64,000 nucleotides of DNA from Pseudorhodobacter sp. (GCA_047975325.1 JBKEDF010000075.1:14782-78781); one strand, 5' to 3'. Shown: positions 1-64,000, counted from the stretch's first letter. The notes: generated from the sequence alone by a model not told the origin. Numbers and translations are program-made.

Positions 1-2
1 CT

Positions 3-1871
3 TTGGCGAGGCTAAGGATACTTGCGACCACAGATCTGCATGCACATCTTTATCCCTATGATTATTATGCCGACCGGGAAGCCCCCGCCTATGGCCTGGC
101 ACGCACCGCCACATTGATTGAAAGGATGCGGGTCCAATCACCAAATACGTTGCTTTTTGACAATGGAGATTTTCTTCAGGGCAGCCCGTTGGGGGATTTC
201 GCTGAATTGACCCGGCAAAATGACAAGGACGGACTTCATCCGGCAATCGCTGCCATGAACATTCTGGACTATGATGCGGTCGCACTTGGCAATCATGAAT
301 TCAATTACGGGCTTGATTATCTGTCCGAGGTTCTGAGCGGCGCCAGATTTCCGGTACTTTGCGCCAATGCGGTCCGAAAGCGCGCGGCAACCCCGCAACA
401 GGATGTCCCCTTCTGTCCGCCCCATGCGATATTGAACCGCAACCTGTTTGATGAGGAAGGCCTCCGTCACCAGATCCGGATCGGGGTTATCGGGCTCCTG
501 CCTCCGCAGATCACCAGCTGGGACAGGGCCTGCCTTCACGGCCAGATTGAAACCAGATGCATGATCGAAATGGCAGCAGCCCTTGTGCCGGAGTTGCGCG
601 CCGCAGGGGCGGACCTGGTCATTGTCCTCGCCCATACCGGGATAAGTGGCGAAAATCCGATACCCGGAATGGAAAACGCCGCCATCCCGCTGGCACGGAT
701 TGACGGCGTTGACGCGGTGGTGGCAGGTCATTCACACCTTGTCTTCCCTTCCCCCGGTTTCAATGGGATTACCGATGTCGATGCCGATCACGGGACAATC
801 GCGGGAAAACCCGCTGTCATGCCGGGTTTCTGGGGGTCACATCTTGGGGTCATCGACCTCCTGCTCAATCGTCGCAACGGACGATGGCGGGTTCAGGCTT
901 CGCGTTCCGAAGCAATACCTGTTGCCCAGCGGGAAGAAAACGGTCGTATTGTTCCGCTTGTGAAAAATCATGCCGGGATACTGGCCGCTGCTGGCCCCCA
1001 TCATCGCGCAACGCTCAATTCCCTGCGCCGCGAAGTGGCACATACACAACATCCGTTACACAGCTACTTTGCGCTTGTCGGCAATTCGGCAGCCGTGCAA
1101 CTCGTCTGCCATGCGCAACAAGCCCATGTCTGCGACCGGCTTGCCGGAACCGAACATGCGGGATTGGCCATCCTTTCCGCTGCCGCCCCCTTCAAGGCAG
1201 GGGGCCGGGCCGGGCCGGAAAATTACACGGCCGTGGCGCCAGGTGGAATTGCACTGCGCAACCTTGTCGATCTTTATTCCTTTCCCAATACGATCTGTGC
1301 CGTGCGCATCACCGGGGCCGAGCTTCGCGAATGGCTGGAACGTTCCGCCTCGATCTTCCGGCAGGTCACACCCGGACAAAACGACCAACCGCTCCTCAAT
1401 CCGGATTTTCCCGGTTACAATTTCGATATCATCATGGGGATCACCTATGAAATCGATCTTTCCCAACCCGCGCGCTATGATGCCTCGGGTGTCCTTATCA
1501 GACGCGGCAAGACCCGCATCCGCAAGCTGTGCTTTCAAGGTCGGCCCCTTGACCGCAAGTCCGAATTCATCGTGGCAACCAATAATCACCGGGTCGACAG
1601 TTCCGGTTTCCTGACCACGCATGATCGATCCCGTGTCATCTATGAATCAACAATCACCAATCGTGAAATCCTGTTGCGTTACTTTCAACAGGGCCACGAT
1701 ATCGACCCGCCCCCACCGGCCAATTGGCGTTTCACCCCGTTGAACCATACCTCCGTCCTTTTCGACACCAGCCCCCTTGCACAGGGCCATCTTGACGATC
1801 TGCCGGATCTGAAACCGGAACCGGTTGGCCATTCACCAGAGGGATTTGCGCGCTTTCGGCTGCATGTCTGA
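3..1871 (+). CDS. 2',3'-cyclic-nucleotide 2'-phosphodiesterase/3'-nucleotidase-like metallophosphoesterase (CpdB / 5'-nucleotidase family)
   Basis: 622-aa ORF with calcineurin-like phosphoesterase motifs (ATTDLHAHL, DNGDFLQGSP, GNHEFNYG) followed by a 5'-nucleotidase C-terminal-type region. The TTG start lies 2 nt from the window edge, so the true 5' end cannot be checked. No obvious signal peptide. Confidence 0.8.
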   Translation: MARLRILATTDLHAHLYPYDYYADREAPAYGLARTATLIERMRVQSPNTLLFDNGDFLQGSPLGDFAELTRQNDKDGLHPAIAAMNILDYDAVALGNHEFNYGLDYLSEVLSGARFPVLCANAVRKRAATPQQDVPFCPPHAILNRNLFDEEGLRHQIRIGVIGLLPPQITSWDRACLHGQIETRCMIEMAAALVPELRAAGADLVIVLAHTGISGENPIPGMENAAIPLARIDGVDAVVAGHSHLVFPSPGFNGITDVDADHGTIAGKPAVMPGFWGSHLGVIDLLLNRRNGRWRVQASRSEAIPVAQREENGRIVPLVKNHAGILAAAGPHHRATLNSLRREVAHTQHPLHSYFALVGNSAAVQLVCHAQQAHVCDRLAGTEHAGLAILSAAAPFKAGGRAGPENYTAVAPGGIALRNLVDLYSFPNTICAVRITGAELREWLERSASIFRQVTPGQNDQPLLNPDFPGYNFDIIMGITYEIDLSQPARYDASGVLIRRGKTRIRKLCFQGRPLDRKSEFIVATNNHRVDSSGFLTTHDRSRVIYESTITNREILLRYFQQGHDIDPPPPANWRFTPLNHTSVLFDTSPLAQGHLDDLPDLKPEPVGHSPEGFARFRLHV

Positions 1872-1931
1872 TCGGGCAGGGCTTTCCTCTTCTTTCCGTT
1901 TGCGCTAACAACCGACAGCGGGAACAGAGGA

Positions 1932-2612
1932 ATGACCATGTTTGACGCTGTTATCTTCGATCTTGACGGAACCTTACTGGATACGGAAAGCGGGTCCCAT
2001 ATGGCCGCTATCTCTGCCCTTGCACGGCTTGATGCCGGGGCCGATCCGGAATTCCTGCGCAAGACGGCAGGGGTGGATGATATCACGACCGCCCGGATGA
2101 TCCGCACACATTATCCCCATATTGACCACGAAACCTTTTTTGCCATCTGGAAAGAAGAAACAATCAAGACCCAAACCAAGGGCATCCCGACAAAACCGGG
2201 TGCCTGGGAATTGCTGGAGGCCATTCGCCAACCCATCGTCCTGGCAACTTCATCACGCCGGGTGGATGCGGATCGCAAGCTTTCCATCGCGCGAATGGGG
2301 CATTGTTTTGCCTATGTCGTGACATGTGATGATGTAACCGCCCCCAAACCCGCACCGGAACCCTACCTCCTGGCCGCACGGCTGGTTGGGGTCGATCCGG
2401 CGCGCTGCCTTGCCTTCGAAGACAGTGATACTGGCGCCGAATCCGCCCATCGTGCCGGAATGACCGTGGTACAGGTGCCTGATATCAACCCAAGCGCGGG
2501 CCATTTCGCCAATCTCCTTGCCGGGAGTCTTCTGGAAGGCGCCCGACAGATCGGTCTTCTCCCTTCCGGGAGCCTTGCCAAGCCAGCCAGCAGCGCCTAT
2601 ATCGGCGGATGA
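1932..2612 (+). CDS. HAD-superfamily hydrolase (beta-phosphoglucomutase-like subfamily IA)
   Basis: N-terminal HAD motif I (VIFDLDGTLLDTE) and a later motif (AFEDSDTGAESAHRAGM). 226 aa. Confidence 0.8.
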   Translation: MTMFDAVIFDLDGTLLDTESGSHMAAISALARLDAGADPEFLRKTAGVDDITTARMIRTHYPHIDHETFFAIWKEETIKTQTKGIPTKPGAWELLEAIRQPIVLATSSRRVDADRKLSIARMGHCFAYVVTCDDVTAPKPAPEPYLLAARLVGVDPARCLAFEDSDTGAESAHRAGMTVVQVPDINPSAGHFANLLAGSLLEGARQIGLLPSGSLAKPASSAYIGG

Positions 2613-2708
2613 GAGGTTGGCGCGGGCGAGCGCCTCGCCAACCCGGTCAGGTCCGGAAGGAAGCAGCCGTAACGAGCCCCGCTTGGGTCGTTGTCCAGCC
2701 TCTCACCC
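2611..2708 (+). ncRNA. ffs: signal recognition particle RNA (small bacterial 4.5S type)
   Basis: Contains the near-invariant SRP domain IV sequence GGTCAGGTCCGGAAGGAAGCAGCC (2645-2668). The ends GAGAGGTTGG (2611-2620) and CCAGCCTCTC (2696-2705) can pair to close the molecule with one G-U. Length of about 98 nt fits alphaproteobacterial SRP RNA. The 5' end abuts or overlaps the HAD stop codon, and exact ends are approximate. Confidence 0.8.
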
Positions 2709-3037
2709 AACCCCTGCCATATCTGTAAGCTTGTAGCGCCCCGCCCGGGAACTGGCTGCTGCGCACCGTTTCATGTCACCAAATCCTTGGCGCCTTCAGC
2801 CCAAAGGCGGAAGGCATGGATGCGGGCAGTTTCGTCAATTCCCCTGATCGCGCATCGCTTGCGGCAATTGCCGGGTACAGGCATGTCGCGGATTTCTGGA
2901 AAACCGGATCGATATCAATGGCTGCCAGAACAATTGGTCGCAACCGGATCAACTGGACGCTTGGGACAACCATCGATATATTTCATCAAACATAACGATT
3001 CCCACAGTTCCCCAAATGAGGCACTTCAGGCAGGTCC

Positions 3038-4093
3038 ATGTCCAGTTCCGATGAAACCTCAATGTCAATCCAGCAACCGCAAACACCCTTGAGGCGGCTT
3101 CCCGTGATGACGGTGCTGGCGCTTGCCCTGGCCGGACTTGCGGTTCTGTCGCTTGGCATGGGGCAGATCAGCATTCCGCCCGGCACCGTTTTGCGCGTGA
3201 TTGCCGCGCAGATCTGGGATGTTCAGGCCGACTGGCCCGCGTCGGTTGAACAGATCGTAACCAATGTGCGCCTGCCAAGGATATTGGCGGCGGTGATTGT
3301 CGGGGCGGCACTGGCGGCGGCGGGGGCTGCCTATCAGACGCTGTTTCGCAATCCCATCGTCGCGCCCGACGTCCTGGGCGTTTCGGCCGGGGCGGGGTTC
3401 GGGGCCTCGCTGGCAGTGATGTTCAACCTTGGCGCACTGGCAATTCAGGGGGCTGCCTTCGCCTTCGGGCTTTGTGCCGTCGCATTGGTCTTCGTCATCG
3501 GACAGGCGATCAACCGCCATTCGCTGATCGTGCTGGTGCTGGTGGGCGTGGTCATCGCGGCCTTTTTCCAGGCAATGATCTCGGTTCTGAAAATCGTCGC
3601 GGATCCTGTCAACGTGTTACCAGTCATCACCTTCTGGTTGCTTGGCGGTCTCAACAAGGTGACATCGGGTGATCTGCCGCTGGTGACGGCGTTGATTGGC
3701 TCCTCGCTGGCGGTTCTCCTGGCATTACGCTGGCAGATCAACGTGATGGCGGTGGGCGCGGATGAGGCGCGGATGCTGGGCATCGATGTGCGCGTAACAC
3801 GGCTGGCCCTGATCCTTGCGGCGACCCTGATGACTGCCTCGGCCGTGTCGATCGCGGGAATCGTCGGCTGGGTAGGGCTCGTGGTGCCCCATATTGCGCG
3901 CCTGCTGGTTGGGTCCTCCTTCGACAGGCTCTTGCCCGCTTCGGCACTGACCGGCGCGCTGTTTCTTTTGCTGGTGGATAATCTTTCACGAGCGGCGACG
4001 GCGATGGAGATCCCGCTGGGCATCACCACCAGCGTTATCGGCGCGCCGTTGTTTCTGGTCCTGCTGTTGCGCAGCGGAAAGGTCTGGTCATGA
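3038..4093 (+). CDS. FecCD/BtuC-family iron-chelate or cobalamin-type ABC transporter permease
   Basis: 351-aa polytopic membrane protein with typical FecCD-family sequence (RLPRILAAVIVGAALAAAGAAYQTLFRNP, GIVGWVGLVVPHIARLL). The start could be a downstream Met. Confidence 0.9.
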   Translation: MSSSDETSMSIQQPQTPLRRLPVMTVLALALAGLAVLSLGMGQISIPPGTVLRVIAAQIWDVQADWPASVEQIVTNVRLPRILAAVIVGAALAAAGAAYQTLFRNPIVAPDVLGVSAGAGFGASLAVMFNLGALAIQGAAFAFGLCAVALVFVIGQAINRHSLIVLVLVGVVIAAFFQAMISVLKIVADPVNVLPVITFWLLGGLNKVTSGDLPLVTALIGSSLAVLLALRWQINVMAVGADEARMLGIDVRVTRLALILAATLMTASAVSIAGIVGWVGLVVPHIARLLVGSSFDRLLPASALTGALFLLLVDNLSRAATAMEIPLGITTSVIGAPLFLVLLLRSGKVWS

Positions 4094-4869
4094 GGCTGGA
4101 GGTACAGGACCTGGCGTTTTCCTTCGGACGGGGCAAACGCAGCCTTGCGGATATAACATTCACGCTCGACCCCGGCGAGGTGCTGTGCCTGCTGGGACCC
4201 AATGGCGCCGGCAAGACGACACTCACGCGTTGCCTGACCGGAGGATTGCAGCCACGGGCCGGGTTGATTCGTCTTGGCGGAACCCTTGTGACGGGCCTCG
4301 CCCCGCGTGAACTGGCCTGCCGCATGGCCTATGTCCCGCAGGCAAGCCAGCCCGCCTTCGGCCATACCGTGCTTGAGATGGTCTTGATGGGCCGCTCACC
4401 GCATCTGGGCCGTTTCGAGATGCCCGGCCAGGAGGATCGCAAACGGGCGGAAGCGGCATTGGGACGGCTCGGAATTGCCCATCTGGCAGGTCGCAGCTTT
4501 GCCGCCATCAGCGGTGGGGAACGTCAACTTTGCCTGCTGGCCCGCGCCCTGGCACAGGAATCGCGCATATTGCTGTTGGACGAACCCGCCGCGAGCCTGG
4601 ATTTCGGAAATCAGATCCGTTTGCTGGAAATCATCGCCGAACTGGCCCGCGACGGGTTCGGGATCCTCATGGTGACACATCATCCCGACCACGCCCTTCA
4701 GGTTGGCCATCGCTTTCTGGCGCTGAAGGCCGGGCGCATTCACGGTGCCGGCCCCGTCGGACAGATGAGCCAGCCCGGTTATCTGACCGATCTCTATGGC
4801 GCCGATATTGAGGTCATCCGTGATCAGGGCGGTCGGACCGCCTGCCTGCCCATTCTGGAAACTGCATGA
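4090..4869 (+). CDS. ABC transporter ATP-binding protein (FecE/BtuD-like)
   Basis: Walker A GPNGAGKTT, ABC signature ISGGERQ and Walker B LLLDEP. The ATGA start/stop overlap with the permease gene indicates translational coupling. Confidence 0.9.
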   Translation: MRLEVQDLAFSFGRGKRSLADITFTLDPGEVLCLLGPNGAGKTTLTRCLTGGLQPRAGLIRLGGTLVTGLAPRELACRMAYVPQASQPAFGHTVLEMVLMGRSPHLGRFEMPGQEDRKRAEAALGRLGIAHLAGRSFAAISGGERQLCLLARALAQESRILLLDEPAASLDFGNQIRLLEIIAELARDGFGILMVTHHPDHALQVGHRFLALKAGRIHGAGPVGQMSQPGYLTDLYGADIEVIRDQGGRTACLPILETA

Positions 4870-4882
4870 AACGGAGCAAGAA

Positions 4883-5890
4883 ATGTATCTGAAATCCCTC
4901 GTTCTTCTCGGCACACTGGCCCTTGCCCCGCTTGCCGAAGCGCGTGAGATCACCGATATGGCCGGGCGGACCGTCACCCTGCCCGACAAGGTCGAAAGCG
5001 TGGTCACCATCGGTTCGGTGCCAGTCCTGAACAGTTTCATCTTCGCGACCGGCAATGCCGAACGGATCGTGAATGACCTGCCACCCTGGGCGCGCAATTC
5101 GCCCCGCTGGGCCTGGCAATCCGTCTTTGCCCCCGGTCTTGCCGACCATCCCCAGATCGAAGATGCCGAACGCACCCTCAAACTTGAAACGATCCTCACC
5201 ATTGCGCCGGATGTCGCAATCAGCTTCGGGCAGGATGTCGCCGATCTTCTGGAAGCCAACGGCATCCCCACTGTCATCCCCCGTGTGCAGAATGCCGAAG
5301 ACGTAAAGGCCACGGTTGCCTTGATGGGCGAGGTTTTCGGCAATGAAACGGTCGGTGCCGAATATGCCGCCTGGTTCGATGCCGCGATGGGGGATCTTGA
5401 AACCCGTCTGCAGGGGGTGGAAAAACCAAGCGTCCTTTACCTCAACCCCACGAACATGACCCAGCCGCATCTGATTGCCGAATGGTGGATCAGCCATGCC
5501 GGGGGCAATTCCGTCACCAGCGACAATACAAGCCTTGAGGTCATGCCGCTCACGACAGAATTCGTGCTGGCAGCGGATCCCGACATCCTGATCGTCTACA
5601 CCCCCGAACAGATTACGGTGCTGAAGGAGGATCCGAACCTTTCAACCCTGCGCGCCGTGAAGGAAGAACGCATCCTGGCCGCGCCGATGGGGGCCCATAC
5701 ATGGGCCAACCGGACGGTGGAACAACCGCTGACCGTGCTTTGGGCAGCTTCGCAATTCCACCCCGAAATCCTGCCCGAAGAAGACCTGGTCGCCAAGGTC
5801 CGCGATTTCTATGCAACCTTTTACAAGGTCGATCTGACCGATGAGGAAATCCGCCTGATCCTTGCCAGCAAAAGCAGGGAGGAAAGTTAA
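4883..5890 (+). CDS. periplasmic substrate-binding protein of the iron-chelate/cobalamin ABC class (PBP type, FecB/BtuF-like)
   Basis: The ATG at 4883 gives a clean signal peptide (MYLKSLVLLGTLALAPLAEA), so the track start at 4796 is probably an upstream extension. The sequence resembles class III periplasmic binding proteins. Confidence 0.85.
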   Translation: MYLKSLVLLGTLALAPLAEAREITDMAGRTVTLPDKVESVVTIGSVPVLNSFIFATGNAERIVNDLPPWARNSPRWAWQSVFAPGLADHPQIEDAERTLKLETILTIAPDVAISFGQDVADLLEANGIPTVIPRVQNAEDVKATVALMGEVFGNETVGAEYAAWFDAAMGDLETRLQGVEKPSVLYLNPTNMTQPHLIAEWWISHAGGNSVTSDNTSLEVMPLTTEFVLAADPDILIVYTPEQITVLKEDPNLSTLRAVKEERILAAPMGAHTWANRTVEQPLTVLWAASQFHPEILPEEDLVAKVRDFYATFYKVDLTDEEIRLILASKSREES

Positions 5891-5893
5891 GCT

Positions 5894-6748
5894 ATGACGT
5901 TCAATGCCCAAACTCTTGCAACGGCCCGTGCGATCCTCGGCCCCGAGGCGGAAAGCGCGCGGATCAACCGCGCGACGCTGGGCCTGTTCTTTATCGCGGT
6001 GACACTCGATACCGGCGAAACCGGCCTTTGCGCCACGCCCCTGAAGGAAATCCCGGAGGCCGTCTGCTGCCCCTCCTCGGCAATGTCGATGCCCTTTCCC
6101 GGCAAGCTGGAGGGCAAGGGCGCCCTGCGTCTGGCCGAGGAGGCAATCAGCCAGACCGGCCTGCGCCGCGCGCTCGGGATTGCCGCGCTGAACGCGCTTG
6201 CATCCCGGGCCGCACAAAAGCGCACAGGCGCGAACCACAAGGTTCTGGAAAATACCGAGGCCTTCGATGTGGCAGCGGTACAACCCGATGAAACCGCCGT
6301 GGTCGTCGGCGCGTTCGGCCCGTTTCTGAAAGCCCTGCGCAAGATTGGCGCGCAGTATTTCGTGCTCGAAAAGGATCCCGCCACCCTGCGCCCCGAAGAG
6401 ATGCCGCATTACCGGGCCGCCGAAACCTATGGTGAAATCGTACCCGAAGCTGACGTGTTGCTGATCACCGGGACCACGCTGATCAATGACACCCTTGGCG
6501 ATCTGATCGCCTGTGCCAAACCCACGGCGCGGGTGGTACTGGTCGGCCCTACCGTGCCGATCCTGCCCGATGCGTTTCTGGACAGGCCCGGCATGGTTTT
6601 GGGCACGGTACGCGTAACCGACGCTCCCGCCCTTCACCGCGTATTGGCCGAAGGCGGGTCCGGTTATCATTTCTTTGGCAAATCCACCCGCAAGATCGTC
6701 CTTGTTCCCGAGGATTTCGATACAAAAACGCGGCCGCATGCCGCCTGA
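5894..6748 (+). CDS. DUF4213/DUF364 protein (Rossmann-like 'putative heavy-metal chelation' family)
   Basis: The C-terminal pattern VVVGAFGPF...VLEKDP...ADVLLITGTTLINDTLGDL...VVLVGPTVPILP matches my recollection of the DUF364 fold family. The gene starts 4 nt after the binding-protein stop. Confidence 0.7.
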   Translation: MTFNAQTLATARAILGPEAESARINRATLGLFFIAVTLDTGETGLCATPLKEIPEAVCCPSSAMSMPFPGKLEGKGALRLAEEAISQTGLRRALGIAALNALASRAAQKRTGANHKVLENTEAFDVAAVQPDETAVVVGAFGPFLKALRKIGAQYFVLEKDPATLRPEEMPHYRAAETYGEIVPEADVLLITGTTLINDTLGDLIACAKPTARVVLVGPTVPILPDAFLDRPGMVLGTVRVTDAPALHRVLAEGGSGYHFFGKSTRKIVLVPEDFDTKTRPHAA

Positions 6749-6765
6749 TCCCGAAAGGAAAGACC

Positions 6766-6999
6766 ATGAGCGAGACCGTCACCCTTACCAAGATGTGCGA
6801 ATTGCACGGTATTGCCACGCCCCGCACAGGCGCGCTTGCCGACAAGTTTCAGGCGGCCTTCCCCGCCGCCACCTATGACGAAAAGGCCGGTGAATGGCGG
6901 ATGGTATGGAAGAAGGGCTCCTACGCGGAATCAAACGCAAAGCTCGAAGCCTTCTTCACCGAAAATGGTGTCGCCATCACCCAAGTTGATCGGTGCTGA
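6766..6999 (+). CDS. small hypothetical protein (paralogue 1 of a tandem pair)
   Basis: 77-aa ORF with high third-position GC and an AAGGAAAG Shine-Dalgarno-like sequence upstream. Shares the motif FQAAFPxxxYxDExxEWRxxW with the next ORF. Confidence 0.55.
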   Translation: MSETVTLTKMCELHGIATPRTGALADKFQAAFPAATYDEKAGEWRMVWKKGSYAESNAKLEAFFTENGVAITQVDRC

Positions 7000-7002
7000 A
7001 CC

Positions 7003-7233
7003 ATGCATCATGCCAAAGAAGCCCATGATGTAGGTTTTCATGCCCATGCCTTCGCGCTTCCGCGCGAGGGCAGGATGGCCAGGATTTTTCAGGCCGCTTT
7101 CCCCGAAGGCTATTTCAGCGACGAACATCAGGAATGGCGCATCGACTGGAACCCGGCCGAATTTCCCGAACAGGGCAGGCGCATCATCGCCTTTGAGGAC
7201 AAACACGGCGTTGAAGCCTTGCACCGGTATTGA
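7003..7233 (+). CDS. small hypothetical protein (paralogue 2 of a tandem pair)
   Basis: 76-aa ORF starting 3 nt after the previous stop. It aligns by eye with paralogue 1 (IFQAAFPEGYFSDEHQEWRIDW versus KFQAAFPAATYDEKAGEWRMVW). An internal ATG at 7075, preceded by GAGGGCAGG, is an alternative start. Confidence 0.5.
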   Translation: MHHAKEAHDVGFHAHAFALPREGRMARIFQAAFPEGYFSDEHQEWRIDWNPAEFPEQGRRIIAFEDKHGVEALHRY

Positions 7234-7447
7234 CCGGGGTGCGGGCCTTCCAATGAAAATCCCGGCTGGGAAATAGCCGTTTCGCCCGTTTGCACGGATA
7301 TGGGGTGCGTGGTGGGCGCATTATCGGTATGGGCCGGGGTCCGCCTTGCCGGGCCTTCAGGCCGCACCCCCAATATTGCCCCGGCTGGCGCAGGGGGAAA
7401 ATTTGGCTTATTGCGCAGGGAAATCCAGCCCGCCGAGGAATTCCCCG

Positions 7448-8335
7448 ATGTTCATCGCAACGCTTTTGACCAACCCCGAAAAACCGGTCCTGGACCAGGA
7501 AACAGTTGAAACGCTGCGTAATGCCTGGGGCGGCGGGACTATCACATGGCTCGCCCCTCATATCGCAGCGGAATTCCCCCTGGATGCGATACCTGCCAAT
7601 CGCTGGGAAAGCTGGGAAGGGTTGCAGACGCTTGGCATTGATCTGGTGGTGCAACCCGCCGAAGGACGGCAAAAGCAATTGCTGATCGCCGATATGGACA
7701 GCACGATGATCCGGCAGGAATGTATCGACGAACTGGCCGACGAGGCGGGCGTGGGCGCCTATGTGGCGGATATCACCGCACGCGCCATGAATGGTGAACT
7801 GGATTTTGACGCAGCGCTGCGCGAACGGGTTGCGCTGCTGAAGGATCTGCCCGAAACCGTCATCGCACAGGTTTTCGAAAAACGGATCACATTGATGCCG
7901 GGGGGGACAACGCTTCTGTCCACAATGAAGGCGCAGGGCGCCTATGCTGCACTGGTATCGGGCGGTTTCACGGCTTTCACCTCCCGCGTGGCAGCACGGC
8001 TTGGATTTGACGAACATCGCGCCAATATCCTGAACATAACCGATGGCAAGCTGACCGGAACCGTGGCCGAACCGATTTTAGGACGCGAGGCAAAGGTACA
8101 GGCCCTGACCGAAATTTCCGCACGACTGGGGATCACCCCGAACGAGGCCATCGCCGTTGGTGACGGGGCGAATGATCTGGGCATGTTGTCCCTTGCCGGT
8201 GCGGGGGTGGCGCTGCATGCCAAGCCCGCTGTCGCCGCACAAAGTGAACTGCGCATCAACCACGGTGATCTGACTGCATTGCTCTACCTGCAAGGCTACG
8301 CCCACGCGGATTTTGTCAATACCGACTTGCCCTGA
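7448..8335 (+). CDS. serB: phosphoserine phosphatase
   Basis: HAD motif LLIADMDSTMIRQECIDELA, an ACT-like N-terminal part and a C-terminal GDGANDL motif. The ATG at 7448 (MFIATLL) is preferred over the track start at 7346. Confidence 0.85.
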   Translation: MFIATLLTNPEKPVLDQETVETLRNAWGGGTITWLAPHIAAEFPLDAIPANRWESWEGLQTLGIDLVVQPAEGRQKQLLIADMDSTMIRQECIDELADEAGVGAYVADITARAMNGELDFDAALRERVALLKDLPETVIAQVFEKRITLMPGGTTLLSTMKAQGAYAALVSGGFTAFTSRVAARLGFDEHRANILNITDGKLTGTVAEPILGREAKVQALTEISARLGITPNEAIAVGDGANDLGMLSLAGAGVALHAKPAVAAQSELRINHGDLTALLYLQGYAHADFVNTDLP

Positions 8336-8637
8336 GCCGAAACCCGCGCAGCGCCTTCACGGCACCATCCCCTTTTGATCCGGGCCACAGCGCCAGACAT
8401 GCCGGACCTGCATTCGGGTCAGGGACGGAAGATGGCAGATCGTGCCGGGATTCAGGCTGAAATGCTTTCGGTGTCACTCTTGTTGAAAATCAACGCGGCG
8501 GGGAATCTTTCCCCCCTTATGAACAGGAATTAATGTTACGTTATCTGCAACACTCGGAGCAGCGTTGAATTGTATCCGGGTGTGAGGAATGCAATAGATA
8601 TCCGCTAGGGATATTTCGGGGTGCGAGGGAGTCACCG

Positions 8638-10434
8638 TTGCTGAAGCGCTTCTTTCCGGCTGGTCTTGGCATGACGGCGCTGGTTTTGACAACCGCAGTG
8701 CCGGTGCTTGCCGTTGATGAGGTCTCCTTCGACGTGCGTGGCGGTTCGGAAGATCTGACCGATGCGCTGCGTGCTTCTTCAGGCGTGCTTTCCGCGCAGG
8801 CGGAAGGCAATGAAAACCCCCAGGATCTTCTGGCCGCCGCCCGCGCCGAATATGGCCAGCTTCTGGGTACGCTTTATTCGATGGGGCATTATTCCGCCGT
8901 CATCAACGTACAGGTAAATGGCCGGGAAGCCGCCGAAATTCCGGCGTTGAATGTACCCCAGCGAATTGACCGGATCGATATCCGGGTCGATCCGGGCCCG
9001 CGTTTCACCTTTTCGGAAGCCCGGATCAGCCCCTTGGCGCAGGGCACGGAGATCCCCAAGGGATTTGCCCGTGGCCAGACCGCCGAAAGCGGCGTGATCC
9101 GCAAGACTGCCGACGCGGCAATCGAAGGCTGGCGTGAGGCGGGCCATGCCAAGGCGGAGATTTCCTCCCAGGATCTCATTGCCGATCATCGCAATGCCAC
9201 CATGGCAGCCTCTCTGGGCGTTTCTGCCGGTCCGCGATTGCGATTCGCCCCACTCCGGGTCGAAGGTGAGGAACGGATGCGCCCGGAACGGATCGTCAAG
9301 ATTGCGGGCCTGCCGGCGGGGGAAACCTACAGCCCCGAGGAATTGAAAGATGCCGCGAACCGGCTGCGCCGCACCGGTGTTTTTCGTTCCGTCACACTGA
9401 TCGAAGATGACAAGATCACCTCCCCCGACCTGATCGGCATCACCGCCCAGGTCGTTGAGGAAAAGACCCGTCGTTACAGCTATGGCATTGAACTGGCCAG
9501 CAGCGAGGGCGCAAAGATTTCAGGCTACTGGATGCATCGCAACCTTCTGGGCGGCGCCGAACGTCTGCGCATTGAAGGTTCCATTGCACAGATCGGCGCC
9601 AAGGATAGCGGCGCCGATTATTCCGTCGGGGTCTCGATTGACCGGCCGGCCACTCCGACGCGGGACACGACAGCCAATTTCCTTTTCGAAATCGGCCAGA
9701 CGAACGAAGAAGACTATTCCGAAAATTTCGGACGGATCGGGCTGGGCTTTACCCAATACCATTCCGATACGCTCACTCTCCGGGCGGGTCTGGGATATGA
9801 ATATTCGGATGTGAAGGATGCTCTGGGCGATACGTCCTACCATACGGTAAGCCTGCCGCTTGGGTTGACATGGGATCACCGGAATTCCACCTCTGACGCA
9901 ACACAAGGTTATTTCATCGAAGCCGAGGCAAAACCCTTCCTCGGCTTTCGCGGCACGGATTCGGGGCTACGCTTTGCTTCCGACGCCCGCGCCTATTACG
10001 GCTTTGGCGAAGAAGACCGCGTCGTGCTGGCCGGCCGGGTACAACTGGGTGGGATCTTTGGGGCGGATCTGGGTGCAACACCACGGGACTATCTTTTCTA
10101 TTCCGGTGGTGGCGGCACGGTACGCGGGCAGCCTTATCAGTCCCTGAGCGTAAATGTCCTGCCCGGCGGACTGGAAACCGGCGGCAACATGTTTGGCGCG
10201 ATTTCCGCCGAGATCCGCACGAAGATTACCGATTCGATCGGTGCGGTGGGCTTTGTGGATGCAGGTTATGTCGGCGTGCGTGGCTCGGGGGTGAATGACA
10301 CTCATGCGGGGGCCGGGCTCGGACTGCGCTACAATACCGGCTTCGGGCCAATCCGGCTTGATGTCGCCACACCTATTTCAGGCGATACCGGGGATGGCAT
10401 ACAGGTTTATGTGGGTATCGGACAGGCCTTCTGA
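8638..10434 (+). CDS. tamA: autotransporter assembly complex outer-membrane protein TamA (BamA/Omp85 family)
   Basis: Signal peptide, POTRA-like N-terminal region and a C-terminal Omp85 beta-barrel ending in F. It sits directly upstream of, and is translationally coupled to, a DUF490/TamB gene. Confidence 0.85.
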   Translation: MLKRFFPAGLGMTALVLTTAVPVLAVDEVSFDVRGGSEDLTDALRASSGVLSAQAEGNENPQDLLAAARAEYGQLLGTLYSMGHYSAVINVQVNGREAAEIPALNVPQRIDRIDIRVDPGPRFTFSEARISPLAQGTEIPKGFARGQTAESGVIRKTADAAIEGWREAGHAKAEISSQDLIADHRNATMAASLGVSAGPRLRFAPLRVEGEERMRPERIVKIAGLPAGETYSPEELKDAANRLRRTGVFRSVTLIEDDKITSPDLIGITAQVVEEKTRRYSYGIELASSEGAKISGYWMHRNLLGGAERLRIEGSIAQIGAKDSGADYSVGVSIDRPATPTRDTTANFLFEIGQTNEEDYSENFGRIGLGFTQYHSDTLTLRAGLGYEYSDVKDALGDTSYHTVSLPLGLTWDHRNSTSDATQGYFIEAEAKPFLGFRGTDSGLRFASDARAYYGFGEEDRVVLAGRVQLGGIFGADLGATPRDYLFYSGGGGTVRGQPYQSLSVNVLPGGLETGGNMFGAISAEIRTKITDSIGAVGFVDAGYVGVRGSGVNDTHAGAGLGLRYNTGFGPIRLDVATPISGDTGDGIQVYVGIGQAF

Positions 10435-13400
10435 TGATACGCAAGCTCCTCCTTCCCATCGCGATCGTTTTCGGTCTTGGCAGCCCGGTTCAGGCCCAGG
10501 ATGAGGAACGCAACAAATTCACCGCCTTTGTCGAGAACAGCCTTTCCGGCGCGGGCCGTACCGTGACGATATCAGGTTTTCGCGGGGCGCTGTCCTCCCG
10601 GGCCGAGATGGATGAAATGACCATCGCCGATGATGAAGGCGTCTGGATCACGCTGAAGGATCTGGTGCTGGACTGGAACCGCCTTGGCCTGCTGCGCGGA
10701 CGGTTCAATATCAATGAACTGACCGCCTCCGAGATCATCCTGGAACGCACCCCGGTTTCCGCCGAAAGCGACGTACCCGCGGCAGAGGCCGGAGGATTCG
10801 CCCTGCCCGAACTTCCGGTTTCCGTCCGGGTCGGGAAACTGGCGGTGGAACATCTGTCCCTCGGCCCCACAATCCTGGGGGAACCGGTTGCCGCGCAACT
10901 GGAAGCCTCCGCCGAACTTGCCGATGGCGAAGGGGAAGTTTCGCTGAACCTTCAGCGCACTGATCCGGGCAAGGATGGCAGCGTTTCACTGGACGGCGCC
11001 TATGCCAATGAAACCGGCCAGACCCGTATCCACCTTCTGGCGGATGAGGGGACAGAGGGGATCGTGGCACGGCTTCTGGGCCTGCCGGGACAACCCGCGA
11101 TCCGGCTGGAGGTACAGGGCGAGGGCCTTTTATCCGACCTGACCACCGATGTCAGCCTTCAGACCGACGGTGAACCACGCCTTCAGGGCAGTGTGACCCT
11201 GACCCGGCAGGAAGATCAGGCAATGGGTTTCGGCCTTGATCTTACGGGGGATATGGCCCCGCTTTTCCTGCCGCAATATCAGGATTTCTTTGGCCCCGAA
11301 GTTGTATTGCGTGTCGATGGCGAACGCGCGGCCGAAGGCGGGATCTCCCTTTCCGCGCTGGATATCTCCTCCCGTGCGCTGGTGCTGAATGGTTCGGCTG
11401 ATATCGCACAGGATGGCCTGCCCGAACGGATCTCATTGCAGGGGCGGGTTGCGCAACCGGATGGCCGGTCACTGCTTTTGCCGCTTGGAGGCCCCGTGGA
11501 AACCCGGATTACCTCCGCCGATCTGCGGTTCAGCTTCGATGCGACGCAAGGCGATGGCTGGTCAGGCAATGTCACGGTAACGGGGCTGGACCGGGCGGAT
11601 ATCGCGCTTGATGACGTGACCTTGCAGGGAACGGGCCGGATCAGCCGGGCCGGGGGGGCCTCTGTCACCGGCGATCTGACCTTTGCGGCCAATGGCATCC
11701 GGCCAGCGGATACGGCCCTGGCCACTGCCATCGGATCGGATGTAACCGGCGCCACGCGTTTCGGATGGGACCGCGGCGGTACGGGGCTGGAGATCGAAAG
11801 CCTTTCGCTGAATGGTGCCGATTACGGGCTTTCCGCCAGTGGCCGCTTTGGTGAACTCGCAGGCGGTTTCCCGTTTGCAGGCCGTATGGAGGCGCGCCAT
11901 GATGATCTGACCCGCCTCACCCCCATTGCAAAACGTCCGCTCGCCGGTATGGCACAAATCGAGGCAGAAGGCAGCGGTTCGCTTCTTGGCGGTGATTTCG
12001 ACGGCGAATTGCGTGCCCGGACCACCAACCTGAAAACCGGTATTGCCGAGGTCGACAGGCTTTTGACCGGGCAGGCAACAATGGATCTTTCCGCGCGGCG
12101 CGATGAAACAGGTACGATCCTGCGCCGCTTTGATCTGCTGGCCCGGCAATTGACCGCCAGTGCAACCGGGCGGCTCAGTTCCTCCGGCAACGATATCGAA
12201 GGTGATTTTACCTTCTCCGATCTTTCGGTGCTGGGGCCGGGCTATGACGGCGCGCTGCGCGCAACGGCACAATTCGACGGAACGCTGCAGGACGGGCAGC
12301 TTCGGCTTGACGGTGTCGGGCGGGATCTGCGCAGCCCGATACCGGAAACACGGGGCCTTCTGGCGGGGGAAACGACACTCACGGTGGATGTCGCCTTCCG
12401 CGATGGCCGCTATGAGATCGCAACCGCCGAGATCGGCAACGATCAGGTCACGGCAGACGTCAATGGTTTCTATGATCCCGCCGGGAGCGACCTTGCAGCC
12501 CGGCTGGGCCTGCCCGATCTTGCGGTTCTGGGCAGTAAATATCATGGGGCGCTACAGGCCGATCTTGCGGCAAGCGGCACCCTGGAAACCGGGCGGCTGG
12601 AGGCCACGGGTCAGGGTCGCAACCTTGCCATCGGACAGGAATATGCCGACAGGCTGCTGGCCGGGACAAGTGACCTTCGGGCAGAACTGAATCTGCAGGA
12701 TGGCAAGATCCAGATCGAAACCGTCACGCTGGACAATCCGCAGCTTCGTGCCAATGCGACCGGCTCCGTTGCCGATGATCTGCGCCAGGTGACGCTGGAA
12801 GGGCAGTTGAACAACCTCGCACTGATTCTGCCCGAATTTCCCGGTCCGGTCACGGTGAATGGCAGCCTGACCGAAGACAGCAGCGGCTTTGCCCTTGATT
12901 TCGCAGGCAGGGGGCCGGGCGGGATAGATGCGCGGATGAACGGACGGATCGCTCCGGATTTTTCCACTGCCGATCTATCGGTCAACGGGATTTCGCAGGC
13001 GGCGCTGGCCAATCCCTTTCTCGGTTCACGTTCGATCTCGGGGCGGACCCGGTATGACCTGCGTATCAACGGGCCATTGGCGTTGTCATCCCTGTCAGGG
13101 GAAGCGCAGCTTTCCGGCGGACGCTTTTCCGACCCCGCCCTGCCTGTTGCCCTTGAAAACATAGAGGTCCTGGCACAACTTGGCGGCAATACCGCGCGAA
13201 TTGAAGGCTCCCTTTCCCCAACCACCGGCGGGCGTATCCGGGTCAACGGACCGATCGGCCTGACCAGCCCCTTCAGAGCGGATCTGGGCATTGCCCTACA
13301 AGCCGTGCAGTTGCGTGACCCTGAACTTTACCAGACCACGCTGAACGGCAATCTTCAGGTGGCAGGGCCCTTGACCGGCGGGGCGATGATTTCCGGCCAG

Positions 13401-14261
13401 ATCGATGTGGGAGAAACGGAATTGCGCGTGCCTTCCACCGGTTTCGGTGGCGGTGCCGACCTGCCCGGGCTGCGCCATATCAATGAACCCGGCAATGTCC
13501 ATAGCACCCGCCGCCGCGCGGGCCTGCTGACGGAGGAACTCAATACCGCCCGTCAAAGCGGCGCGGCCTTCGGACTGGATGTCGTGATCAGCGCCCCTTC
13601 GCGGATCTTCATCCGTGGACGCGGCCTTGATGCCGAACTTGGCGGGCGGCTGCGCCTGACCGGCAGCACGGCGAATATCATCCCGATCGGACGGTTCGAC
13701 CTTATCCGCGGTCGGTTCGATATTCTTGGCAAGCGGCTTGATCTGAATGAGGCGCAACTGGCCCTTCAGGGCGATCTGATCCCGTATATTCGGGTCATCG
13801 CCTCCAATGAGGGCGATGGGATCACCAGTTCCATCGTGGTGGACGGGCCGGCAACGGAACCCGATATCACCTTTTCCTCCAGCCCCCCCCTGCCGGAGGA
13901 GGAGGTTCTGTCACATCTTCTGTTTGGGCGGGGACTTGACAAGATTTCGGCATTTCAGGCGGCACAGCTCGCCTCGGCGGTGGCCAGGCTTGCCGGGCGC
14001 GGGGGCGAAGGTGTTGTCAGCAAGCTGCGCAAGGGGTTTGGGCTGGATGACCTTGATCTGCAAACCGATGCGGATGGCAATACCTCCCTGCGCGCAGGCA
14101 AATATCTTTCGGAAAACCTTTATACCGAGGTGGAGGTCGGCATACAGGGACGCAGCAAGATCAACCTCAATCTTGATGTCAAACCGGGGGTCACGGTGCG
14201 CGGTTCGGTCGGCGGGGATGGCCAGACCGGGATCGGGATATTTGTCGAAAAGGACTACTGA
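10434..14261 (+). CDS. tamB: translocation and assembly module protein TamB (DUF490)
   Basis: 1275 aa with an N-terminal signal-anchor, a long beta-rich repetitive body and the conserved C-terminal DUF490-type segment (LPEEEVLSHLLFGR...GKYLSENLY). Start overlaps the tamA stop. Confidence 0.85.
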   Translation: MIRKLLLPIAIVFGLGSPVQAQDEERNKFTAFVENSLSGAGRTVTISGFRGALSSRAEMDEMTIADDEGVWITLKDLVLDWNRLGLLRGRFNINELTASEIILERTPVSAESDVPAAEAGGFALPELPVSVRVGKLAVEHLSLGPTILGEPVAAQLEASAELADGEGEVSLNLQRTDPGKDGSVSLDGAYANETGQTRIHLLADEGTEGIVARLLGLPGQPAIRLEVQGEGLLSDLTTDVSLQTDGEPRLQGSVTLTRQEDQAMGFGLDLTGDMAPLFLPQYQDFFGPEVVLRVDGERAAEGGISLSALDISSRALVLNGSADIAQDGLPERISLQGRVAQPDGRSLLLPLGGPVETRITSADLRFSFDATQGDGWSGNVTVTGLDRADIALDDVTLQGTGRISRAGGASVTGDLTFAANGIRPADTALATAIGSDVTGATRFGWDRGGTGLEIESLSLNGADYGLSASGRFGELAGGFPFAGRMEARHDDLTRLTPIAKRPLAGMAQIEAEGSGSLLGGDFDGELRARTTNLKTGIAEVDRLLTGQATMDLSARRDETGTILRRFDLLARQLTASATGRLSSSGNDIEGDFTFSDLSVLGPGYDGALRATAQFDGTLQDGQLRLDGVGRDLRSPIPETRGLLAGETTLTVDVAFRDGRYEIATAEIGNDQVTADVNGFYDPAGSDLAARLGLPDLAVLGSKYHGALQADLAASGTLETGRLEATGQGRNLAIGQEYADRLLAGTSDLRAELNLQDGKIQIETVTLDNPQLRANATGSVADDLRQVTLEGQLNNLALILPEFPGPVTVNGSLTEDSSGFALDFAGRGPGGIDARMNGRIAPDFSTADLSVNGISQAALANPFLGSRSISGRTRYDLRINGPLALSSLSGEAQLSGGRFSDPALPVALENIEVLAQLGGNTARIEGSLSPTTGGRIRVNGPIGLTSPFRADLGIALQAVQLRDPELYQTTLNGNLQVAGPLTGGAMISGQIDVGETELRVPSTGFGGGADLPGLRHINEPGNVHSTRRRAGLLTEELNTARQSGAAFGLDVVISAPSRIFIRGRGLDAELGGRLRLTGSTANIIPIGRFDLIRGRFDILGKRLDLNEAQLALQGDLIPYIRVIASNEGDGITSSIVVDGPATEPDITFSSSPPLPEEEVLSHLLFGRGLDKISAFQAAQLASAVARLAGRGGEGVVSKLRKGFGLDDLDLQTDADGNTSLRAGKYLSENLYTEVEVGIQGRSKINLNLDVKPGVTVRGSVGGDGQTGIGIFVEKDY

Positions 14262-15085
14262 GGCGGTGGGCGGCGTACAGCATTGATTGCGGCACCCAAC
14301 AGAACCGAATAGGCGCTCAGGTAGAACCAGAACATCAACGCGACCACCGCACCGATGGAACCGTAGACCTTGTTATATTCTCCGAAATTCGCAAGATAGA
14401 AAACCAGCCCCCGCGATACCGCCACCCAAAGCAGTACCGCAATGACAAGTCCGGGGCTCAGGATCCGCGGGCGCTTGTGGCCCTTGGGCCAGTTCGGACC
14501 AAGCCGATAGGTCAGGGCGATCCCGATCACAACGAACAACAAGCCCAGCACATAATTGATGCCGATCATCCCGGTTATCCGGGCTTCATCCAGCATCGGC
14601 AGGGCCGCAAGGACAAGCGGTAACACAACCGTCAGTGCCATGGCCGCCAGAACCAACCCGATCAGCGTCACGGTAAGCACCAGCGCCCAGATCACATGGC
14701 GTACACCGCCACGCGCCGGAAAATCATGAAGCGCATTCAACCCGCTGATCAACGCCCCGACCCCGGCCCGCGACGACCAAAGCGCCAGCAATGCGGAAAG
14801 AATGGTAGCGAGGCCCAGGCTCCGCGTATTCGTCGCAAGCAGACGCTGCACCTGCCCATACAGAAGATCATAGGCCCCTGCGGGCAGGAAATCCTCCGCC
14901 AGGTCAAGTTGCGATTGGATTACCGCGGGGTCAAAAGCGAAACCCCAAATGGTAATCGTGGCCGCAATAGCCGGGAAAATCGACAGGAACCCGAAAAAGG
15001 CGACCCCCGCCGAAACCAGACTAAGATCGACCCTGTTAAGCCGCTCCCAATACGCCAGAAGATCTGAGAACACTTTTTGGCCCAT
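14255..15085 (-). CDS. YihY/BrkB (virulence factor BrkB / RNase BN-like) family membrane protein
   Basis: Polytopic membrane protein with typical YihY N-terminal sequence (VSAGVAFFGFLSIFPAIAA) and C-terminal YGSIGAVVALMFWFYLSA. The ATG at 15085 is preferred over the longer track ORF. The 3' end overlaps tamB convergently by 7 nt. Confidence 0.85.
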   Translation of the reverse strand: MGQKVFSDLLAYWERLNRVDLSLVSAGVAFFGFLSIFPAIAATITIWGFAFDPAVIQSQLDLAEDFLPAGAYDLLYGQVQRLLATNTRSLGLATILSALLALWSSRAGVGALISGLNALHDFPARGGVRHVIWALVLTVTLIGLVLAAMALTVVLPLVLAALPMLDEARITGMIGINYVLGLLFVVIGIALTYRLGPNWPKGHKRPRILSPGLVIAVLLWVAVSRGLVFYLANFGEYNKVYGSIGAVVALMFWFYLSAYSVLLGAAINAVRRPPPQ

Positions 15086-15146
15086 TAAACGGAAACGGGA
15101 GCCAACATGTGTTGACCCCCGTTGTCCAGTCAAATCAGAAAAACCG

Positions 15147-15395
15147 TCAGTCGACCGTCGTGGTCGTTGTCGAAGTGGAATCATCGCTATCGCTTGCTAC
15201 AACTGCGACGAGAACAGCGGCGGCCACAGCAACACCGGCAGCGGCGGCCGGCGGGACGGCACCAAGGCCAGCAGCCTGGCCGGTCGGGGCTTCAACAACC
15301 GGCGGTTCCGCATCAGGCGTCACGTCCTGAGCAAGGGAAAGGCCCGACGATGCAACCAAAGCAGAGGCGGCGAGTACAGCAGTGATCCTGTTCAT
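15147..15395 (-). CDS. YjbE/GfcA-like small secreted Ala/Thr-rich protein
   Basis: ATG at 15395 preceded by AGGAGA. Signal peptide MNRITAVLAASALVASSGLSLAQD, an Ala/Gly/Val-rich hydrophobic centre and a C-terminal STSTTTTTVD tail. This layout matches E. coli YjbE as I remember it, and the gene lies next to yjbF and yjbH homologues. Confidence 0.6.
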   Translation of the reverse strand: MNRITAVLAASALVASSGLSLAQDVTPDAEPPVVEAPTGQAAGLGAVPPAAAAGVAVAAAVLVAVVASDSDDSTSTTTTTVD

Positions 15396-15477
15396 TTTAA
15401 TTCTCCTGATGGTCACGAGGATTTCGCCCCCACATAACACGACCAGGTTGCATGGGGAAGCAACAATTATATCAACT

Positions 15478-16143
15478 TTAATCAGTCAGATGCCTGATGG
15501 ACACATATCCCGCACCAGGGGCGATGAACTGGCGCGATTGTCGCAAGGTTCCGCCGATCTGAAACCAGTAATCGTTCCGAAAACCGCCGTCAGGCCCGTT
15601 GCAGACCTCCTGGAAACGGCGGGTGCGGTAGCTGCGTTCGACAAAGGACAACGCCTCATCGCCCAAGGCCCTGACCTGGCAATCATAATAGGTTCGGGTC
15701 ACGCGGTCATTGTCGCCCAGCACCACATGCATGCGCCGGTGGCTGCCCCCATCCGTGGAAACCTGCCGTTGCGATGGCACGGCGGAAGAAATCAGATCGA
15801 CACCCAACCCCCGCGTCGCCGTCACGATCTTCTGGCGCAGCGCAAAAGTCCTGTTATTCACCGAGGACCAGGTTTCAACCCCGTCATTCGTTTCAATCTT
15901 CGCGATAACCGCCTGCGCCCCGGAATTTTCCATCGTGATCAGATCAACGGGTTTGGACAGCGTTGCCAGAAAGGCGCGGGTCAGCCCCAGATCCTTCGCT
16001 GCGGGTTGGCTGTCCTCATTTGCCTTCCCGCCCGGAAGCGCGGACCGGGCCAGGTCGAAGATTTCGGTCTCTTCCTTGTCCGAACCGCAACCGGCCAGCG
16101 CAAGCGCGACGAGGAACGGCCAAACCCAATTCTTGCGCATCAT
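15478..16143 (-). CDS. yjbF: YjbF/GfcB-family lipoprotein (group-4-capsule/exopolysaccharide)
   Basis: Lipobox LALAGCGS and a C-terminal pattern (NDYWFQIGGTLRQSRQFI) typical of YjbF. ATGA overlap with the upstream yjbH-like gene. Confidence 0.7.
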   Translation of the reverse strand: MMRKNWVWPFLVALALAGCGSDKEETEIFDLARSALPGGKANEDSQPAAKDLGLTRAFLATLSKPVDLITMENSGAQAVIAKIETNDGVETWSSVNNRTFALRQKIVTATRGLGVDLISSAVPSQRQVSTDGGSHRRMHVVLGDNDRVTRTYYDCQVRALGDEALSFVERSYRTRRFQEVCNGPDGGFRNDYWFQIGGTLRQSRQFIAPGAGYVSIRHLTD

Positions 16144-18314
16144 TTCCAGAACCTTCCGAATTGCGCATCCAGATTGGGTTTCTGACCATCCCGGATGGTT
16201 TCATAGAGCCTGCCCCCGACATGCAGCCGCGCACCGCCATCCCGCGTGATCGGGCGCAATGTGGTCGAATAGGTGGTCCTTGATTGCGATCCCGTCAGCC
16301 AGCCAAGCGGGATCGTCAGGCGGATCCCCTTGTCAAAGGATCCCTCCCCGAATTCCTCCGAGGATACATCCGTCTTGGTTGCGAAGGCACCGACCCGCCA
16401 GCCATTTGCAAATTCCCGTTCAAGGGACAGGGTGGCGCCGACATCCCCGGCCAGGTAGCGACCGACATCAAGCTGTCCGGTAAAGCCGTGATTGAATTCG
16501 TAATAGGCCGAAACATGGCCGGTCACGACATCGTAGTCCTGAAAACCGAAGCGCTGATTGAAATCGCGCTGGCGGGCGTAGTTGACCTCAACCCCAAGGG
16601 CAAGACGGCTATCGGCGGGTTTCCACAGAACCTCCCCCGAAACACCGCCAAACATCTGTTCCAGATACCCCCCGGAAATCCGTGAATAGATATTGTCGCC
16701 CAGCTTGCCATACCAGGCCAGCGTCAGGCTATCGAGGACAGGTCCGTCATTGCGGTTATACAGGTAACCATCCGTCCGCACATGGGCCAGCCGGGAGTTG
16801 GAAATGCGGTCATATTTATCAAGATTTCCGACGATCTTTTGTGTGATCGCCCCCGACAGAACCCAACCCGGGGCCAGATCATAACTCCCCGAAAGCCGCA
16901 GACCGGCATCGGCGCGCATGGGTGAATCGGGATCGAACAAACTGGGCCGGAGATAGGGCGTCAGCGCCCATGTAAATTTGGGATAAAGCCCGTCATCCCC
17001 AACCATCGGGCTTGGCAGGGGTCCGGCTTCACCAACGATAATCCGTTCCTTCAGTTTTGCCGTCGCATCGGGGTCAAATTCCAGTTGTTCCAGATCCGAA
17101 CGGCGAATGGTGATGGCGGCAGTCGGAACCCCGTTGGCCATCGGAACGATTTCAAACCGTTCGACAGATGCAGGCATGGTCCGGCTCAGCACCCGCGCGG
17201 TGCGGCCGATGGCCTGCGCATCCGTCGTCAGCCTGGTGTTGCGAATACGGATCTGGACCCGATCGGCACTATAACCCATCGCCTCGATGCGGATACCATC
17301 CTGTTCCAGCCGTGTTTCGATATTCTGCCGCAGGATTTCACCGGCATCGGATTGTGCCACCCAATTCCCCGACCAGGCGGCAAGATCGGTCCGCGGCGGA
17401 CGGGGCCGGATCGGTTTGGGGGCGGGTTCGTTGATGGGGCGGGATCGTTTCGGATCCAGCATCAGATGCCCGGCAATGCCGAATTCGGACCCATACATAT
17501 AATAGGCACCGACCCTGAATTGTTCATTCGGCTGGTATTCGACACCAAAATTGAATGAACTCTTGCGATCAAACGTGGCACGGTAGTCCACCTCTTCCGC
17601 ATAGGCATCGGATGAATATTCCGCCTTGAGCGTCCAGGCATCGTCAAACTGCCATTCAAGCCCTGCGAAAGGGGCTGCGGGACCACGGAACCATTGCCCG
17701 AAATTGACCTTGCCACCCCGCCCGATATCGATGGGATCACGATCCCCGAAGGGCGAACCGAAGGAACTGTGGCTGCCAAGCCGCCCCCAGCCGATACCAC
17801 CCGTCACCTTGAGAGTGGGTGTCAGATGTTTCGTTGCCGCAACATATTCACCCGAATAGATCCCTGTTCCCGCCAGATCCTGCAACCCTATCGTCACGGC
17901 CGGTACATATCGGCTTTCCTCGAAGATCTGATAACGCAGATCGAAAGAACGGTCGTAATAGGTGGAATATCCATCCACCCCGGTACAGGCAGGTGCGCAG
18001 GCAAGCCTGTCGTTCCAGTCGCGAGTTGCGGAAAAACGGAAACTGCCCGACAGGCGTGGTGTTATCTGGAAAGACAGCGTATTGCGGCTGATCGGCCCGA
18101 AATGTGAACTGGAAAATGAAATCTGGCCATCGGGCTGCGCCTCCCCCGAAGGCATGTCCATCAACCCGGTGGCGCCATAGAAATTCAGGCTGGGCGCCCC
18201 TTCGGCAAGCGCCATTGTTGCAGTGGAAAGCATATAAACCGCAGCAAGGCCGACCTTGCCAGCGGTCGGCCTTTTCGGGTTGCGCCTGATCTGGGGCGAA
18301 TGTCTGCGCGTCAT
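16140..18314 (-). CDS. yjbH: YjbH/GfcD-family outer-membrane exopolysaccharide protein
   Basis: 724 aa with a signal peptide. The N-terminal LNFYGATGLMDMPSGEAQPDGQISF motif and beta-rich body are typical of YjbH-domain proteins. Confidence 0.8.
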   Translation of the reverse strand: MTRRHSPQIRRNPKRPTAGKVGLAAVYMLSTATMALAEGAPSLNFYGATGLMDMPSGEAQPDGQISFSSSHFGPISRNTLSFQITPRLSGSFRFSATRDWNDRLACAPACTGVDGYSTYYDRSFDLRYQIFEESRYVPAVTIGLQDLAGTGIYSGEYVAATKHLTPTLKVTGGIGWGRLGSHSSFGSPFGDRDPIDIGRGGKVNFGQWFRGPAAPFAGLEWQFDDAWTLKAEYSSDAYAEEVDYRATFDRKSSFNFGVEYQPNEQFRVGAYYMYGSEFGIAGHLMLDPKRSRPINEPAPKPIRPRPPRTDLAAWSGNWVAQSDAGEILRQNIETRLEQDGIRIEAMGYSADRVQIRIRNTRLTTDAQAIGRTARVLSRTMPASVERFEIVPMANGVPTAAITIRRSDLEQLEFDPDATAKLKERIIVGEAGPLPSPMVGDDGLYPKFTWALTPYLRPSLFDPDSPMRADAGLRLSGSYDLAPGWVLSGAITQKIVGNLDKYDRISNSRLAHVRTDGYLYNRNDGPVLDSLTLAWYGKLGDNIYSRISGGYLEQMFGGVSGEVLWKPADSRLALGVEVNYARQRDFNQRFGFQDYDVVTGHVSAYYEFNHGFTGQLDVGRYLAGDVGATLSLEREFANGWRVGAFATKTDVSSEEFGEGSFDKGIRLTIPLGWLTGSQSRTTYSTTLRPITRDGGARLHVGGRLYETIRDGQKPNLDAQFGRFWK

Positions 18315-18396
18315 CTATCCCTCATTTTCGGGAATTTTAGGTTGCCTGTCTCCGGGCGGCAAGCAGGTCGGGCCCATTTCATCCAAAGTGGGCGCA

Positions 18397-20313
18397 TCAC
18401 GGCCGGGCCGCCAGTTTGACGGAAGGAAGATAGCCTTCGACATAACGGCGGACCACATCCCGCGCGGCCTCCGCATCACCTGATGCCACCGCCTCGCGCA
18501 ATGTCCGCAATGCCGCAGCCATTTCCAGTTCCGACAGCGCCCGTTCATGTGCGCGCAGGATCTTGGGATGCGGGGTGGTCAGCAATCCTTCGCCGATCAG
18601 CAATTCCTCATGCAGTTTTTCACCGGGGCGCAGCCCCGTCACGGCGATCTCGATATCGCCATCGGGGTGATCCTTGTCACGTACCGTACACCCCGATGCC
18701 TCGATCATCTGGCGTGCCAGATCGGCGATCCTGACCGGCTTTCCCATATCCAGCACGAAAACATCCGCCGCGCCAAGGCTCTTTTCATCGGTATAGGAGC
18801 CCGCCAGCAACACAAGTCGCGCGGCTTCCGAGATCGTCATGAAAAAGCGGGTGACATCCTCATGCGTCAGTGTAACCGGCCCGCCGCGGGCGATCTGATC
18901 CTTGAAAAGCGGGATGACCGAACCGGAAGATCCCAGCACATTGCCGAAACGCACCAGGGAAAAGACCGTGCCGCGCGACCGTTTGGCAAGATCCTGCACG
19001 ACCAGTTCCGCCATCCGCTTGGAGGCGCCCATCACATTGGTCGGGCGCACGGCCTTGTCGGTTGAGATCAGGACGAATTTGCGAACGCCGGCCTCATTGG
19101 CCGCATCGCCCAGCGTACGTGTTCCCAGCACGTTATTGGCCAGCCCCGCCAGCGGATTATCTTCCACCAGCGTGACATGCTTATAGGCTGCCGCGTGAAA
19201 GACGGTATCAACCTCATGCGCCTTCATCACCATGCGGGCCATCCGACTGTCGGTGGCAGAACCCAAGACGGCAACGATCCGCGTCGGCATGTCTTCGGCC
19301 AGATCCCGCAATTCCCGTTCGATGGAATAGAGCGCGACTTCACTGACTTCGAAAAGAACAAGGCAGGCGGGCCGGGCCACCAGCAACTGCCGGCAAAGTT
19401 CAGACCCGACGGAGCCCCCCGCACCGGATACGAGGATCGTGCGCCCCTCATAAGCCTCGGCACCTTCGGGCAAGGCACCATCCACGCAGTTCCGGCCCAG
19501 AAACTGGTCCGGCCTGACATGCTGCAGGTTGCTGACAAGATCCTCCATTCCGACAAGCTGCGCAAAGGAGGGAACCTGCATCACCTTCAATCCCAGGGCC
19601 TGCACCTGCCGCGCGATCCGCGCCAGTTTCGGCCCCGAAACCGAAGGCATTGCCAGAATCACCCTGTCCGCATCGAAATTCTCGGCCAGCATGCGAATTT
19701 GATCCGGAGAATGGATCCGCAACCCGGCCGCTGTCATCGATTGCAGGGAACTGTTGTCATCAATGAAAGCTGCCGGGACGATCTGTTCATGCGACCGCAG
19801 TGCCGCTGCCAGTTGGATCCCGGTATGGCCCGCACCATAGATCAGAACTCGCCTGCGGGGCTCCCCCGCGCGCAGGATCCAAAGGAGCAGGTGCCGGATT
19901 GCAAACCGTGCCGCAACACTGCCGACAAAGAAAATCAACCCGAAAAGGATAACCCCCACAGAAGAAAGGTGCAGCGGGGTGAATTCAACCAGCAAGCCCG
20001 CCCCGCAGGTGGTGAGAAGCGCAAGCCAGCCCGTCCGGACAATCCCGCTGCTGTCATAGGCATTCAGTTTTATATCGGGGATATGCAGCACATAGGCGGC
20101 AAGCCCTGCAATCAGCCCGACAATCGGAAACAACAGTCCAACCCGAAGGGCAACAAGAGGCAGACCACCAAGACCATAGAGAATCAGAACCGTCACGCCC
20201 AGCGCGAGCGGCGCGAGCAAGATCTCAACGGCAAGCAGAAGCATCCGCTTCTGTCTCCGTGAAAGTGAATCCACGATTCCGAAAAATGACTTGCGGAGCA
20301 TCAGGAGCACCAA
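18397..20313 (-). CDS. membrane-anchored polysaccharide biosynthesis protein CapD / nucleotide-sugar 4,6-dehydratase (PglF/WbpM-like)
   Basis: Four N-terminal TM helices followed by two Rossmann regions (VLIYGAGHTG; ILVSGAGGSVGSEL) and the SDR-type catalytic region (STDKAVRPTNVMGASK). Start is TTG at 20313 or ATG at 20301. Confidence 0.9.
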   Translation of the reverse strand: MVLLMLRKSFFGIVDSLSRRQKRMLLLAVEILLAPLALGVTVLILYGLGGLPLVALRVGLLFPIVGLIAGLAAYVLHIPDIKLNAYDSSGIVRTGWLALLTTCGAGLLVEFTPLHLSSVGVILFGLIFFVGSVAARFAIRHLLLWILRAGEPRRRVLIYGAGHTGIQLAAALRSHEQIVPAAFIDDNSSLQSMTAAGLRIHSPDQIRMLAENFDADRVILAMPSVSGPKLARIARQVQALGLKVMQVPSFAQLVGMEDLVSNLQHVRPDQFLGRNCVDGALPEGAEAYEGRTILVSGAGGSVGSELCRQLLVARPACLVLFEVSEVALYSIERELRDLAEDMPTRIVAVLGSATDSRMARMVMKAHEVDTVFHAAAYKHVTLVEDNPLAGLANNVLGTRTLGDAANEAGVRKFVLISTDKAVRPTNVMGASKRMAELVVQDLAKRSRGTVFSLVRFGNVLGSSGSVIPLFKDQIARGGPVTLTHEDVTRFFMTISEAARLVLLAGSYTDEKSLGAADVFVLDMGKPVRIADLARQMIEASGCTVRDKDHPDGDIEIAVTGLRPGEKLHEELLIGEGLLTTPHPKILRAHERALSELEMAAALRTLREAVASGDAEAARDVVRRYVEGYLPSVKLAARP

Positions 20314-20517
20314 TTGTTCACGTCTTGGCCTGAAACATTCGGCCTATTGGTCCACCCCTAACACACGCCTTGCTTTAGGACAGGTCAAGCGGGGGGGCAA
20401 GTGAAACACGCGTGTATTTTTATATTTTTTTCACTCATAGCGCGAATTTGCATATTTTCGCTGCCAACTGCCAAAGGAAGCGGCTGGAAAATGCCCAAGG
20501 ATGAGTCTATGGCTTTC

Positions 20518-20530
20518 GGTATACCAAACA
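20518..20530. promoter_or_regulatory. candidate GntR-type operator (GGTATACCAAACA)
   Basis: The palindromic core GGTATACC lies 8-20 nt upstream of the 2-hydroxyacid dehydrogenase start. Nearly the same 13-mer recurs at 22319-22334 in the GntR/TRAP divergent region. Confidence 0.35.
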
Positions 20531-20537
20531 AGGGGGA

Positions 20538-21491
20538 ATGATCGTGGCCAAACCTACCCTTCTGTCGATCGGGCAATACCCCGATTGGGACAAGACCGCC
20601 ATGCACAATGATTTCGAACTTCTGGAAATCGGCACTACGGCGGAACTTGCCGGGCTCGATCCCGCGCGCCTTGCAGGGTTTCGGGCCGTTGCCTACAAGA
20701 CACATCATTCCTTTGGCGCGGCAGAAATGGATCTGCTTCCCGCGCTTGAACTTGTTGCCAATTTCGGAGTCGGATTCGATGCAATCGATATTGCAGCGGC
20801 AACGGCGCGCGGGGTGCGGGTGACCAATACGCCGGATGTGCTCAATGATGACGTGGCCGATCTGACCATCGCGATGCTGCTCGCCTTCAACCGCAACCTG
20901 ACGCAGAATGAGGCATGGCTGGCGCGCGGGGATTGGGTGGCGAAGGGCGACCCGCCGCTGGCGCGCAAGCTTTCGGGCGCACGGGCCGGGATCATGGGCC
21001 TGGGCCGGATCGGACGGGAAATCGCCAACCGCCTTGCCGCCTTCAAGATGGAGATCCATTATCACAGCCGGTCCGCCAAGGAGACCCCCGAAGGCTGGAT
21101 CTGGCATGCCCGGCCCAAGGATCTTGCCGCACATTGCGACTATCTCGTTGTCGCGCTCGTGGGCGGCAAGGAAACCGAGGGCTATGTTTCCCGCAAGGTG
21201 CTGGAGGCAATGGGTACGGATGCGGTGATCTGCAATATCTCCCGCGGCTCAACGATAGATGAAGATGCCATGCTGGAGGCACTGGAAAATGGCCGGATCA
21301 GGGGGGCGGCACTGGATGTTTTCCACACGGAGCCGAACCTTGATCCACGGTTCCTGAACCTGTCCAATGTCTATCTGCAGCCGCACCAGGGTTCTGCAAC
21401 GATTGAGACGCGCCAGGGAATGGGGGCACTGCAACGCGCCAATATAAAAGCATTTTTTGCCGGATCAGCCCTGAAAACCCCAGTAAACTGA
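20538..21491 (+). CDS. D-isomer-specific 2-hydroxyacid dehydrogenase (glyoxylate/hydroxypyruvate reductase-like)
   Basis: NAD-binding GIMGLGRIGREIA and the catalytic region ICNISRGSTIDEDAMLEAL...GAALDVF...QPHQGSAT. Start is ATG at 20538 or GTG at 20544. Confidence 0.9.
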   Translation: MIVAKPTLLSIGQYPDWDKTAMHNDFELLEIGTTAELAGLDPARLAGFRAVAYKTHHSFGAAEMDLLPALELVANFGVGFDAIDIAAATARGVRVTNTPDVLNDDVADLTIAMLLAFNRNLTQNEAWLARGDWVAKGDPPLARKLSGARAGIMGLGRIGREIANRLAAFKMEIHYHSRSAKETPEGWIWHARPKDLAAHCDYLVVALVGGKETEGYVSRKVLEAMGTDAVICNISRGSTIDEDAMLEALENGRIRGAALDVFHTEPNLDPRFLNLSNVYLQPHQGSATIETRQGMGALQRANIKAFFAGSALKTPVN

Positions 21492-21553
21492 AAGCTGTGC
21501 CGTGATGACATATCACCGTATGGGCCGGGGTTCGCCGCGGGGGGCCTGACGGG

Positions 21554-22240
21554 CTACCGGCCCTTTGTGGCGATGCCCCCGGCGCCACTGGCACGATCCT
21601 GCCGTTCATAAATTTCGGTGATATTCAAAACCAGATGGCGCATGTGGCTTTCGATCTCGCTGCTGACCAGAACAATATCGCGCATCCTGAGCCCCCGCAC
21701 GATATCGCTATGCTGACGCAATACGCGCGGCCGGTCGCTCCGAAGGCTCGCCGCCAGAAACCGGGGCCGCCAGAGCCGGGCCATATAGGCGCCATGGGTT
21801 TCGTAAAGCGATCTGTTATGCGACGCGGCGGTGATCAGCCGGTGGAATTTCATATCCACCTCGAAATAGGCCACGGGATCGGCCCCGTTGGACAGATCCA
21901 GCATCATCTCATGCTGGGTCTCGATAGCCCCGATTTCATCCGATGTGGCATTGGTGCAGGCCAGCCGGGCCCCCAGCAATTCCAGTGAATTCATCACCAC
22001 CAGGTCATCGGTGACTTCTTTCAATGTCGGATCGGCCACCACCGGGCTGCGTGACGGGCGCAACATGACCAGCCCCTCGGACGCCAGGATCCGGATGGCT
22101 TCGCGCAGGGGCGTCCTGCTGACGCCCAGATCGGCGGAACTGTCACGTTCCTTGATCAGCGCGCCCGGTTTCAGCTTTCCCAGAAGGATGTCACGGCGAA
22201 GCCCATCCGCAATCTGTTCGGCCAGGGTACTTTCCGTCAT
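21554..22240 (-). CDS. GntR-family transcriptional regulator with FCD ligand domain
   Basis: Winged-helix motif (LGVSRTPLREAIRILASEGLV) followed by an all-helical FCD-type C-terminal domain. The start was chosen at MTESTLAEQIADGL; upstream in-frame Mets exist. Confidence 0.85.
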   Translation of the reverse strand: MTESTLAEQIADGLRRDILLGKLKPGALIKERDSSADLGVSRTPLREAIRILASEGLVMLRPSRSPVVADPTLKEVTDDLVVMNSLELLGARLACTNATSDEIGAIETQHEMMLDLSNGADPVAYFEVDMKFHRLITAASHNRSLYETHGAYMARLWRPRFLAASLRSDRPRVLRQHSDIVRGLRMRDIVLVSSEIESHMRHLVLNITEIYERQDRASGAGGIATKGR

Positions 22241-22318
22241 TGTTATGGCCCTGAATAGTCCTGTGCGCATCTTGTCCCGTGACAGGAGGGTCTTCAAGCG
22301 CGGAATAAAATACCGCTC

Positions 22319-22334
22319 TGGTATACCAAAACAG
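22319..22334. promoter_or_regulatory. candidate GntR-type operator (TGGTATACCAAAACAG)
   Basis: Perfect 10-bp palindrome TGGTATACCA in the divergent region between the GntR gene and the TRAP binding-protein gene. Shares GGTATACCAAA(A)CA with 20518-20530. Confidence 0.4.
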
Positions 22335-22449
22335 TTGCATTTCTATTCAGAGCCGATAGTTTTTTCCGACGGCGCGTTCAAACAAGGCCGTAGGGGGGGC
22401 GGGCATCCGCCAGCCTGACAATAATATCAATATTGAACCGGGAGAAAAC

Positions 22450-23457
22450 ATGACTATCCGAACCTACCTCATCCCTGCCCTTGTCGCTGCGGGTTTCGCG
22501 CTTCCTGCAAGCGCCCAGACCACCCTGCGCATCCAGACACATTACGGCCCCGAAAGCATTTCGGGCAAGAATGCCACGCAATTCGTCGAAGACGTGCAAA
22601 CCATGTCGAACGGCGACATTCAGATCGAGATGTTCTATTCCTCTTCGGTTGTCGCCTCGGTCGAAACCTTTGATGCTGCGGCAAACGGGATCCTTGACTG
22701 CGACATGACCGGCGGCGCCTATCAGACCGGCAAGAACCCTGCATTCCAGTTTGTTGGCGATATCATGGGCGGCTATGACACCGCCTATCAGCAGCTTGGC
22801 TGGCTTTACAAGGGCGGCGGTATGGAAGAGGCCCAGAAGCTTTACAACCAGTACGGCATGCAGCTTGTCGGCTGGTGGGTCGTCGGACAGGAGGCCCTGG
22901 CCTCAACCAAGCCACTGGACAGCATCGACGCCTTCAAGGACTGGAAATTCCGTTCACCTCCCGGCATGGAAACCAAGATCTTCGAAAAGCTCGGCTCCTC
23001 ACCCATCGTGATGGATTTCACCGAAGTGTTTACCGCGCTTGAATCCGGGATCATCGAAGGGGCGGATGCCTCGATTCTGGCCAATAACAAGTCGATGGGC
23101 ATTTACGACATTGCCAAGCATGCCACCTATCCGGGTTTCCATTCAATGCCCTCGGATCACCTGGCCTGCAACAAGATGGTCTGGGATGGGCTAACCCCGG
23201 TACAGCAGCGCATCATGGAAACCGCGATGCAAAAACTGGCACTGCAACAGGCCCTGACGGCGGATTTTGAAAACGCCAAGGCAGCCCGCGAACTGACCGA
23301 ACAGGGCGTCACGGTACATAACCTTGATCCGGAATCGCGTGCCGCCTACCGCAAGGCCGCCATCGAAACCTGGCCCGAATTTGCCACGACCCCGGAAGCC
23401 CAGGCACTGGTGGAAAGTCATATCGCCTACCTGAAATCACAAGGCATGATCGAGTAA
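22450..23457 (+). CDS. TRAP transporter substrate-binding protein (DctP type; COG4663-like 'mannitol/chloroaromatic' subgroup)
   Basis: Signal peptide and DctP-family sequence. Followed by small and large TRAP permease genes. Confidence 0.9.
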   Translation: MTIRTYLIPALVAAGFALPASAQTTLRIQTHYGPESISGKNATQFVEDVQTMSNGDIQIEMFYSSSVVASVETFDAAANGILDCDMTGGAYQTGKNPAFQFVGDIMGGYDTAYQQLGWLYKGGGMEEAQKLYNQYGMQLVGWWVVGQEALASTKPLDSIDAFKDWKFRSPPGMETKIFEKLGSSPIVMDFTEVFTALESGIIEGADASILANNKSMGIYDIAKHATYPGFHSMPSDHLACNKMVWDGLTPVQQRIMETAMQKLALQQALTADFENAKAARELTEQGVTVHNLDPESRAAYRKAAIETWPEFATTPEAQALVESHIAYLKSQGMIE

Positions 23458-23551
23458 ATCCACGATTTCTCATCCGCCTTCCGGCGCGCCTTCGGGCTCG
23501 CCGGTTTCTGGCCCTTTCGGGGGTCATCACACGGATTTCTCGGGAGGGTCC

Positions 23552-24370
23552 ATGCAAGATGAAAGCATCTGGCTGGGGCCATTGCGCCGCCCCATCAAGC
23601 TCGCCATGCTTGTTTTCACCGCCGCGGCAATTCTGACCTGCGGCTTTCTTATCATCAATCGCCTGATCCTTGGCTCCGACATCGGCATGCATCAGATGTT
23701 ACGCCCGGGCGGGCTGGTATCTGTGCATCTGGCGCTCTGGTCACTGTTTGGTGCGCTCTTCTTCGCCTCGGTCTACCTGTCGGATAACCGTGGCGCGATC
23801 GAAATCGAACCGACGGGGATATTCGATTATATCTCGCTGGTCCTGTCACGACTGTCCATGATCGGGCTCGCGCTGATCGTGATTGTCATGTTCTATGAGG
23901 TCGTGGCGCGCTATGTCTTTGAAAAGCCGACACTTTGGGCTAATGAACTTTCGCTCTGGATGGCGGGGTTCCTGTTTCTGATCTCGGGCTGTTACGCGAT
24001 GCAGCAGCGCAGCCATATCCGCATCTATATCATCTATGACATGATGCCACGCTGGGCGCAGAAACTTTCGGATTGCATCTCGGTTGCACTTATCTGGGCT
24101 TTCACGATCTGCCTGATCTGGGGCGGCTATACCGAAGCCTGGACCAAGCTTTTGCGCTGGGAAGCCTTCGGCACCGCTTGGGATCCACCCATCCCCGGGA
24201 CGATCAAGCCTGCCATTCTGGTTCTGGTTACCCTGGTCGCGCTGCAGGCGCTTTCCAACCTGATCGCGGATTGGAACAAGGAACCCGAACATCACTCCCC
24301 CGCGGATGAAATCGACCAGACCGAGATCGAGAACATCCGCCGTACCCTGGAGACCCCGAAAGATGGTTGA
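23552..24370 (+). CDS. TRAP transporter small permease (DctQ type, long form)
   Basis: DctQ-like core (VARYVFEKPTLWANELSLWM) with extra N-terminal TM segments. GGGAGGG sits upstream of the ATG. Confidence 0.8.
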   Translation: MQDESIWLGPLRRPIKLAMLVFTAAAILTCGFLIINRLILGSDIGMHQMLRPGGLVSVHLALWSLFGALFFASVYLSDNRGAIEIEPTGIFDYISLVLSRLSMIGLALIVIVMFYEVVARYVFEKPTLWANELSLWMAGFLFLISGCYAMQQRSHIRIYIIYDMMPRWAQKLSDCISVALIWAFTICLIWGGYTEAWTKLLRWEAFGTAWDPPIPGTIKPAILVLVTLVALQALSNLIADWNKEPEHHSPADEIDQTEIENIRRTLETPKDG

Positions 24371-25958
24371 TATCGGAACTCTCAGCATCATCCTGCTGCT
24401 TGGGATGTTCGCATTGCTGGCCATCGGGATGCCGCTCGGCTTTGCCTCGGCCTTCCTGGCAGTCGCCACGCTGCTAATGAAATTCGGGCCGGATGTGTTG
24501 TTCGGTCGTTTCGGCATGGGACCGTTCAATGTCCTGGGTCAGGCAATTTACCGGCAGATGACAAATTATGTCCTGATTTCGGTACCGCTTTTCATCTTCA
24601 TGGCCGCCTTGCTGGAACGATCAGGCGTTGCACGGGACATGTATTCCTCCCTTTCCGTCTGGCTAAGCCGGACCCGGGGCGGAATTGCCATCGTCACTTC
24701 GGTCATGGCCGTGGTCATGGCAGCCATGTCGGGCATCATCGGGGGTGAGGTCGTTCTTCTGGGTCTGATCGCACTGCCGCAGATGTTGCGGCTGGGCTAT
24801 AACCAGAACCTTGCCATCGGGACAATCTGCGCCTCGGGGTCGCTCGGGACGATGATCCCGCCCTCGATCGTGCTGATCTTCTATGGGTTGGTGACGGAAA
24901 CCTCGATCAAGTCACTGTTCACAGCCTCGTTCCTGCCGGGCTTCATGCTGGCTTCCTTCTTCATCCTCTATATCATCCTGCGCACCACGATGAACCCGGA
25001 TGAGGCCCCCTTGCCACCGGCATCGGATGACGATCCCCAAGGGAAGGAAAAGTCCCTGATGTTTCTGGGTTTCCTGTCGATTGTCGGAACCGGATTCGCG
25101 GTGGTACTAAGCTTGCGGGCGCTGTTCTTCACCGCCACCGGCGCAAACGCGATCCGCGAAGGGGTCGAACCCATCCCCCTGGGCATGGTAAGTGATCTGC
25201 CCTGGCTGATCGGCGCGGTGGTCCTGTTCCTGGTCATAATCTACGGCCTGGTCGGCAAGGCGCGCACCGCGCAGGGCTGGCAGATGGGCAAGGGGCTTGT
25301 GGCGCCACTGGTGGTAATCGGGATCGTTCTCGGCTCCATCTATGGCGGGATCACCGGGATTACCGAAGCGGCCGGCATGGGCGTCATCGCCGTTTTCGTG
25401 ATCGGCCTTGTCCGCAGGGAAATGACCTTTGATATCGTCTGGGATTCGGCCATGCGAACGCTGAAATCCACCGGAACCATCGTCTGGGTCACCATCGGTG
25501 CCGCGGCGCTGGCGGCGGCCTATACGCTGGCGGGCGGGCCGAATTATGTGGCCAACCTGATTGTCGGGACGGAACTGCCGACCATGGGGATCATCCTGGT
25601 AATGATGTTCATCTTCCTGATCATGGGAATGTTCATGGACTGGGTCGGTATCGTGCTGTTGATCATGCCGGTTTTCCTGCCCATCGTGCAGCGCCTGCCG
25701 GTGGAGGAACTGGGCTTCCTCGGTCAGCTCGATCCATCCCATGTGGCAATCTGGTTCGGGGTCCTCTTCTGCATGAACATGCAGGTGAGCTTCCTGTCAC
25801 CGCCCTTCGGACCTGCGGCTTTCTACCTGAAATCCGTGGCACCGCCGCATATCTCGTTGACTGATATCTTCCGGGGCTTCCTGCCCTTCATCGGGATTCA
25901 ACTGATTGCGCTGACGGTACTTCTGGTCTGGCCACCGATCATCACGATCTTCCTATAG
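24363..25958 (+). CDS. TRAP transporter large permease (DctM type, long form)
   Basis: Polytopic DctM-family protein. The ATG at 24363 overlaps the dctQ-like stop (ATGGTTGA), so the track start at 24306 is an upstream extension. Confidence 0.9.
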   Translation: MVDIGTLSIILLLGMFALLAIGMPLGFASAFLAVATLLMKFGPDVLFGRFGMGPFNVLGQAIYRQMTNYVLISVPLFIFMAALLERSGVARDMYSSLSVWLSRTRGGIAIVTSVMAVVMAAMSGIIGGEVVLLGLIALPQMLRLGYNQNLAIGTICASGSLGTMIPPSIVLIFYGLVTETSIKSLFTASFLPGFMLASFFILYIILRTTMNPDEAPLPPASDDDPQGKEKSLMFLGFLSIVGTGFAVVLSLRALFFTATGANAIREGVEPIPLGMVSDLPWLIGAVVLFLVIIYGLVGKARTAQGWQMGKGLVAPLVVIGIVLGSIYGGITGITEAAGMGVIAVFVIGLVRREMTFDIVWDSAMRTLKSTGTIVWVTIGAAALAAAYTLAGGPNYVANLIVGTELPTMGIILVMMFIFLIMGMFMDWVGIVLLIMPVFLPIVQRLPVEELGFLGQLDPSHVAIWFGVLFCMNMQVSFLSPPFGPAAFYLKSVAPPHISLTDIFRGFLPFIGIQLIALTVLLVWPPIITIFL

Positions 25959-25971
25959 GGTGAAAACCGCC

Positions 25972-26009
25972 GGGTGGCCCCTGTTTCATTCCGGGGCCAT
26001 CCAAATTTC
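25972..26009 (+). terminator. possible intrinsic terminator after the TRAP operon
   Basis: GGGTGGCCCC (25972-25981) pairs with GGGGCCATCC (25993-26002) with one G-U and an 11-nt loop, followed by AAATTTC. The T-tract is weak. Confidence 0.4.
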
Positions 26010-26216
26010 AGGATGTATTCCCGAAAGATCGGGGATATGGGTATGATTGCGGGCATAATCCTCATCAGGGAATGCAGCGCCGAGGGGACTGAGCGGAAGA
26101 TCAATTTATCGATCCCGGCCATCACCTTGACAGCAAATCGAAATCAAATGCGCAGGGCCGGATGACTGCGAGCTTCGTCTCCTCGAAAATCGGCTGCGTG
26201 ATCTGGGAGAAGACAG

Positions 26217-27107
26217 ATGACAAAACCGGCAATCGGATTTATCGGCCTCGGCCTGATGGGGGCAGCGATGGTCGGGCGGCTTCAGGATCTGGGGTATCCG
26301 GTCACGGTGGTGGCCAACCGATCACGCAAGGCGGTGGAGGCGGCCGTGGCACGGGGTGCGACAGAAGTCAGTACCGCCCGCGACGTTGCTGCCGCATCGG
26401 AAATTGTGATGTTCTGCATGGATACCTCCGCCTCGGTCGAAAGCCGGGTCTATGGGGAAAACGGGGTACTGGCCGGGATAAAATCCGGCGCGGTCGTCAT
26501 CGATTTCGGTACTTCCCTGCCCGGATCGACCAGAAAGATCGGCGCCGATCTGGAAAAATCAGGCGCGACCTATCTTGATGCGCCCCTGGGGCGTACGCCC
26601 GCCCATGCGGTGGAAGGCAAGCTCAATATCATGTGCGCGGGCGATATGCCCACTTTTGAACATGTCCGCCCCGTGCTGGAGGATCTGGGCGAACATGTCT
26701 TTCACCTCGGCGCATTGGGGTCGGGCCACACGATCAAGCTGATCAACAATTTCTTCGCCATGACCACCGCCTGCGCCATGTCGGAAGCCTTTGCCATGGC
26801 CGATGCAGCCGGTATAGACCGTCAGGGCCTGTATGAGGTGATGGCCGCCGGACCGTTGAAATCGGGGATGATGGATTTTGTCCGCAACTACGCCGTTGAC
26901 GGGCAGATCGACCTTGCCTTTTCCCTGTCCAACGGGGCGAAGGATGTAGGCTATTACGGCCAGATGGCGGAAGATCTGGGTATTCAATCCCGCATGTCGG
27001 GCGCGGCCCGGACGACATTGGGCGAAGCGCTTGATAATGGCTGGGGGGACAGGCTGGTTCCGCAAATGGTGGATTTCCTGCATGAGAAAATGGGAGGAAA
27101 GGCATAA
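26217..27107 (+). CDS. NAD(P)-dependent beta-hydroxyacid dehydrogenase (3-hydroxyisobutyrate / tartronate-semialdehyde reductase family)
   Basis: N-terminal IGFIGLGLMGAAM Rossmann motif and the family motif GSGHTIKLINN. Confidence 0.85.
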   Translation: MTKPAIGFIGLGLMGAAMVGRLQDLGYPVTVVANRSRKAVEAAVARGATEVSTARDVAAASEIVMFCMDTSASVESRVYGENGVLAGIKSGAVVIDFGTSLPGSTRKIGADLEKSGATYLDAPLGRTPAHAVEGKLNIMCAGDMPTFEHVRPVLEDLGEHVFHLGALGSGHTIKLINNFFAMTTACAMSEAFAMADAAGIDRQGLYEVMAAGPLKSGMMDFVRNYAVDGQIDLAFSLSNGAKDVGYYGQMAEDLGIQSRMSGAARTTLGEALDNGWGDRLVPQMVDFLHEKMGGKA

Positions 27108-27110
27108 CCC

Positions 27111-28082
27111 ATGCGTATTCTGATCACCGGCGGTGGCGGCTTTGTCGGGCTGAAACTGGCCCGGGCACTGGCAATGAAAGGGAAACTGCGCGACAGGGCA
27201 ATTTCCGAAATCACCCTGGCCGATCTGAAGGCCCCCGCAACCAGGGGGTTTGACCTCCCGGTGACAGGGGTTGCGCTGGACATGCGCGATAGCGCGGCGG
27301 TAACCGCCACGCTGGCGCAACCCTTCGATGTGATCTTCCATCTGGCCGCCATCGTATCCGGTCAGGCGGAGGCCGATTTCGACCTTGGGCTGGAGGTCAA
27401 TCTTTTTGGGACACTGAACCTTTTTCAGGCGGCACGCTCCGCGGGGAATTGCCCGGTCGTCGTCTATGCATCCTCCCTCGCCGCGCATGGGGGGGAAGAA
27501 CCCGAGGTGATCGTGGACGGGTTGGAGCTGAACCCGCAAACCTCCTATGGCACCCAAAAGGTGATCGGGGAGCTTCTGCTCAATGATATGTCCCGCCGGG
27601 GGATGATCGACGGGCGGGGGATGCGACTTCCGACTGTTTCGATCCGGCCGGGCAAACCCAATGCGGCAGCGTCCTCCTTCATGTCCTCGATCTTCCGCGA
27701 CACGATGCAGGGCAAGCCATCCAATTGCCCGGTTGCGAAGGATTATCCGATCTATCACACCGCTCCCCGCACCGTGGTGGCCAACCTGATCCATGCCGCC
27801 GAACTGGATGGCAATGCCTTCGGCGCCAATCGCAATATCAACCTTCCGGGCCGCACTGACACCGTGGCAGAAATGATTGCCGCCATGACACTGGTGGCCG
27901 GACCCGAACCCGCCAGCCGTATTACCTGGAATGCCGATCCCGTCATCCAGAATATCGTCGCAGGCTGGCGCGGGCATGTGACGCCGCAAAAGGCACTGCG
28001 GCTGGGCTTCACCGCCGATCAGTCCTTTGCCGATACGGTACGCTGGTTCCTGGAGGACGATATCGTCACGGCCCGACAATGA
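27111..28082 (+). CDS. NAD-dependent epimerase/dehydratase-family SDR (D-erythronate dehydrogenase DenD-like)
   Basis: N-terminal ILITGGGGFVG and an extended-SDR layout with YGTQK catalytic Tyr/Lys. The DenD-like assignment is a family-level guess only. Confidence 0.75.
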   Translation: MRILITGGGGFVGLKLARALAMKGKLRDRAISEITLADLKAPATRGFDLPVTGVALDMRDSAAVTATLAQPFDVIFHLAAIVSGQAEADFDLGLEVNLFGTLNLFQAARSAGNCPVVVYASSLAAHGGEEPEVIVDGLELNPQTSYGTQKVIGELLLNDMSRRGMIDGRGMRLPTVSIRPGKPNAAASSFMSSIFRDTMQGKPSNCPVAKDYPIYHTAPRTVVANLIHAAELDGNAFGANRNINLPGRTDTVAEMIAAMTLVAGPEPASRITWNADPVIQNIVAGWRGHVTPQKALRLGFTADQSFADTVRWFLEDDIVTARQ

Positions 28083-28999
28083 AACCATATCAGCCACGGG
28101 AAGACCGCCCGCTTCTGGGGCTGGGCTTCATGTGTATTACGCTTGCACTTTTCACCTCGGTCGATACCTCGGCCAAATGGTTGATCCTGTCTGGGCTTCC
28201 GGTGATGCAGGTGGTGTTTGTCCGCTATGCGGGGCATTTCCTGACCTCGGCCCTCACCTTCCTGCCACGCGAAGGGATGGAAGCCTTCCGTTCCGAACGG
28301 CCGGGCCTGCAATTGCTCCGTGCCATTGCGCTGCTGATGGGGACGACCTTCAACTTCATCGCCCTGCAATATCTGCCGATCACCGTCACGACCGCGATCT
28401 ATTTTGCCTCCCCCATCGTGATTACCATTCTTTCCGTCGTGTTTCTGGGCGAACGGATCGGAACGAAACGGGCCATGGCAATTCTGGTGGGGTTTGTCGG
28501 CGTGCTGATCGTCGTGGCCCCCTGGGGCGCGGGGTTTCATCCCGCGATGTTGCTGTCGCTCTGTTCCCTGCTTTCGGCATCCACCTTTTTCGTGCTGACG
28601 CGCCAGCTTGCCGGGGTGGATCCCAATTCAACAAGCCAGCTTTGGGCCTCGGGCACCGCAACGCTGGTCTTTCTGCCTCTTGGCCTTTCCGTCTGGGTCT
28701 GGCCCGAAACGGTGACAGGTTGGCTGGTCCTTGTCTTCATCGGAATTTTTGCCGCTGTCGGCCATGCCATCGCGGTTACGGCACATCGCTTTGCCAATGC
28801 CTCCACCCTGGCACCGATGACTTATATCCAGTCCATCTATGCCGCAGTTGCGGGTTACGTCATCTTCAACAACCTGCCGGGCTGGACCACGGCCATCGGC
28901 ACGGGGATCATCATCGCCTCGGGTGTCTATATCTGGTGGCGCGAACGGGAACTGATGCTCCGCCGTCGACGGGTGGAGATGGCCTCCCTCACCCGCTGA
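28079..28999 (+). CDS. DMT-superfamily (EamA-like) transporter
   Basis: About ten predicted TM helices in two EamA-type halves. ATGA overlap with the upstream gene. Confidence 0.85.
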   Translation: MKPYQPREDRPLLGLGFMCITLALFTSVDTSAKWLILSGLPVMQVVFVRYAGHFLTSALTFLPREGMEAFRSERPGLQLLRAIALLMGTTFNFIALQYLPITVTTAIYFASPIVITILSVVFLGERIGTKRAMAILVGFVGVLIVVAPWGAGFHPAMLLSLCSLLSASTFFVLTRQLAGVDPNSTSQLWASGTATLVFLPLGLSVWVWPETVTGWLVLVFIGIFAAVGHAIAVTAHRFANASTLAPMTYIQSIYAAVAGYVIFNNLPGWTTAIGTGIIIASGVYIWWRERELMLRRRRVEMASLTR

Positions 29000-29183
29000 G
29001 ATGGCAGGAACGTTACGCGATCCGCCATCCTCCGACCTGATGAAAGATGGTTACTTTTGTCACGTTGACCCCCGATTGACATATCTGACTAAATTGATAA
29101 GTTTTGAACAGCCACGCATCCCCGGGTGCGAAGCCGCCTGAATTCCTGCCCGAAGAGTGGCAAACAGAAGGACCAGCATTCGC

Positions 29184-30455
29184 ATGAAACCCCTCCGGCT
29201 GGCCACGAGCATGGCCGCAATCACCCTTGGGTTCACCCTTTCCGCCCATGCCGAAACAGACCGCACCCAGGTACTTGAAACCTATGCCGATATCGCGGCC
29301 GCTAAATATGCCGACAGCCTTGATGGTGCGCGGAACCTGCAAGGCGCGATTACCGCATTCATCGCCGAACCCACCAAGGAAGCCCTGATTGCCGCACGCG
29401 AGGCCTGGATTGCCGCGCGCGTGCCCTATCAACAATCCGAAGTCTATCGTTTCGGCAATGCCATCGTGGATGACTGGGAAGGCAAGGTAAATGCCTGGCC
29501 GCTGGATGAAGGATTGATCGATTATGTCGATGCCTCCTATGGCGGGCCGACCGATGCAAATGCGCTGGCAGCGCTGAATGTGATCGCCAATCCGACAATC
29601 AACATTGCCGGGCAGGAAATCGATGCCGCCAAGATCACCCCGGCACTGATTGGCGAGACGCTGAATGAGGCCGACGGTATCGAAACCAATGTCGCGCGTG
29701 GCTATCATGCCATCGAATTCCTGCTTTGGGGGCAGGATCTGAACGGCACCGGCCCAGGTGCCGGGGATCGCCCCCATACCGATTACGTTCAAGGTAATGG
29801 CTGCACCGGCGGCAATTGCGACCGGCGCGCGGCGTATCTTTCGGCGGCAACCGACCTGCTGATCGCGGATCTTGAGGAAATGGCCGCAAGCTGGGCCGAA
29901 GGTGGCGCCGCCCGTGCGGAGGTCCTGGCCGATGATGGCACGGGGCTTGTGGCAATGCTGACGGGGATGGGCAGCCTGTCCTATGGTGAACAGGCAGGGG
30001 AACGCATGCGGCTTGGCCTGATGCTCAACGACCCGGAGGAAGAACATGACTGCTTTTCCGACAACACCCATAACAGCCATTACTATGACGGGCTTGGCAT
30101 TCAGAATGTCTATCTTGCACGTTATACCCGCCCCGATGGCACGGTAATCGAAGGCCCATCCCTTTCCGATCTTGTCACTGCGGCAGATCCGGCGCTGGAT
30201 CAGGAAATGAAGGCCAAGCTTGATGTGACAATGGCCGCGCTCGGGGCAATCAAGACAGCAGCCGAGGAAGGTTTCACCTATGACATGATGCTGGAACGCG
30301 GCAATGAAAAGGGCGAGGCCCTGGTCATGGGCGGGGTCGATGCGCTGATCGATCAGACCCGGACGATAGAACGGATCGTCACGGCACTTGACCTTGACCA
30401 GATTGCCTTCGAAGGCTCCGACAGCCTCGATAACCCTTCTGCCGTCTTTCAGTGA
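29184..30455 (+). CDS. imelysin-family protein (iron-regulated protein A / peptidase M75-like)
   Basis: The ATG at 29184 gives the signal peptide MKPLRLATSMAAITLGFTLSAHA. Imelysin-type sequence is present, including HAIEFLLWGQD. First gene of the canonical imelysin/DUF1111/imelysin/DUF1513 arrangement. Confidence 0.8.
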   Translation: MKPLRLATSMAAITLGFTLSAHAETDRTQVLETYADIAAAKYADSLDGARNLQGAITAFIAEPTKEALIAAREAWIAARVPYQQSEVYRFGNAIVDDWEGKVNAWPLDEGLIDYVDASYGGPTDANALAALNVIANPTINIAGQEIDAAKITPALIGETLNEADGIETNVARGYHAIEFLLWGQDLNGTGPGAGDRPHTDYVQGNGCTGGNCDRRAAYLSAATDLLIADLEEMAASWAEGGAARAEVLADDGTGLVAMLTGMGSLSYGEQAGERMRLGLMLNDPEEEHDCFSDNTHNSHYYDGLGIQNVYLARYTRPDGTVIEGPSLSDLVTAADPALDQEMKAKLDVTMAALGAIKTAAEEGFTYDMMLERGNEKGEALVMGGVDALIDQTRTIERIVTALDLDQIAFEGSDSLDNPSAVFQ

Positions 30456-30582
30456 ACCACAATCACGCGGGGCGCGCGCGCTCCGCGTTCCCTGCGGCAA
30501 AAGGGGGCAGGCCAAATGGCTGGTTCTTTTCCCTTCAATGGCTTAGGCCGCAGCCAGAACATCGATACTGGACCTTTGCGTC

Positions 30583-32130
30583 ATGGGCTCCACCTTCGTC
30601 TTTTCGACTTCGCGCCTGATCCTTTCCGGCCTCCTTTCCTGCAGCCTTTTTCCATCAACACTATCGGCCGAAGGGCTGGGCGATCCGCTGCCGAATATCA
30701 TCCCCCGAACCGCGGCCGAGGCCGCACGCATCGCTACCGTCACGGCATTGCCCGAGGATTTCAGCGCCGCCCAGAAATATGAGGAAAACCCCGGCGGGGC
30801 GGCCACCGTCAGGGCGCGGCGCAATGCCGATGCCTTTTCCCAGCCTTCGGGCAACATGGATTTCGCGCGGGAACTGGATTTCAAGGTTGGCAACGGGCTG
30901 TTCCGCCGGATCTGGGTAACAGCACCCGCCTCAACCCAGGCATCTGACGGGCTGGGGCCATTCTATAACGCCCGGGGATGCCAGAATTGCCATATCAAGG
31001 ACGGGCGCGGCCATCCGCCGGAAAACCCCGAAGATACGGCTGTTTCGCTTTTTCTGCGGGTTTCGGTTCCCGATGAAACCCCCGCAGATGCCGCGCAGAT
31101 CGCAGATTACATCGCCACCGTGCCCGATCCGGTTTACGGGGGGCAGTTGCAGGATTTTGCCACCGCCGGCCACGATGCCGAATACCGTCTTGCGGTAAGC
31201 TGGGAAGAAATTCCCGTTACATTGTCGGATGGCGAAATGGCCCATCTGCGCAAACCTGACTGGCGGGCGGAGGATCTGGGCTATGGCCCGCTTGATCCAC
31301 GGGCCATGTTATCCCCCCGCGTCGCGCCGCAGATGATCGGGCTGGGGCTCCTGGAGGCAATACCCGCCAGGGATATCCTGGCATTCGCCGACCCCGGGGA
31401 TGCCGATGGCGACGGAATTTCCGGGCGCCCCAATATCGTGCCATCGGTGGAATTCGGCAAACCGATGCTGGGCCGTTTCGGATTGAAGGCCGGATCGCCG
31501 TCGATCCGCGAACAATCCGCTGCGGCTTTTTCCGGCGATATCGGAATTTCCACGCCGCTTTTCCCCGATCCATGGGGCGAATGTACCAAGGCGCAAACCG
31601 CTTGCCGCAACAGCATCCATGGTGATGATGCCGCACGCGGTGGCCTTGAGGTGGATGCCGAAGGGTTGGATTTGGTGACCTTCTACAGCCGCAATCTGGC
31701 CGTTCCCGCCCGGCGCGATGTGAATGACCTACAGGTCCTGCGTGGCAAACGGATCTTTCATGAGGCGGGCTGCGCAACCTGCCATCGCCCCAGTTTCGTG
31801 ACCCATCGGCTTGAAGATCAGCCGGAGCAAAGCTTTCAGCTGATCTGGCCCTATACCGATCTTCTGCTTCATGACATGGGGGATGGCCTGGCCGATAACC
31901 GGCCGGAAGCCCGCGCAACGGGCCGTGAATGGCGCACGCCGCCCCTTTGGGGGATTGGCATGACCCGGCAGGTCAGCGGATATTCAAGCTTTCTGCATGA
32001 CGGGCGGGCCCGCAGCCTGCTGGAGGCGATCCTGTGGCATGGTGGTGAGGCACAGAATGCACGCGATCATATCGTCACCGTTCCGGCCGAAGACCGCGCC
32101 GCCCTGATCCGTTTTCTGGGGAGCCTCTGA
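30583..32130 (+). CDS. di-haem cytochrome c-type oxidoreductase (DUF1111 'thiol oxidoreductase' family)
   Basis: Two CXXCH haem-binding motifs (CQNCH, CATCH), a signal peptide and the conserved C-terminal part WRTPPLWGIG...FLHDGRA. Confidence 0.85.
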   Translation: MGSTFVFSTSRLILSGLLSCSLFPSTLSAEGLGDPLPNIIPRTAAEAARIATVTALPEDFSAAQKYEENPGGAATVRARRNADAFSQPSGNMDFARELDFKVGNGLFRRIWVTAPASTQASDGLGPFYNARGCQNCHIKDGRGHPPENPEDTAVSLFLRVSVPDETPADAAQIADYIATVPDPVYGGQLQDFATAGHDAEYRLAVSWEEIPVTLSDGEMAHLRKPDWRAEDLGYGPLDPRAMLSPRVAPQMIGLGLLEAIPARDILAFADPGDADGDGISGRPNIVPSVEFGKPMLGRFGLKAGSPSIREQSAAAFSGDIGISTPLFPDPWGECTKAQTACRNSIHGDDAARGGLEVDAEGLDLVTFYSRNLAVPARRDVNDLQVLRGKRIFHEAGCATCHRPSFVTHRLEDQPEQSFQLIWPYTDLLLHDMGDGLADNRPEARATGREWRTPPLWGIGMTRQVSGYSSFLHDGRARSLLEAILWHGGEAQNARDHIVTVPAEDRAALIRFLGSL

Positions 32131-33120
32131 ATGCGCCTCACCCTTTGCCTGTCTGCGCTGCTGATCCTGACCGCCCCCCTGGCGCGGGCTGATGTCGCCA
32201 TGGCACTGCGGAACCATATCCTGCCCGGCTTTTCCGGTTTTGCCGCACAAACCGCGGGCCTTTCGGAAGCGGCGGCGCTTGATTGTCGCCCGGCCGCGTT
32301 GATCCCGGCTTATCATGCGGCTTTCGATGCCTGGATGACGGTGGCGGATCTGCGGATCGGGCCATCCGAAACCGGTGCGCTATCCGTCGCCTTCTGGCCC
32401 GATGATAAGGGGTTCACCGCCCGCACGCTCAGGCGGATGATTGCCGAGGCCGACCCCGTTATCGAGGATACGGAAGGCTTTACCGAGGTTTCAATCGCGG
32501 CACGGGGGCTTTTCGCACTGGAAATGCTGCTCTTTGATCCGGAATTTTCCGGTTACGATCAAAACAGCTATTCCTGCGCGCTTGCCCGGGCCATTGTCAT
32601 TGATCTTGCCGCACAGGCGCAGGCATTGGACCGCGCCTGGGCCGGGGAATTTGCCGACGTCCTGACAAGCGCCGGGGCGGCGGAAAACAGCACCTATCTT
32701 GTCCCCGAGGAAGCCTTCCGGGCGCTTTACACACAGATGATGTTCTCGCTTGAACTCAGTGCCGATCTCAGGCTTGGCCGCCCGATGGGAACGCCGGAAC
32801 GCCCCCGCCCCAGAATGGCGGAGGCCTGGCGATCAGACCGCAGCCTGCGCAATGTGACCCTGGCTGTGGATGCAGTTGAAAACCTGGCATTGATGCTGTC
32901 GGGCGAAGCCCTGCCCGGCACCCGATCGACGGCAAGCGCGGTTCATGAGGCCGCGGACAGGGTGACGGATCCGGGTTTCGGTAATATCGAAGATCCTACG
33001 GCCCGGTTCCACCTGGAAATCCTGCAAGGCGCTATCCGCAAGATGCATGATGCGATCCAGGATGAAATTGGCACGCCAAACGGGATCGTGGCAGGTTTCA
33101 ACGCCCGGGACGGAGACTAG
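32131..33120 (+). CDS. imelysin-family protein (second copy)
   Basis: Signal peptide MRLTLCLSALLILTAPLARA and an imelysin-like helical sequence. The start abuts the upstream stop. Confidence 0.7.
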   Translation: MRLTLCLSALLILTAPLARADVAMALRNHILPGFSGFAAQTAGLSEAAALDCRPAALIPAYHAAFDAWMTVADLRIGPSETGALSVAFWPDDKGFTARTLRRMIAEADPVIEDTEGFTEVSIAARGLFALEMLLFDPEFSGYDQNSYSCALARAIVIDLAAQAQALDRAWAGEFADVLTSAGAAENSTYLVPEEAFRALYTQMMFSLELSADLRLGRPMGTPERPRPRMAEAWRSDRSLRNVTLAVDAVENLALMLSGEALPGTRSTASAVHEAADRVTDPGFGNIEDPTARFHLEILQGAIRKMHDAIQDEIGTPNGIVAGFNARDGD

Positions 33121-33123
33121 GTC

Positions 33124-34200
33124 ATGACCACAAGACGCCGTTTTCTGGCAAGCCTTCTGGCGGCGGGGACAGCCCCGCATCTGGGCTGGGCGGCAGCAGG
33201 CAGCCCCACATATCTTGCGGCGGCCCGGGAACCCGATGGCAGTTTTGCCTTGTTCGGGCTTTCTGAGGCGGGGGAGGAAACCTTCCGCATTCCCCTGCCT
33301 GCACGGGGTCATGCCGGGGCAGGCCACCCCCGGCGGGCCGAGGCCGTGGCCTTCGCGCGCCGCCCCGGTACCTTCGCGCTGGTTTTCGATTGCGCAAGGG
33401 GGGAAATACGCCACCGCCTGACACCCCCCGAGGGACGGCAGTTCAACGGCCATGGTGTCTATCTGCAATCGGGCCGCCTGCTGGCAACCTCGGAACAGAA
33501 ATCGGATGATAGCACGGGCCTCATCGGATTCTGGGATGCCGAACAGGACTATCGCCGGGTTGGCGAGGCCCCCAGCCATGGTATCGGCCCACATGATCTG
33601 CGGTTGATGCCCGATGGGAAAACGCTGGTCATCGCCAATGGCGGCATCGCAACCGACCCCACGGATCGCCGCAAGCTGAATATCGATACGATGCGCCCGA
33701 ATCTTGCCTATCTGTCGACCGAAGGCACATTGCTGGAAATCCGGGAACTGGCCCCGGATCTTGCACAAAACTCCATCCGCCATCTGGCGCTGCGCAGTGA
33801 CGGGCTGGTGGGGTTCGCGATGCAATGGGAAGGGGAACCCGGGGCGGCCACGCCGCTTCTGGGTCTGCACCGGCAGGGGAACGCGCCGATCCTTGCCCCT
33901 GCCCCGCTGGCAGAGGAATTGGCCATGAAAGGCTATGCAGGCAGCATCGCCTTCAACGGGGACGGCACCGAGATTGCCCTGACTTCGCCGCGCGGCGGAC
34001 GGATGCACCGTTTCAGTGCCGAAGGGACATTCCTTGGGGCAATAAAACGATCCGATATCTGCGGGCTCGCCAGCCATCAGGCGGGACTTATCGCAAGCGA
34101 TGGGCTGGGCGGCCTGATTCGCGTTTCACGCGAAACCGCCACCCCACTTGCACGAATGGACCGCGCCTGGGACAATCACATCGTTCATCTGGCGGGATAA
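33124..34200 (+). CDS. DUF1513 protein with Tat signal (beta-propeller-like periplasmic protein)
   Basis: Twin-arginine leader MTTRRRFLASLLAAG. Its position as the fourth gene of the imelysin cluster is typical of DUF1513. Confidence 0.7.
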   Translation: MTTRRRFLASLLAAGTAPHLGWAAAGSPTYLAAAREPDGSFALFGLSEAGEETFRIPLPARGHAGAGHPRRAEAVAFARRPGTFALVFDCARGEIRHRLTPPEGRQFNGHGVYLQSGRLLATSEQKSDDSTGLIGFWDAEQDYRRVGEAPSHGIGPHDLRLMPDGKTLVIANGGIATDPTDRRKLNIDTMRPNLAYLSTEGTLLEIRELAPDLAQNSIRHLALRSDGLVGFAMQWEGEPGAATPLLGLHRQGNAPILAPAPLAEELAMKGYAGSIAFNGDGTEIALTSPRGGRMHRFSAEGTFLGAIKRSDICGLASHQAGLIASDGLGGLIRVSRETATPLARMDRAWDNHIVHLAG

Positions 34201-34306
34201 GACGCTTCATGGTTTTGCCGTAAACCACAATCCGGCACCTACCCTAGACGAACGGATATCCCGAATTCCGAAAATGTGATAGTTTCCCGGATATTGGAGG
34301 ACTATC

Positions 34307-36196
34307 ATGGCTGCCAGAAAATCACCCGGGGACGCTGAACTCCGCAAGACCCTGCGCCGATATATACGTGCGCAAGGGGCCGACTATCTGCGTGATCCGA
34401 ATATCACCTCAATCGGCGTCGGCCGCAAAAACGGCACTGGCGAAATCGGGCTGGTGTTTACTGTCGGGCAGAAGGCGGAACCTTCGGTCATCGAATCCCT
34501 TGGCAGTGAAATGCTTCCACGGCAGATTGAGATCGAAGGCTTCACGGTTGTTACCGATGTCATCGAGCGCAGCTATGAACCTTCCTTCAAACTGCTTGAG
34601 GCCGAGGCCCCCAACCCCCTGAAATCCCGTCTTGACCCGGTCATGCCCGGCGTAAGCGTAAGCCATGTCGACGGAACGGCCGGCACGCTTGGGATGATCG
34701 TTTTCGATACCGAAACAGGCGCGCCATGCATCCTTTCGAACTGGCATGTTCTGCACGGCAATACCGGAAAAATCGGCGACCCCATCGTGCAGCCGGGACC
34801 GCATGACGACAATAACATCGCAGATAACTTCTGTGGCACATTGCTGCGCAGCCATCTGGGGGCGGCCGGGGATTGTGCCCTCGCACGCCTTCAGGGCCGC
34901 GAATTCATCCGGGAAATCTATAACCTGAATGTCGCCCCCACCCGCATGGCCGAGGTGGAACTGGACGATCCCGTCGTCAAGACCGGACGCACCACCGAAA
35001 CGACATATGGGGTGGTGCGGCGAACCGATGTCATGGCCAGGATCCATTACGGAAACCCGACGGGTGAGCATGAAATCGGCGGTTTTGAAATCGGCCCGGA
35101 CCCTGACCGCCCGGCACCCAACAACGAAATCAGCATGGGGGGAGATTCCGGATCCGCCTGGATGATCGCGGAGGGGGACAAGGCGACGGATATTTTCGCA
35201 GGGCTTCATTTTGCAGGCGAAGGACGGGGAAACCCGGATGAACACGCCCTGGCCTGTTATCCCCGTTCGATTCGGAAGAAACTGAATTTCGACCTGACCC
35301 CGCCCGATATCGTGGTAATCGGCGATGACGGACCCGAAGCCTTCGGCGCAAGGGCGGGGTTTGACGGCACTTTTCTGGGCATGGCCGCGCCAATGCCGGA
35401 AATGTCATTGTCGATCAAGCGCGACGCGGTGAATTTCGGCAAGGCCCAGACAATCCCCTATACGCATTTCTCCGTTTGCCTGAGCGCGAAACACAAACTG
35501 GCCCGTTTCGTCGCCTGGACTATCGATGGCACAAGAAAGGTTCAGCTTGGTCGCCATGGCTTTCGCGTAGATCCCAGGATCGATGAAAGCCTGCAGCATG
35601 ACAACATGCTCTATCGTGACAACAAACTTGACCGGGGGCATATCGCACGGCGGGCGGATCTGGCCTGGGGGCCGGTCCCCGAGGCCCGCCAGGCAAACAG
35701 GGATTCCTTCTACTACACCAATATCGCACCCCAGCATGAACGGTATAACCAGTCCCGCCGGGGGGGATTATGGGGCAGGCTGGAAAACCTTGTCCTTGAG
35801 GAAGCCGCCACTCGTGATATCCGGGTTTCCGTGATTGCCGGACCGATCTTCCGACCGGACGATCCGGAATATCGCGGTGCAAAGATCCCCCGTGATTATT
35901 GGAAACTGGTCGCCTATATCGGTGATGACGGGGGGCTGGCAGCCGCCTGTTTCCTGTTGTCGCAAAGCGACCTTCTGAGCGACATAGAGGCCATCGATTT
36001 TGATCCTTTCCGGCTCTATCAGATTTCGGTTGCGGAACTGGGCGAACGAACCGCATTGGGTTTCGAGGCCTATGAAGCGGCGGATATCACCCGGCGTGCC
36101 GAACGGCTTAGCCGGTCAAGCATGGAAAATCTGGGGGGAATATCCATCGCGCAGCCAATCCGGGAAATCGCAACCGCGCAGGATATCGCCATGTGA
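34307..36196 (+). CDS. fusion protein: N-terminal trypsin/chymotrypsin-fold serine protease + C-terminal DNA/RNA non-specific endonuclease (EndoG/NucA, beta-beta-alpha-Me)
   Basis: GGAGG at 34296-34300 precedes the ATG. Protease triad context: SNWH(147)VL, GD(189)CALARL, GGDS(281)GSAW. Nuclease motifs: YTHFSV, DRGH(445)IARR, YYTN(472)IAPQ, NQSRRGGLWGRLEN. No signal peptide or TM helix. Monocistronic and convergent with the downstream gene. Confidence 0.85.
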   Translation: MAARKSPGDAELRKTLRRYIRAQGADYLRDPNITSIGVGRKNGTGEIGLVFTVGQKAEPSVIESLGSEMLPRQIEIEGFTVVTDVIERSYEPSFKLLEAEAPNPLKSRLDPVMPGVSVSHVDGTAGTLGMIVFDTETGAPCILSNWHVLHGNTGKIGDPIVQPGPHDDNNIADNFCGTLLRSHLGAAGDCALARLQGREFIREIYNLNVAPTRMAEVELDDPVVKTGRTTETTYGVVRRTDVMARIHYGNPTGEHEIGGFEIGPDPDRPAPNNEISMGGDSGSAWMIAEGDKATDIFAGLHFAGEGRGNPDEHALACYPRSIRKKLNFDLTPPDIVVIGDDGPEAFGARAGFDGTFLGMAAPMPEMSLSIKRDAVNFGKAQTIPYTHFSVCLSAKHKLARFVAWTIDGTRKVQLGRHGFRVDPRIDESLQHDNMLYRDNKLDRGHIARRADLAWGPVPEARQANRDSFYYTNIAPQHERYNQSRRGGLWGRLENLVLEEAATRDIRVSVIAGPIFRPDDPEYRGAKIPRDYWKLVAYIGDDGGLAAACFLLSQSDLLSDIEAIDFDPFRLYQISVAELGERTALGFEAYEAADITRRAERLSRSSMENLGGISIAQPIREIATAQDIAM

Positions 36197-36250
36197 TGAC
36201 ATCAGGGGCGGGGGCCAGCCGGATGGATCGGGGTGCAGGGCAGGTATGTG

Positions 36251-37618
36251 TCACCCCAGCGATGACAACGTCTTTCCCCAGGGCCGATCCAGGATTTCAG
36301 GCTCCAGTGCCAATAACGCGTGGATCGCGTCCGTGGCCTGCGGATAGGCTTCGGTCACGATGTCCAATGCCTTCCGGGCAATCAATTCGGGCGTGAAGGG
36401 CAGGTCCGATCCGCCGGGTGCGCTCAGGCATTCCCCCTGCAGGATACGCCCGTCGGCCAAGGTGATCTTCACCCTTGCCGGGCGGTCATGCGGAGGGGGC
36501 CGTTCCGGTTCATGTGCGGTAATCGTCACCAGATTGCGCAGGCGCACAAGATCCGGGCGACCAAGCGTTGTGGCATGAAACGCCCCTGCCCCGGCATGCC
36601 CGAAAACCAGCGTTGCCGCCGCGATATGCTGTATTGAAAACTTGGCCGCCAATGTCGTTTCCGGCTGGGCATTATCCAGCTTCCGGCCTTTCCAGTGGGT
36701 CGCCACCTCGATCCCCATCACATCTGCCGGATCAAGCGACTTGCCGGTGGCGGTCAGAACCGCCTCCACCGTTGAATGCGCATATTGGCAGCAGGCATGC
36801 ATCTTGTGATAGGCATCATTCATTGCCCAGCTTGCCCCCAGCCCTTCGCATAGCGCAGGCGCATCGGTGGTCGCACCGAAAATGCGGGCGAAAACATCCG
36901 TCAGGCCCTGCGGACCGCCGGTAATCCCCAAAGGTGCCCAATCAGCAGCGCGTATCCCGTTTTGCGCGCAAATTCCCGGCCATACATTACGGATCAGTGC
37001 CCCCTCGATCGCATGGCCGAAAGGCCCCGGCAGCACCAATGTCGCTGCCGTGCAGATCGTCGCGGTCGTCTGATCCGCAGGCAGCTTGCGTAGCTTTGCA
37101 ATTGCCGCCGCGGCGCCCACCGTGGCCAGACCCCCATGCGGATGAAGCACCAGCCCCGGAAAGCTGAATGCCATGGCAACCCGCGCAACCGTCTCATAGC
37201 CGGTGATCAGCGCCAGCAACATATCCCGCAGCGTGGCCTCCGACGCCTCACCTTCGGCAAGGAGCGCGGGGATGCAGTAAAGCGCGGCATGACAGACCGC
37301 CTTGCGATACCCGCCATCCAGTTCACACCAATCTGCGGCGGCCCCATTGGAAAGGGCGGCGGAATACCGATCCTGCCGCGTACCGGAACCGTCAAGTACC
37401 GTCGCCTCACCGCGCCCCGCCGCCTGCGCAAGGCCGGCACGCAGCGCGATCAGTTCAGGCTCATCCCGCGCCGCAAGAAGGGCCGCAAAATCATCGACGA
37501 GGATCAATGCCGCATGTTCCCGTACGGATTCGGGAACATCCCCCCATGTCAGGCCCGCAGACCATTGCGCCAGTTTGCCAAGTGCCTGTTCAACTTCGAT
37601 ATCTGGTATGTCGTTCAT
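36251..37618 (-). CDS. MmgE/PrpD-family protein (2-methylcitrate dehydratase-like; true substrate unknown)
   Basis: 455 aa with typical family sequence along its length. Last gene of the minus-strand TRAP operon. Confidence 0.85.
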   Translation of the reverse strand: MNDIPDIEVEQALGKLAQWSAGLTWGDVPESVREHAALILVDDFAALLAARDEPELIALRAGLAQAAGRGEATVLDGSGTRQDRYSAALSNGAAADWCELDGGYRKAVCHAALYCIPALLAEGEASEATLRDMLLALITGYETVARVAMAFSFPGLVLHPHGGLATVGAAAAIAKLRKLPADQTTATICTAATLVLPGPFGHAIEGALIRNVWPGICAQNGIRAADWAPLGITGGPQGLTDVFARIFGATTDAPALCEGLGASWAMNDAYHKMHACCQYAHSTVEAVLTATGKSLDPADVMGIEVATHWKGRKLDNAQPETTLAAKFSIQHIAAATLVFGHAGAGAFHATTLGRPDLVRLRNLVTITAHEPERPPPHDRPARVKITLADGRILQGECLSAPGGSDLPFTPELIARKALDIVTEAYPQATDAIHALLALEPEILDRPWGKTLSSLG

Positions 37619-37623
37619 TGCGC

Positions 37624-38934
37624 CTACTTTGTCAGACTGGGCAGGAAGGTCACGATTTCGGGCATCATGATAAGCAATGCCAGCACGCAGACCTCCATCA
37701 GGATAAAGGGGGTAACGCCTGCGAACACCTCTTCCAGCCGCAACGGCACGGGCGACGAACTGCGCACCACAAACACGTTCAGCCCGATCGGCGGCGTGAT
37801 CAGCGAAATCTCACACATCTTGATGACGATGACACCAAGCCAGATCGGATCATAGCCGACATTGATCATGACCGGATACATCACGGGCAAGGTCATGACC
37901 ATGATCGCGATCGGTTCCAGCAGCATGCCCAGAACCAGAAACATCAGCGCAAAGCCGAGAAGGTAGGCGAAGGGCGTCATCTCCAGCGCGATCATCCAGT
38001 TGGAAACCGTACTGACAAGCCCGGTATAGGTCAGGAAACGCGCGAAAAGCATACCCCCGATGATGACCGAAAAGATGGTGGAGGATGTGAACACCGCCTC
38101 CAGAAAGGTTTCGCGCATCACCGAAGGTTCGGCACGACGTTTCAGGAAGACAATCAGGAAAGCCCCGAACGCCCCGACTGCCCCGGCATAGGTTGGCACG
38201 AAATACCCGCCATAGATTCCGCCGATCACCAACGTGAACAGAACCACGATCCCCCAGACATTCCTGAGCGAACGGATCTTGACCGCACGCGGGATCACTT
38301 CTTTTGGCAAAGGCGCTATTTCCGGACGGCGTTTGACCATGAAATAGATGCCACCCAGAAACACCACGGCTGTCAGGATGCCCGGTATCAGCCCGGCAAC
38401 CAGCATCGTCCCCACCGATTGTTCGGTAATGATCGCGTAGATCACCATCAGCACCGAAGGCGGGATCATTGCGGCCAGTGTACCCGAAGCTGCGATACAA
38501 CCCGCACTGAGGCGTTTGTCATAGCCAAGCTTGGTCATCTCCGGCATGGCCATCTTGGTAAAGACAGCCGCGTTGACGATGGTGGATCCCGAAGCCGCCC
38601 CGAAGGCCGCCGAGGCGATTGTCGTCGTCATCGCAAGCCCGCCGGGCAAGCGCGACATCCAGTTATAGGCAGCGGTATAGAGGTCCGTTGTCAATCGCGC
38701 CTGCGTGGCCAGGGACCCCATCAGAATGAACAAGGGGATCACCGCCAGCGTAAAGGAATTCGTGGTGGTGAAGGGAATGGTGGCAAGCTGCGCAAACGCC
38801 CCATCGGCACCAATGGTCAGATACATGCCCAGAAGTCCACCCAACCCCATTGCCACGCCGATATGCGCGCCGGAAACCAGAAGGATGGTAACAAGGATGA
38901 TGGCAAGAATTGCTGCGGTAGCGGGATCAAGCAA
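37624..38934 (-). CDS. TRAP transporter large permease (DctM)
   Basis: 436-aa polytopic DctM-family protein. Confidence 0.9.
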   Translation of the reverse strand: MLDPATAAILAIILVTILLVSGAHIGVAMGLGGLLGMYLTIGADGAFAQLATIPFTTTNSFTLAVIPLFILMGSLATQARLTTDLYTAAYNWMSRLPGGLAMTTTIASAAFGAASGSTIVNAAVFTKMAMPEMTKLGYDKRLSAGCIAASGTLAAMIPPSVLMVIYAIITEQSVGTMLVAGLIPGILTAVVFLGGIYFMVKRRPEIAPLPKEVIPRAVKIRSLRNVWGIVVLFTLVIGGIYGGYFVPTYAGAVGAFGAFLIVFLKRRAEPSVMRETFLEAVFTSSTIFSVIIGGMLFARFLTYTGLVSTVSNWMIALEMTPFAYLLGFALMFLVLGMLLEPIAIMVMTLPVMYPVMINVGYDPIWLGVIVIKMCEISLITPPIGLNVFVVRSSSPVPLRLEEVFAGVTPFILMEVCVLALLIMMPEIVTFLPSLTK

Positions 38935-38971
38935 GTCGTGAAACCTTCGATATCAGGGAATGGATCAGGCC

Positions 38972-39469
38972 TCAGCCCAGATGAATGGGGCGGGGATTGC
39001 CGAAATCGCGGATATCCCCGATCAGATCAAGTGCAAGCTGCACCAGCATCAGCACCGATCCGAACGCCAGAAGCGTGCGCGCGGGATAAAGCGGGAAACG
39101 GATCAATCCGCTGGTGGCTTCGCCCCATTGCCAACTGAACATCGCCTCGTTGATCGCCTGCCAGCTGAGCAACGCGAAAAACGCGATGGCACTGGCCGAG
39201 GCGATAATATCCATGCAGGATCGTATCCTGGGCCCCGCCCGCATGTAAAACAGCTCCACACGGATATGGCCGCGGCGGATCTGCGCATAGGCCAGCCCGC
39301 CGAACACGATCAGCACCATGGTGCTTTCGGTGACTTCGCGCGCGCCCGGCAGCGGACGGTTGAACGCGGTCCCAACCACATCACCAACCCCAAGGAACAT
39401 TGAAATCAACAAGCCGATACTGCCAAATGCGACAGTAATCACGGCAATCCATTCCACCAGTTTTCGCAT
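38972..39469 (-). CDS. TRAP transporter small permease (DctQ)
   Basis: 165 aa with four TM helices, located between the DctP and DctM genes. Confidence 0.85.
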   Translation of the reverse strand: MRKLVEWIAVITVAFGSIGLLISMFLGVGDVVGTAFNRPLPGAREVTESTMVLIVFGGLAYAQIRRGHIRVELFYMRAGPRIRSCMDIIASASAIAFFALLSWQAINEAMFSWQWGEATSGLIRFPLYPARTLLAFGSVLMLVQLALDLIGDIRDFGNPRPIHLG

Positions 39470-39529
39470 GCCGGCCTTTCCATGACAAAGAAGCCGGACA
39501 GTACGCTGCCCGGCCCCGGTTCGAATTGA

Positions 39530-40543
39530 TCAGTTATCCGCAAGTTCGCGCCATTTGGCCGCAACCGCCGCGGCCTCCTCGCCCTTGCCCCGCGACGCCA
39601 TGTCATCCACCCAATCCTGCAGAAGGTCAGGGGTTTTTGCCTGCCATTCGGCAGTCATTTCGGGCGATTGTTCAATGATGGTGGCCCCTGCAGCAACAAG
39701 CCGTTCGCCCGCCGCCGCTTCGGCCTCGTCAATCAGTTCGACATATCTGGCCTGGGCGATTTCGGCTTCCTCAAGGAAAATCGTCTGGATATCCTCGGGC
39801 AGCTTGTTCCATGTCCGTTCGCTGATCACGACAAGATGGCCCGCCATCGACAATGAGGGTCCGCAGTTGATCGGGCTGACCTCATTCAGGCGAAACGCCT
39901 CGACATTGCCCAGATTGAGGAAGGAATAGTCAAGCGCATCGCGCGACAGCGATTCATAAAGATCGCCGGTGCCAACCGTAACAGGCACCGCGCCCACTGC
40001 CGACATCATCTTGGGAATATCTGCACCAAAGGTACGGATTTTCTTGTTGGCAAGGCCGTCCAGCGATTTGCAGGCATCCGTCTTGCCGGTCATGAAATAG
40101 GACCCCAGCGGCTGGTGGAAAAAGCGCCGCACGCCAAGGTTTTTCAGCTCTTCTGCAAAGACCGGCAGTTCCTTGTAGGAATATTGCGCAATATCGATCG
40201 CCTCGCCCGGGCTGTCAAAGACGAAGGGAATTTGCATGGCACGGGCATAAAGCAGCTGATCGGCATAATAGCCCGGCACGATCGCCGCCATATCCACCGC
40301 ACCGCGCGCCGCAAGGGCCAGCAGTTCATCCCCCTTGCCCAGACCACCGGAATAGACGGTATTGATCGCAACACGACCCTCGCTTCGCGTCTGTACCGCC
40401 TCGACGAATTCCCGTTCAACCGCCAGATAGGGGCTGTCGCTCAGGTAATGACCATATGTCATCCGGAATTCCTGCGCCTGCGCCGCGCCAAAGGCTGTCG
40501 CGGCCAGCGCAATGCCGCCAAACAGCGCCTTGCTGAAAATCAT
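39530..40543 (-). CDS. TRAP transporter substrate-binding protein (DctP type)
   Basis: Signal peptide MIFSKALFGGIALAATAFGAAQA and DctP-family sequence. Confidence 0.85.
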   Translation of the reverse strand: MIFSKALFGGIALAATAFGAAQAQEFRMTYGHYLSDSPYLAVEREFVEAVQTRSEGRVAINTVYSGGLGKGDELLALAARGAVDMAAIVPGYYADQLLYARAMQIPFVFDSPGEAIDIAQYSYKELPVFAEELKNLGVRRFFHQPLGSYFMTGKTDACKSLDGLANKKIRTFGADIPKMMSAVGAVPVTVGTGDLYESLSRDALDYSFLNLGNVEAFRLNEVSPINCGPSLSMAGHLVVISERTWNKLPEDIQTIFLEEAEIAQARYVELIDEAEAAAGERLVAAGATIIEQSPEMTAEWQAKTPDLLQDWVDDMASRGKGEEAAAVAAKWRELADN

Positions 40544-40692
40544 GATTCACTCCCTGTAATATTGTCATTATGGCCTTGCCGTGACGGCAAGCCCCACACA
40601 TTGTCTTCGGAAAAGGAAATACTGTCCAACCCCGAAAAACTGTGAACAGTCTGCATGTATGGTTTTGTCTGTCAATGCCGGTCAGGACCTGA

Positions 40693-41586
40693 TTATGCAC
40701 CCGCAACAACACCCTTCGGCAGTGAACGGATATGGTCGGATACACCACCGACAGTCGTAACCCAGATATCGCTGCGATGTTGCAGAATATGGGCCAGGGC
40801 CCGGCGCAACGCCCGCAAACGATAGGGCTGCCCCATGATGAAGGGATGGGTGACAATCGTGCAGACCAGCGGATATTTCCGTGATTGCAGCAGCATTTCG
40901 TCGAAATGGTCAACGATCATCCGTTCAAATGACATCGCGCTTTCCTGCCGGAACACCATGCTGGGGGAATCATTGATTTCAACGGAATAGGGCACGGACA
41001 GGATCGGGCCGGATCTGGTCCGCATCCAGACCGGTTGATCATCCAGTGGCCAGTCCAGCATGAATTCATACCCCGCTTCGCGAAGCAGATCGAGCGTCAC
41101 CTCGCTCTGGGCGAAATAGGGGCCCATCCAGCCCTTGGGTGCCCGGCCGGAAACTGCGCGGATCTCCTCCGTCACTTGTGCAATGAGCCTGCGTTCATCC
41201 TCCTCCGAAAGCCCATCCTGCCGTTCGCCATTAGTGCGGCCATGGCCGATGATTTCATCCCCTCGGGCCTTGATCTGTTCAAGGATCTGCGGGCAGTCGC
41301 GCAGCAGGATCGAATTGCAGTTATGCGAGGCCGGCAGGCCAAGTTCATCCATCAGGTCAAACAGGTACCATTGCCCGACCCGGTTCCCATAATCCCGCCA
41401 GGCATAGTTGCGATGGGTCTGCGGGGCATTCAGCACGGCGCTATCGCTGCCCAGCCCGTCACGATAGCTGAAAACCTCAAGATTGTTACAGATGCACAGG
41501 GCCAACCGCTTGCCTCCGGGCCAGTCATATGTCGGACGGGCGGGCAGGGGGCTGTATTCATATCGGTCGTGACGGTGCAGTTCCAT
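40693..41586 (-). CDS. polysaccharide deacetylase-family hydrolase (PuuE allantoinase-like)
   Basis: N-terminal YEYSPLPARPTYDWPGGKRLALCICNNLE resembles the PuuE-type NodB-fold family. The ATG at 41586 is preceded by GGAAGGA. Confidence 0.75.
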   Translation of the reverse strand: MELHRHDRYEYSPLPARPTYDWPGGKRLALCICNNLEVFSYRDGLGSDSAVLNAPQTHRNYAWRDYGNRVGQWYLFDLMDELGLPASHNCNSILLRDCPQILEQIKARGDEIIGHGRTNGERQDGLSEEDERRLIAQVTEEIRAVSGRAPKGWMGPYFAQSEVTLDLLREAGYEFMLDWPLDDQPVWMRTRSGPILSVPYSVEINDSPSMVFRQESAMSFERMIVDHFDEMLLQSRKYPLVCTIVTHPFIMGQPYRLRALRRALAHILQHRSDIWVTTVGGVSDHIRSLPKGVVAGA

Positions 41587-41646
41587 CTTGTCCTTCCCCA
41601 AGCAGGATTTCCAAAAGGTGGGTACCGATTTTCGGATAAAGATCCT

Positions 41647-41702
41647 GTAAAAGCAAATAAACCCAAGCAGGTATTCGCGGGTAACGCCGCGAATACCTGC
41701 TT
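41647..41702 (-). terminator. rho-independent terminator of the minus-strand amidohydrolase operon
   Basis: Perfect 16-bp stem (41665-41680 pairs with 41687-41702) with a 6-nt loop. It begins inside the asparaginase stop codon and is followed on the minus strand by GGGTTTATTTGCTTTTAC. Confidence 0.8.
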
Positions 41703-42696
41703 AGTAGCGGTCAAAACAGTCTTGCACGAAATCAACCGACGCGTCATGTGCAAGCGCCAGCATCAGCAGGATACGCGCCTTGTGCGGGCTCAGATCACCC
41801 CCGGCAACCCAACCCTGTTGCCGCAACCATCCGCGGCGCGATACCCGGCCGGAGCCGACACGCGACGCCTGCACCACCACCGCACCCGCCTCTGCCGCCT
41901 GTACCAGGGCGCGACGTTCCAGCGGGCTGCAAAGCCCCGGCGCAAACCCCGCCGAAACAAGGCCACGCGCACCGGCCGCCAATGCCGCATTCACCATTAC
42001 CTCATCCGCCCCGGCATGGGCATAAAGAATATCCACCCGCGGCAAGCTTGTTTCTCCTGTCACACGAAACGGGGTGGCGGCGGTATGGGGGCGTTCGGGC
42101 CTGCGCGAATAGATCACCCCATCGGGGTCAACCGTACCCATGGGGCCGAATGCCCCTGAATGGAATGCATGCAAACGGTAGGTGGACCCTTTTGCAGCCT
42201 CGCGCGCGGCATGGATTTCATCATTCAGCACGATCAGGACCCCACGACCCGCACTTTGCGGATGGCCTGCAGCCCGCAGCGCAGCAATCGCATTTGCAAC
42301 CGCATCGGTGCCGATCGTGTTAAGCGGCCTTTGCGCCCCGACCAGAACCACCGGCTGCGAAGATTTCAGCGTCAGGTTCAGGAAATAGGCGGTTTCCTCC
42401 AGCGTCGCGGTTCCATGCAGGATCACCACGCCACTGATGGCAGGGTCATCGCTCAACACCGTCTCGATCACCGCGGCCAGTCGCAACCAGTCCTGCGGGC
42501 CAATGGCGCTGGAGCTGACCTCCCGAAAGGGCACGGGCACCAGATCGGCATGATCCGAAAGCTGCGGGATGCGGGCAATTATCTGATCAACCGAAAGTTT
42601 CTGCCCCGTCTCGGGGTAATCGACGTAATCGGTTTCGCTGGCCGCAAGGGAGGAAATCGTACCCCCGGTGCCGATGATTGCAATGCGCGGGCGCAT
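41701..42696 (-). CDS. L-asparaginase / glutaminase-asparaginase (type II family, no signal peptide)
   Basis: N-terminal IAIIGTGGTISS catalytic threonine motif and HGTATLEETAYFL. Confidence 0.85.
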   Translation of the reverse strand: MRPRIAIIGTGGTISSLAASETDYVDYPETGQKLSVDQIIARIPQLSDHADLVPVPFREVSSSAIGPQDWLRLAAVIETVLSDDPAISGVVILHGTATLEETAYFLNLTLKSSQPVVLVGAQRPLNTIGTDAVANAIAALRAAGHPQSAGRGVLIVLNDEIHAAREAAKGSTYRLHAFHSGAFGPMGTVDPDGVIYSRRPERPHTAATPFRVTGETSLPRVDILYAHAGADEVMVNAALAAGARGLVSAGFAPGLCSPLERRALVQAAEAGAVVVQASRVGSGRVSRRGWLRQQGWVAGGDLSPHKARILLMLALAHDASVDFVQDCFDRY

Positions 42697-44090
42697 CAGC
42701 CCCGTTCCAGTTTTCGGTGTTGATAACGCCCGATGCCACGCGCGGCATCAACCAGGATACCATCCTCGACAACCGCCTGCCCACGCACAAGGCTGTGCCG
42801 TACGGCCCCCTTGAACTGCTTGCCTTCATAAATCGAATAGCCTGCGGATGACATCACATCTTCACGCCGCAACACCCATTCGGCGTCCAGATCAACCAGG
42901 GCCAGATCGGCATCAAAGCCCGGCGCGATCCGGCCCTTGGAACCAAGCCCCATCAACCGCGCCGGATTTTCCGCCAGCAAGGCCGTGATACGTTCCAGCG
43001 GGATCCCGCGCTCATGATATCCCTCAGTCAACATCACCGGCAGCAATGTCTCCATCCCCGGACAACCGGGCGCTGCCTTCCAGATGCCCCCTTCCTTGGA
43101 ACTGGCATCGCGATGCACGTGATCGGTCGCCACCGTATCGATGCTGCCATCCGCAACCGCCCGCCAAAGGGCCTCACGATCAGCCGCATGGCGCAGGGGC
43201 GGGTTGATCTTGCCCATATCGCCACCCTGCCATGACACATCATGGGTCAGGTAATGCGGGCAGGTTTCCAGATGCACCACATCACCCGCCGCGCGCCGGG
43301 CAAGGGCCGCCTCAAGGGCCGCCGCCGACGAGGTATGCACCACATAGACCGGCGCGCCCGCCCGGTTGGCCAGCAAGGCCGCGCGCTGTACCGCATCCGC
43401 CTCTACATAACCGGGCCGGGATGCATCCCAGGCGGCAAGCCCGCCCTTGCCATCCGGATCGCGTTCCATTTCGCGTTTGCGCAACACCCAGGCCACCTCG
43501 ATATTCTCGGGATGCGGCGCAACCATGCCGCCATGCGCCGCCGCAGCCTCGGCCAGCCGAAAAAGAAACCCGTCATCGATATCCGGCAGCCCAAGCCGCG
43601 CGCCCTCGCCACCCCGGTTGTTCATGAAGATTTTCAGGCTGGGGGCGCCATAGCGGGTAATATAATCGGGAACACCGCGCAGCTGGTCCTCGGTCGAGAT
43701 GATGAAATGATAACCAAAATCAATCCGGGCACCGGCTTCGGTAACCGCGACCACCTCATCAAAAACCTCCTCATAGAGGCCGGTCCCCATAAGATAGGGT
43801 ATCATGCAGGTCACACCCCCCCTTGCAGCGGCAGCCGTTTCACGATCGGCGTCTTCCGGCACGCGCGGGCGTGAAATATCCTTGCCATGGCCAAGATGAA
43901 GATGCGCGTCGATAACACCCGGCAGGATCACCAGCCCCGTTGCATCAAGCCTTCGCCTGGCATTGCCCCCCGCACCGGGTGCCAGGACCGCCACAATCTT
44001 GCCGGCAGCCACCGCGATATCACAGGCGGCGCGCCCCCGGCCAGGCAGCACGGCTTCGCCGCCCTCTATCAGCAGGTCAATTTCCGTCAT
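42696..44090 (-). CDS. cyclic amidohydrolase (D-hydantoinase / dihydropyrimidinase / allantoinase / dihydroorotase superfamily)
   Basis: Metal-binding GVIDAHLHL motif in a 464-aa amidohydrolase fold, with later His/Asp ligand contexts (VVHTSS, TDHV). Confidence 0.8.
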   Translation of the reverse strand: MTEIDLLIEGGEAVLPGRGRAACDIAVAAGKIVAVLAPGAGGNARRRLDATGLVILPGVIDAHLHLGHGKDISRPRVPEDADRETAAAARGGVTCMIPYLMGTGLYEEVFDEVVAVTEAGARIDFGYHFIISTEDQLRGVPDYITRYGAPSLKIFMNNRGGEGARLGLPDIDDGFLFRLAEAAAAHGGMVAPHPENIEVAWVLRKREMERDPDGKGGLAAWDASRPGYVEADAVQRAALLANRAGAPVYVVHTSSAAALEAALARRAAGDVVHLETCPHYLTHDVSWQGGDMGKINPPLRHAADREALWRAVADGSIDTVATDHVHRDASSKEGGIWKAAPGCPGMETLLPVMLTEGYHERGIPLERITALLAENPARLMGLGSKGRIAPGFDADLALVDLDAEWVLRREDVMSSAGYSIYEGKQFKGAVRHSLVRGQAVVEDGILVDAARGIGRYQHRKLERG

Positions 44091-45462
44091 GCAGCTTTCC
44101 CCCTATGGCACGTATGGATCGGGAAACCCCGCCCAGATCATCCGCCATCGACACAGACATCAGGGCATGATGCAAGGCATCAGCATCCGCAGCATTGGCG
44201 ACCTGCGCAAGATTGGCATCAAATTTCGCGGCAATATCCGACCGGGCCGCCGGGCGTGAGGCATTGCCATAGACGTCGTCAATGCGCTGCTCCAGAACAC
44301 GCCCGCCCTGCAGGCCAACGCGGATCAGCGCCTCGAAACGCGCCGGGAAACGGGCGTTTTCCAATGGAACCCAGCGGCTTTTGGTGGCCAGGGCAAGAAC
44401 CTCCGGCCCGGCAGGTCGTTCAAAGCTCTGCAAGGTAATCGCCCCATCCACCAATCGCATGGCAACAGTGATGGGCAGGCTCCACCGTGCTGCATGGCCA
44501 ACCGCCCGGCACTTTTCCTGCCAGGGTTCGCAAATGATGGCCGCCGCACCCTGGGGTACCCCGAATTCAATGAATGCCACCTCATCGGGATTTGGGATTC
44601 CATCGGCCAGCAGCCCCATGGCCTCAACAAACGGGTGCAGATAGTGGCAGCATGGGTGGAACTTGAACGCCGCCTGTTCCAGATGCCAGACCTGCCCCAG
44701 ATCGGCCAGCATTGCCTCAAACCGGGTAGTCGCGGCGGCATCGTCGGCAAATATCCGAAACAGGCCAAAACGCCCTTCGATTGCCGTTTCCGGTCCGGTC
44801 AGGCCCGCTGCGGCCAAATCCGCTGCAATAATCCCGGCATGGGCGGCCCAGCCGGGATGCATGGATTTGACGGTGGAACCATTGGTCAGAAATTCAAATA
44901 CGCCAGAGGCCTGACTCAGCGCGATACCAACCGCCGCCATCTGTCCGGCCCGGTCCAGCCCGCGCAATTGCGCGACGACCCCCGCCGCACAAAGCGCACC
45001 ACCAACCGAGGTGAACTGAAAACCCTGCGCCTGAAATCCCCCTGCAGCCGCCAGGCCCAGACGGATCATCACCTCATACCACAGGGCATAGCTGCGCAAC
45101 ACCGCAGCACCGGAGGCCCCTGTCGCCTCACCCGCCGCCAATGCGGCAGCGGCCAGAACCGCACTGCCATGCACGATCGAACCGGTATGGGTGTCGTCAT
45201 ATTCCAGGCTATGGATCAGCCCGCCATTGATCAGGGCCGCATCGGCGGGCCGTGCCCCCTGCTGCTGCCCAAAGACCGAGGCCGCACCCCCCGTGGCCAT
45301 CGCCTGCCCATGCCTGCGCCATGGCGCGCCGATGGCGCTCCCTGCAGCGGCATGGCCGACACCGACAGCATCAGCCAGATGCAACAGCGCAACCTCTTTC
45401 GCCCGGTCGGGCAATGGCCCTGTTTCCGACAGACGGTCAAGGATTGCCCCCAGCAATGTCAT
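44077..45462 (-). CDS. MmgE/PrpD-family protein (second copy)
   Basis: 461 aa with family-typical sequence (SLEYDDTH...). Overlaps both neighbouring genes, which indicates an operon. Confidence 0.85.
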   Translation of the reverse strand: MTLLGAILDRLSETGPLPDRAKEVALLHLADAVGVGHAAAGSAIGAPWRRHGQAMATGGAASVFGQQQGARPADAALINGGLIHSLEYDDTHTGSIVHGSAVLAAAALAAGEATGASGAAVLRSYALWYEVMIRLGLAAAGGFQAQGFQFTSVGGALCAAGVVAQLRGLDRAGQMAAVGIALSQASGVFEFLTNGSTVKSMHPGWAAHAGIIAADLAAAGLTGPETAIEGRFGLFRIFADDAAATTRFEAMLADLGQVWHLEQAAFKFHPCCHYLHPFVEAMGLLADGIPNPDEVAFIEFGVPQGAAAIICEPWQEKCRAVGHAARWSLPITVAMRLVDGAITLQSFERPAGPEVLALATKSRWVPLENARFPARFEALIRVGLQGGRVLEQRIDDVYGNASRPAARSDIAAKFDANLAQVANAADADALHHALMSVSMADDLGGVSRSIRAIGGKLHDGN

Positions 45463-46823
45463 CAGGAAAGATCCCGCGCAGCCGCCAATGCCGCAAGCCG
45501 CCCAAGGGCCACCGCCGTCAAAAGCCCGTTACCCGACGCATAGCCCAGCGCACCGGCCCGTCCGCTGATCCCTGCCGCCGCCCCACCGCCGGCATAAAGG
45601 CCGGGGATCGTACTCCCATCCGCACGGACCACCCGCGCATCGGCATCGACATGCAACCCGCCCTGAGTATGGAACAAGGCAGGCACGACCCGGCAGGAAT
45701 AAAACGGCCCCCGCAAGGGCGCGAGGCCATAGGTATTGCGACCGAACCTGTCCGCAACACCTTTTTTCGCCGCTGCATTATATTCGGCCAACGCCGCTTC
45801 AGCGGCCTTTCCGTCAAGCCCCTGCGCCGCTGCCGCCCCGGCCACGGTATCTGCCTTCTTCAAACCGCCATGGGCGTGGAGTTCGGCAAATTCCTCCTCT
45901 CCCATGGCAATTTCGAATATCCGCTGATCAAAGAGCGCCCAGGCATGGCTGCCCTGCGCCAGAACCACCCGCGCAAATCCGGAATAGCCCAGCGATTCAT
46001 CGCCAAACCGTTGCCCATCAGCCCCCAGCAGCACACCGCCCTTTTCGATTGTCGTCCATGACAGCAGCGAACCATGCGGATCGGCCACTGCGGCATAGCC
46101 CTGATAGGCGGCCATGTTGTCCAGCCTGGCACCAAGCGCTTCACCCCAGATGACCGCCTCGCCATCGGAACCCGTGGCCCCGAAATACTGCGCCCTGGCA
46201 ATCTCGGGACAAAACCGTTCAACAAGGTCACGGTTGGCCCCGAACCCGTTCAGCGCCAACAATACGGCCCGCGCGGCAATCTCGGTGTCGTCCCCATCCC
46301 CGGTATCGACAACGGCCCCTTTCACGGCATCACCCTCGACAATCAACCGCTTGACGGTATTTCCAACCGCCAGGGGAATATCGCGTGCCTCCACCGCCGC
46401 AAGAAGATCGGCAACCAGATCCGACCCCCGCCGCGATTCAGGCGCATGCAGGCGCGATACCGAATGGCCGATATGCTTGTATTCCGTGATCAGCCGGATT
46501 TTCGCCTGAACCGTATCAACCAGCCATTCCACGGTTTCCGCCGATACTTCCGCCATGCGCCGGACAAGCAGCACATCGTCGGTATCCCCGGCGATGCCCA
46601 TCAGGTCACGGAAATAGGCCTCCGGATCGTCCTTGATCCCGGCTTCCGCCTGAAAACGACTGCCCGCCGCTGGAACGGAACCCGTGGATAGGGCAGAATT
46701 TCCGCCGGGCCGGGCCGTCTTTTCCACGATTGCAACCGACAATCCGGCATCTGCCGCCGCAATGGCCGCGCAAAGCCCGCAGGCCCCCGCACCAATGACC
46801 AGAAGGTCAAGCTCATCCGTCAT
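45462..46823 (-). CDS. FAD-dependent oxidoreductase (fumarate reductase / tricarballylate dehydrogenase / KstD-like flavoprotein)
   Basis: N-terminal DLLVIGAGACGLCAAIAAADAG...EKTARPGGNS dinucleotide fold and a C-terminal GLYAGGG motif. Confidence 0.85.
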   Translation of the reverse strand: MTDELDLLVIGAGACGLCAAIAAADAGLSVAIVEKTARPGGNSALSTGSVPAAGSRFQAEAGIKDDPEAYFRDLMGIAGDTDDVLLVRRMAEVSAETVEWLVDTVQAKIRLITEYKHIGHSVSRLHAPESRRGSDLVADLLAAVEARDIPLAVGNTVKRLIVEGDAVKGAVVDTGDGDDTEIAARAVLLALNGFGANRDLVERFCPEIARAQYFGATGSDGEAVIWGEALGARLDNMAAYQGYAAVADPHGSLLSWTTIEKGGVLLGADGQRFGDESLGYSGFARVVLAQGSHAWALFDQRIFEIAMGEEEFAELHAHGGLKKADTVAGAAAAQGLDGKAAEAALAEYNAAAKKGVADRFGRNTYGLAPLRGPFYSCRVVPALFHTQGGLHVDADARVVRADGSTIPGLYAGGGAAAGISGRAGALGYASGNGLLTAVALGRLAALAAARDLS

Positions 46824-46835
46824 GGCCCGCCCCCC

Positions 46836-47516
46836 TCAACCGATAGCACGCAGCGCGGCAAGTGTTGCCCCGGTCGTCATTACATCGGCATATTTCGCCG
46901 ACATGTCGAACAGGTTCACGGCATGCGACGTGGCAGATCGGTCATAGACCGCATCCTCGGGCACGGTAATGCGGAAGTTATAAGCAAACCCGTCAACCAC
47001 GGAACCGCGCACACATCCCGATGTGGTGCAGCCCGTTACCACCAGACTGTCAGCACCCGCATCAATCAGATAGCTGGCAAGCGGTGTGCCGAAAAATGCG
47101 CTTGGATGCTTTTTGGGCAAAAGGATATCGCCGGGCTGCGGCGCAATCTCGGGTACGAATTCATAGCCTTTCGCAGCAACCCCCATCAGCGCGGGAACCT
47201 TATCGGCCAGCCGACCCTGATCAAATTGTTCCTTGGGCGCGACATGGGGATACATCACGGGCCATCCCCTTTCCCGAAAAAGCGCCAGCAGCCGCGAAAT
47301 ATTTGCCACCGCATCCCAACCCACCTGCCCGCAGGAGGTGGGAAATTCCTTGATCGACTCCCAGAACGGTTGCGGCGTGGTGCCGACCGTCCTGTATTGC
47401 ACGTCGATGATCAACAGGGCCGGACGCTTGCCCAGACCGGTCGGCTTGCCAAATCCTGCCGCGGCATAGGCGCGCTGTTCCTCTTCCCCGACAACATCAT
47501 CCCAGATGCGTTTCAT
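46836..47516 (-). CDS. isochorismatase-family cysteine hydrolase (N-carbamoylsarcosine amidase / maleamate amidase-like)
   Basis: The Asp (LLIIDVQ), Lys (PKKHPSAF) and Cys (TGCTTSGC(168)VR) catalytic contexts are all present. The ATG at 47516 (MKRIWDD) is preferred over the track start. Confidence 0.85.
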   Translation of the reverse strand: MKRIWDDVVGEEEQRAYAAAGFGKPTGLGKRPALLIIDVQYRTVGTTPQPFWESIKEFPTSCGQVGWDAVANISRLLALFRERGWPVMYPHVAPKEQFDQGRLADKVPALMGVAAKGYEFVPEIAPQPGDILLPKKHPSAFFGTPLASYLIDAGADSLVVTGCTTSGCVRGSVVDGFAYNFRITVPEDAVYDRSATSHAVNLFDMSAKYADVMTTGATLAALRAIG

Positions 47517-47533
47517 GTTCCACCCCTCTGCCT

Positions 47534-48403
47534 TCAGCTTTCGTGTTTGTAGGTCACTTCCAACCCGTCCCAATGCGGTTTGGCCACGGCCTGTTGACGT
47601 TCCTCGAATGAGGCAAGCAGATGCGCGACCCGTTCCAGATTGCCATCTTCCTTCAGGGCCTGCAGCACCTCCCGCGAGGCACGAAGGGCGGCCTGCAGGG
47701 CAGCATTGGCATAAAGAACCAGGGAGAACCCGTTTTCCGCAAACACCTCGCGTCCGGGGTCAGGGGTCTTGCCACCAAAGACGATATTGGCCACCTGCGG
47801 CACTGAAAGCTCTTTTCCGATACGGGCAAGTTCCTCAAAACTCCGCGGCGCCTCGACAAAGGTCATATCCGCCCCGGCCTCGATATAAGCCTGCGCGCGG
47901 TCAATCGCTGCATCAAGCCCCTCCGAGGCGCGGGCATCGGTGCGGGCAATGATCTGCACCTTCTGATCATGGCGTGCGTCTACCGCCGCCTTGATCTTCT
48001 GGACCATTTCATCGACGCCTATCACGCCCTTGCCGTTGAAATGGCCACAACGCTTGGGAAAGATCTGATCCTCGATCTGCAATCCCGACGCGCCCGCGCG
48101 TTCCAGGATCCTCACGGTCCGCACCATGTTGACGGCATTGCCAAAGCCGGTATCGGCATCGACGATGATCGGCAGTTCCACTGCATCGGCCATGCTGGAA
48201 ACGACCTGCGCCACCTCCGTCAATGTCGTCAGCCCGATATCCGGTGCCCCCAATGACATATTGGCAATCCCCGCGCCGGTGGCATAGACCACCTCATAGC
48301 CCAGATCCTCGATCACCCGCGCGAACAGCGCATTCGCCGCACCCGGCGCGGTCACCGCGCTCCGTGTTGATACAAGCTGCCCAAGTCGTTCGGTCCTGTT
48401 CAT
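47534..48403 (-). CDS. isocitrate lyase / PEP mutase-family protein (2-methylisocitrate lyase / oxaloacetate decarboxylase-like)
   Basis: DADTGFGN and EDQIFPKRCGH motifs. The ATG at 48403 (MNRTERL) is preferred over the track start. Confidence 0.85.
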   Translation of the reverse strand: MNRTERLGQLVSTRSAVTAPGAANALFARVIEDLGYEVVYATGAGIANMSLGAPDIGLTTLTEVAQVVSSMADAVELPIIVDADTGFGNAVNMVRTVRILERAGASGLQIEDQIFPKRCGHFNGKGVIGVDEMVQKIKAAVDARHDQKVQIIARTDARASEGLDAAIDRAQAYIEAGADMTFVEAPRSFEELARIGKELSVPQVANIVFGGKTPDPGREVFAENGFSLVLYANAALQAALRASREVLQALKEDGNLERVAHLLASFEERQQAVAKPHWDGLEVTYKHES

Positions 48404-48600
48404 CGGCCCTATTCCGTTTCGTTCCTGATATGCCTTGCCGAATTGCTGCGGCACTGTAAGTTAAAAGATGATCGGTCAACTGTCTCCTGTCAACAGTCTA
48501 CGAATATTGATCTGCAAGATGTCCGCTTGATAGCTGTTGGCGTTTGTTGATCCGTTCGGTCAATTACGTTAACGCAAGTAAAATCCCGGGAGAAGCCTTC

Positions 48601-49248
48601 ATGATAGAGCCGATCAAGCTGAACTCGCTGGCTTCAGAGGTATTCGACAGGGTCGTGGAAGCAATCACCTCGGGGGAATTCGAACCGGGCCAGAAGATTT
48701 CCGAAGCCCGCCTGGCGCGGGAACTGGGCATCAGCCGGGGTCCGATCCGCGAGGCCCTGCAACGTCTTGAAGGGCGGCTGGTCCAGCGAAAACCGAGGAT
48801 CGGTGTCAGGGTCGTGGAATTTGGCTCCGATGAATTGCGCCAGCTTTTCTATCTGCGGGAGGCGATGGAAGGCATGGCCGCGCGTCTGACGGCCAAAACG
48901 GCCTCCGACGAATGGCTGGAAACCACGCGCGAGCTACTGGAAAAGGACGGCAGCCTGATCAAGGACAGCCACAGTTATCCCCAGACAGTCATGGATGAGG
49001 ATTTCCATTTCGCCATTGCACGGGCGTCGGGCTGTGCGAATATTGAACGGCTTCTGCTATCGGAAGTTTACTACCAGCTGCGTATCCATCGGTTGAAATC
49101 CTCCGCCCGTCCGGGCCGCGCGACCGAAGCCCTGGCCGAACATCTGGTAATTTTCGACCGCATCGCGGCCCATGACCCCGACGGGGCCGAAGCCGCCATG
49201 CGCCAGCATATCCGTTCAGCCCGCGAAAGCACATTGGCACTTCTGTAA
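48601..49248 (+). CDS. GntR-family transcriptional regulator (FCD domain)
   Basis: wHTH motif ARELGISRGPIREALQRLEGRLV plus a helical FCD-type C-terminal domain. Divergent from the ICL-like operon. ATG at 48601. Confidence 0.85.
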   Translation: MIEPIKLNSLASEVFDRVVEAITSGEFEPGQKISEARLARELGISRGPIREALQRLEGRLVQRKPRIGVRVVEFGSDELRQLFYLREAMEGMAARLTAKTASDEWLETTRELLEKDGSLIKDSHSYPQTVMDEDFHFAIARASGCANIERLLLSEVYYQLRIHRLKSSARPGRATEALAEHLVIFDRIAAHDPDGAEAAMRQHIRSARESTLALL

Positions 49249-49251
49249 CCT

Positions 49252-49842
49252 TCAGCCAGACCAGACCCAGGGGGCCGCCTTGCGCCGTCTTTCGGCAAAT
49301 TCGGTGATCTGCCCGGAATGGATCGCGGTCAGATCAATATCATCCCAGCCATTCATGAGTTTCCTGCGCCAGACGGGATCAAGTTCAAACCCGATATCGT
49401 AACCCGCACCGGCAATTCGCATCCCTTCCAGGTCAACTTCCAGTGCCAGTGGCGCCGCCGCGATCAGCCGATCGGCGTCAGCTTCGGAAACCCGCGCAGG
49501 CAGCAAACCGTTATTCACCGAATTGGCCGCAAAGATATCCCCGAAGCTGGGTGCGATCACCACGCGGAACCCCCCATCGACAAGCGCGTAAACCGCCGCC
49601 TCGCGGGATGAACCACATCCGAAATTTCGCCGCGCAACCAGAATGGAGGCCTTGCCTTGGTTCAGCGGAAATCCGGCAATCGGCTTGCCATCATTGTCAT
49701 GACGCAGGTCATAGAGAAGGAAACCGCCATAGCCCTGCGACCGGGGCGCCGACATGAAACGCGCGGGGATCAACTGATCGGTATCGATATTTTCCAGCGC
49801 AAGACCTGCGGCCTGCCCTTCAACTCTGGTCCACCCGCCCAT
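49252..49842 (-). CDS. aconitase-family dehydratase small subunit (LeuD-like)
   Basis: 196 aa with the LeuD swivel-domain pattern (NFGCGSSREAA). Coupled to the large subunit by an ATGA overlap. Confidence 0.85.
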   Translation of the reverse strand: MGGWTRVEGQAAGLALENIDTDQLIPARFMSAPRSQGYGGFLLYDLRHDNDGKPIAGFPLNQGKASILVARRNFGCGSSREAAVYALVDGGFRVVIAPSFGDIFAANSVNNGLLPARVSEADADRLIAAAPLALEVDLEGMRIAGAGYDIGFELDPVWRRKLMNGWDDIDLTAIHSGQITEFAERRRKAAPWVWSG

Positions 49843-51251
49843 CAGACGGCCCTCCCTTTCAGGAAATCGCGGACATCGGCCAGATGCCCCGTCACCGCCG
49901 CCGCCGCCGCCATCGCGGGGGACATCAGATGCGTACGCGCACCCGGGCCCTGCCGTCCCCGGAAGTTCCGGTTGGTGGTCGAGGCACAGCGTTTCCCTGG
50001 CGCCACCAGATCACCATTCATGCCCACGCACATCGAACAGCCCGAACCAACCCATTCCAGCCCCGCCTCGGTAAATATCCGGTCCAGCCCTTCCTGTTCG
50101 GCCTGAACCTTGACCAGTGAGGATCCCGGCGAAACCACCCCCGGCACCCGTGCCTTCCGCCCGGCCAGAACGGCGGCGGCGGCGCGCAGATCCTCAATCC
50201 GCGCATTGGTACAGGAACCGATGAAGACCTGATCCACCGGTACGCTGGTCAACGGACGGCCGGGTGCAAGACCCATATATTCCAGTGCCGCACCGATGCG
50301 CGCAGCCCGGGCAGGATCCTGTTCACGCGCCGGATCGGGCAGGCTGGCCGTGATTGGCAGCGCCTCCTCGGGCGAAGTGCCCCAGGTCACGACCGGGGCG
50401 ATGTCGGCCATATCAAGACTGACCTCCTGGTCAAAGACGGCATCATCCTCTGTCACAAGCTGCGCCCAGATTTCGACTGCGGCATCGAAATCCCCGGGCG
50501 CAAAGGGGCGATCGCGCAGCCAGTCGAAGGTTGCCTGATCGGGCGCCACCACACCGCATCGCGCGCCACCTTCGATTGACAGGTTGCACAATGTCAGCCG
50601 TCCCTCGACCGAAAGCGCGCGAACAGCCGCCCCCGCATATTCGATCGCATGTCCGCGCGCGCCATCCGCGCCCAAACGCGCGATCCAGTGCAGCGCCATG
50701 TCCTTCGCACCCACACCCGGCGCGGCGGAGCCATCAAAGGCCAGCCGCATCCGGTGCGGTTTCTTCTGCCAGACCGTCTGGGTTGTCAGGACATGCGCAA
50801 CCTCGGTCGCACCGATCCCGAACCCATAGGCGCCCAGCGCCCCATGGGTGGATGTATGGCTGTCACCGCAAACCACCAGCATCCCCGGCAGGGTCAGGCC
50901 CTGTTCCGGTCCCAGCACATGCACGATCCCCTGACGCGGATCGTTCAGCCCGAACATGCGGAAACCATGTTCTTCCGCATTTACCTGCAGGGTCCGCATC
51001 ATGCGGGCAATGTCCGGGTCGGCAACCGGCTTGTCACGCGCACGGGTCGGCGCATAGTGATCGGCAACGCCCACGGTCAACCCGGGTTCCGCCAGCACGG
51101 CCCCGCGCGCGGCCAGCTTGCCAAATGCATGATGGGATCCCTCATGCACATAGTGGCGATCAACCCAAAGCAGCGTTGCGCCATCCTCTCGTGTCAGGAT
51201 CGCATGGTCATCCCATAACTTGTCAAAAAGCGTGCGTGCCGTCCCTGTCAC
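49842..51251 (-). CDS. aconitase-family dehydratase large subunit (LeuC-like)
   Basis: Collinear with E. coli LeuC as I remember it, including the Fe-S ligand contexts VCGDSHT, GSCTN and GCSMC. The N-terminal motif reads DRHYVHEGSHHAF instead of the canonical DRHLVHEVTSPQAF. Confidence 0.85.
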   Translation of the reverse strand: MTGTARTLFDKLWDDHAILTREDGATLLWVDRHYVHEGSHHAFGKLAARGAVLAEPGLTVGVADHYAPTRARDKPVADPDIARMMRTLQVNAEEHGFRMFGLNDPRQGIVHVLGPEQGLTLPGMLVVCGDSHTSTHGALGAYGFGIGATEVAHVLTTQTVWQKKPHRMRLAFDGSAAPGVGAKDMALHWIARLGADGARGHAIEYAGAAVRALSVEGRLTLCNLSIEGGARCGVVAPDQATFDWLRDRPFAPGDFDAAVEIWAQLVTEDDAVFDQEVSLDMADIAPVVTWGTSPEEALPITASLPDPAREQDPARAARIGAALEYMGLAPGRPLTSVPVDQVFIGSCTNARIEDLRAAAAVLAGRKARVPGVVSPGSSLVKVQAEQEGLDRIFTEAGLEWVGSGCSMCVGMNGDLVAPGKRCASTTNRNFRGRQGPGARTHLMSPAMAAAAAVTGHLADVRDFLKGRAV

Positions 51252-52045
51252 GTTTCATCACCCCTGCCTGTGTCACCCGCAATTACCGGTTCCCAATGTC
51301 TTTCACTCGACTGCCCAACCCGGTTCAGCATCATTTCCAGCCGAAACCTGTCAGGGCGGTAGAGGGCGGAAAGATGTTCTATCCCGCGCCCGTCAGTATC
51401 CAGAACCACCCGTTCCAGCAGGATCAGGGCGCTTCCCACCGCAATCTCCAGCGCCTCGGCCACATCCGGGGCCGAAAGCGTTGCCGATACCGATTGCCTG
51501 GCCTGGCCCACCGTCACACCCGAACGTTCCAGCAAACGAAACAGCGGCGTGGTGGCCAGATCGCTTTCCGAAAATGTGTTGGCAATATCTTCGGGGACAT
51601 GGGTCGTAAGGTATGAAAACGGCCCATCGGCCACCTGACGCACCCTGACCGCACGTTGCGCCCGCTGACCGGGCGCAAGGCGCAGGGCCTCGGCCACGGG
51701 CGGGGGCGGGAGTTCATAGGAATAGGATAACAGCCGCGCCGTAGTCCCCTGCCCCATCTCCACCAGATGCGGCATCAGGCTCGCAAGATCCGCGACAATC
51801 TGGTTCATGCCCTGGGCCACGACGACATTGCCCGATCCGGCCCGCCGTTCGATCAGGCCCTCTTCCACCAGCACGTCGATTGCCCGCCGGATCGTAACCC
51901 GTGAAACGGCATGAAATTCGGCCAGGCGCAATTCCCCCGGAAGGGCCTGACCCACCGCGTGATCCCCGCGCAGGATGGCGTTACGCAGCAACAGATAGAC
52001 GCGCTGCGCCTTGCCGCCTTCCGCTCGTTGCTGCACTCCGGCCAT
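51248..52045 (-). CDS. GntR-family transcriptional regulator (HutC/UTRA subfamily)
   Basis: wHTH motif AEFHAVSRVTIRRAIDVLVEEGLI plus a UTRA-like C-terminal domain. The ATG at 52045 is preceded by AAGGGG. The 3' end overlaps the LeuC-like start. Confidence 0.8.
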   Translation of the reverse strand: MAGVQQRAEGGKAQRVYLLLRNAILRGDHAVGQALPGELRLAEFHAVSRVTIRRAIDVLVEEGLIERRAGSGNVVVAQGMNQIVADLASLMPHLVEMGQGTTARLLSYSYELPPPPVAEALRLAPGQRAQRAVRVRQVADGPFSYLTTHVPEDIANTFSESDLATTPLFRLLERSGVTVGQARQSVSATLSAPDVAEALEIAVGSALILLERVVLDTDGRGIEHLSALYRPDRFRLEMMLNRVGQSSERHWEPVIAGDTGRGDET

Positions 52046-52133
52046 CAAAGCCCCTTTTTTCCACGACAGGGTCATCATGCAATGCCCACGCCGCTTCGAA
52101 AACAATAAAATGTATTTTCAAACAACAATAATC

Positions 52134-52151
52134 TGTATTATAAAAAATACA
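52134..52151. promoter_or_regulatory. candidate HutC-type operator (TGTATT-N6-AATACA)
   Basis: Inverted repeat TGTATTATAAAAAATACA in a strikingly AT-rich divergent region between the HutC-like regulator and hyuB. A half-site-like TGTATTTT also occurs at 52111-52118. Confidence 0.3.
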
Positions 52152-52214
52152 AGCTGCCTGAGGAGGATCCATGTCAAACATATCAGAACGCCGTTGCCGC
52201 CGGGGGATGACCGG

Positions 52215-53897
52215 ATGAGCATCGATCCTATCACACTGGCGGTTCTGGCCGGCCGGATGGAACAGATCGCGGATGAGATGGACGCCACACTGTTTCGATC
52301 CGCCTTCAACCCGATCATCGCCGAAGCACATGATGCAAGCCACGGCCTTTATCACGCGGAAACGGGCGATACGCTGGTACAGGGTAAATCCGGCCTGCCG
52401 ATCTTTGTCGGCGTCATGGCCTTTGCGGTCAAGGCGGTCATTGACAAGGCCAACCGCGATGGCGATCTGGAAGACGGCGATACCTATATTTTCAATGATG
52501 CGCATATCGGCGGCACCCATCTTTCCGACATGCGGCTGGTGCGACCCTATTTTCATGAAGGCAAGCTGTTTTGCCATCTTGCATCGGTCGGGCACTGGCA
52601 TGATGTGGGCGGTGCGGTACCGGGCAATTACAACCCTCAGGCAACCGAAGTCTTTCAGGAAGCTTTCGTGCTGCCCCCGGTCAAGGTGGTCCGCAAGAAC
52701 AAGCTGCAACAGGATGTCGTCGATATCATCCTGCGCAACACCCGCTTGCCGCTTTCGGCACAGGGCGATCTGAACGGGCAATTGAACGCCCTTGATCTGG
52801 GGGTGAAGCGGCTGGATGCGCTGCTGGCCGAATATGGCGCGGATACGGTACGTACCGCGCTGGACGCGCTTGGCGATCGGGCCGAGGCCCTGATCGGCGA
52901 TGAATTGCAGGCCCTGCCCGATGGCCGCTGGGAAGCAACCGATTATCTCGACAATGACGGCATCACCGACAAGGCACTGCCAATCAAGGTGACGCTTGAA
53001 ATCAGGGGCGACCGCATGTTGCTGGATTTCAACGGCACCGCCGGTTCCGTTGCCGGCCCGGTCAATATCTCATACGGGACTGCTGTGGCCTGCGTCTATG
53101 TTGCAACCAAGCACATCTTTCCCGGCCTTCCTGCCAATGCCGGCGTCATGCGGAAGATTGATATCAGGATCCCCGAAAAATCCCTGCTTTCAGCCGAATT
53201 TCCGGCCCCCACGGGCGGCTATACCGAAACCATCCTGCGGATGATCGATGTGATCTTTTCGGCCATGGCCAGGGCCGCGCCCGAGCATGTGGTTGCCAAT
53301 GCCTATGGCACCATCAATGCGCTGTCGCTGGCCGGGCATCGCAAGGACGGGCGGCGTTGGGTCATGTTTTCCTTCTATGGCGGCGGGCATGGCGGATCTT
53401 CCGATGGCGATGGGCTGAACCATGGCAATGCCCCGATTTCAACCGCGACCATCCCTCCGGTCGAAATCCTGGAGGCCGCCTATCCGGTCATGTTCCGCCA
53501 ATGGGCCCTGCGCCCCGACAGCGCCGGCACCGGCGAGACGCGCGGCGGGCTTGGTGCCATCTATGAAATCGAATTGCTGGAAAAATCCGCCGAGGTCTTT
53601 CTGTTCGGCGAACGCGGCCGCCATGCGCCAAAGGGAATTGCCGGTGGCAATGATGCCGCCCTGAATGACTTTGCCTATGAAAATGCCGGAAACTGGTCAC
53701 GTCCGCCGCTTGTATCGAAGATGGTCGGGATCCGATTGGCACAGGGCGAAAGGGTCCGGCTGGAAACCCCCGGCGGCGGCGGTTACGGCAAGGCCGCAAA
53801 CCGCAGCAAACAGGCCGTCGCCCGCGATGTCGCCCTTGGATATCAGACGCCAGAGGCCGCAGACGCCGCATATGGCCCGGCCTGGCGGGAGGAATGA
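52215..53897 (+). CDS. hydantoinase B / oxoprolinase-family protein (HyuB)
   Basis: The start at MSIDPITLAVLAGRMEQIADEMD is typical of the HyuB N-terminus, so the track start at 52011 is an extension through the promoter region. Confidence 0.85.
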   Translation: MSIDPITLAVLAGRMEQIADEMDATLFRSAFNPIIAEAHDASHGLYHAETGDTLVQGKSGLPIFVGVMAFAVKAVIDKANRDGDLEDGDTYIFNDAHIGGTHLSDMRLVRPYFHEGKLFCHLASVGHWHDVGGAVPGNYNPQATEVFQEAFVLPPVKVVRKNKLQQDVVDIILRNTRLPLSAQGDLNGQLNALDLGVKRLDALLAEYGADTVRTALDALGDRAEALIGDELQALPDGRWEATDYLDNDGITDKALPIKVTLEIRGDRMLLDFNGTAGSVAGPVNISYGTAVACVYVATKHIFPGLPANAGVMRKIDIRIPEKSLLSAEFPAPTGGYTETILRMIDVIFSAMARAAPEHVVANAYGTINALSLAGHRKDGRRWVMFSFYGGGHGGSSDGDGLNHGNAPISTATIPPVEILEAAYPVMFRQWALRPDSAGTGETRGGLGAIYEIELLEKSAEVFLFGERGRHAPKGIAGGNDAALNDFAYENAGNWSRPPLVSKMVGIRLAQGERVRLETPGGGGYGKAANRSKQAVARDVALGYQTPEAADAAYGPAWREE

Positions 53898-55963
53898 ACA
53901 TGAAACGCGACACAATGATCGGCGTCGATGTCGGCGGCACTTTCACGGATATCTTCGTCCTCAATGAAACCACGGGCGAAGCCAGCGTTGCCAAGGTACC
54001 AACCAGCCGACCCGACCAGTCCGCGGGTTTCCTGACCGGTATTGCCTCCCGCGTGCCCGATCTGGGTTCCGTTGCCAGCGTCGTGCATGGCACCACGGCG
54101 GGCACCAATGCGCTTCTGGAACGAAAGGGGGCCCGGATCGGGGTCATCACCACCGAAGGTTTTTGCGATGTCCTGGAAATGCGACGCCGCGACCGCCCCC
54201 GGACATGGGGCCTGCGTGGTGACTTTCAACCCGTCGTCCCGCGCAACCTGCGACTTGAGGTTCCCGAACGGGTACTCGCCGACGGCACGGTGCACACACC
54301 CGTCGATCTCAAAGCTGTCCGCAAGGCTGGTCGGGCATTGCTGGACGCGGGCTGCAAGGCTGTCACGATCCTGTTCGTCAATGCCTATGCCAATGCGGAA
54401 AACGAACGTGCCGCCCTGACCGCCCTGCGGGAAATCTGGCCCAATGATCACATCTCCGCATCCAGTGAAATCCTGCCCGAGATCCGCGAATTCGAACGCT
54501 TCTCGACCACCGCACTGAACGCCTATCTGCAACCCGAGGTTTCGGGCTATCTCAACCGGCTGGAAACTGCGCTGACCCAGGGCGGCTTTGGCGGTGAATT
54601 CATGATCGTGCAATCCAATGGCGGGGTCATGGCCGTGAATACCGCCTGCCGCCTGCCGGTGCGGACTGCCCTGTCCGGCCCCGCCGCCGGGGTGATCGCC
54701 GCCAGCTATATCGCGCAATGCGCGGGCTTTTCCAACATCATCACCGGCGATATCGGCGGCACCTCGTTTGACGTATCGCTGATCGCCGATGGGCAGGCGG
54801 CCCTTGCGGCACAGACCTCCATCGATTTCGGCATGGTCGTACGCACCCCGATGATCGAAATCACAACCATCGGCGCGGGTGGCGGTTCCATCGCCTGGGT
54901 GGACAAGGGCGGATTGCTGAATATCGGCCCGGAAAGCGCCGGGTCGGACCCCGGCCCGGTCGCCTATGGCCGCGGCAATACCCGGCCCACGGTAACGGAT
55001 GCCAATATCGTGCTGGGCCGGATCGACCCCGACCGCCCCATCGGTGGCGGCAAGCTTGACGTGTCAGCCGCACGTGCCGCCATTGCCGCGCATGTGGGAA
55101 AACCCCTGAACCTTGAAACCGAAGCCGCAGCCGAGGCAATCCTGCGTGTCGCGAATTCACGCATGGCCGGCGCAATCCGGCTGGTATCGATCGAACGCGG
55201 CCACGACCCCAAGAGCTTCGCCTATATGCCCTTTGGTGGCGGAGGGGCCCTGCATGCAGGGGCAATGCTGGCCGAGGTCGGCCTCGCACGGGCCATCGTG
55301 CCCCGCTATCCCGGTGTTACCTCCGCCATGGGCTGTGTCATCGCCGATATGCGGCAGGATTTCGTCCAGACGGTCAACATGATGACCGAAGATCTGGACA
55401 CCGCCGCTTTTGGCAACCTGCTGCGTGAACATGAGGCCGAAGGCCAGCGGCTGCTGGATGCGGCAGGGGTCGGGTTCGAGGCGCAGGAGGTTTTGGTGGA
55501 AATTGACATGGCCTATGTCGGACAAACCCATACCGTTGCCGTGCCCCTGTCCCTGCAGCGCAACGGCGACACCATCGCCGATCCCGACCGCGAACAGATC
55601 GCGGAGGCCTTCGATGCCGCCTATCTTGCAGCCTTCGGGCGGCTGTTACCGGGGGGGATAACACGGGTTCTGAACCTGCGAACCGCCGTTGTGGGGCGCA
55701 GGCCAAAATTCGATCTGGCCACCCTTGCCCCCACCCCGGCTGCCAGCATCAAGGAAGCCCGGCGCGGCATTCGGCGGGTGCATGTTGGCGGTCAATGGCG
55801 CGATACCGAAATCCTTGACCGGCTTGAGCTGCCGGTTGGTGCGAAAATCGCGGGACCGGCCATTCTGGAACAGCCCGATACCACAATCCTGATCGAGCCC
55901 GGGCTGATCGGCACCGTGGATGGTTTCGGCAATGTCATCCTGACACGAAAGGACGGGGAATGA
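53894..55963 (+). CDS. hydantoinase A / oxoprolinase-family protein (HyuA, ATP-binding subunit)
   Basis: N-terminal IGVDVGGTFTD and a second ASKHA-fold phosphate motif (ITGDIGGTSFD). ATGA overlap with hyuB. Confidence 0.85.
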   Translation: MNMKRDTMIGVDVGGTFTDIFVLNETTGEASVAKVPTSRPDQSAGFLTGIASRVPDLGSVASVVHGTTAGTNALLERKGARIGVITTEGFCDVLEMRRRDRPRTWGLRGDFQPVVPRNLRLEVPERVLADGTVHTPVDLKAVRKAGRALLDAGCKAVTILFVNAYANAENERAALTALREIWPNDHISASSEILPEIREFERFSTTALNAYLQPEVSGYLNRLETALTQGGFGGEFMIVQSNGGVMAVNTACRLPVRTALSGPAAGVIAASYIAQCAGFSNIITGDIGGTSFDVSLIADGQAALAAQTSIDFGMVVRTPMIEITTIGAGGGSIAWVDKGGLLNIGPESAGSDPGPVAYGRGNTRPTVTDANIVLGRIDPDRPIGGGKLDVSAARAAIAAHVGKPLNLETEAAAEAILRVANSRMAGAIRLVSIERGHDPKSFAYMPFGGGGALHAGAMLAEVGLARAIVPRYPGVTSAMGCVIADMRQDFVQTVNMMTEDLDTAAFGNLLREHEAEGQRLLDAAGVGFEAQEVLVEIDMAYVGQTHTVAVPLSLQRNGDTIADPDREQIAEAFDAAYLAAFGRLLPGGITRVLNLRTAVVGRRPKFDLATLAPTPAASIKEARRGIRRVHVGGQWRDTEILDRLELPVGAKIAGPAILEQPDTTILIEPGLIGTVDGFGNVILTRKDGE

Positions 55964-56565
55964 GCCTTGATCCAAAGCGCACGGCGCTGTTGACCATCGA
56001 CTTGCAGAACGATTTCCTGGATCCGAAAGGCGCCTATGGGCGCGCGGGGCAATCGGCGGCGGCCATCACGGCCCTGCCTGCGCGTATCCGCCCCGTTTCG
56101 GAAGCCCTGCATGCGGCGGGCGGGGTTTTCATCTCGGCCCAGTTTACACTGGTGCCGGGGCCGGACGGGCCAATCATTGCATCGCATCTGGCCCGCCTGC
56201 GCCCCTTCCTCGGCAAGGGTGACTTCGAACCCGGCCAATGGGGGCACGCCTTGACCGACGCCCTGCAACCCGCCGATTTCACCGTGGAAAAGGTGGCCTA
56301 TTCCGCCTTTTGGCAAACCCGGCTGGAACATATCCTGCGGGCAAGGGGGATCGACACCCTGATCGTGGGGGGGATCGTCACCAATGGCGGCGTCGCCTCC
56401 ACGCTGCGTGATGCGCATCTGCGCAACCTGCACACCATCGTGCTGACGGATGGCTGTGCGGCCTTCCGCCCCGAAATCCATGAGGCAACGCTGCTTTCTC
56501 TCGCCTCGGTGACCGAACAGGTAAGCTGCGCCGAGGCGGTCAAACTGATCGGAGATCCCGCATGA
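55960..56565 (+). CDS. isochorismatase-family hydrolase lacking the nucleophilic cysteine
   Basis: The Asp (LLTIDLQNDF) and Lys (EKVAYSAF) contexts are present. The GxxTxxCVxxT position reads GIVTNGG(144)VAST, with Gly in place of Cys. Confidence 0.8.
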   Translation: MSLDPKRTALLTIDLQNDFLDPKGAYGRAGQSAAAITALPARIRPVSEALHAAGGVFISAQFTLVPGPDGPIIASHLARLRPFLGKGDFEPGQWGHALTDALQPADFTVEKVAYSAFWQTRLEHILRARGIDTLIVGGIVTNGGVASTLRDAHLRNLHTIVLTDGCAAFRPEIHEATLLSLASVTEQVSCAEAVKLIGDPA

Positions 56566-57434
56566 GCCTGCGCGAACGACTGGCTGCACCACAAATCCTG
56601 CTGGCCCCCGGGGTCTATGACCCGCTGACCGCCGCCCTTGCCGAACAGGCCGGGTTCGAGGCGCTTTACCTTTCCGGCGCGGCCGTTGCCTATACGCGGC
56701 TTGGCCGGCCGGATATCGGCCTGTCCACCCAGACGGAAATGGCCGAAACCATGGCCCTTATCCGCGATCGGGTTGCCCTGCCCGTCGTCATCGATGCCGA
56801 TACCGGCTTTGGCAACGCGCTGAATGCACAAAGGACGATGCGGATCTATGAACGCGCCGGGGCCAATGCGCTGCAGATCGAGGATCAGACATTTCCCAAA
56901 CGTTGCGGCCACCTGTCCGACAAATCCCTGATCTCCACCAGCGAAATGGCGGGCAAGATTGCCGCCATGGCCGATACGCGCGCCTCGGATGCAACTCTTA
57001 TCATCGCGCGCACGGATGCGATCGCGGTGGAAGGTTTTGACGCTGCGGTTGACCGCGCGGGCCAGTATCTTGAGGCCGGCGCAGATGCCCTGTTCATCGA
57101 AGCGCCACGCGACGGCGCGGAACTGGCACGGGTGGCACAAACTTTCAAGGGACGGGCACCGCTGATGGCCAATATGGTCGAAGGCGGGACCACCCCGATT
57201 TCGTCGGCCTCCGAACTGGAAAAGGTCGGCTTTGATCTGGTGATCTTCCCCGGCGGTATCGTGCGCGCCCTGGCCAATACCGCACGGGACTATTATGCCA
57301 GCCTGCATGCCAACGGATCCAACCGGCCCTTCGCGGACCGGATGCTTGATTTCGACGGGCTGAATGCGCTGATCGGCACCAATGAGATGCTTGCCACGGG
57401 TGCACGTTTCGCCAACCGGAAACCGAAACCGTGA
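56562..57434 (+). CDS. isocitrate lyase / PEP mutase-family protein (second copy)
   Basis: DADTGFGN and EDQTFPKRCGH motifs. Aligns by eye along its length with the 47534-48403 product. Confidence 0.85.
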   Translation: MSLRERLAAPQILLAPGVYDPLTAALAEQAGFEALYLSGAAVAYTRLGRPDIGLSTQTEMAETMALIRDRVALPVVIDADTGFGNALNAQRTMRIYERAGANALQIEDQTFPKRCGHLSDKSLISTSEMAGKIAAMADTRASDATLIIARTDAIAVEGFDAAVDRAGQYLEAGADALFIEAPRDGAELARVAQTFKGRAPLMANMVEGGTTPISSASELEKVGFDLVIFPGGIVRALANTARDYYASLHANGSNRPFADRMLDFDGLNALIGTNEMLATGARFANRKPKP

Positions 57435-58810
57435 TCCGTCCCTCCCCCGACCGGTTCGAGGCCCATGTCGGGACATTGATCATCGGTGCCGGCGCCTGCG
57501 GGATGATCGCCGCCCTTGCCGCGACAGAGGCCGGGCAGGAGGTCATGGTACTGGAACGTGACCCGATCCCCACCGGGTCAACCGCCCTGTCGGCAGGGTT
57601 GATCCCCGCAGCCGGGACCCGCTGGCAAAAGGCGCTTGGCATCGCCGATGATCCCGACCGGTTTGCCGATGATATCCAGCGCAAGGCCCATGGCGAAAAC
57701 GATCCGGCACTGGTTGCAGCCCTGACCCGAGGCGCGGCAGGCGTGGTGGAATGGCTGGCCGACCACCACGGCCTGCCCTTCAGCCTCGTTTCGGATTTCG
57801 ACTATCCCGGTCACAGCCATCGCCGGATGCACGGGCTGCCTTCGCGTTCGGGTCAGGAACTGGTCGATGCGCTGCGCACAGCCTGTGAAACGGCCGGTAT
57901 CGACATTCTTTGCAACGCGCCCGTCACCACGGTTTTCGCAACTGGTGACAGGGTACGCGGGGTTGGGATCACCCGCCCGGATGGCAGCGAAGACCAGATC
58001 GGCTGTGACCGGCTAATCCTGGCGTGCAACGGTTTTGGCGGCAATGCCGCGATGGTGGCTGAACACATGCCGGATATCGCCGCCGCGCTTTATTTCGGCC
58101 ATGACGGCAATCAGGGCGATGCGATGATCTGGGGGCAGGCACTGGGCGGCGCCATTCGTCACCCGGGCGCCTATCAGGGCCATGGCAATGTCGCGCATCC
58201 TCATGGCATCCTGATTTCATGGGCCGTGATCACCCAGGGCGGATTTCAGGTCAATCACGAAGGACGACGGTTCTGGAACGAGGCGCAGGGCTATTCCGAG
58301 GCGGCCCGCGCGGTCATGGCCCAGCCGGGTGGCGAAGCTTTCGCAATCTTCGACAACCGCATCGCCAATATTGCCCGGCAATTCGCGGATTTCCGCAATG
58401 CGGAGGCGCAGGGTGCGATTCGTCAGGCCCCCGACACCCCCACCCTTGCGGATCTTCTGTCGCTTCCCGCATCCGCCCTGGAGGAAACACTGGCGGAGGT
58501 AACAGCCGCCAGCGCCGGACACACTGATCGCTTCGGACGTGACTGGTCGGGAACCACATTGTTGACGGCCCCGTTTTGCGCCGTGCGGGTGACGGGCGCC
58601 CTGTTTCACACCCAGGGCGGGCTGGTCACCGATGGGACGGGGCGGGTACAGCGCCAGGGCGGCGGGGCATTACCCAACCTCTGGGCCGGCGGTGGCGCCG
58701 CCTGCGGCGTTTCCGGCAGGGGCGATTCAGGCTACCTTTCAGGCAACGGCCTGCTTGCGGCCTGCGTTCTGGGCCGGGCGGCGGGCATGGACACATCGGC
58801 AACGGAATGA
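57431..58810 (+). CDS. FAD-dependent oxidoreductase (second copy; fumarate reductase/KstD-like)
   Basis: TLIIGAGACGMIAALAATEAG...ERDPIPTGST dinucleotide fold and a C-terminal LWAGGG motif. Paralogous to the 45462-46823 product. Confidence 0.85.
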   Translation: MIRPSPDRFEAHVGTLIIGAGACGMIAALAATEAGQEVMVLERDPIPTGSTALSAGLIPAAGTRWQKALGIADDPDRFADDIQRKAHGENDPALVAALTRGAAGVVEWLADHHGLPFSLVSDFDYPGHSHRRMHGLPSRSGQELVDALRTACETAGIDILCNAPVTTVFATGDRVRGVGITRPDGSEDQIGCDRLILACNGFGGNAAMVAEHMPDIAAALYFGHDGNQGDAMIWGQALGGAIRHPGAYQGHGNVAHPHGILISWAVITQGGFQVNHEGRRFWNEAQGYSEAARAVMAQPGGEAFAIFDNRIANIARQFADFRNAEAQGAIRQAPDTPTLADLLSLPASALEETLAEVTAASAGHTDRFGRDWSGTTLLTAPFCAVRVTGALFHTQGGLVTDGTGRVQRQGGGALPNLWAGGGAACGVSGRGDSGYLSGNGLLAACVLGRAAGMDTSATE

Positions 58811-58826
58811 GCGGGCATCGCCTACC

Positions 58827-59501
58827 CTACCGGGCAAAGGCGCGCTGGAAACGCAGCTCCAGCCATCCGGTCAACCGAACCAGCGGCCAAAGCATGGCCA
58901 CATAAATCAGCGCCGCACCGATCAGCGGGGTTGGATTGGCAAAAAGCGCCTGGGCATCTGTCGCCTGTTTCAACAGATCCGACATGGCAACGACCGAAGC
59001 CAGCGAGGTGTCCTTGATGATGCTGACGCAATTGGAGGCATGCGGCGGGATCACGATCCGCATGGTCTGTGGCAGGATCACCTTGCGCATCGTCAGCCAG
59101 AAACCGACACCAAGGGCCGAGGCCGCTTCGAACTGCCCTTTCGGCACGGCCTGGATCCCGGCCCGCATCACCTCCGCCGTATAGGCCCCGAGCACCATCG
59201 AAAGTGCGATCGCGGCCGCCGCAAAGGAAGACAGCACGATCCCGGCAAAGGGCAGGGCGTAATAGATCAGGATCAGCACCACCAATACCGGCATGGCGCG
59301 CATCAGATCGGTATAGCCAATGGCCAGAAGCTGGATCGGCCGGGGGGCATAAAGGCGCAACATGGCCACGCCAAGGCCCAGAAACGTTCCCACGACAATC
59401 GCGGTCATGCCCAGCACGATCGTCATGCCCAGCCCCCGCAACAGGATCGGGAAAGATCTGCGCATCACATCCGCATTGAAGAAAATATCTATGGCGTCCA
59501 T
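58827..59501 (-). CDS. amino-acid ABC transporter permease (His/Glu/Gln/Arg/opine family)
   Basis: 224 aa with the EAA-loop region (EAASALGVGFWLTMRKVILPQ). Confidence 0.85.
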   Translation of the reverse strand: MDAIDIFFNADVMRRSFPILLRGLGMTIVLGMTAIVVGTFLGLGVAMLRLYAPRPIQLLAIGYTDLMRAMPVLVVLILIYYALPFAGIVLSSFAAAAIALSMVLGAYTAEVMRAGIQAVPKGQFEAASALGVGFWLTMRKVILPQTMRIVIPPHASNCVSIIKDTSLASVVAMSDLLKQATDAQALFANPTPLIGAALIYVAMLWPLVRLTGWLELRFQRAFAR

Positions 59502-59598
59502 GGCGTTTCCTTCATGATATCGCAGGCGGCAGGCATGACCGGACCCACCCGCCTGAACGAACAGACGGATGGGCCTGCGGCCTATTCCTGCATTGAAA

Positions 59599-60405
59599 TC
59601 AGTTGGCGGATGTCGGTACCGGCATCGGCGTCACGGTATAGCTGCCCTCGGCGGGTGCCACGCCCATCCACTTTTCATAAAACGTGGCCATCGTGCCATC
59701 GGTCTTCATGTCAGAGATGATCTGGTTCACCTGCTCCAGGATTTCGGCATCCTTGGGCATCATCATCGCGAATTTTTCACCGGTTTCGATTTCGGTGCCC
59801 ACGGTCAGCCCCTTCATCTGGGTAAAGGCATAACGCAGGCCCACGACATCGTTGACCACCGCATCGACCCGACCATTAAGCAGATCAGTCAGCATGTTCG
59901 CGGTTGTGTCATAGCTCTTGTAATCGGAAAAACCGATTTCCCCGGCCTTTTCCTTCAACCAGTTTTCACCAAAGGAGGTGGCGACGGAACCCACGATCTT
60001 GCCCTTCAACCCTTCAACCGAATCGATCTCCGATCCTTCCTTGACCCCGACGCCAAGCGCACCCGCGAAATAGGGCTGGGTAAAGGACTGACTTTGCAGA
60101 CGTTCATCCGTGATCGTCAGCGAGGAGATCACCATATCCACGCGCCGCGAGGCCGAGGCGACGAAAAGCGCCTTGAAATCCATGCTTTCGATATTGGCGG
60201 TGGTACCCATCCGCTTGGCGATCTCGCGGACGATATCGACTTCAAATCCTTCGAATTCTCCGCTTTCGGTCTTGTTTTCCCAGGGCGGATTGGTCGGATA
60301 GGATCCGACGCGAAGCGGATCCTGCGCATGGGCCGAAAACGGCACCACAAGCCCGAGGGCTAACCCGGCCAGAAGTCCCAGGCTGAAGCGGCGGGATGGC
60401 ATCAT
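59599..60405 (-). CDS. amino-acid ABC transporter substrate-binding protein (family 3)
   Basis: Signal peptide ending AHAQ, then family-3 SBP sequence (FEGFEVDIVREIAKRMG...ISSLTITDER). CAGGAGG lies upstream of the ATG. Confidence 0.85.
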   Translation of the reverse strand: MMPSRRFSLGLLAGLALGLVVPFSAHAQDPLRVGSYPTNPPWENKTESGEFEGFEVDIVREIAKRMGTTANIESMDFKALFVASASRRVDMVISSLTITDERLQSQSFTQPYFAGALGVGVKEGSEIDSVEGLKGKIVGSVATSFGENWLKEKAGEIGFSDYKSYDTTANMLTDLLNGRVDAVVNDVVGLRYAFTQMKGLTVGTEIETGEKFAMMMPKDAEILEQVNQIISDMKTDGTMATFYEKWMGVAPAEGSYTVTPMPVPTSAN

Positions 60406-60549
60406 GAAAACCTCCTGTTGTTTGTGCCGGGCGTTTTATCTTCGCTGATTGCCCGGTTATGGGCGCAATGGTGCCATAACACAAAATGTTTTCAAGGGAT
60501 ATTTCGAGCTCAAAATTGTTTTCATGGCTCGTCCCGGTGGCCAGATGCC

Positions 60550-60930
60550 CTATTCGGTTATCTGATCCGTGGTTTTTGCCGAACGCGCCGTCAAGGGAGG
60601 TACAAGACGACCCAGGCGGGGTTCAGCCGCATCTTCCGGGGCGCCATGCCGTTTCTCAAGACTGGGTTCGCCGGGGATCGCGGGATTGTCATCCATCCCG
60701 ATCACGCGGCGAAAGATCAGCATGTGCTGGGTGCTCATCTTTGAGCCGGTAAAGCCGGATCTTTCCTCACAGGGCAGGGTATCGGCACGCAGATATTCCC
60801 AGCCCTCCGCCCCCAGCCGGTTCATCACACTTGTCAGCGCCCGGGCAAAACGGTCCTGTGTCGTCTTGAGGCCCTTTGCCTTTTCCCCCCGTATCGGGGC
60901 CGGCACGACCTTGTATTCAAATCTCGTCAT
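60550..60930 (-). CDS. DUF4177 domain protein
   Basis: The N-terminal MTRFEYKVV...LNRLGAEGWEY pattern is typical of DUF4177. The C-terminal tail is low-complexity. Confidence 0.65.
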   Translation of the reverse strand: MTRFEYKVVPAPIRGEKAKGLKTTQDRFARALTSVMNRLGAEGWEYLRADTLPCEERSGFTGSKMSTQHMLIFRRVIGMDDNPAIPGEPSLEKRHGAPEDAAEPRLGRLVPPLTARSAKTTDQITE

Positions 60931-61128
60931 CGGCCTTTTCCCCTATCGGATGCGCGATCCCGCAACCTGCCTGACGGCAACCGGATCCATGATCCGCAGG
61001 CCGCGCTTTCTTCCACAAAAACGCGACAGTCTATAGCGCAAGACAATCGGTGGCGAAAGGGGGCGGACCGGCAAGGGGGCGCTTATGGCATGTTTTCGCG
61101 ATGCCAGTCGCGCGGCAAATGCACCCGT

Positions 61129-62640
61129 TCAGAGGCCCAGCTTTTGTTTCACCAACTGATTTACCATCTGCGGGGCAGCCTTGCCGCCGCTGGCCTTGAT
61201 GACCTGCCCCACGAACCAGCCCGCAAGTTTCGGGTTCTGCCTGGCCTTTTCCACCTGGGCAGGATTGGCTGCAATGATTTCATCCACCGCTGCTTCGATC
61301 GCGCCGGTATCGGTAACCTGTTTCATGCCGCGCGCAGCGGCGATCTCGGCGGGATCACCACCTTCGGTCCAGACGATTTCAAACAGGTCCTTGGCCATCT
61401 TGCCCGAGATTTCACCCGATCCGATCAGATCAAGGATCCCGCCAAGCTGGGCCGCCGATACCGGGGTATCCGCAATATCCAGCCCTTCCTTGTTGAGCCG
61501 TCCGAAAAGTTCATTGATAACCCAGTTCGCGGCCTGTTTCCCGTCACGTCCCCCGGCCACGGATTCAAAGAAATCCGCCGCATCCAGTTCAGCCGTCAGC
61601 ACATTGGCATCGTAATCCGTTACCCCGAAATCCCCCATGAAGCGGGCCTTCTTGGCATCAGGCAATTCGGGCATGGAGGCCGCGATCTGATCAACCCATT
61701 CCTGTTCGATCTCCAGTGGCAACAGGTCCGGGCAGGGGAAATAGCGGTAATCATGCGCCTCTTCCTTGGATCGCATGGACCGCGTTTCCCCCTTGTCGGG
61801 ATCATAAAGGCGGGTTTCCTGTTCCACCTCACCCCCATCTTCGAGGATTGCAATCTGGCGGCGCGCCTCATGATCAATGGCCTGCTGGATAAAGCGCATG
61901 GAATTCATGTTCTTGATCTCGCACCGCGTGCCAAGATGGGAAAAATCCTGTGTTTCCTGATATTTCTCATATTGCCCGGGACGGCAGACCGAAACATTGA
62001 CATCGGCCCGCAGGTTGCCGTTTTGCATATTGCCGTCGCAGGTCCCCAGATAACGCAGGATCTGCCGCAGCTTGGTGACATAGGCCGCCGCCTCCTCCGG
62101 GCCGCGAATATCGGGACGGGAAACGATTTCCATCAACGCAACGCCGGTCCGGTTGAAATCGACGAAGGACAGGTTCGGATCCATGTCATGGATCGACTTG
62201 CCGGCATCCTGTTCAAGGTGGATCCGTTCGATCCGTACCAGCCGCGCGACACCCGGCCCCATTTCGACGACCACCTCACCTTCACCCACGATCGGATGAT
62301 ACAACTGGCTGATCTGATAACCCTGCGGCAGGTCGGGATAGAAATAATTCTTGCGGTCAAATGCCGAACGAAGGTGGATTTGCGCCTTCAGCCCCAGCCC
62401 GGAACGCACAGCCTGTTCAACACAGTAGTCATTGATGACGGGCAGCATCCCCGGCATGGCGCAATCGACGAAGGACACGTTGGAATTCGGTTCCGCCCCC
62501 ACGGCTGTCGAGGCACCGGAAAACAGCTTGGCATTGGAAGAAACCTGGGCGTGGATTTCCATCCCGATAACCAGTTCCCAATCATGTTTCGCGCCCGCGA
62601 TCACCTTGGGTTTCGGGGTCTCATAGCTCAGATCCAGCAT
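61129..62640 (-). CDS. gatB: Asp-tRNA(Asn)/Glu-tRNA(Gln) amidotransferase subunit B
   Basis: Full-length match to GatB as I know it ([37 protein letters not shown]-terminal YqeY-like domain). Confidence 0.95.
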
Positions 62641-62710
62641 TTCCGCATCCCGTCTTGCTTTGCCCCGTCTCTATGCCAGCGGCGCGGGCGGTTCAAGTCG
62701 GCGCTAAAGA

Positions 62711-63238
62711 TCAGCGCAGGCGGAAAGCGATCTTGACTTCCTCCAGCGCATCCTTTTGCAGGGGCGACAAGGTTCCGGCGGCAGTGGCCGCATCGCGCAG
62801 CACTGCCATCAACGGATCGAACCCTTCGCCACCCTGCAGGTTCCGCAACCGTTTCAACAACCGCGTAAAGGCCGGAGCCCCGCCATTTGACTGCTGCGAA
62901 AGCCAGCGTCCCATGATCAGGGCCTCATCGGCCTCACCCGTGGTCATGGTGAACCGGGTTTCCAGCGATCTGGCCAGTTCCCTGTACTGTTCTTCCGACG
63001 GCAAGGCCCCGATTTCCAGAAAGGCCACCCCCGCCCCGGCGATGGCAAGGCGCGGATCCTCCACCGCATCGACCGGATGGATATTGGTTTTCCGGCGAAA
63101 CCCGAAACGGCGGGCAGCGGCCATCACATCCCCCGCCATATCGGCCATTTCCCCGGCCATGTCCGCCGCGTTCCGTGCCCGCACCATCCAGAAATAAACG
63201 GCGCCAGCCAAGGCAAGAAGGCCCAATAGATATGGCAT
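62711..63238 (-). CDS. membrane-anchored TerB-like / DjlA-N-terminal-like hypothetical protein
   Basis: One N-terminal TM helix (MPYLLGLLALAGAVYFWMV) followed by a helical domain. The family assignment is tentative. Start is ATG at 63238 or GTG at 63250. Confidence 0.5.
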   Translation of the reverse strand: MPYLLGLLALAGAVYFWMVRARNAADMAGEMADMAGDVMAAARRFGFRRKTNIHPVDAVEDPRLAIAGAGVAFLEIGALPSEEQYRELARSLETRFTMTTGEADEALIMGRWLSQQSNGGAPAFTRLLKRLRNLQGGEGFDPLMAVLRDAATAAGTLSPLQKDALEEVKIAFRLR

Positions 63239-63414
63239 GTCCACCCCCACACAACAAACAGCGGTGGATCATAGGTACAATTCGGCACCACGGCAATATG
63301 GAACCCCAAATCAGCTTCAAATGCCCTATAATTATTGACGGGATCGCATGGCACGGCTAAGGCCATGTACCAAGGTTTGTTGATTCATTAGATAATCTTG
63401 CGGGGGCCATTGCC

Positions 63415-64000
63415 GTGTTTGGTGGCATTATTTATCTCATTGCAGATCTGTTGATTCTGGGTGGTATCCTCTATCTGTTGATATCCCAATCACGTCTGAA
63501 ACGCCGGATCAGGACACTCGAAGGGCAGCTTTCCACCCACAGGCCAGCACCGGGCCCGGACATGGCCCAAAGCCCCGATACCGTGCCGCGCCCCGCCGCC
63601 GCGACTGGCAACAAGGTTGATGCCGAACTCGGGGGCCAAAGCGTTGAAAAAACCGCACCAATTCCAAGACCGCAGGTATCGGAACCTGCCCCGCCCGACG
63701 ATCACCCCCACGCCTTCGTCTTCAGCACCGACAAGCTGCAAGCCCTTGGGCAATGGCTGCGCGGAAACTGGCCCCTGGCCCTGGCCGGGCTGTCCCTGGC
63801 CCTGGCGGGGGTCTTCATGGTGCAATACGGTGTCGAAAACGGGCTGCTGACGCCATTCTGGCGGGTCATGGGGGCGCTTGGCCTTGGCGCAGCACTTATT
63901 ACCGGCGGTGAGGTGATCCGCCGCCGTCATGGCGATGACACTGATGAACCCACGCGCTTTCTGCCTTCCACGCTTTCCGCGGCGGGGTTGATTGCGCTCT
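63415..64000 (+). CDS. DUF2339-like polytopic membrane protein, 5' part (runs off the window)
   Basis: Not on the ORF track because no stop is reached. The frame is open from 63361, with a GTG at 63415. It encodes an N-terminal TM helix, a Pro-rich linker, then LQALGQWLRGNWPLALAGLSLALAGVFMVQYGVENGLLTPFWRV, which is typical of DUF2339 proteins. Confidence 0.55.
   Translation, partial: MFGGIIYLIADLLILGGILYLLISQSRLKRRIRTLEGQLSTHRPAPGPDMAQSPDTVPRPAAATGNKVDAELGGQSVEKTAPIPRPQVSEPAPPDDHPHAFVFSTDKLQALGQWLRGNWPLALAGLSLALAGVFMVQYGVENGLLTPFWRVMGALGLGAALITGGEVIRRRHGDDTDEPTRFLPSTLSAAGLIAL

Follow-up and report, generated by a model that had tools for sequence, protein, structure and literature searches.

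The window, a 64,000-nucleotide stretch of Pseudorhodobacter sp. DNA, carries on its plus strand an ATG-initiated coding sequence of 629 aa plus stop (34307..36196) that was found by ORF listing and translation to encode a NAL1-like protease fused to an Endonuclease_NS nuclease. The protein is 100% identical to a Pseudorhodobacter sp. MAG entry annotated just as 'DNA/RNA non-specific endonuclease'. A previous sequence-only reading had described the gene as wedged between an imelysin block and a TRAP/PrpD operon, and the flanking genes were as claimed, with imelysin/DHOR/imelysin/DUF1513 genes upstream and PrpD/DctMQP genes downstream, at the reported distances of 106 nt (to DUF1513) and 54 nt (to the convergent PrpD-like gene). 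Direct reading of the sequence also located the ribosome-binding site that had been assigned to the gene, a Shine-Dalgarno-like GGAGG (34296..34300, plus strand) 6 nt upstream of the ATG, and an SD-like motif was present at the equivalent place in 57 of 82 homologous loci. The description of the gene as monocistronic is not established, since a scan of the flanks for promoters and terminators turned up no such site in the interval that separates it from DUF1513.

The gene has a GC content of 0.58 and a GC3 of 0.65 in comparison to a GC content of 0.60 for the window, and its composition profile showed no foreign signature. It is located at a synteny break after the conserved imelysin-DUF1513 block, and its homologues occupy variable genome positions. 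Across the 82 loci no conserved upstream motif, LexA box, Pho box or Pho-type repeat was detected, and GC-rich k-mers alone recurred. The protein contains no signal peptide or TM segment (maximum Kyte-Doolittle 19-mer score 1.37) and no ORF for an inhibitor or immunity protein fits in the 106-nt or 54-nt gap, both as previously claimed. ORF calling under two schemes followed by all-against-all BLASTP of the neighbours at ~85 homologous loci likewise gave no conserved partner or immunity gene, although this clustering could miss very short or fast-evolving immunity genes. It returned lineage-local synteny and generic ABC/SDR paralogues, plus an association with subtilases.

The polypeptide begins with a basic tail and a long helix (H7-27 in the AF2 secondary structure; aa 1-28, 34307..34390, plus strand), and such K/R-rich N-termini are frequent in the family, none of them signal-peptide-like. 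This is followed on the same strand by an alpha/beta domain homologous to the ATP-binding domain (ABD) of rice NAL1 (aa 29-110, 34391..34636), assigned from family profile A3 and modelled at pLDDT ~90, and by a predicted chymotrypsin-fold serine protease of the S1, alpha-lytic/NAL1 type (aa 111-333, 34637..35305), assigned from Foldseek and the triad. The codons of the triad were read directly at 34745-34747 (H147), 34871-34873 (D189) and 35147-35149 (S281), and none of the three residues varies in alignment A1 or A3, while in A2 they are at least nearly invariant. All motifs and residue numbers quoted in the sequence-only reading were right (SNWH147VL, GD189CAL, GGDS281GS, DRGH445 and TN472IAPQ), and the catalytic residues of these protease and nuclease motifs are invariant among 36 homologues of 55-82% identity.

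The protease half matched nothing in Pfam (full protein at E<=1; aa 1-354 at E<=10) or NCBIfam, including the curated trypsin-family profiles (Trypsin, Trypsin_2, Peptidase_S1-type). With Pfam, NCBIfam and PADLOC all silent on the N-terminal half, its identity was set by structure prediction and a family profile. The AlphaFold2 model has a pLDDT of ~90 over residues 10-333 and is all-beta over 117-317. Foldseek searches with this model ranked NAL1 best (E 6e-17 over ~365 columns; ~350-395 columns aligned), and the second-best group comprised the secreted alpha-lytic and Lysobacter L1/L5 proteases (E ~1e-11, TM ~0.78 to target), with weak profile matches to alpha-lytic/Lysobacter-type proteases as well. 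By its predicted structure this half is an S1 / PA-clan fold with the His-Asp-Ser order and the GDSG serine motif present. The HMM check had a divided outcome: Endonuclease_NS was confirmed by Pfam (E 2e-39), and the protease was missed by Pfam but recovered via AF2, Foldseek and the family profile.

A profile built from 34 bacterial stand-alone members of the protease family matched nine NAL1 PDB sequences (E 1e-13 to 3e-12), where the best stretch corresponds to native NAL1 116-236, covering the ABD and catalytic His, and a second stretch lies around the Ser. In the window protein, the homology to the ABD and to the region of the catalytic His takes in aa 29-147. Together, profile and model indicate that aa 1-333, including the first 110, is a single module homologous to rice NARROW LEAF 1 (ABD plus S1 protease). 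This alignment with the NAL1 ATP-binding domain overturns the previous statement that no domain corresponds to the first ~110 residues. NAL1 is a hexameric cage of two stacked trimers that binds ATP through R120, R122, K123, K139, D166 and V167 as ATP/Mg contacts, and ATP leaves its protease activity unchanged (PMC12012508). In the bacterial proteins the conserved residues K41, K56 and D84-V85 align with R120, K139 and D166-V167, and two of the three basic loop residues, R122 and K123, fall inside a 4-residue deletion of the bacterial subfamily. By analogy with NAL1, the domain at aa 29-110 may bind ATP and the bacterial module may form an oligomeric cage.

The two halves are joined by a variable linker (aa 334-348, 35306..35350, plus strand) that is predicted to be disordered (pLDDT <50 for 335-350) and differs in length and sequence among homologues in alignment A1; it is a candidate proteolytic-release site and may be where the protein is cleaved. 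The nuclease module (aa 349-595, 35351..36091, plus strand) consists of a pre-segment and a beta-beta-alpha-Me Endonuclease_NS core, which Pfam PF01223 matched over aa 378-587 (E 2.1e-39, 135.9 bits against a cutoff of 23; model 14-217 of 223). AF2 was unconfident over this core. The catalytic codons on the plus strand are 35639-35641 (H445) and 35720-35722 (N472). D442-R443-G444-H445, N472, N481 and E493 are invariant in 36 homologues and make up a complete Endonuclease_NS site, and the motifs align with RGH, TNMMPQ and LED of NucA. The claim that one 629-aa polypeptide holds two complete catalytic machineries was thus upheld, with both centres intact and conserved.

The pre-segment is conserved as R349-x-G351-[FY]-D..FLG and is also found in a P. 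aeruginosa Trypsin_2 fusion and in a stand-alone Paracoccus nuclease. At the other end, the C-terminal tail (aa 596-629, 36092..36193, plus strand) ends in R-E-I-x-S-x-x-D-I and was delimited by conservation and a pLDDT of ~82, with a predicted beta-strand at 618-621 and conservation of E620 and surrounding residues. This tail motif belongs to the nuclease module because it is present in stand-alone and Trypsin_2-fused relatives. Docking of the tail into the protease was considered and dropped, as the same motif occurs in the stand-alone nuclease that has no protease.

Examination of relatives showed that both halves recombine with other partners. The NAL1-type protease module occurs alone or fused to PLA2, peptidoglycan hydrolases, an S8 subtilase, Metallophos or TM-like tails, the peptidoglycan-type partners on distant family members being Amidase_2, Peptidase_M74, GH19, LysM and PG_binding_1. 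The same nuclease sub-module is joined to an unrelated Trypsin_2 protease in P. aeruginosa, and in Mesorhizobium nuclease and protease form a split, overlapping gene pair. Judged from these sequence architectures, the C-terminal domain is exchangeable in the manner of conflict-system effectors. No PAAR, Rhs, LXG or MIX-type domains were found by Pfam in the sampled fusions, and none of the 150 best protease-module representatives (of 4070 matches) had a Sec/Tat signal or an N-terminal trafficking domain, which extends the lack of export signals noted for the window protein to its homologues.

Relatives were detected in up to 513 of 185,579 species genomes, the best 80 near full-length, and are spread over about seven phyla. 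Proteins from Proteobacteria share 46-53% identity with those from Actinomycetota, Acidobacteriota, Chloroflexota and Bacteroidota, and additional relatives come from one cyanobacterium and one Nitrosarchaeum MAG. Five full-length copies are plasmid-borne. This scattered distribution is consistent with HGT. No second copy of either domain was found within +-10 kb in ~94 loci, and with one copy in every locus examined and no conserved partner, the description of the gene as solitary holds.

Most homologue neighbourhoods, the window included, consist of ordinary metabolic or transport genes. Clear defence genes were found within two genes at about 3 of 37 non-redundant proteobacterial loci versus 1 in the distal control, most PADLOC matches among the neighbours being generic ATPases with a small difference between near and far. 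Defence matches close to the homologues thus barely exceed the distal control, and only a minority of the loci lie in defence islands. For the protein itself, no family in PADLOC-DB v2.0.0 matched at E<=1, and no defence-protein model recognises it. Individual loci are richer. A Rhizobium locus contains AbiE, a PARIS-like AriAB (E 8e-100), a UvrD helicase and patatins, and a Rhodococcus locus contains a caspase, a Tle1-like lipase, an HNH nuclease and a STAND-like ATPase, the latter seen only there. Gasdermin-type subtilases adjoin the gene in at least five independent lineages, and the small ORF beside them has no detectable homologue of known structure. One neighbour protein matches bGSDM at E 3e-66. 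Two candidates for this match were set aside: a 383-aa protein at locus L020 gave no PDB sequence match, and the candidate at locus L086 is a TetR regulator.

We tentatively favour, at a little below even confidence, the interpretation that the protein is a cytoplasmic, self-contained two-enzyme executioner, acting as a gated abortive-infection / cell-death or defence effector. The NAL1-type module (aa 1-333) would comprise a small nucleotide-binding domain packed on the S1 serine protease and, by the NAL1 analogy, would self-assemble into a self-compartmentalising oligomer, to which the flexible ~15-residue linker would tether an EndoG/NucA-type sugar-non-specific nuclease. As long as this tether to the protease assembly is intact, the nuclease would rest in a latent form. 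Following a trigger, the protease would cleave an inhibitory element, the linker or another part of its own protein, and the freed nuclease would then degrade the DNA and RNA of cell and invader. Candidate triggers are altered nucleotide binding at the ABD, entry of a phage protein into the protease cage, and the action of a partner protease, for which the subtilases frequently encoded close by may be considered. Cytoplasmic residence is suggested by the ABD homology because ATP is an intracellular ligand. We infer latency, proteolytic release and a role in conflict or defence, and with them the zymogen-type gating that had been proposed from the sequence.

Several observations bear on this gated interpretation from either side. 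The trypsin-MBL module provides an experimental precedent of protease-activated nucleases in defence (bioRxiv 10.1101/2025.09.03.673762), and proteolytic deployment was independently predicted for NucA-trypsin systems (PMC7159879). The conflict-rich loci, the patchy distribution, the synteny break and the exchange of partners on both halves also speak for it. On the opposite side, no dedicated sensor domain is evident in the protein and ATP leaves the protease activity of NAL1 unaltered, PADLOC does not recognise the protein, most neighbourhoods are metabolic, the peptidoglycan hydrolases carried by distant family members have their target outside the cytoplasm, the alpha-lytic relatives are secreted and bacteriolytic, the P. 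aeruginosa analogue has a housekeeping setting, and the gene has a native-like composition. A bolder form of the gated interpretation, which we regard as unlikely, is that of a sensor-less one-polypeptide suicide device built on a bacterial NAL1 ancestor, in which the ATP-binding cage would read the nucleotide/energy state or capture an invader protein, cut its own linker and free the EndoG-like nuclease, the cage being reused with swapped warheads (phospholipase, membrane tails, peptidoglycan hydrolases, subtilase).

Alternatively, the protein may be a released antibacterial or bacteriolytic enzyme, a serious rival that we nevertheless consider somewhat unlikely. The protease would be a lytic endopeptidase or a releasing peptidase like that of polymorphic toxins, the interchangeable C-terminal warhead (nuclease, phospholipase or peptidoglycan hydrolase) would be directed against competitors or extracellular DNA, and the protein would reach the outside through cell lysis, in vesicles, by a contractile injection system or in some unrecognised way. 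This interpretation stays alive because peptidoglycan hydrolases, which are active outside the cytoplasm, are attached to several relatives of the module, and the C-terminal repertoire as a whole (Amidase_2, Peptidase_M74, GH19, LysM, PG_binding_1, PLA2, EndoNS) mirrors secreted toxin and lysin sets. The surroundings of some relatives also point this way: downstream of the gene for the PLA2 fusion come an SH3-CHAP hydrolase and two small ORFs, three Roseobacter-group loci have Amidase_3 as the next gene downstream, and Amidase_3 or CHAP genes come after some homologues. RTX-type proteins are found repeatedly upstream (4-5 loci), and one Streptomyces plasmid copy has a patatin gene and a baseplate-J/LamG tail-like cluster as neighbours. 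The second-best Foldseek group, the alpha-lytic and Lysobacter L1/L5 enzymes, is itself secreted and bacteriolytic. Release is difficult to reconcile, however, with the 150 representatives that lack a Sec/Tat signal or recognisable trafficking domain and come from phyla sharing no secretion system, and with the ABD homology that points to an intracellular protein. A kin-delivered nuclease toxin would need an immunity gene and none is conserved, nor were T6SS, T7SS or CDI genes present in about 15 annotated contexts; the neighbourhood pattern that the sequence-only reading had associated with an exported toxin was thus not seen. The family is also almost absent from phage collections, which contain essentially no full-length relatives, and for this reason a phage-borne lysis gene was rejected.

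A physiological, non-conflict nuclease-protease, regulated within the cell or conditionally released, which would turn over nucleic acids and protein, for example in nutrient/phosphate scavenging, stress degradation or developmental autolysis, as an accessory metabolic trait, appears improbable. The mostly metabolic/transport neighbourhoods, that of the window among them, and the native-like composition agree with such a role, as do the position of the P. aeruginosa analogue between ilvA and a LysR gene and that of the stand-alone nuclease relative on Paracoccus plasmids near PhoB and CHAD/CYTH/NUDIX polyphosphate-type genes. Against it, the family is very sparse (<= about 0.3% of species) and its members from different phyla are close to 50% identical, both halves are swapped in an effector-like fashion, and subtilase, gasdermin-type, patatin and caspase neighbours recur. 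An inhibitor-less broad cytoplasmic nuclease is also hard to square with routine physiology, and neither a Pho box, a LexA box nor a conserved upstream motif accompanies the gene.

The weakest of the alternatives, two independent ungated effectors in which the protease does not control the nuclease and control is purely transcriptional/translational, is in our estimation very improbable: no cleavage site, inhibitory element or latency mechanism could be identified in the protein, the R349-x-G-[FY]-D pre-segment and tail are not protease-specific control elements because they are present in the stand-alone nuclease without protease, and in the peptidoglycan-hydrolase fusions the protease is plausibly one more lytic activity, but an ungated cytoplasmic non-specific nuclease should be lethal, no conserved promoter/operator motif travels with the gene, and the nuclease sub-module has been joined to two unrelated trypsin-like families and also retained in a pair of overlapping genes, which suggests that nuclease and protease depend on each other functionally.

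Should the gating model be correct, the gene would represent a widespread family of single-protein suicide/defence effectors undetected by current defence catalogues, with up to about 500 species in about seven phyla and, beyond these, sister fusions in far greater number. The control module would be what corresponds in prokaryotes to the product of the rice yield gene NAL1, an unusual ATP-binding protease cage for which no bacterial setting is known. The family would then offer a simple system (one gene, two point mutants) for the harmless keeping of a cytoplasmic non-specific nuclease, and the 2020 'NucA-trypsin' prediction could be tested directly with it. If the protein is instead a released lytic enzyme, the family would indicate an unrecognised signal-independent export route across many phyla.

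Comparison with known systems placed each half near characterized proteins. Rice NAL1 (PDB 7Y77, 8PMM, 8HAS) shares the ABD-type alpha/beta domain followed by an S1 protease, the His-Asp-Ser triad and the lack of a signal peptide, but it acts in plants as a nucleo-cytoplasmic regulator, degrading FZP and TOPLESS-type substrates, is without a nuclease, and carries a Nal1_C tail as well as a further domain at its N-terminus; the Pfam NAL1_N model gave no score on the window protein. The alpha-lytic protease and Lysobacter L1/L5 (S1E) share the protease core fold, whereas they contain disulfides and are secreted from pre-pro forms in which a large pro-region serves folding, and the window protein has no pre-sequence and an N-terminal domain that aligns with the NAL1 ABD. 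For the nuclease, Anabaena NucA (2o3b/1zm8) and EndoG were the best solved-structure matches (aa 397-588, E 3e-6 to 2e-4), and the DRGH His, Mg-binding Asn and Glu are common to the window protein, Anabaena NucA, Serratia nuclease and mitochondrial EndoG. Those enzymes are exported, imported elsewhere or paired with NuiA, whereas the window protein has an N-terminal protease, no targeting signal and no NuiA-like neighbour.

An analogue with both kinds of domain is a 642-aa Trypsin_2-Endonuclease_NS protein of P. aeruginosa, which aligns with the window protein at 34% identity over aa 276-594 (E 3e-43). It shares the basic N-terminus without signal peptide, a trypsin-fold protease, R-x-G-F-D..FLG, the EndoNS core and a C-terminal R-x-I-E-I tail, but its protease is a Pfam Trypsin_2 without an ABD and its motif is DKGH, not DRGH. 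From its neighbours and length, not from an accession match, this protein is apparently PA1327 ('probable protease'). The PA1327 R245P substitution was the sole mutation in one phage-escape mutant (PMC12627681). In the trypsin-MBL module of Hachiman, Avs2 and Argonaute systems, a trypsin-like protease activates an autoinhibited DNase, ATP restrains the protease and cleavage is set off by a sensor of its own, the HamAB helicase or Avs2 (bioRxiv 10.1101/2025.09.03.673762). This module resembles the present protein in the logic, proposed here, of a protease-activated nuclease and has no sequence relationship to it; its components are separate proteins with an MBL-fold nuclease, in contrast to the fused beta-beta-alpha-Me EndoNS protein without sensor partner described here.

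The sequence-only reading had concluded that the architecture could not be placed, which is incorrect, as trypsin-NucA fusions were predicted in 2020 as a conflict system, System 3 'NucA-trypsin / NucA-peptidase', in the purely computational work of Kaur, Burroughs, Iyer & Aravind (eLife; PMC7159879). These mostly alphaproteobacterial systems, reported from 45 organisms, combine a trypsin-like peptidase and NucA, sometimes in one polypeptide, with multi-copy operons, often TM-fused trypsins, EAD1 adaptors, STAND/Death-like partners and an association with subtilisin S8 (PMC7159879). Our comparison was made with this published description. The family shares with that system a protease and a NucA-type domain in one polypeptide and S8 subtilases recurring beside homologues; it differs in its NAL1-type protease with an ABD, its occurrence in up to 513 species genomes across many phyla and the lack of a conserved partner, its annotated contexts listing no EAD partner and a STAND-like ATPase only at the Rhodococcus locus. 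Its presence as a single copy speaks against the form of the Kaur system that consists of multi-copy operons. The logic of a protease-gated nuclease is accordingly not new, as proteolytic deployment of the nuclease was already proposed by the authors of that prediction (PMC7159879).

The open reading frame at 34307–36196 on the forward strand encodes a 629-residue protein from an ATG start, with GGAGG located six bases 5' of the start codon, and lies 106 nt downstream of a same-strand DUF1513 gene and 54 nt from a convergent PrpD-like gene. These features agreed with a previous sequence-only reading, and all motifs and residue numbers reported in that reading were correct when the sequence was re-read. 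No hydrophobic stretch suited to a signal peptide, lipobox or transmembrane helix was found in the protein (maximum Kyte-Doolittle 19-mer of 1.37), as had also been claimed. The description of the gene as monocistronic was not established, because simple scans of the 106-nt gap identified no site resembling a terminator or a promoter. An identical protein occurs in a Pseudorhodobacter sp. MAG, where its sole annotation is 'DNA/RNA non-specific endonuclease', and the composition of the window copy is native rather than foreign.

No Pfam, NCBIfam or PADLOC model scored against residues 1–354, even at E ≤10; the protease assigned by the sequence-only reading was confirmed by structure prediction and a family profile. 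An AlphaFold2 model computed from a 36-sequence alignment was confident over residues 10–333 (pLDDT ~90) and disordered at 335–350. Foldseek comparison of this model with the PDB identified rice NARROW LEAF 1 (NAL1) as the top match (E = 6e-17, ~365 aligned columns). Alpha-lytic protease and the Lysobacter L1/L5 lytic endopeptidases ranked next (E ~1e-11). A profile built from 34 stand-alone bacterial relatives also matched NAL1 sequences (E = 1e-13), with its best stretch at native NAL1 residues 116–236 that include the ATP-binding domain (ABD) and the catalytic histidine. By this match, the first ~110 residues of the window protein, in which the sequence-only reading recognised no domain, are the counterpart of the NAL1 ABD. 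NAL1 contacts ATP-Mg through R120, R122, K123, K139, D166 and V167, assembles as two trimers stacked into a cage, and has a protease activity that is unchanged by ATP (PMC12012508). Window residues K41, K56 and D84-V85, which align to these contacts, are conserved in the family, and a short deletion covers the positions of R122 and K123. The H147, D189 and S281 triad is invariant across the family alignments. Two viral proteins in BFVD structurally resembled the NAL1-like protease module alone: A0A7S9XDX3 from Virus NIOZ-UU157 (449 aa; E = 4e-20) and A0A0N9MU75 (318 aa; E = 1e-19). Our literature search found no paper that connects NAL1 homologues from bacteria with nucleases or defence.

The nuclease assignment was confirmed by Pfam, as Endonuclease_NS covers residues 378–587 (E = 2e-39), and the solved structures nearest in sequence are Anabaena NucA and EndoG. 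Residues D442-R443-G444-H445, N472, N481 and E493 are invariant in 36 homologues of 55–82% identity. The nuclease catalytic core (residues 384–483; window 35456–35755) had AlphaFold2 pLDDT values of only 40–55 in comparison to ~90 in the protease half, which contrasts with the strong Pfam match and invariant residues; a shallow alignment or inter-domain ambiguity could account for this low confidence. The core is preceded by a conserved pre-segment (R349-x-G351-[FY]-D..FLG) and followed by a C-terminal tail that ends in R-E-I-x-S-x-x-D-I. A stand-alone nuclease from a Paracoccus plasmid and a Pseudomonas aeruginosa fusion share the two elements, so these are parts of the nuclease module and not protease-specific control elements.

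Both halves of the protein were found with other partners. An exhaustive search with residues 1–355 recovered 4070 relatives, many of them stand-alone proteins of ~330 aa and many with other C-terminal domains that, in the fusions sampled, included Nal1_C, phospholipase A2, Amidase_2, Peptidase_M74, GH19, LysM, PG_binding_1, a second trypsin, S8, Metallophos and hydrophobic tails. Among the best 150 of these 4070 relatives, taken as representatives of the protease module, none carried an N-terminal signal sequence. Three distant NAL1-like members, P0262, P0214 and P0221, carry endolysin-like cassettes (PG_binding_1 + Amidase_2 + Peptidase_M74; PG_binding_1 + GH19 + M74; Amidase_2 + LysM) and likewise lack signal peptides, and at locus L091 (338–3401) an SH3-CHAP gene and two small ORFs come after a PLA2 fusion of the NAL1-like protease.

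In the P. aeruginosa protein (642 aa; locus L098, 7140–9068, record NZ_CP133752.1, with ilvA on one side and a LysR gene on the other) the nuclease sub-module is attached to a protease of the unrelated Trypsin_2 family; this protein is 34% identical to the window protein over residues 276–594. Its neighbours and length indicate that it is apparently PA1327, an uncharacterised 'probable protease' in which R245P is reported as the sole mutation of one phage-PaStL1 escape mutant (PMC12627681). On Mesorhizobium huakuii plasmid p_3 the sub-module occurs in a split pair (L095, 7766–10011), where the genes for a 449-aa Trypsin_2 'serine protease' and a 304-aa Endonuclease_NS protein overlap by 19 nt. 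On either side of the pair lie IS5 and ISAs1 transposases, an HTH gene and a gene for a 1662-aa DEAD/DEAH helicase. The stand-alone nuclease of Paracoccus marcusii plasmid pCP157_03 (440 aa; L096, 6560–7882) is 48% identical to window residues 333–629 behind an unrelated N-terminal region of ~150 aa, and adjoins a hemolysin III gene with PhoB, CHAD, CYTH and NUDIX genes upstream. The repeated and independent coupling of trypsin-fold proteases to this nuclease argues that the pairing is functional.

The full-length fusion family is large and tightly conserved (~610–660 aa), with 1529 matches among the scored candidates. Relatives were present in up to 513 of 185,579 species when one genome per species was scanned; the best 80 were near full-length, had 46–78% identity and belonged to Alpha- and Gammaproteobacteria, Acidobacteriota, Chloroflexota, Actinomycetota and Bacteroidota. 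A second search added one cyanobacterium and one Nitrosarchaeum MAG. Five full-length copies were plasmid-borne, and the fusion was essentially absent from the phage collections searched. Such sparse presence together with ~50% cross-phylum identity indicates probable horizontal spread.

In the window the fusion follows an imelysin-DHOR-imelysin-DUF1513 block (29157–34200), which confirms the flanks described previously. This gene order is maintained in Pseudotabrizicola and Paracoccus fistulariae, where the block is followed by AAA_27 and Metallophos genes in one genome and an MFS gene in the other; the fusion therefore sits at a synteny break. Across ~85 homologous loci there was no conserved neighbour and no shared small ORF fit for an immunity or inhibitor gene, in agreement with the earlier claim that none lies beside the window copy, nor did the 10 kb around the homologues hold a further copy of either domain. 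Annotated contexts ranged from purely metabolic (Sodalis, Nitratireductor, Dyadobacter, Tsukamurella and the window) to clearly conflict-rich. The Rhizobium laguerreae locus encodes AbiE, a UvrD helicase, two patatins and an AAA_21-DUF4435 protein matching PARIS AriAB (E = 8e-100), and the Rhodococcus locus encodes a caspase, a STAND-like ATPase, a Tle1-like lipase, a trypsin and an HNH protein. On a Streptomyces canus linear plasmid (L101, 4310–19866), the full-length homologue lies between a gene for a 1051-aa patatin-like protein with IS5 and a long hypothetical-protein operon whose last genes encode baseplate J/gp47 and LamG proteins; as this tail-like operon resembles a contractile injection system, the homologue in this single example could be its cargo.

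When the 142 proteins encoded no more than two genes away from the fusion in 37 non-redundant proteobacterial loci were scanned with PADLOC, specific matches were few (AriAB, two subtilases and a single bGSDM at E = 3e-66). The 129 proteins of a distal control gave AbiEi alone, from the same Rhizobium island as AriAB. Enrichment in defence islands is thus weak, and of the two signatures proposed by the sequence-only reading, the variable genome position was observed while association with defence genes was not substantially borne out. Other frequent neighbours were degradative (Amidase_3, Peptidase_S41, GDSL lipase, and M10 with PG_binding).

The one recurrent neighbour was an S8 subtilase, which accompanies the fusion in five or more independent lineages (the Arthrobacter group, Tateyamaria, Thalassococcus, Rhizobium, Dehalococcoidia and perhaps Nocardiopsis). 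Its copies score against the PADLOC gasdermin-associated 'subtilase' model (E = 1e-16 to 7e-38), and those of Tateyamaria and Arthrobacter are 50% identical. The subtilase (~420–500 aa) is often followed by an ORF of ~75–82 aa that had no detectable homologue of known structure, and this two-gene module lies within a few kb of homologues from unrelated phyla (L062, 5939–7536; L064; L086, 12945–14575; L020, 13939–15503; L063, 7741–9486; L001, 12041–13649).

We tentatively favour, at somewhat less than even confidence, a gated effector in which a cytoplasmic NAL1-type assembly, possibly a nucleotide-binding oligomeric cage, would carry a non-specific nuclease, kept latent, on a flexible linker. 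Upon a trigger, proteolysis would release or activate the nuclease, which would then destroy nucleic acids and kill the cell or the invader in a putative conflict role. The main alternative, a family of released bacteriolytic or antibacterial enzymes, draws on the peptidoglycan-hydrolase and phospholipase partners of the protease module and on its alpha-lytic relatives, but is less likely, being weakened by the lack of N-terminal signal sequences in the 150 representatives, of immunity genes and of secretion-system neighbours, and by the ABD homology of the N-terminal module. A physiological nuclease-protease with no part in conflict is doubtful, and an ungated dual activity of protease and nuclease is more improbable still. 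As the defence-context signal is weak and the evidence computational, the fusion is a good but unproven candidate for a gated effector.

The sequence-only reading placed this architecture in no named defence family, yet trypsin-NucA fusions had already been predicted. 'System 3' of Kaur, Burroughs, Iyer and Aravind (eLife 2020; PMC7159879), a computational proposal covering 45 organisms, mostly alphaproteobacteria, couples trypsin-like peptidases to NucA domains, fused or in multi-copy operons and sometimes with subtilisin, and has the nuclease deployed through a cascade of proteolytic steps. A similar logic, shown experimentally for a different protease-nuclease pair, operates in Hachiman, Avs and Ago systems, where a protease activates an MBL DNase. 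Compared by description, System 3 has been reported in multi-copy operons whereas the present family is strictly solitary, and this gene form is new, as are the assignment of residues 1–333 to a bacterial NAL1-type ABD-protease module, the wide spread of the family with swapping of both halves, and the recurrent subtilase association.
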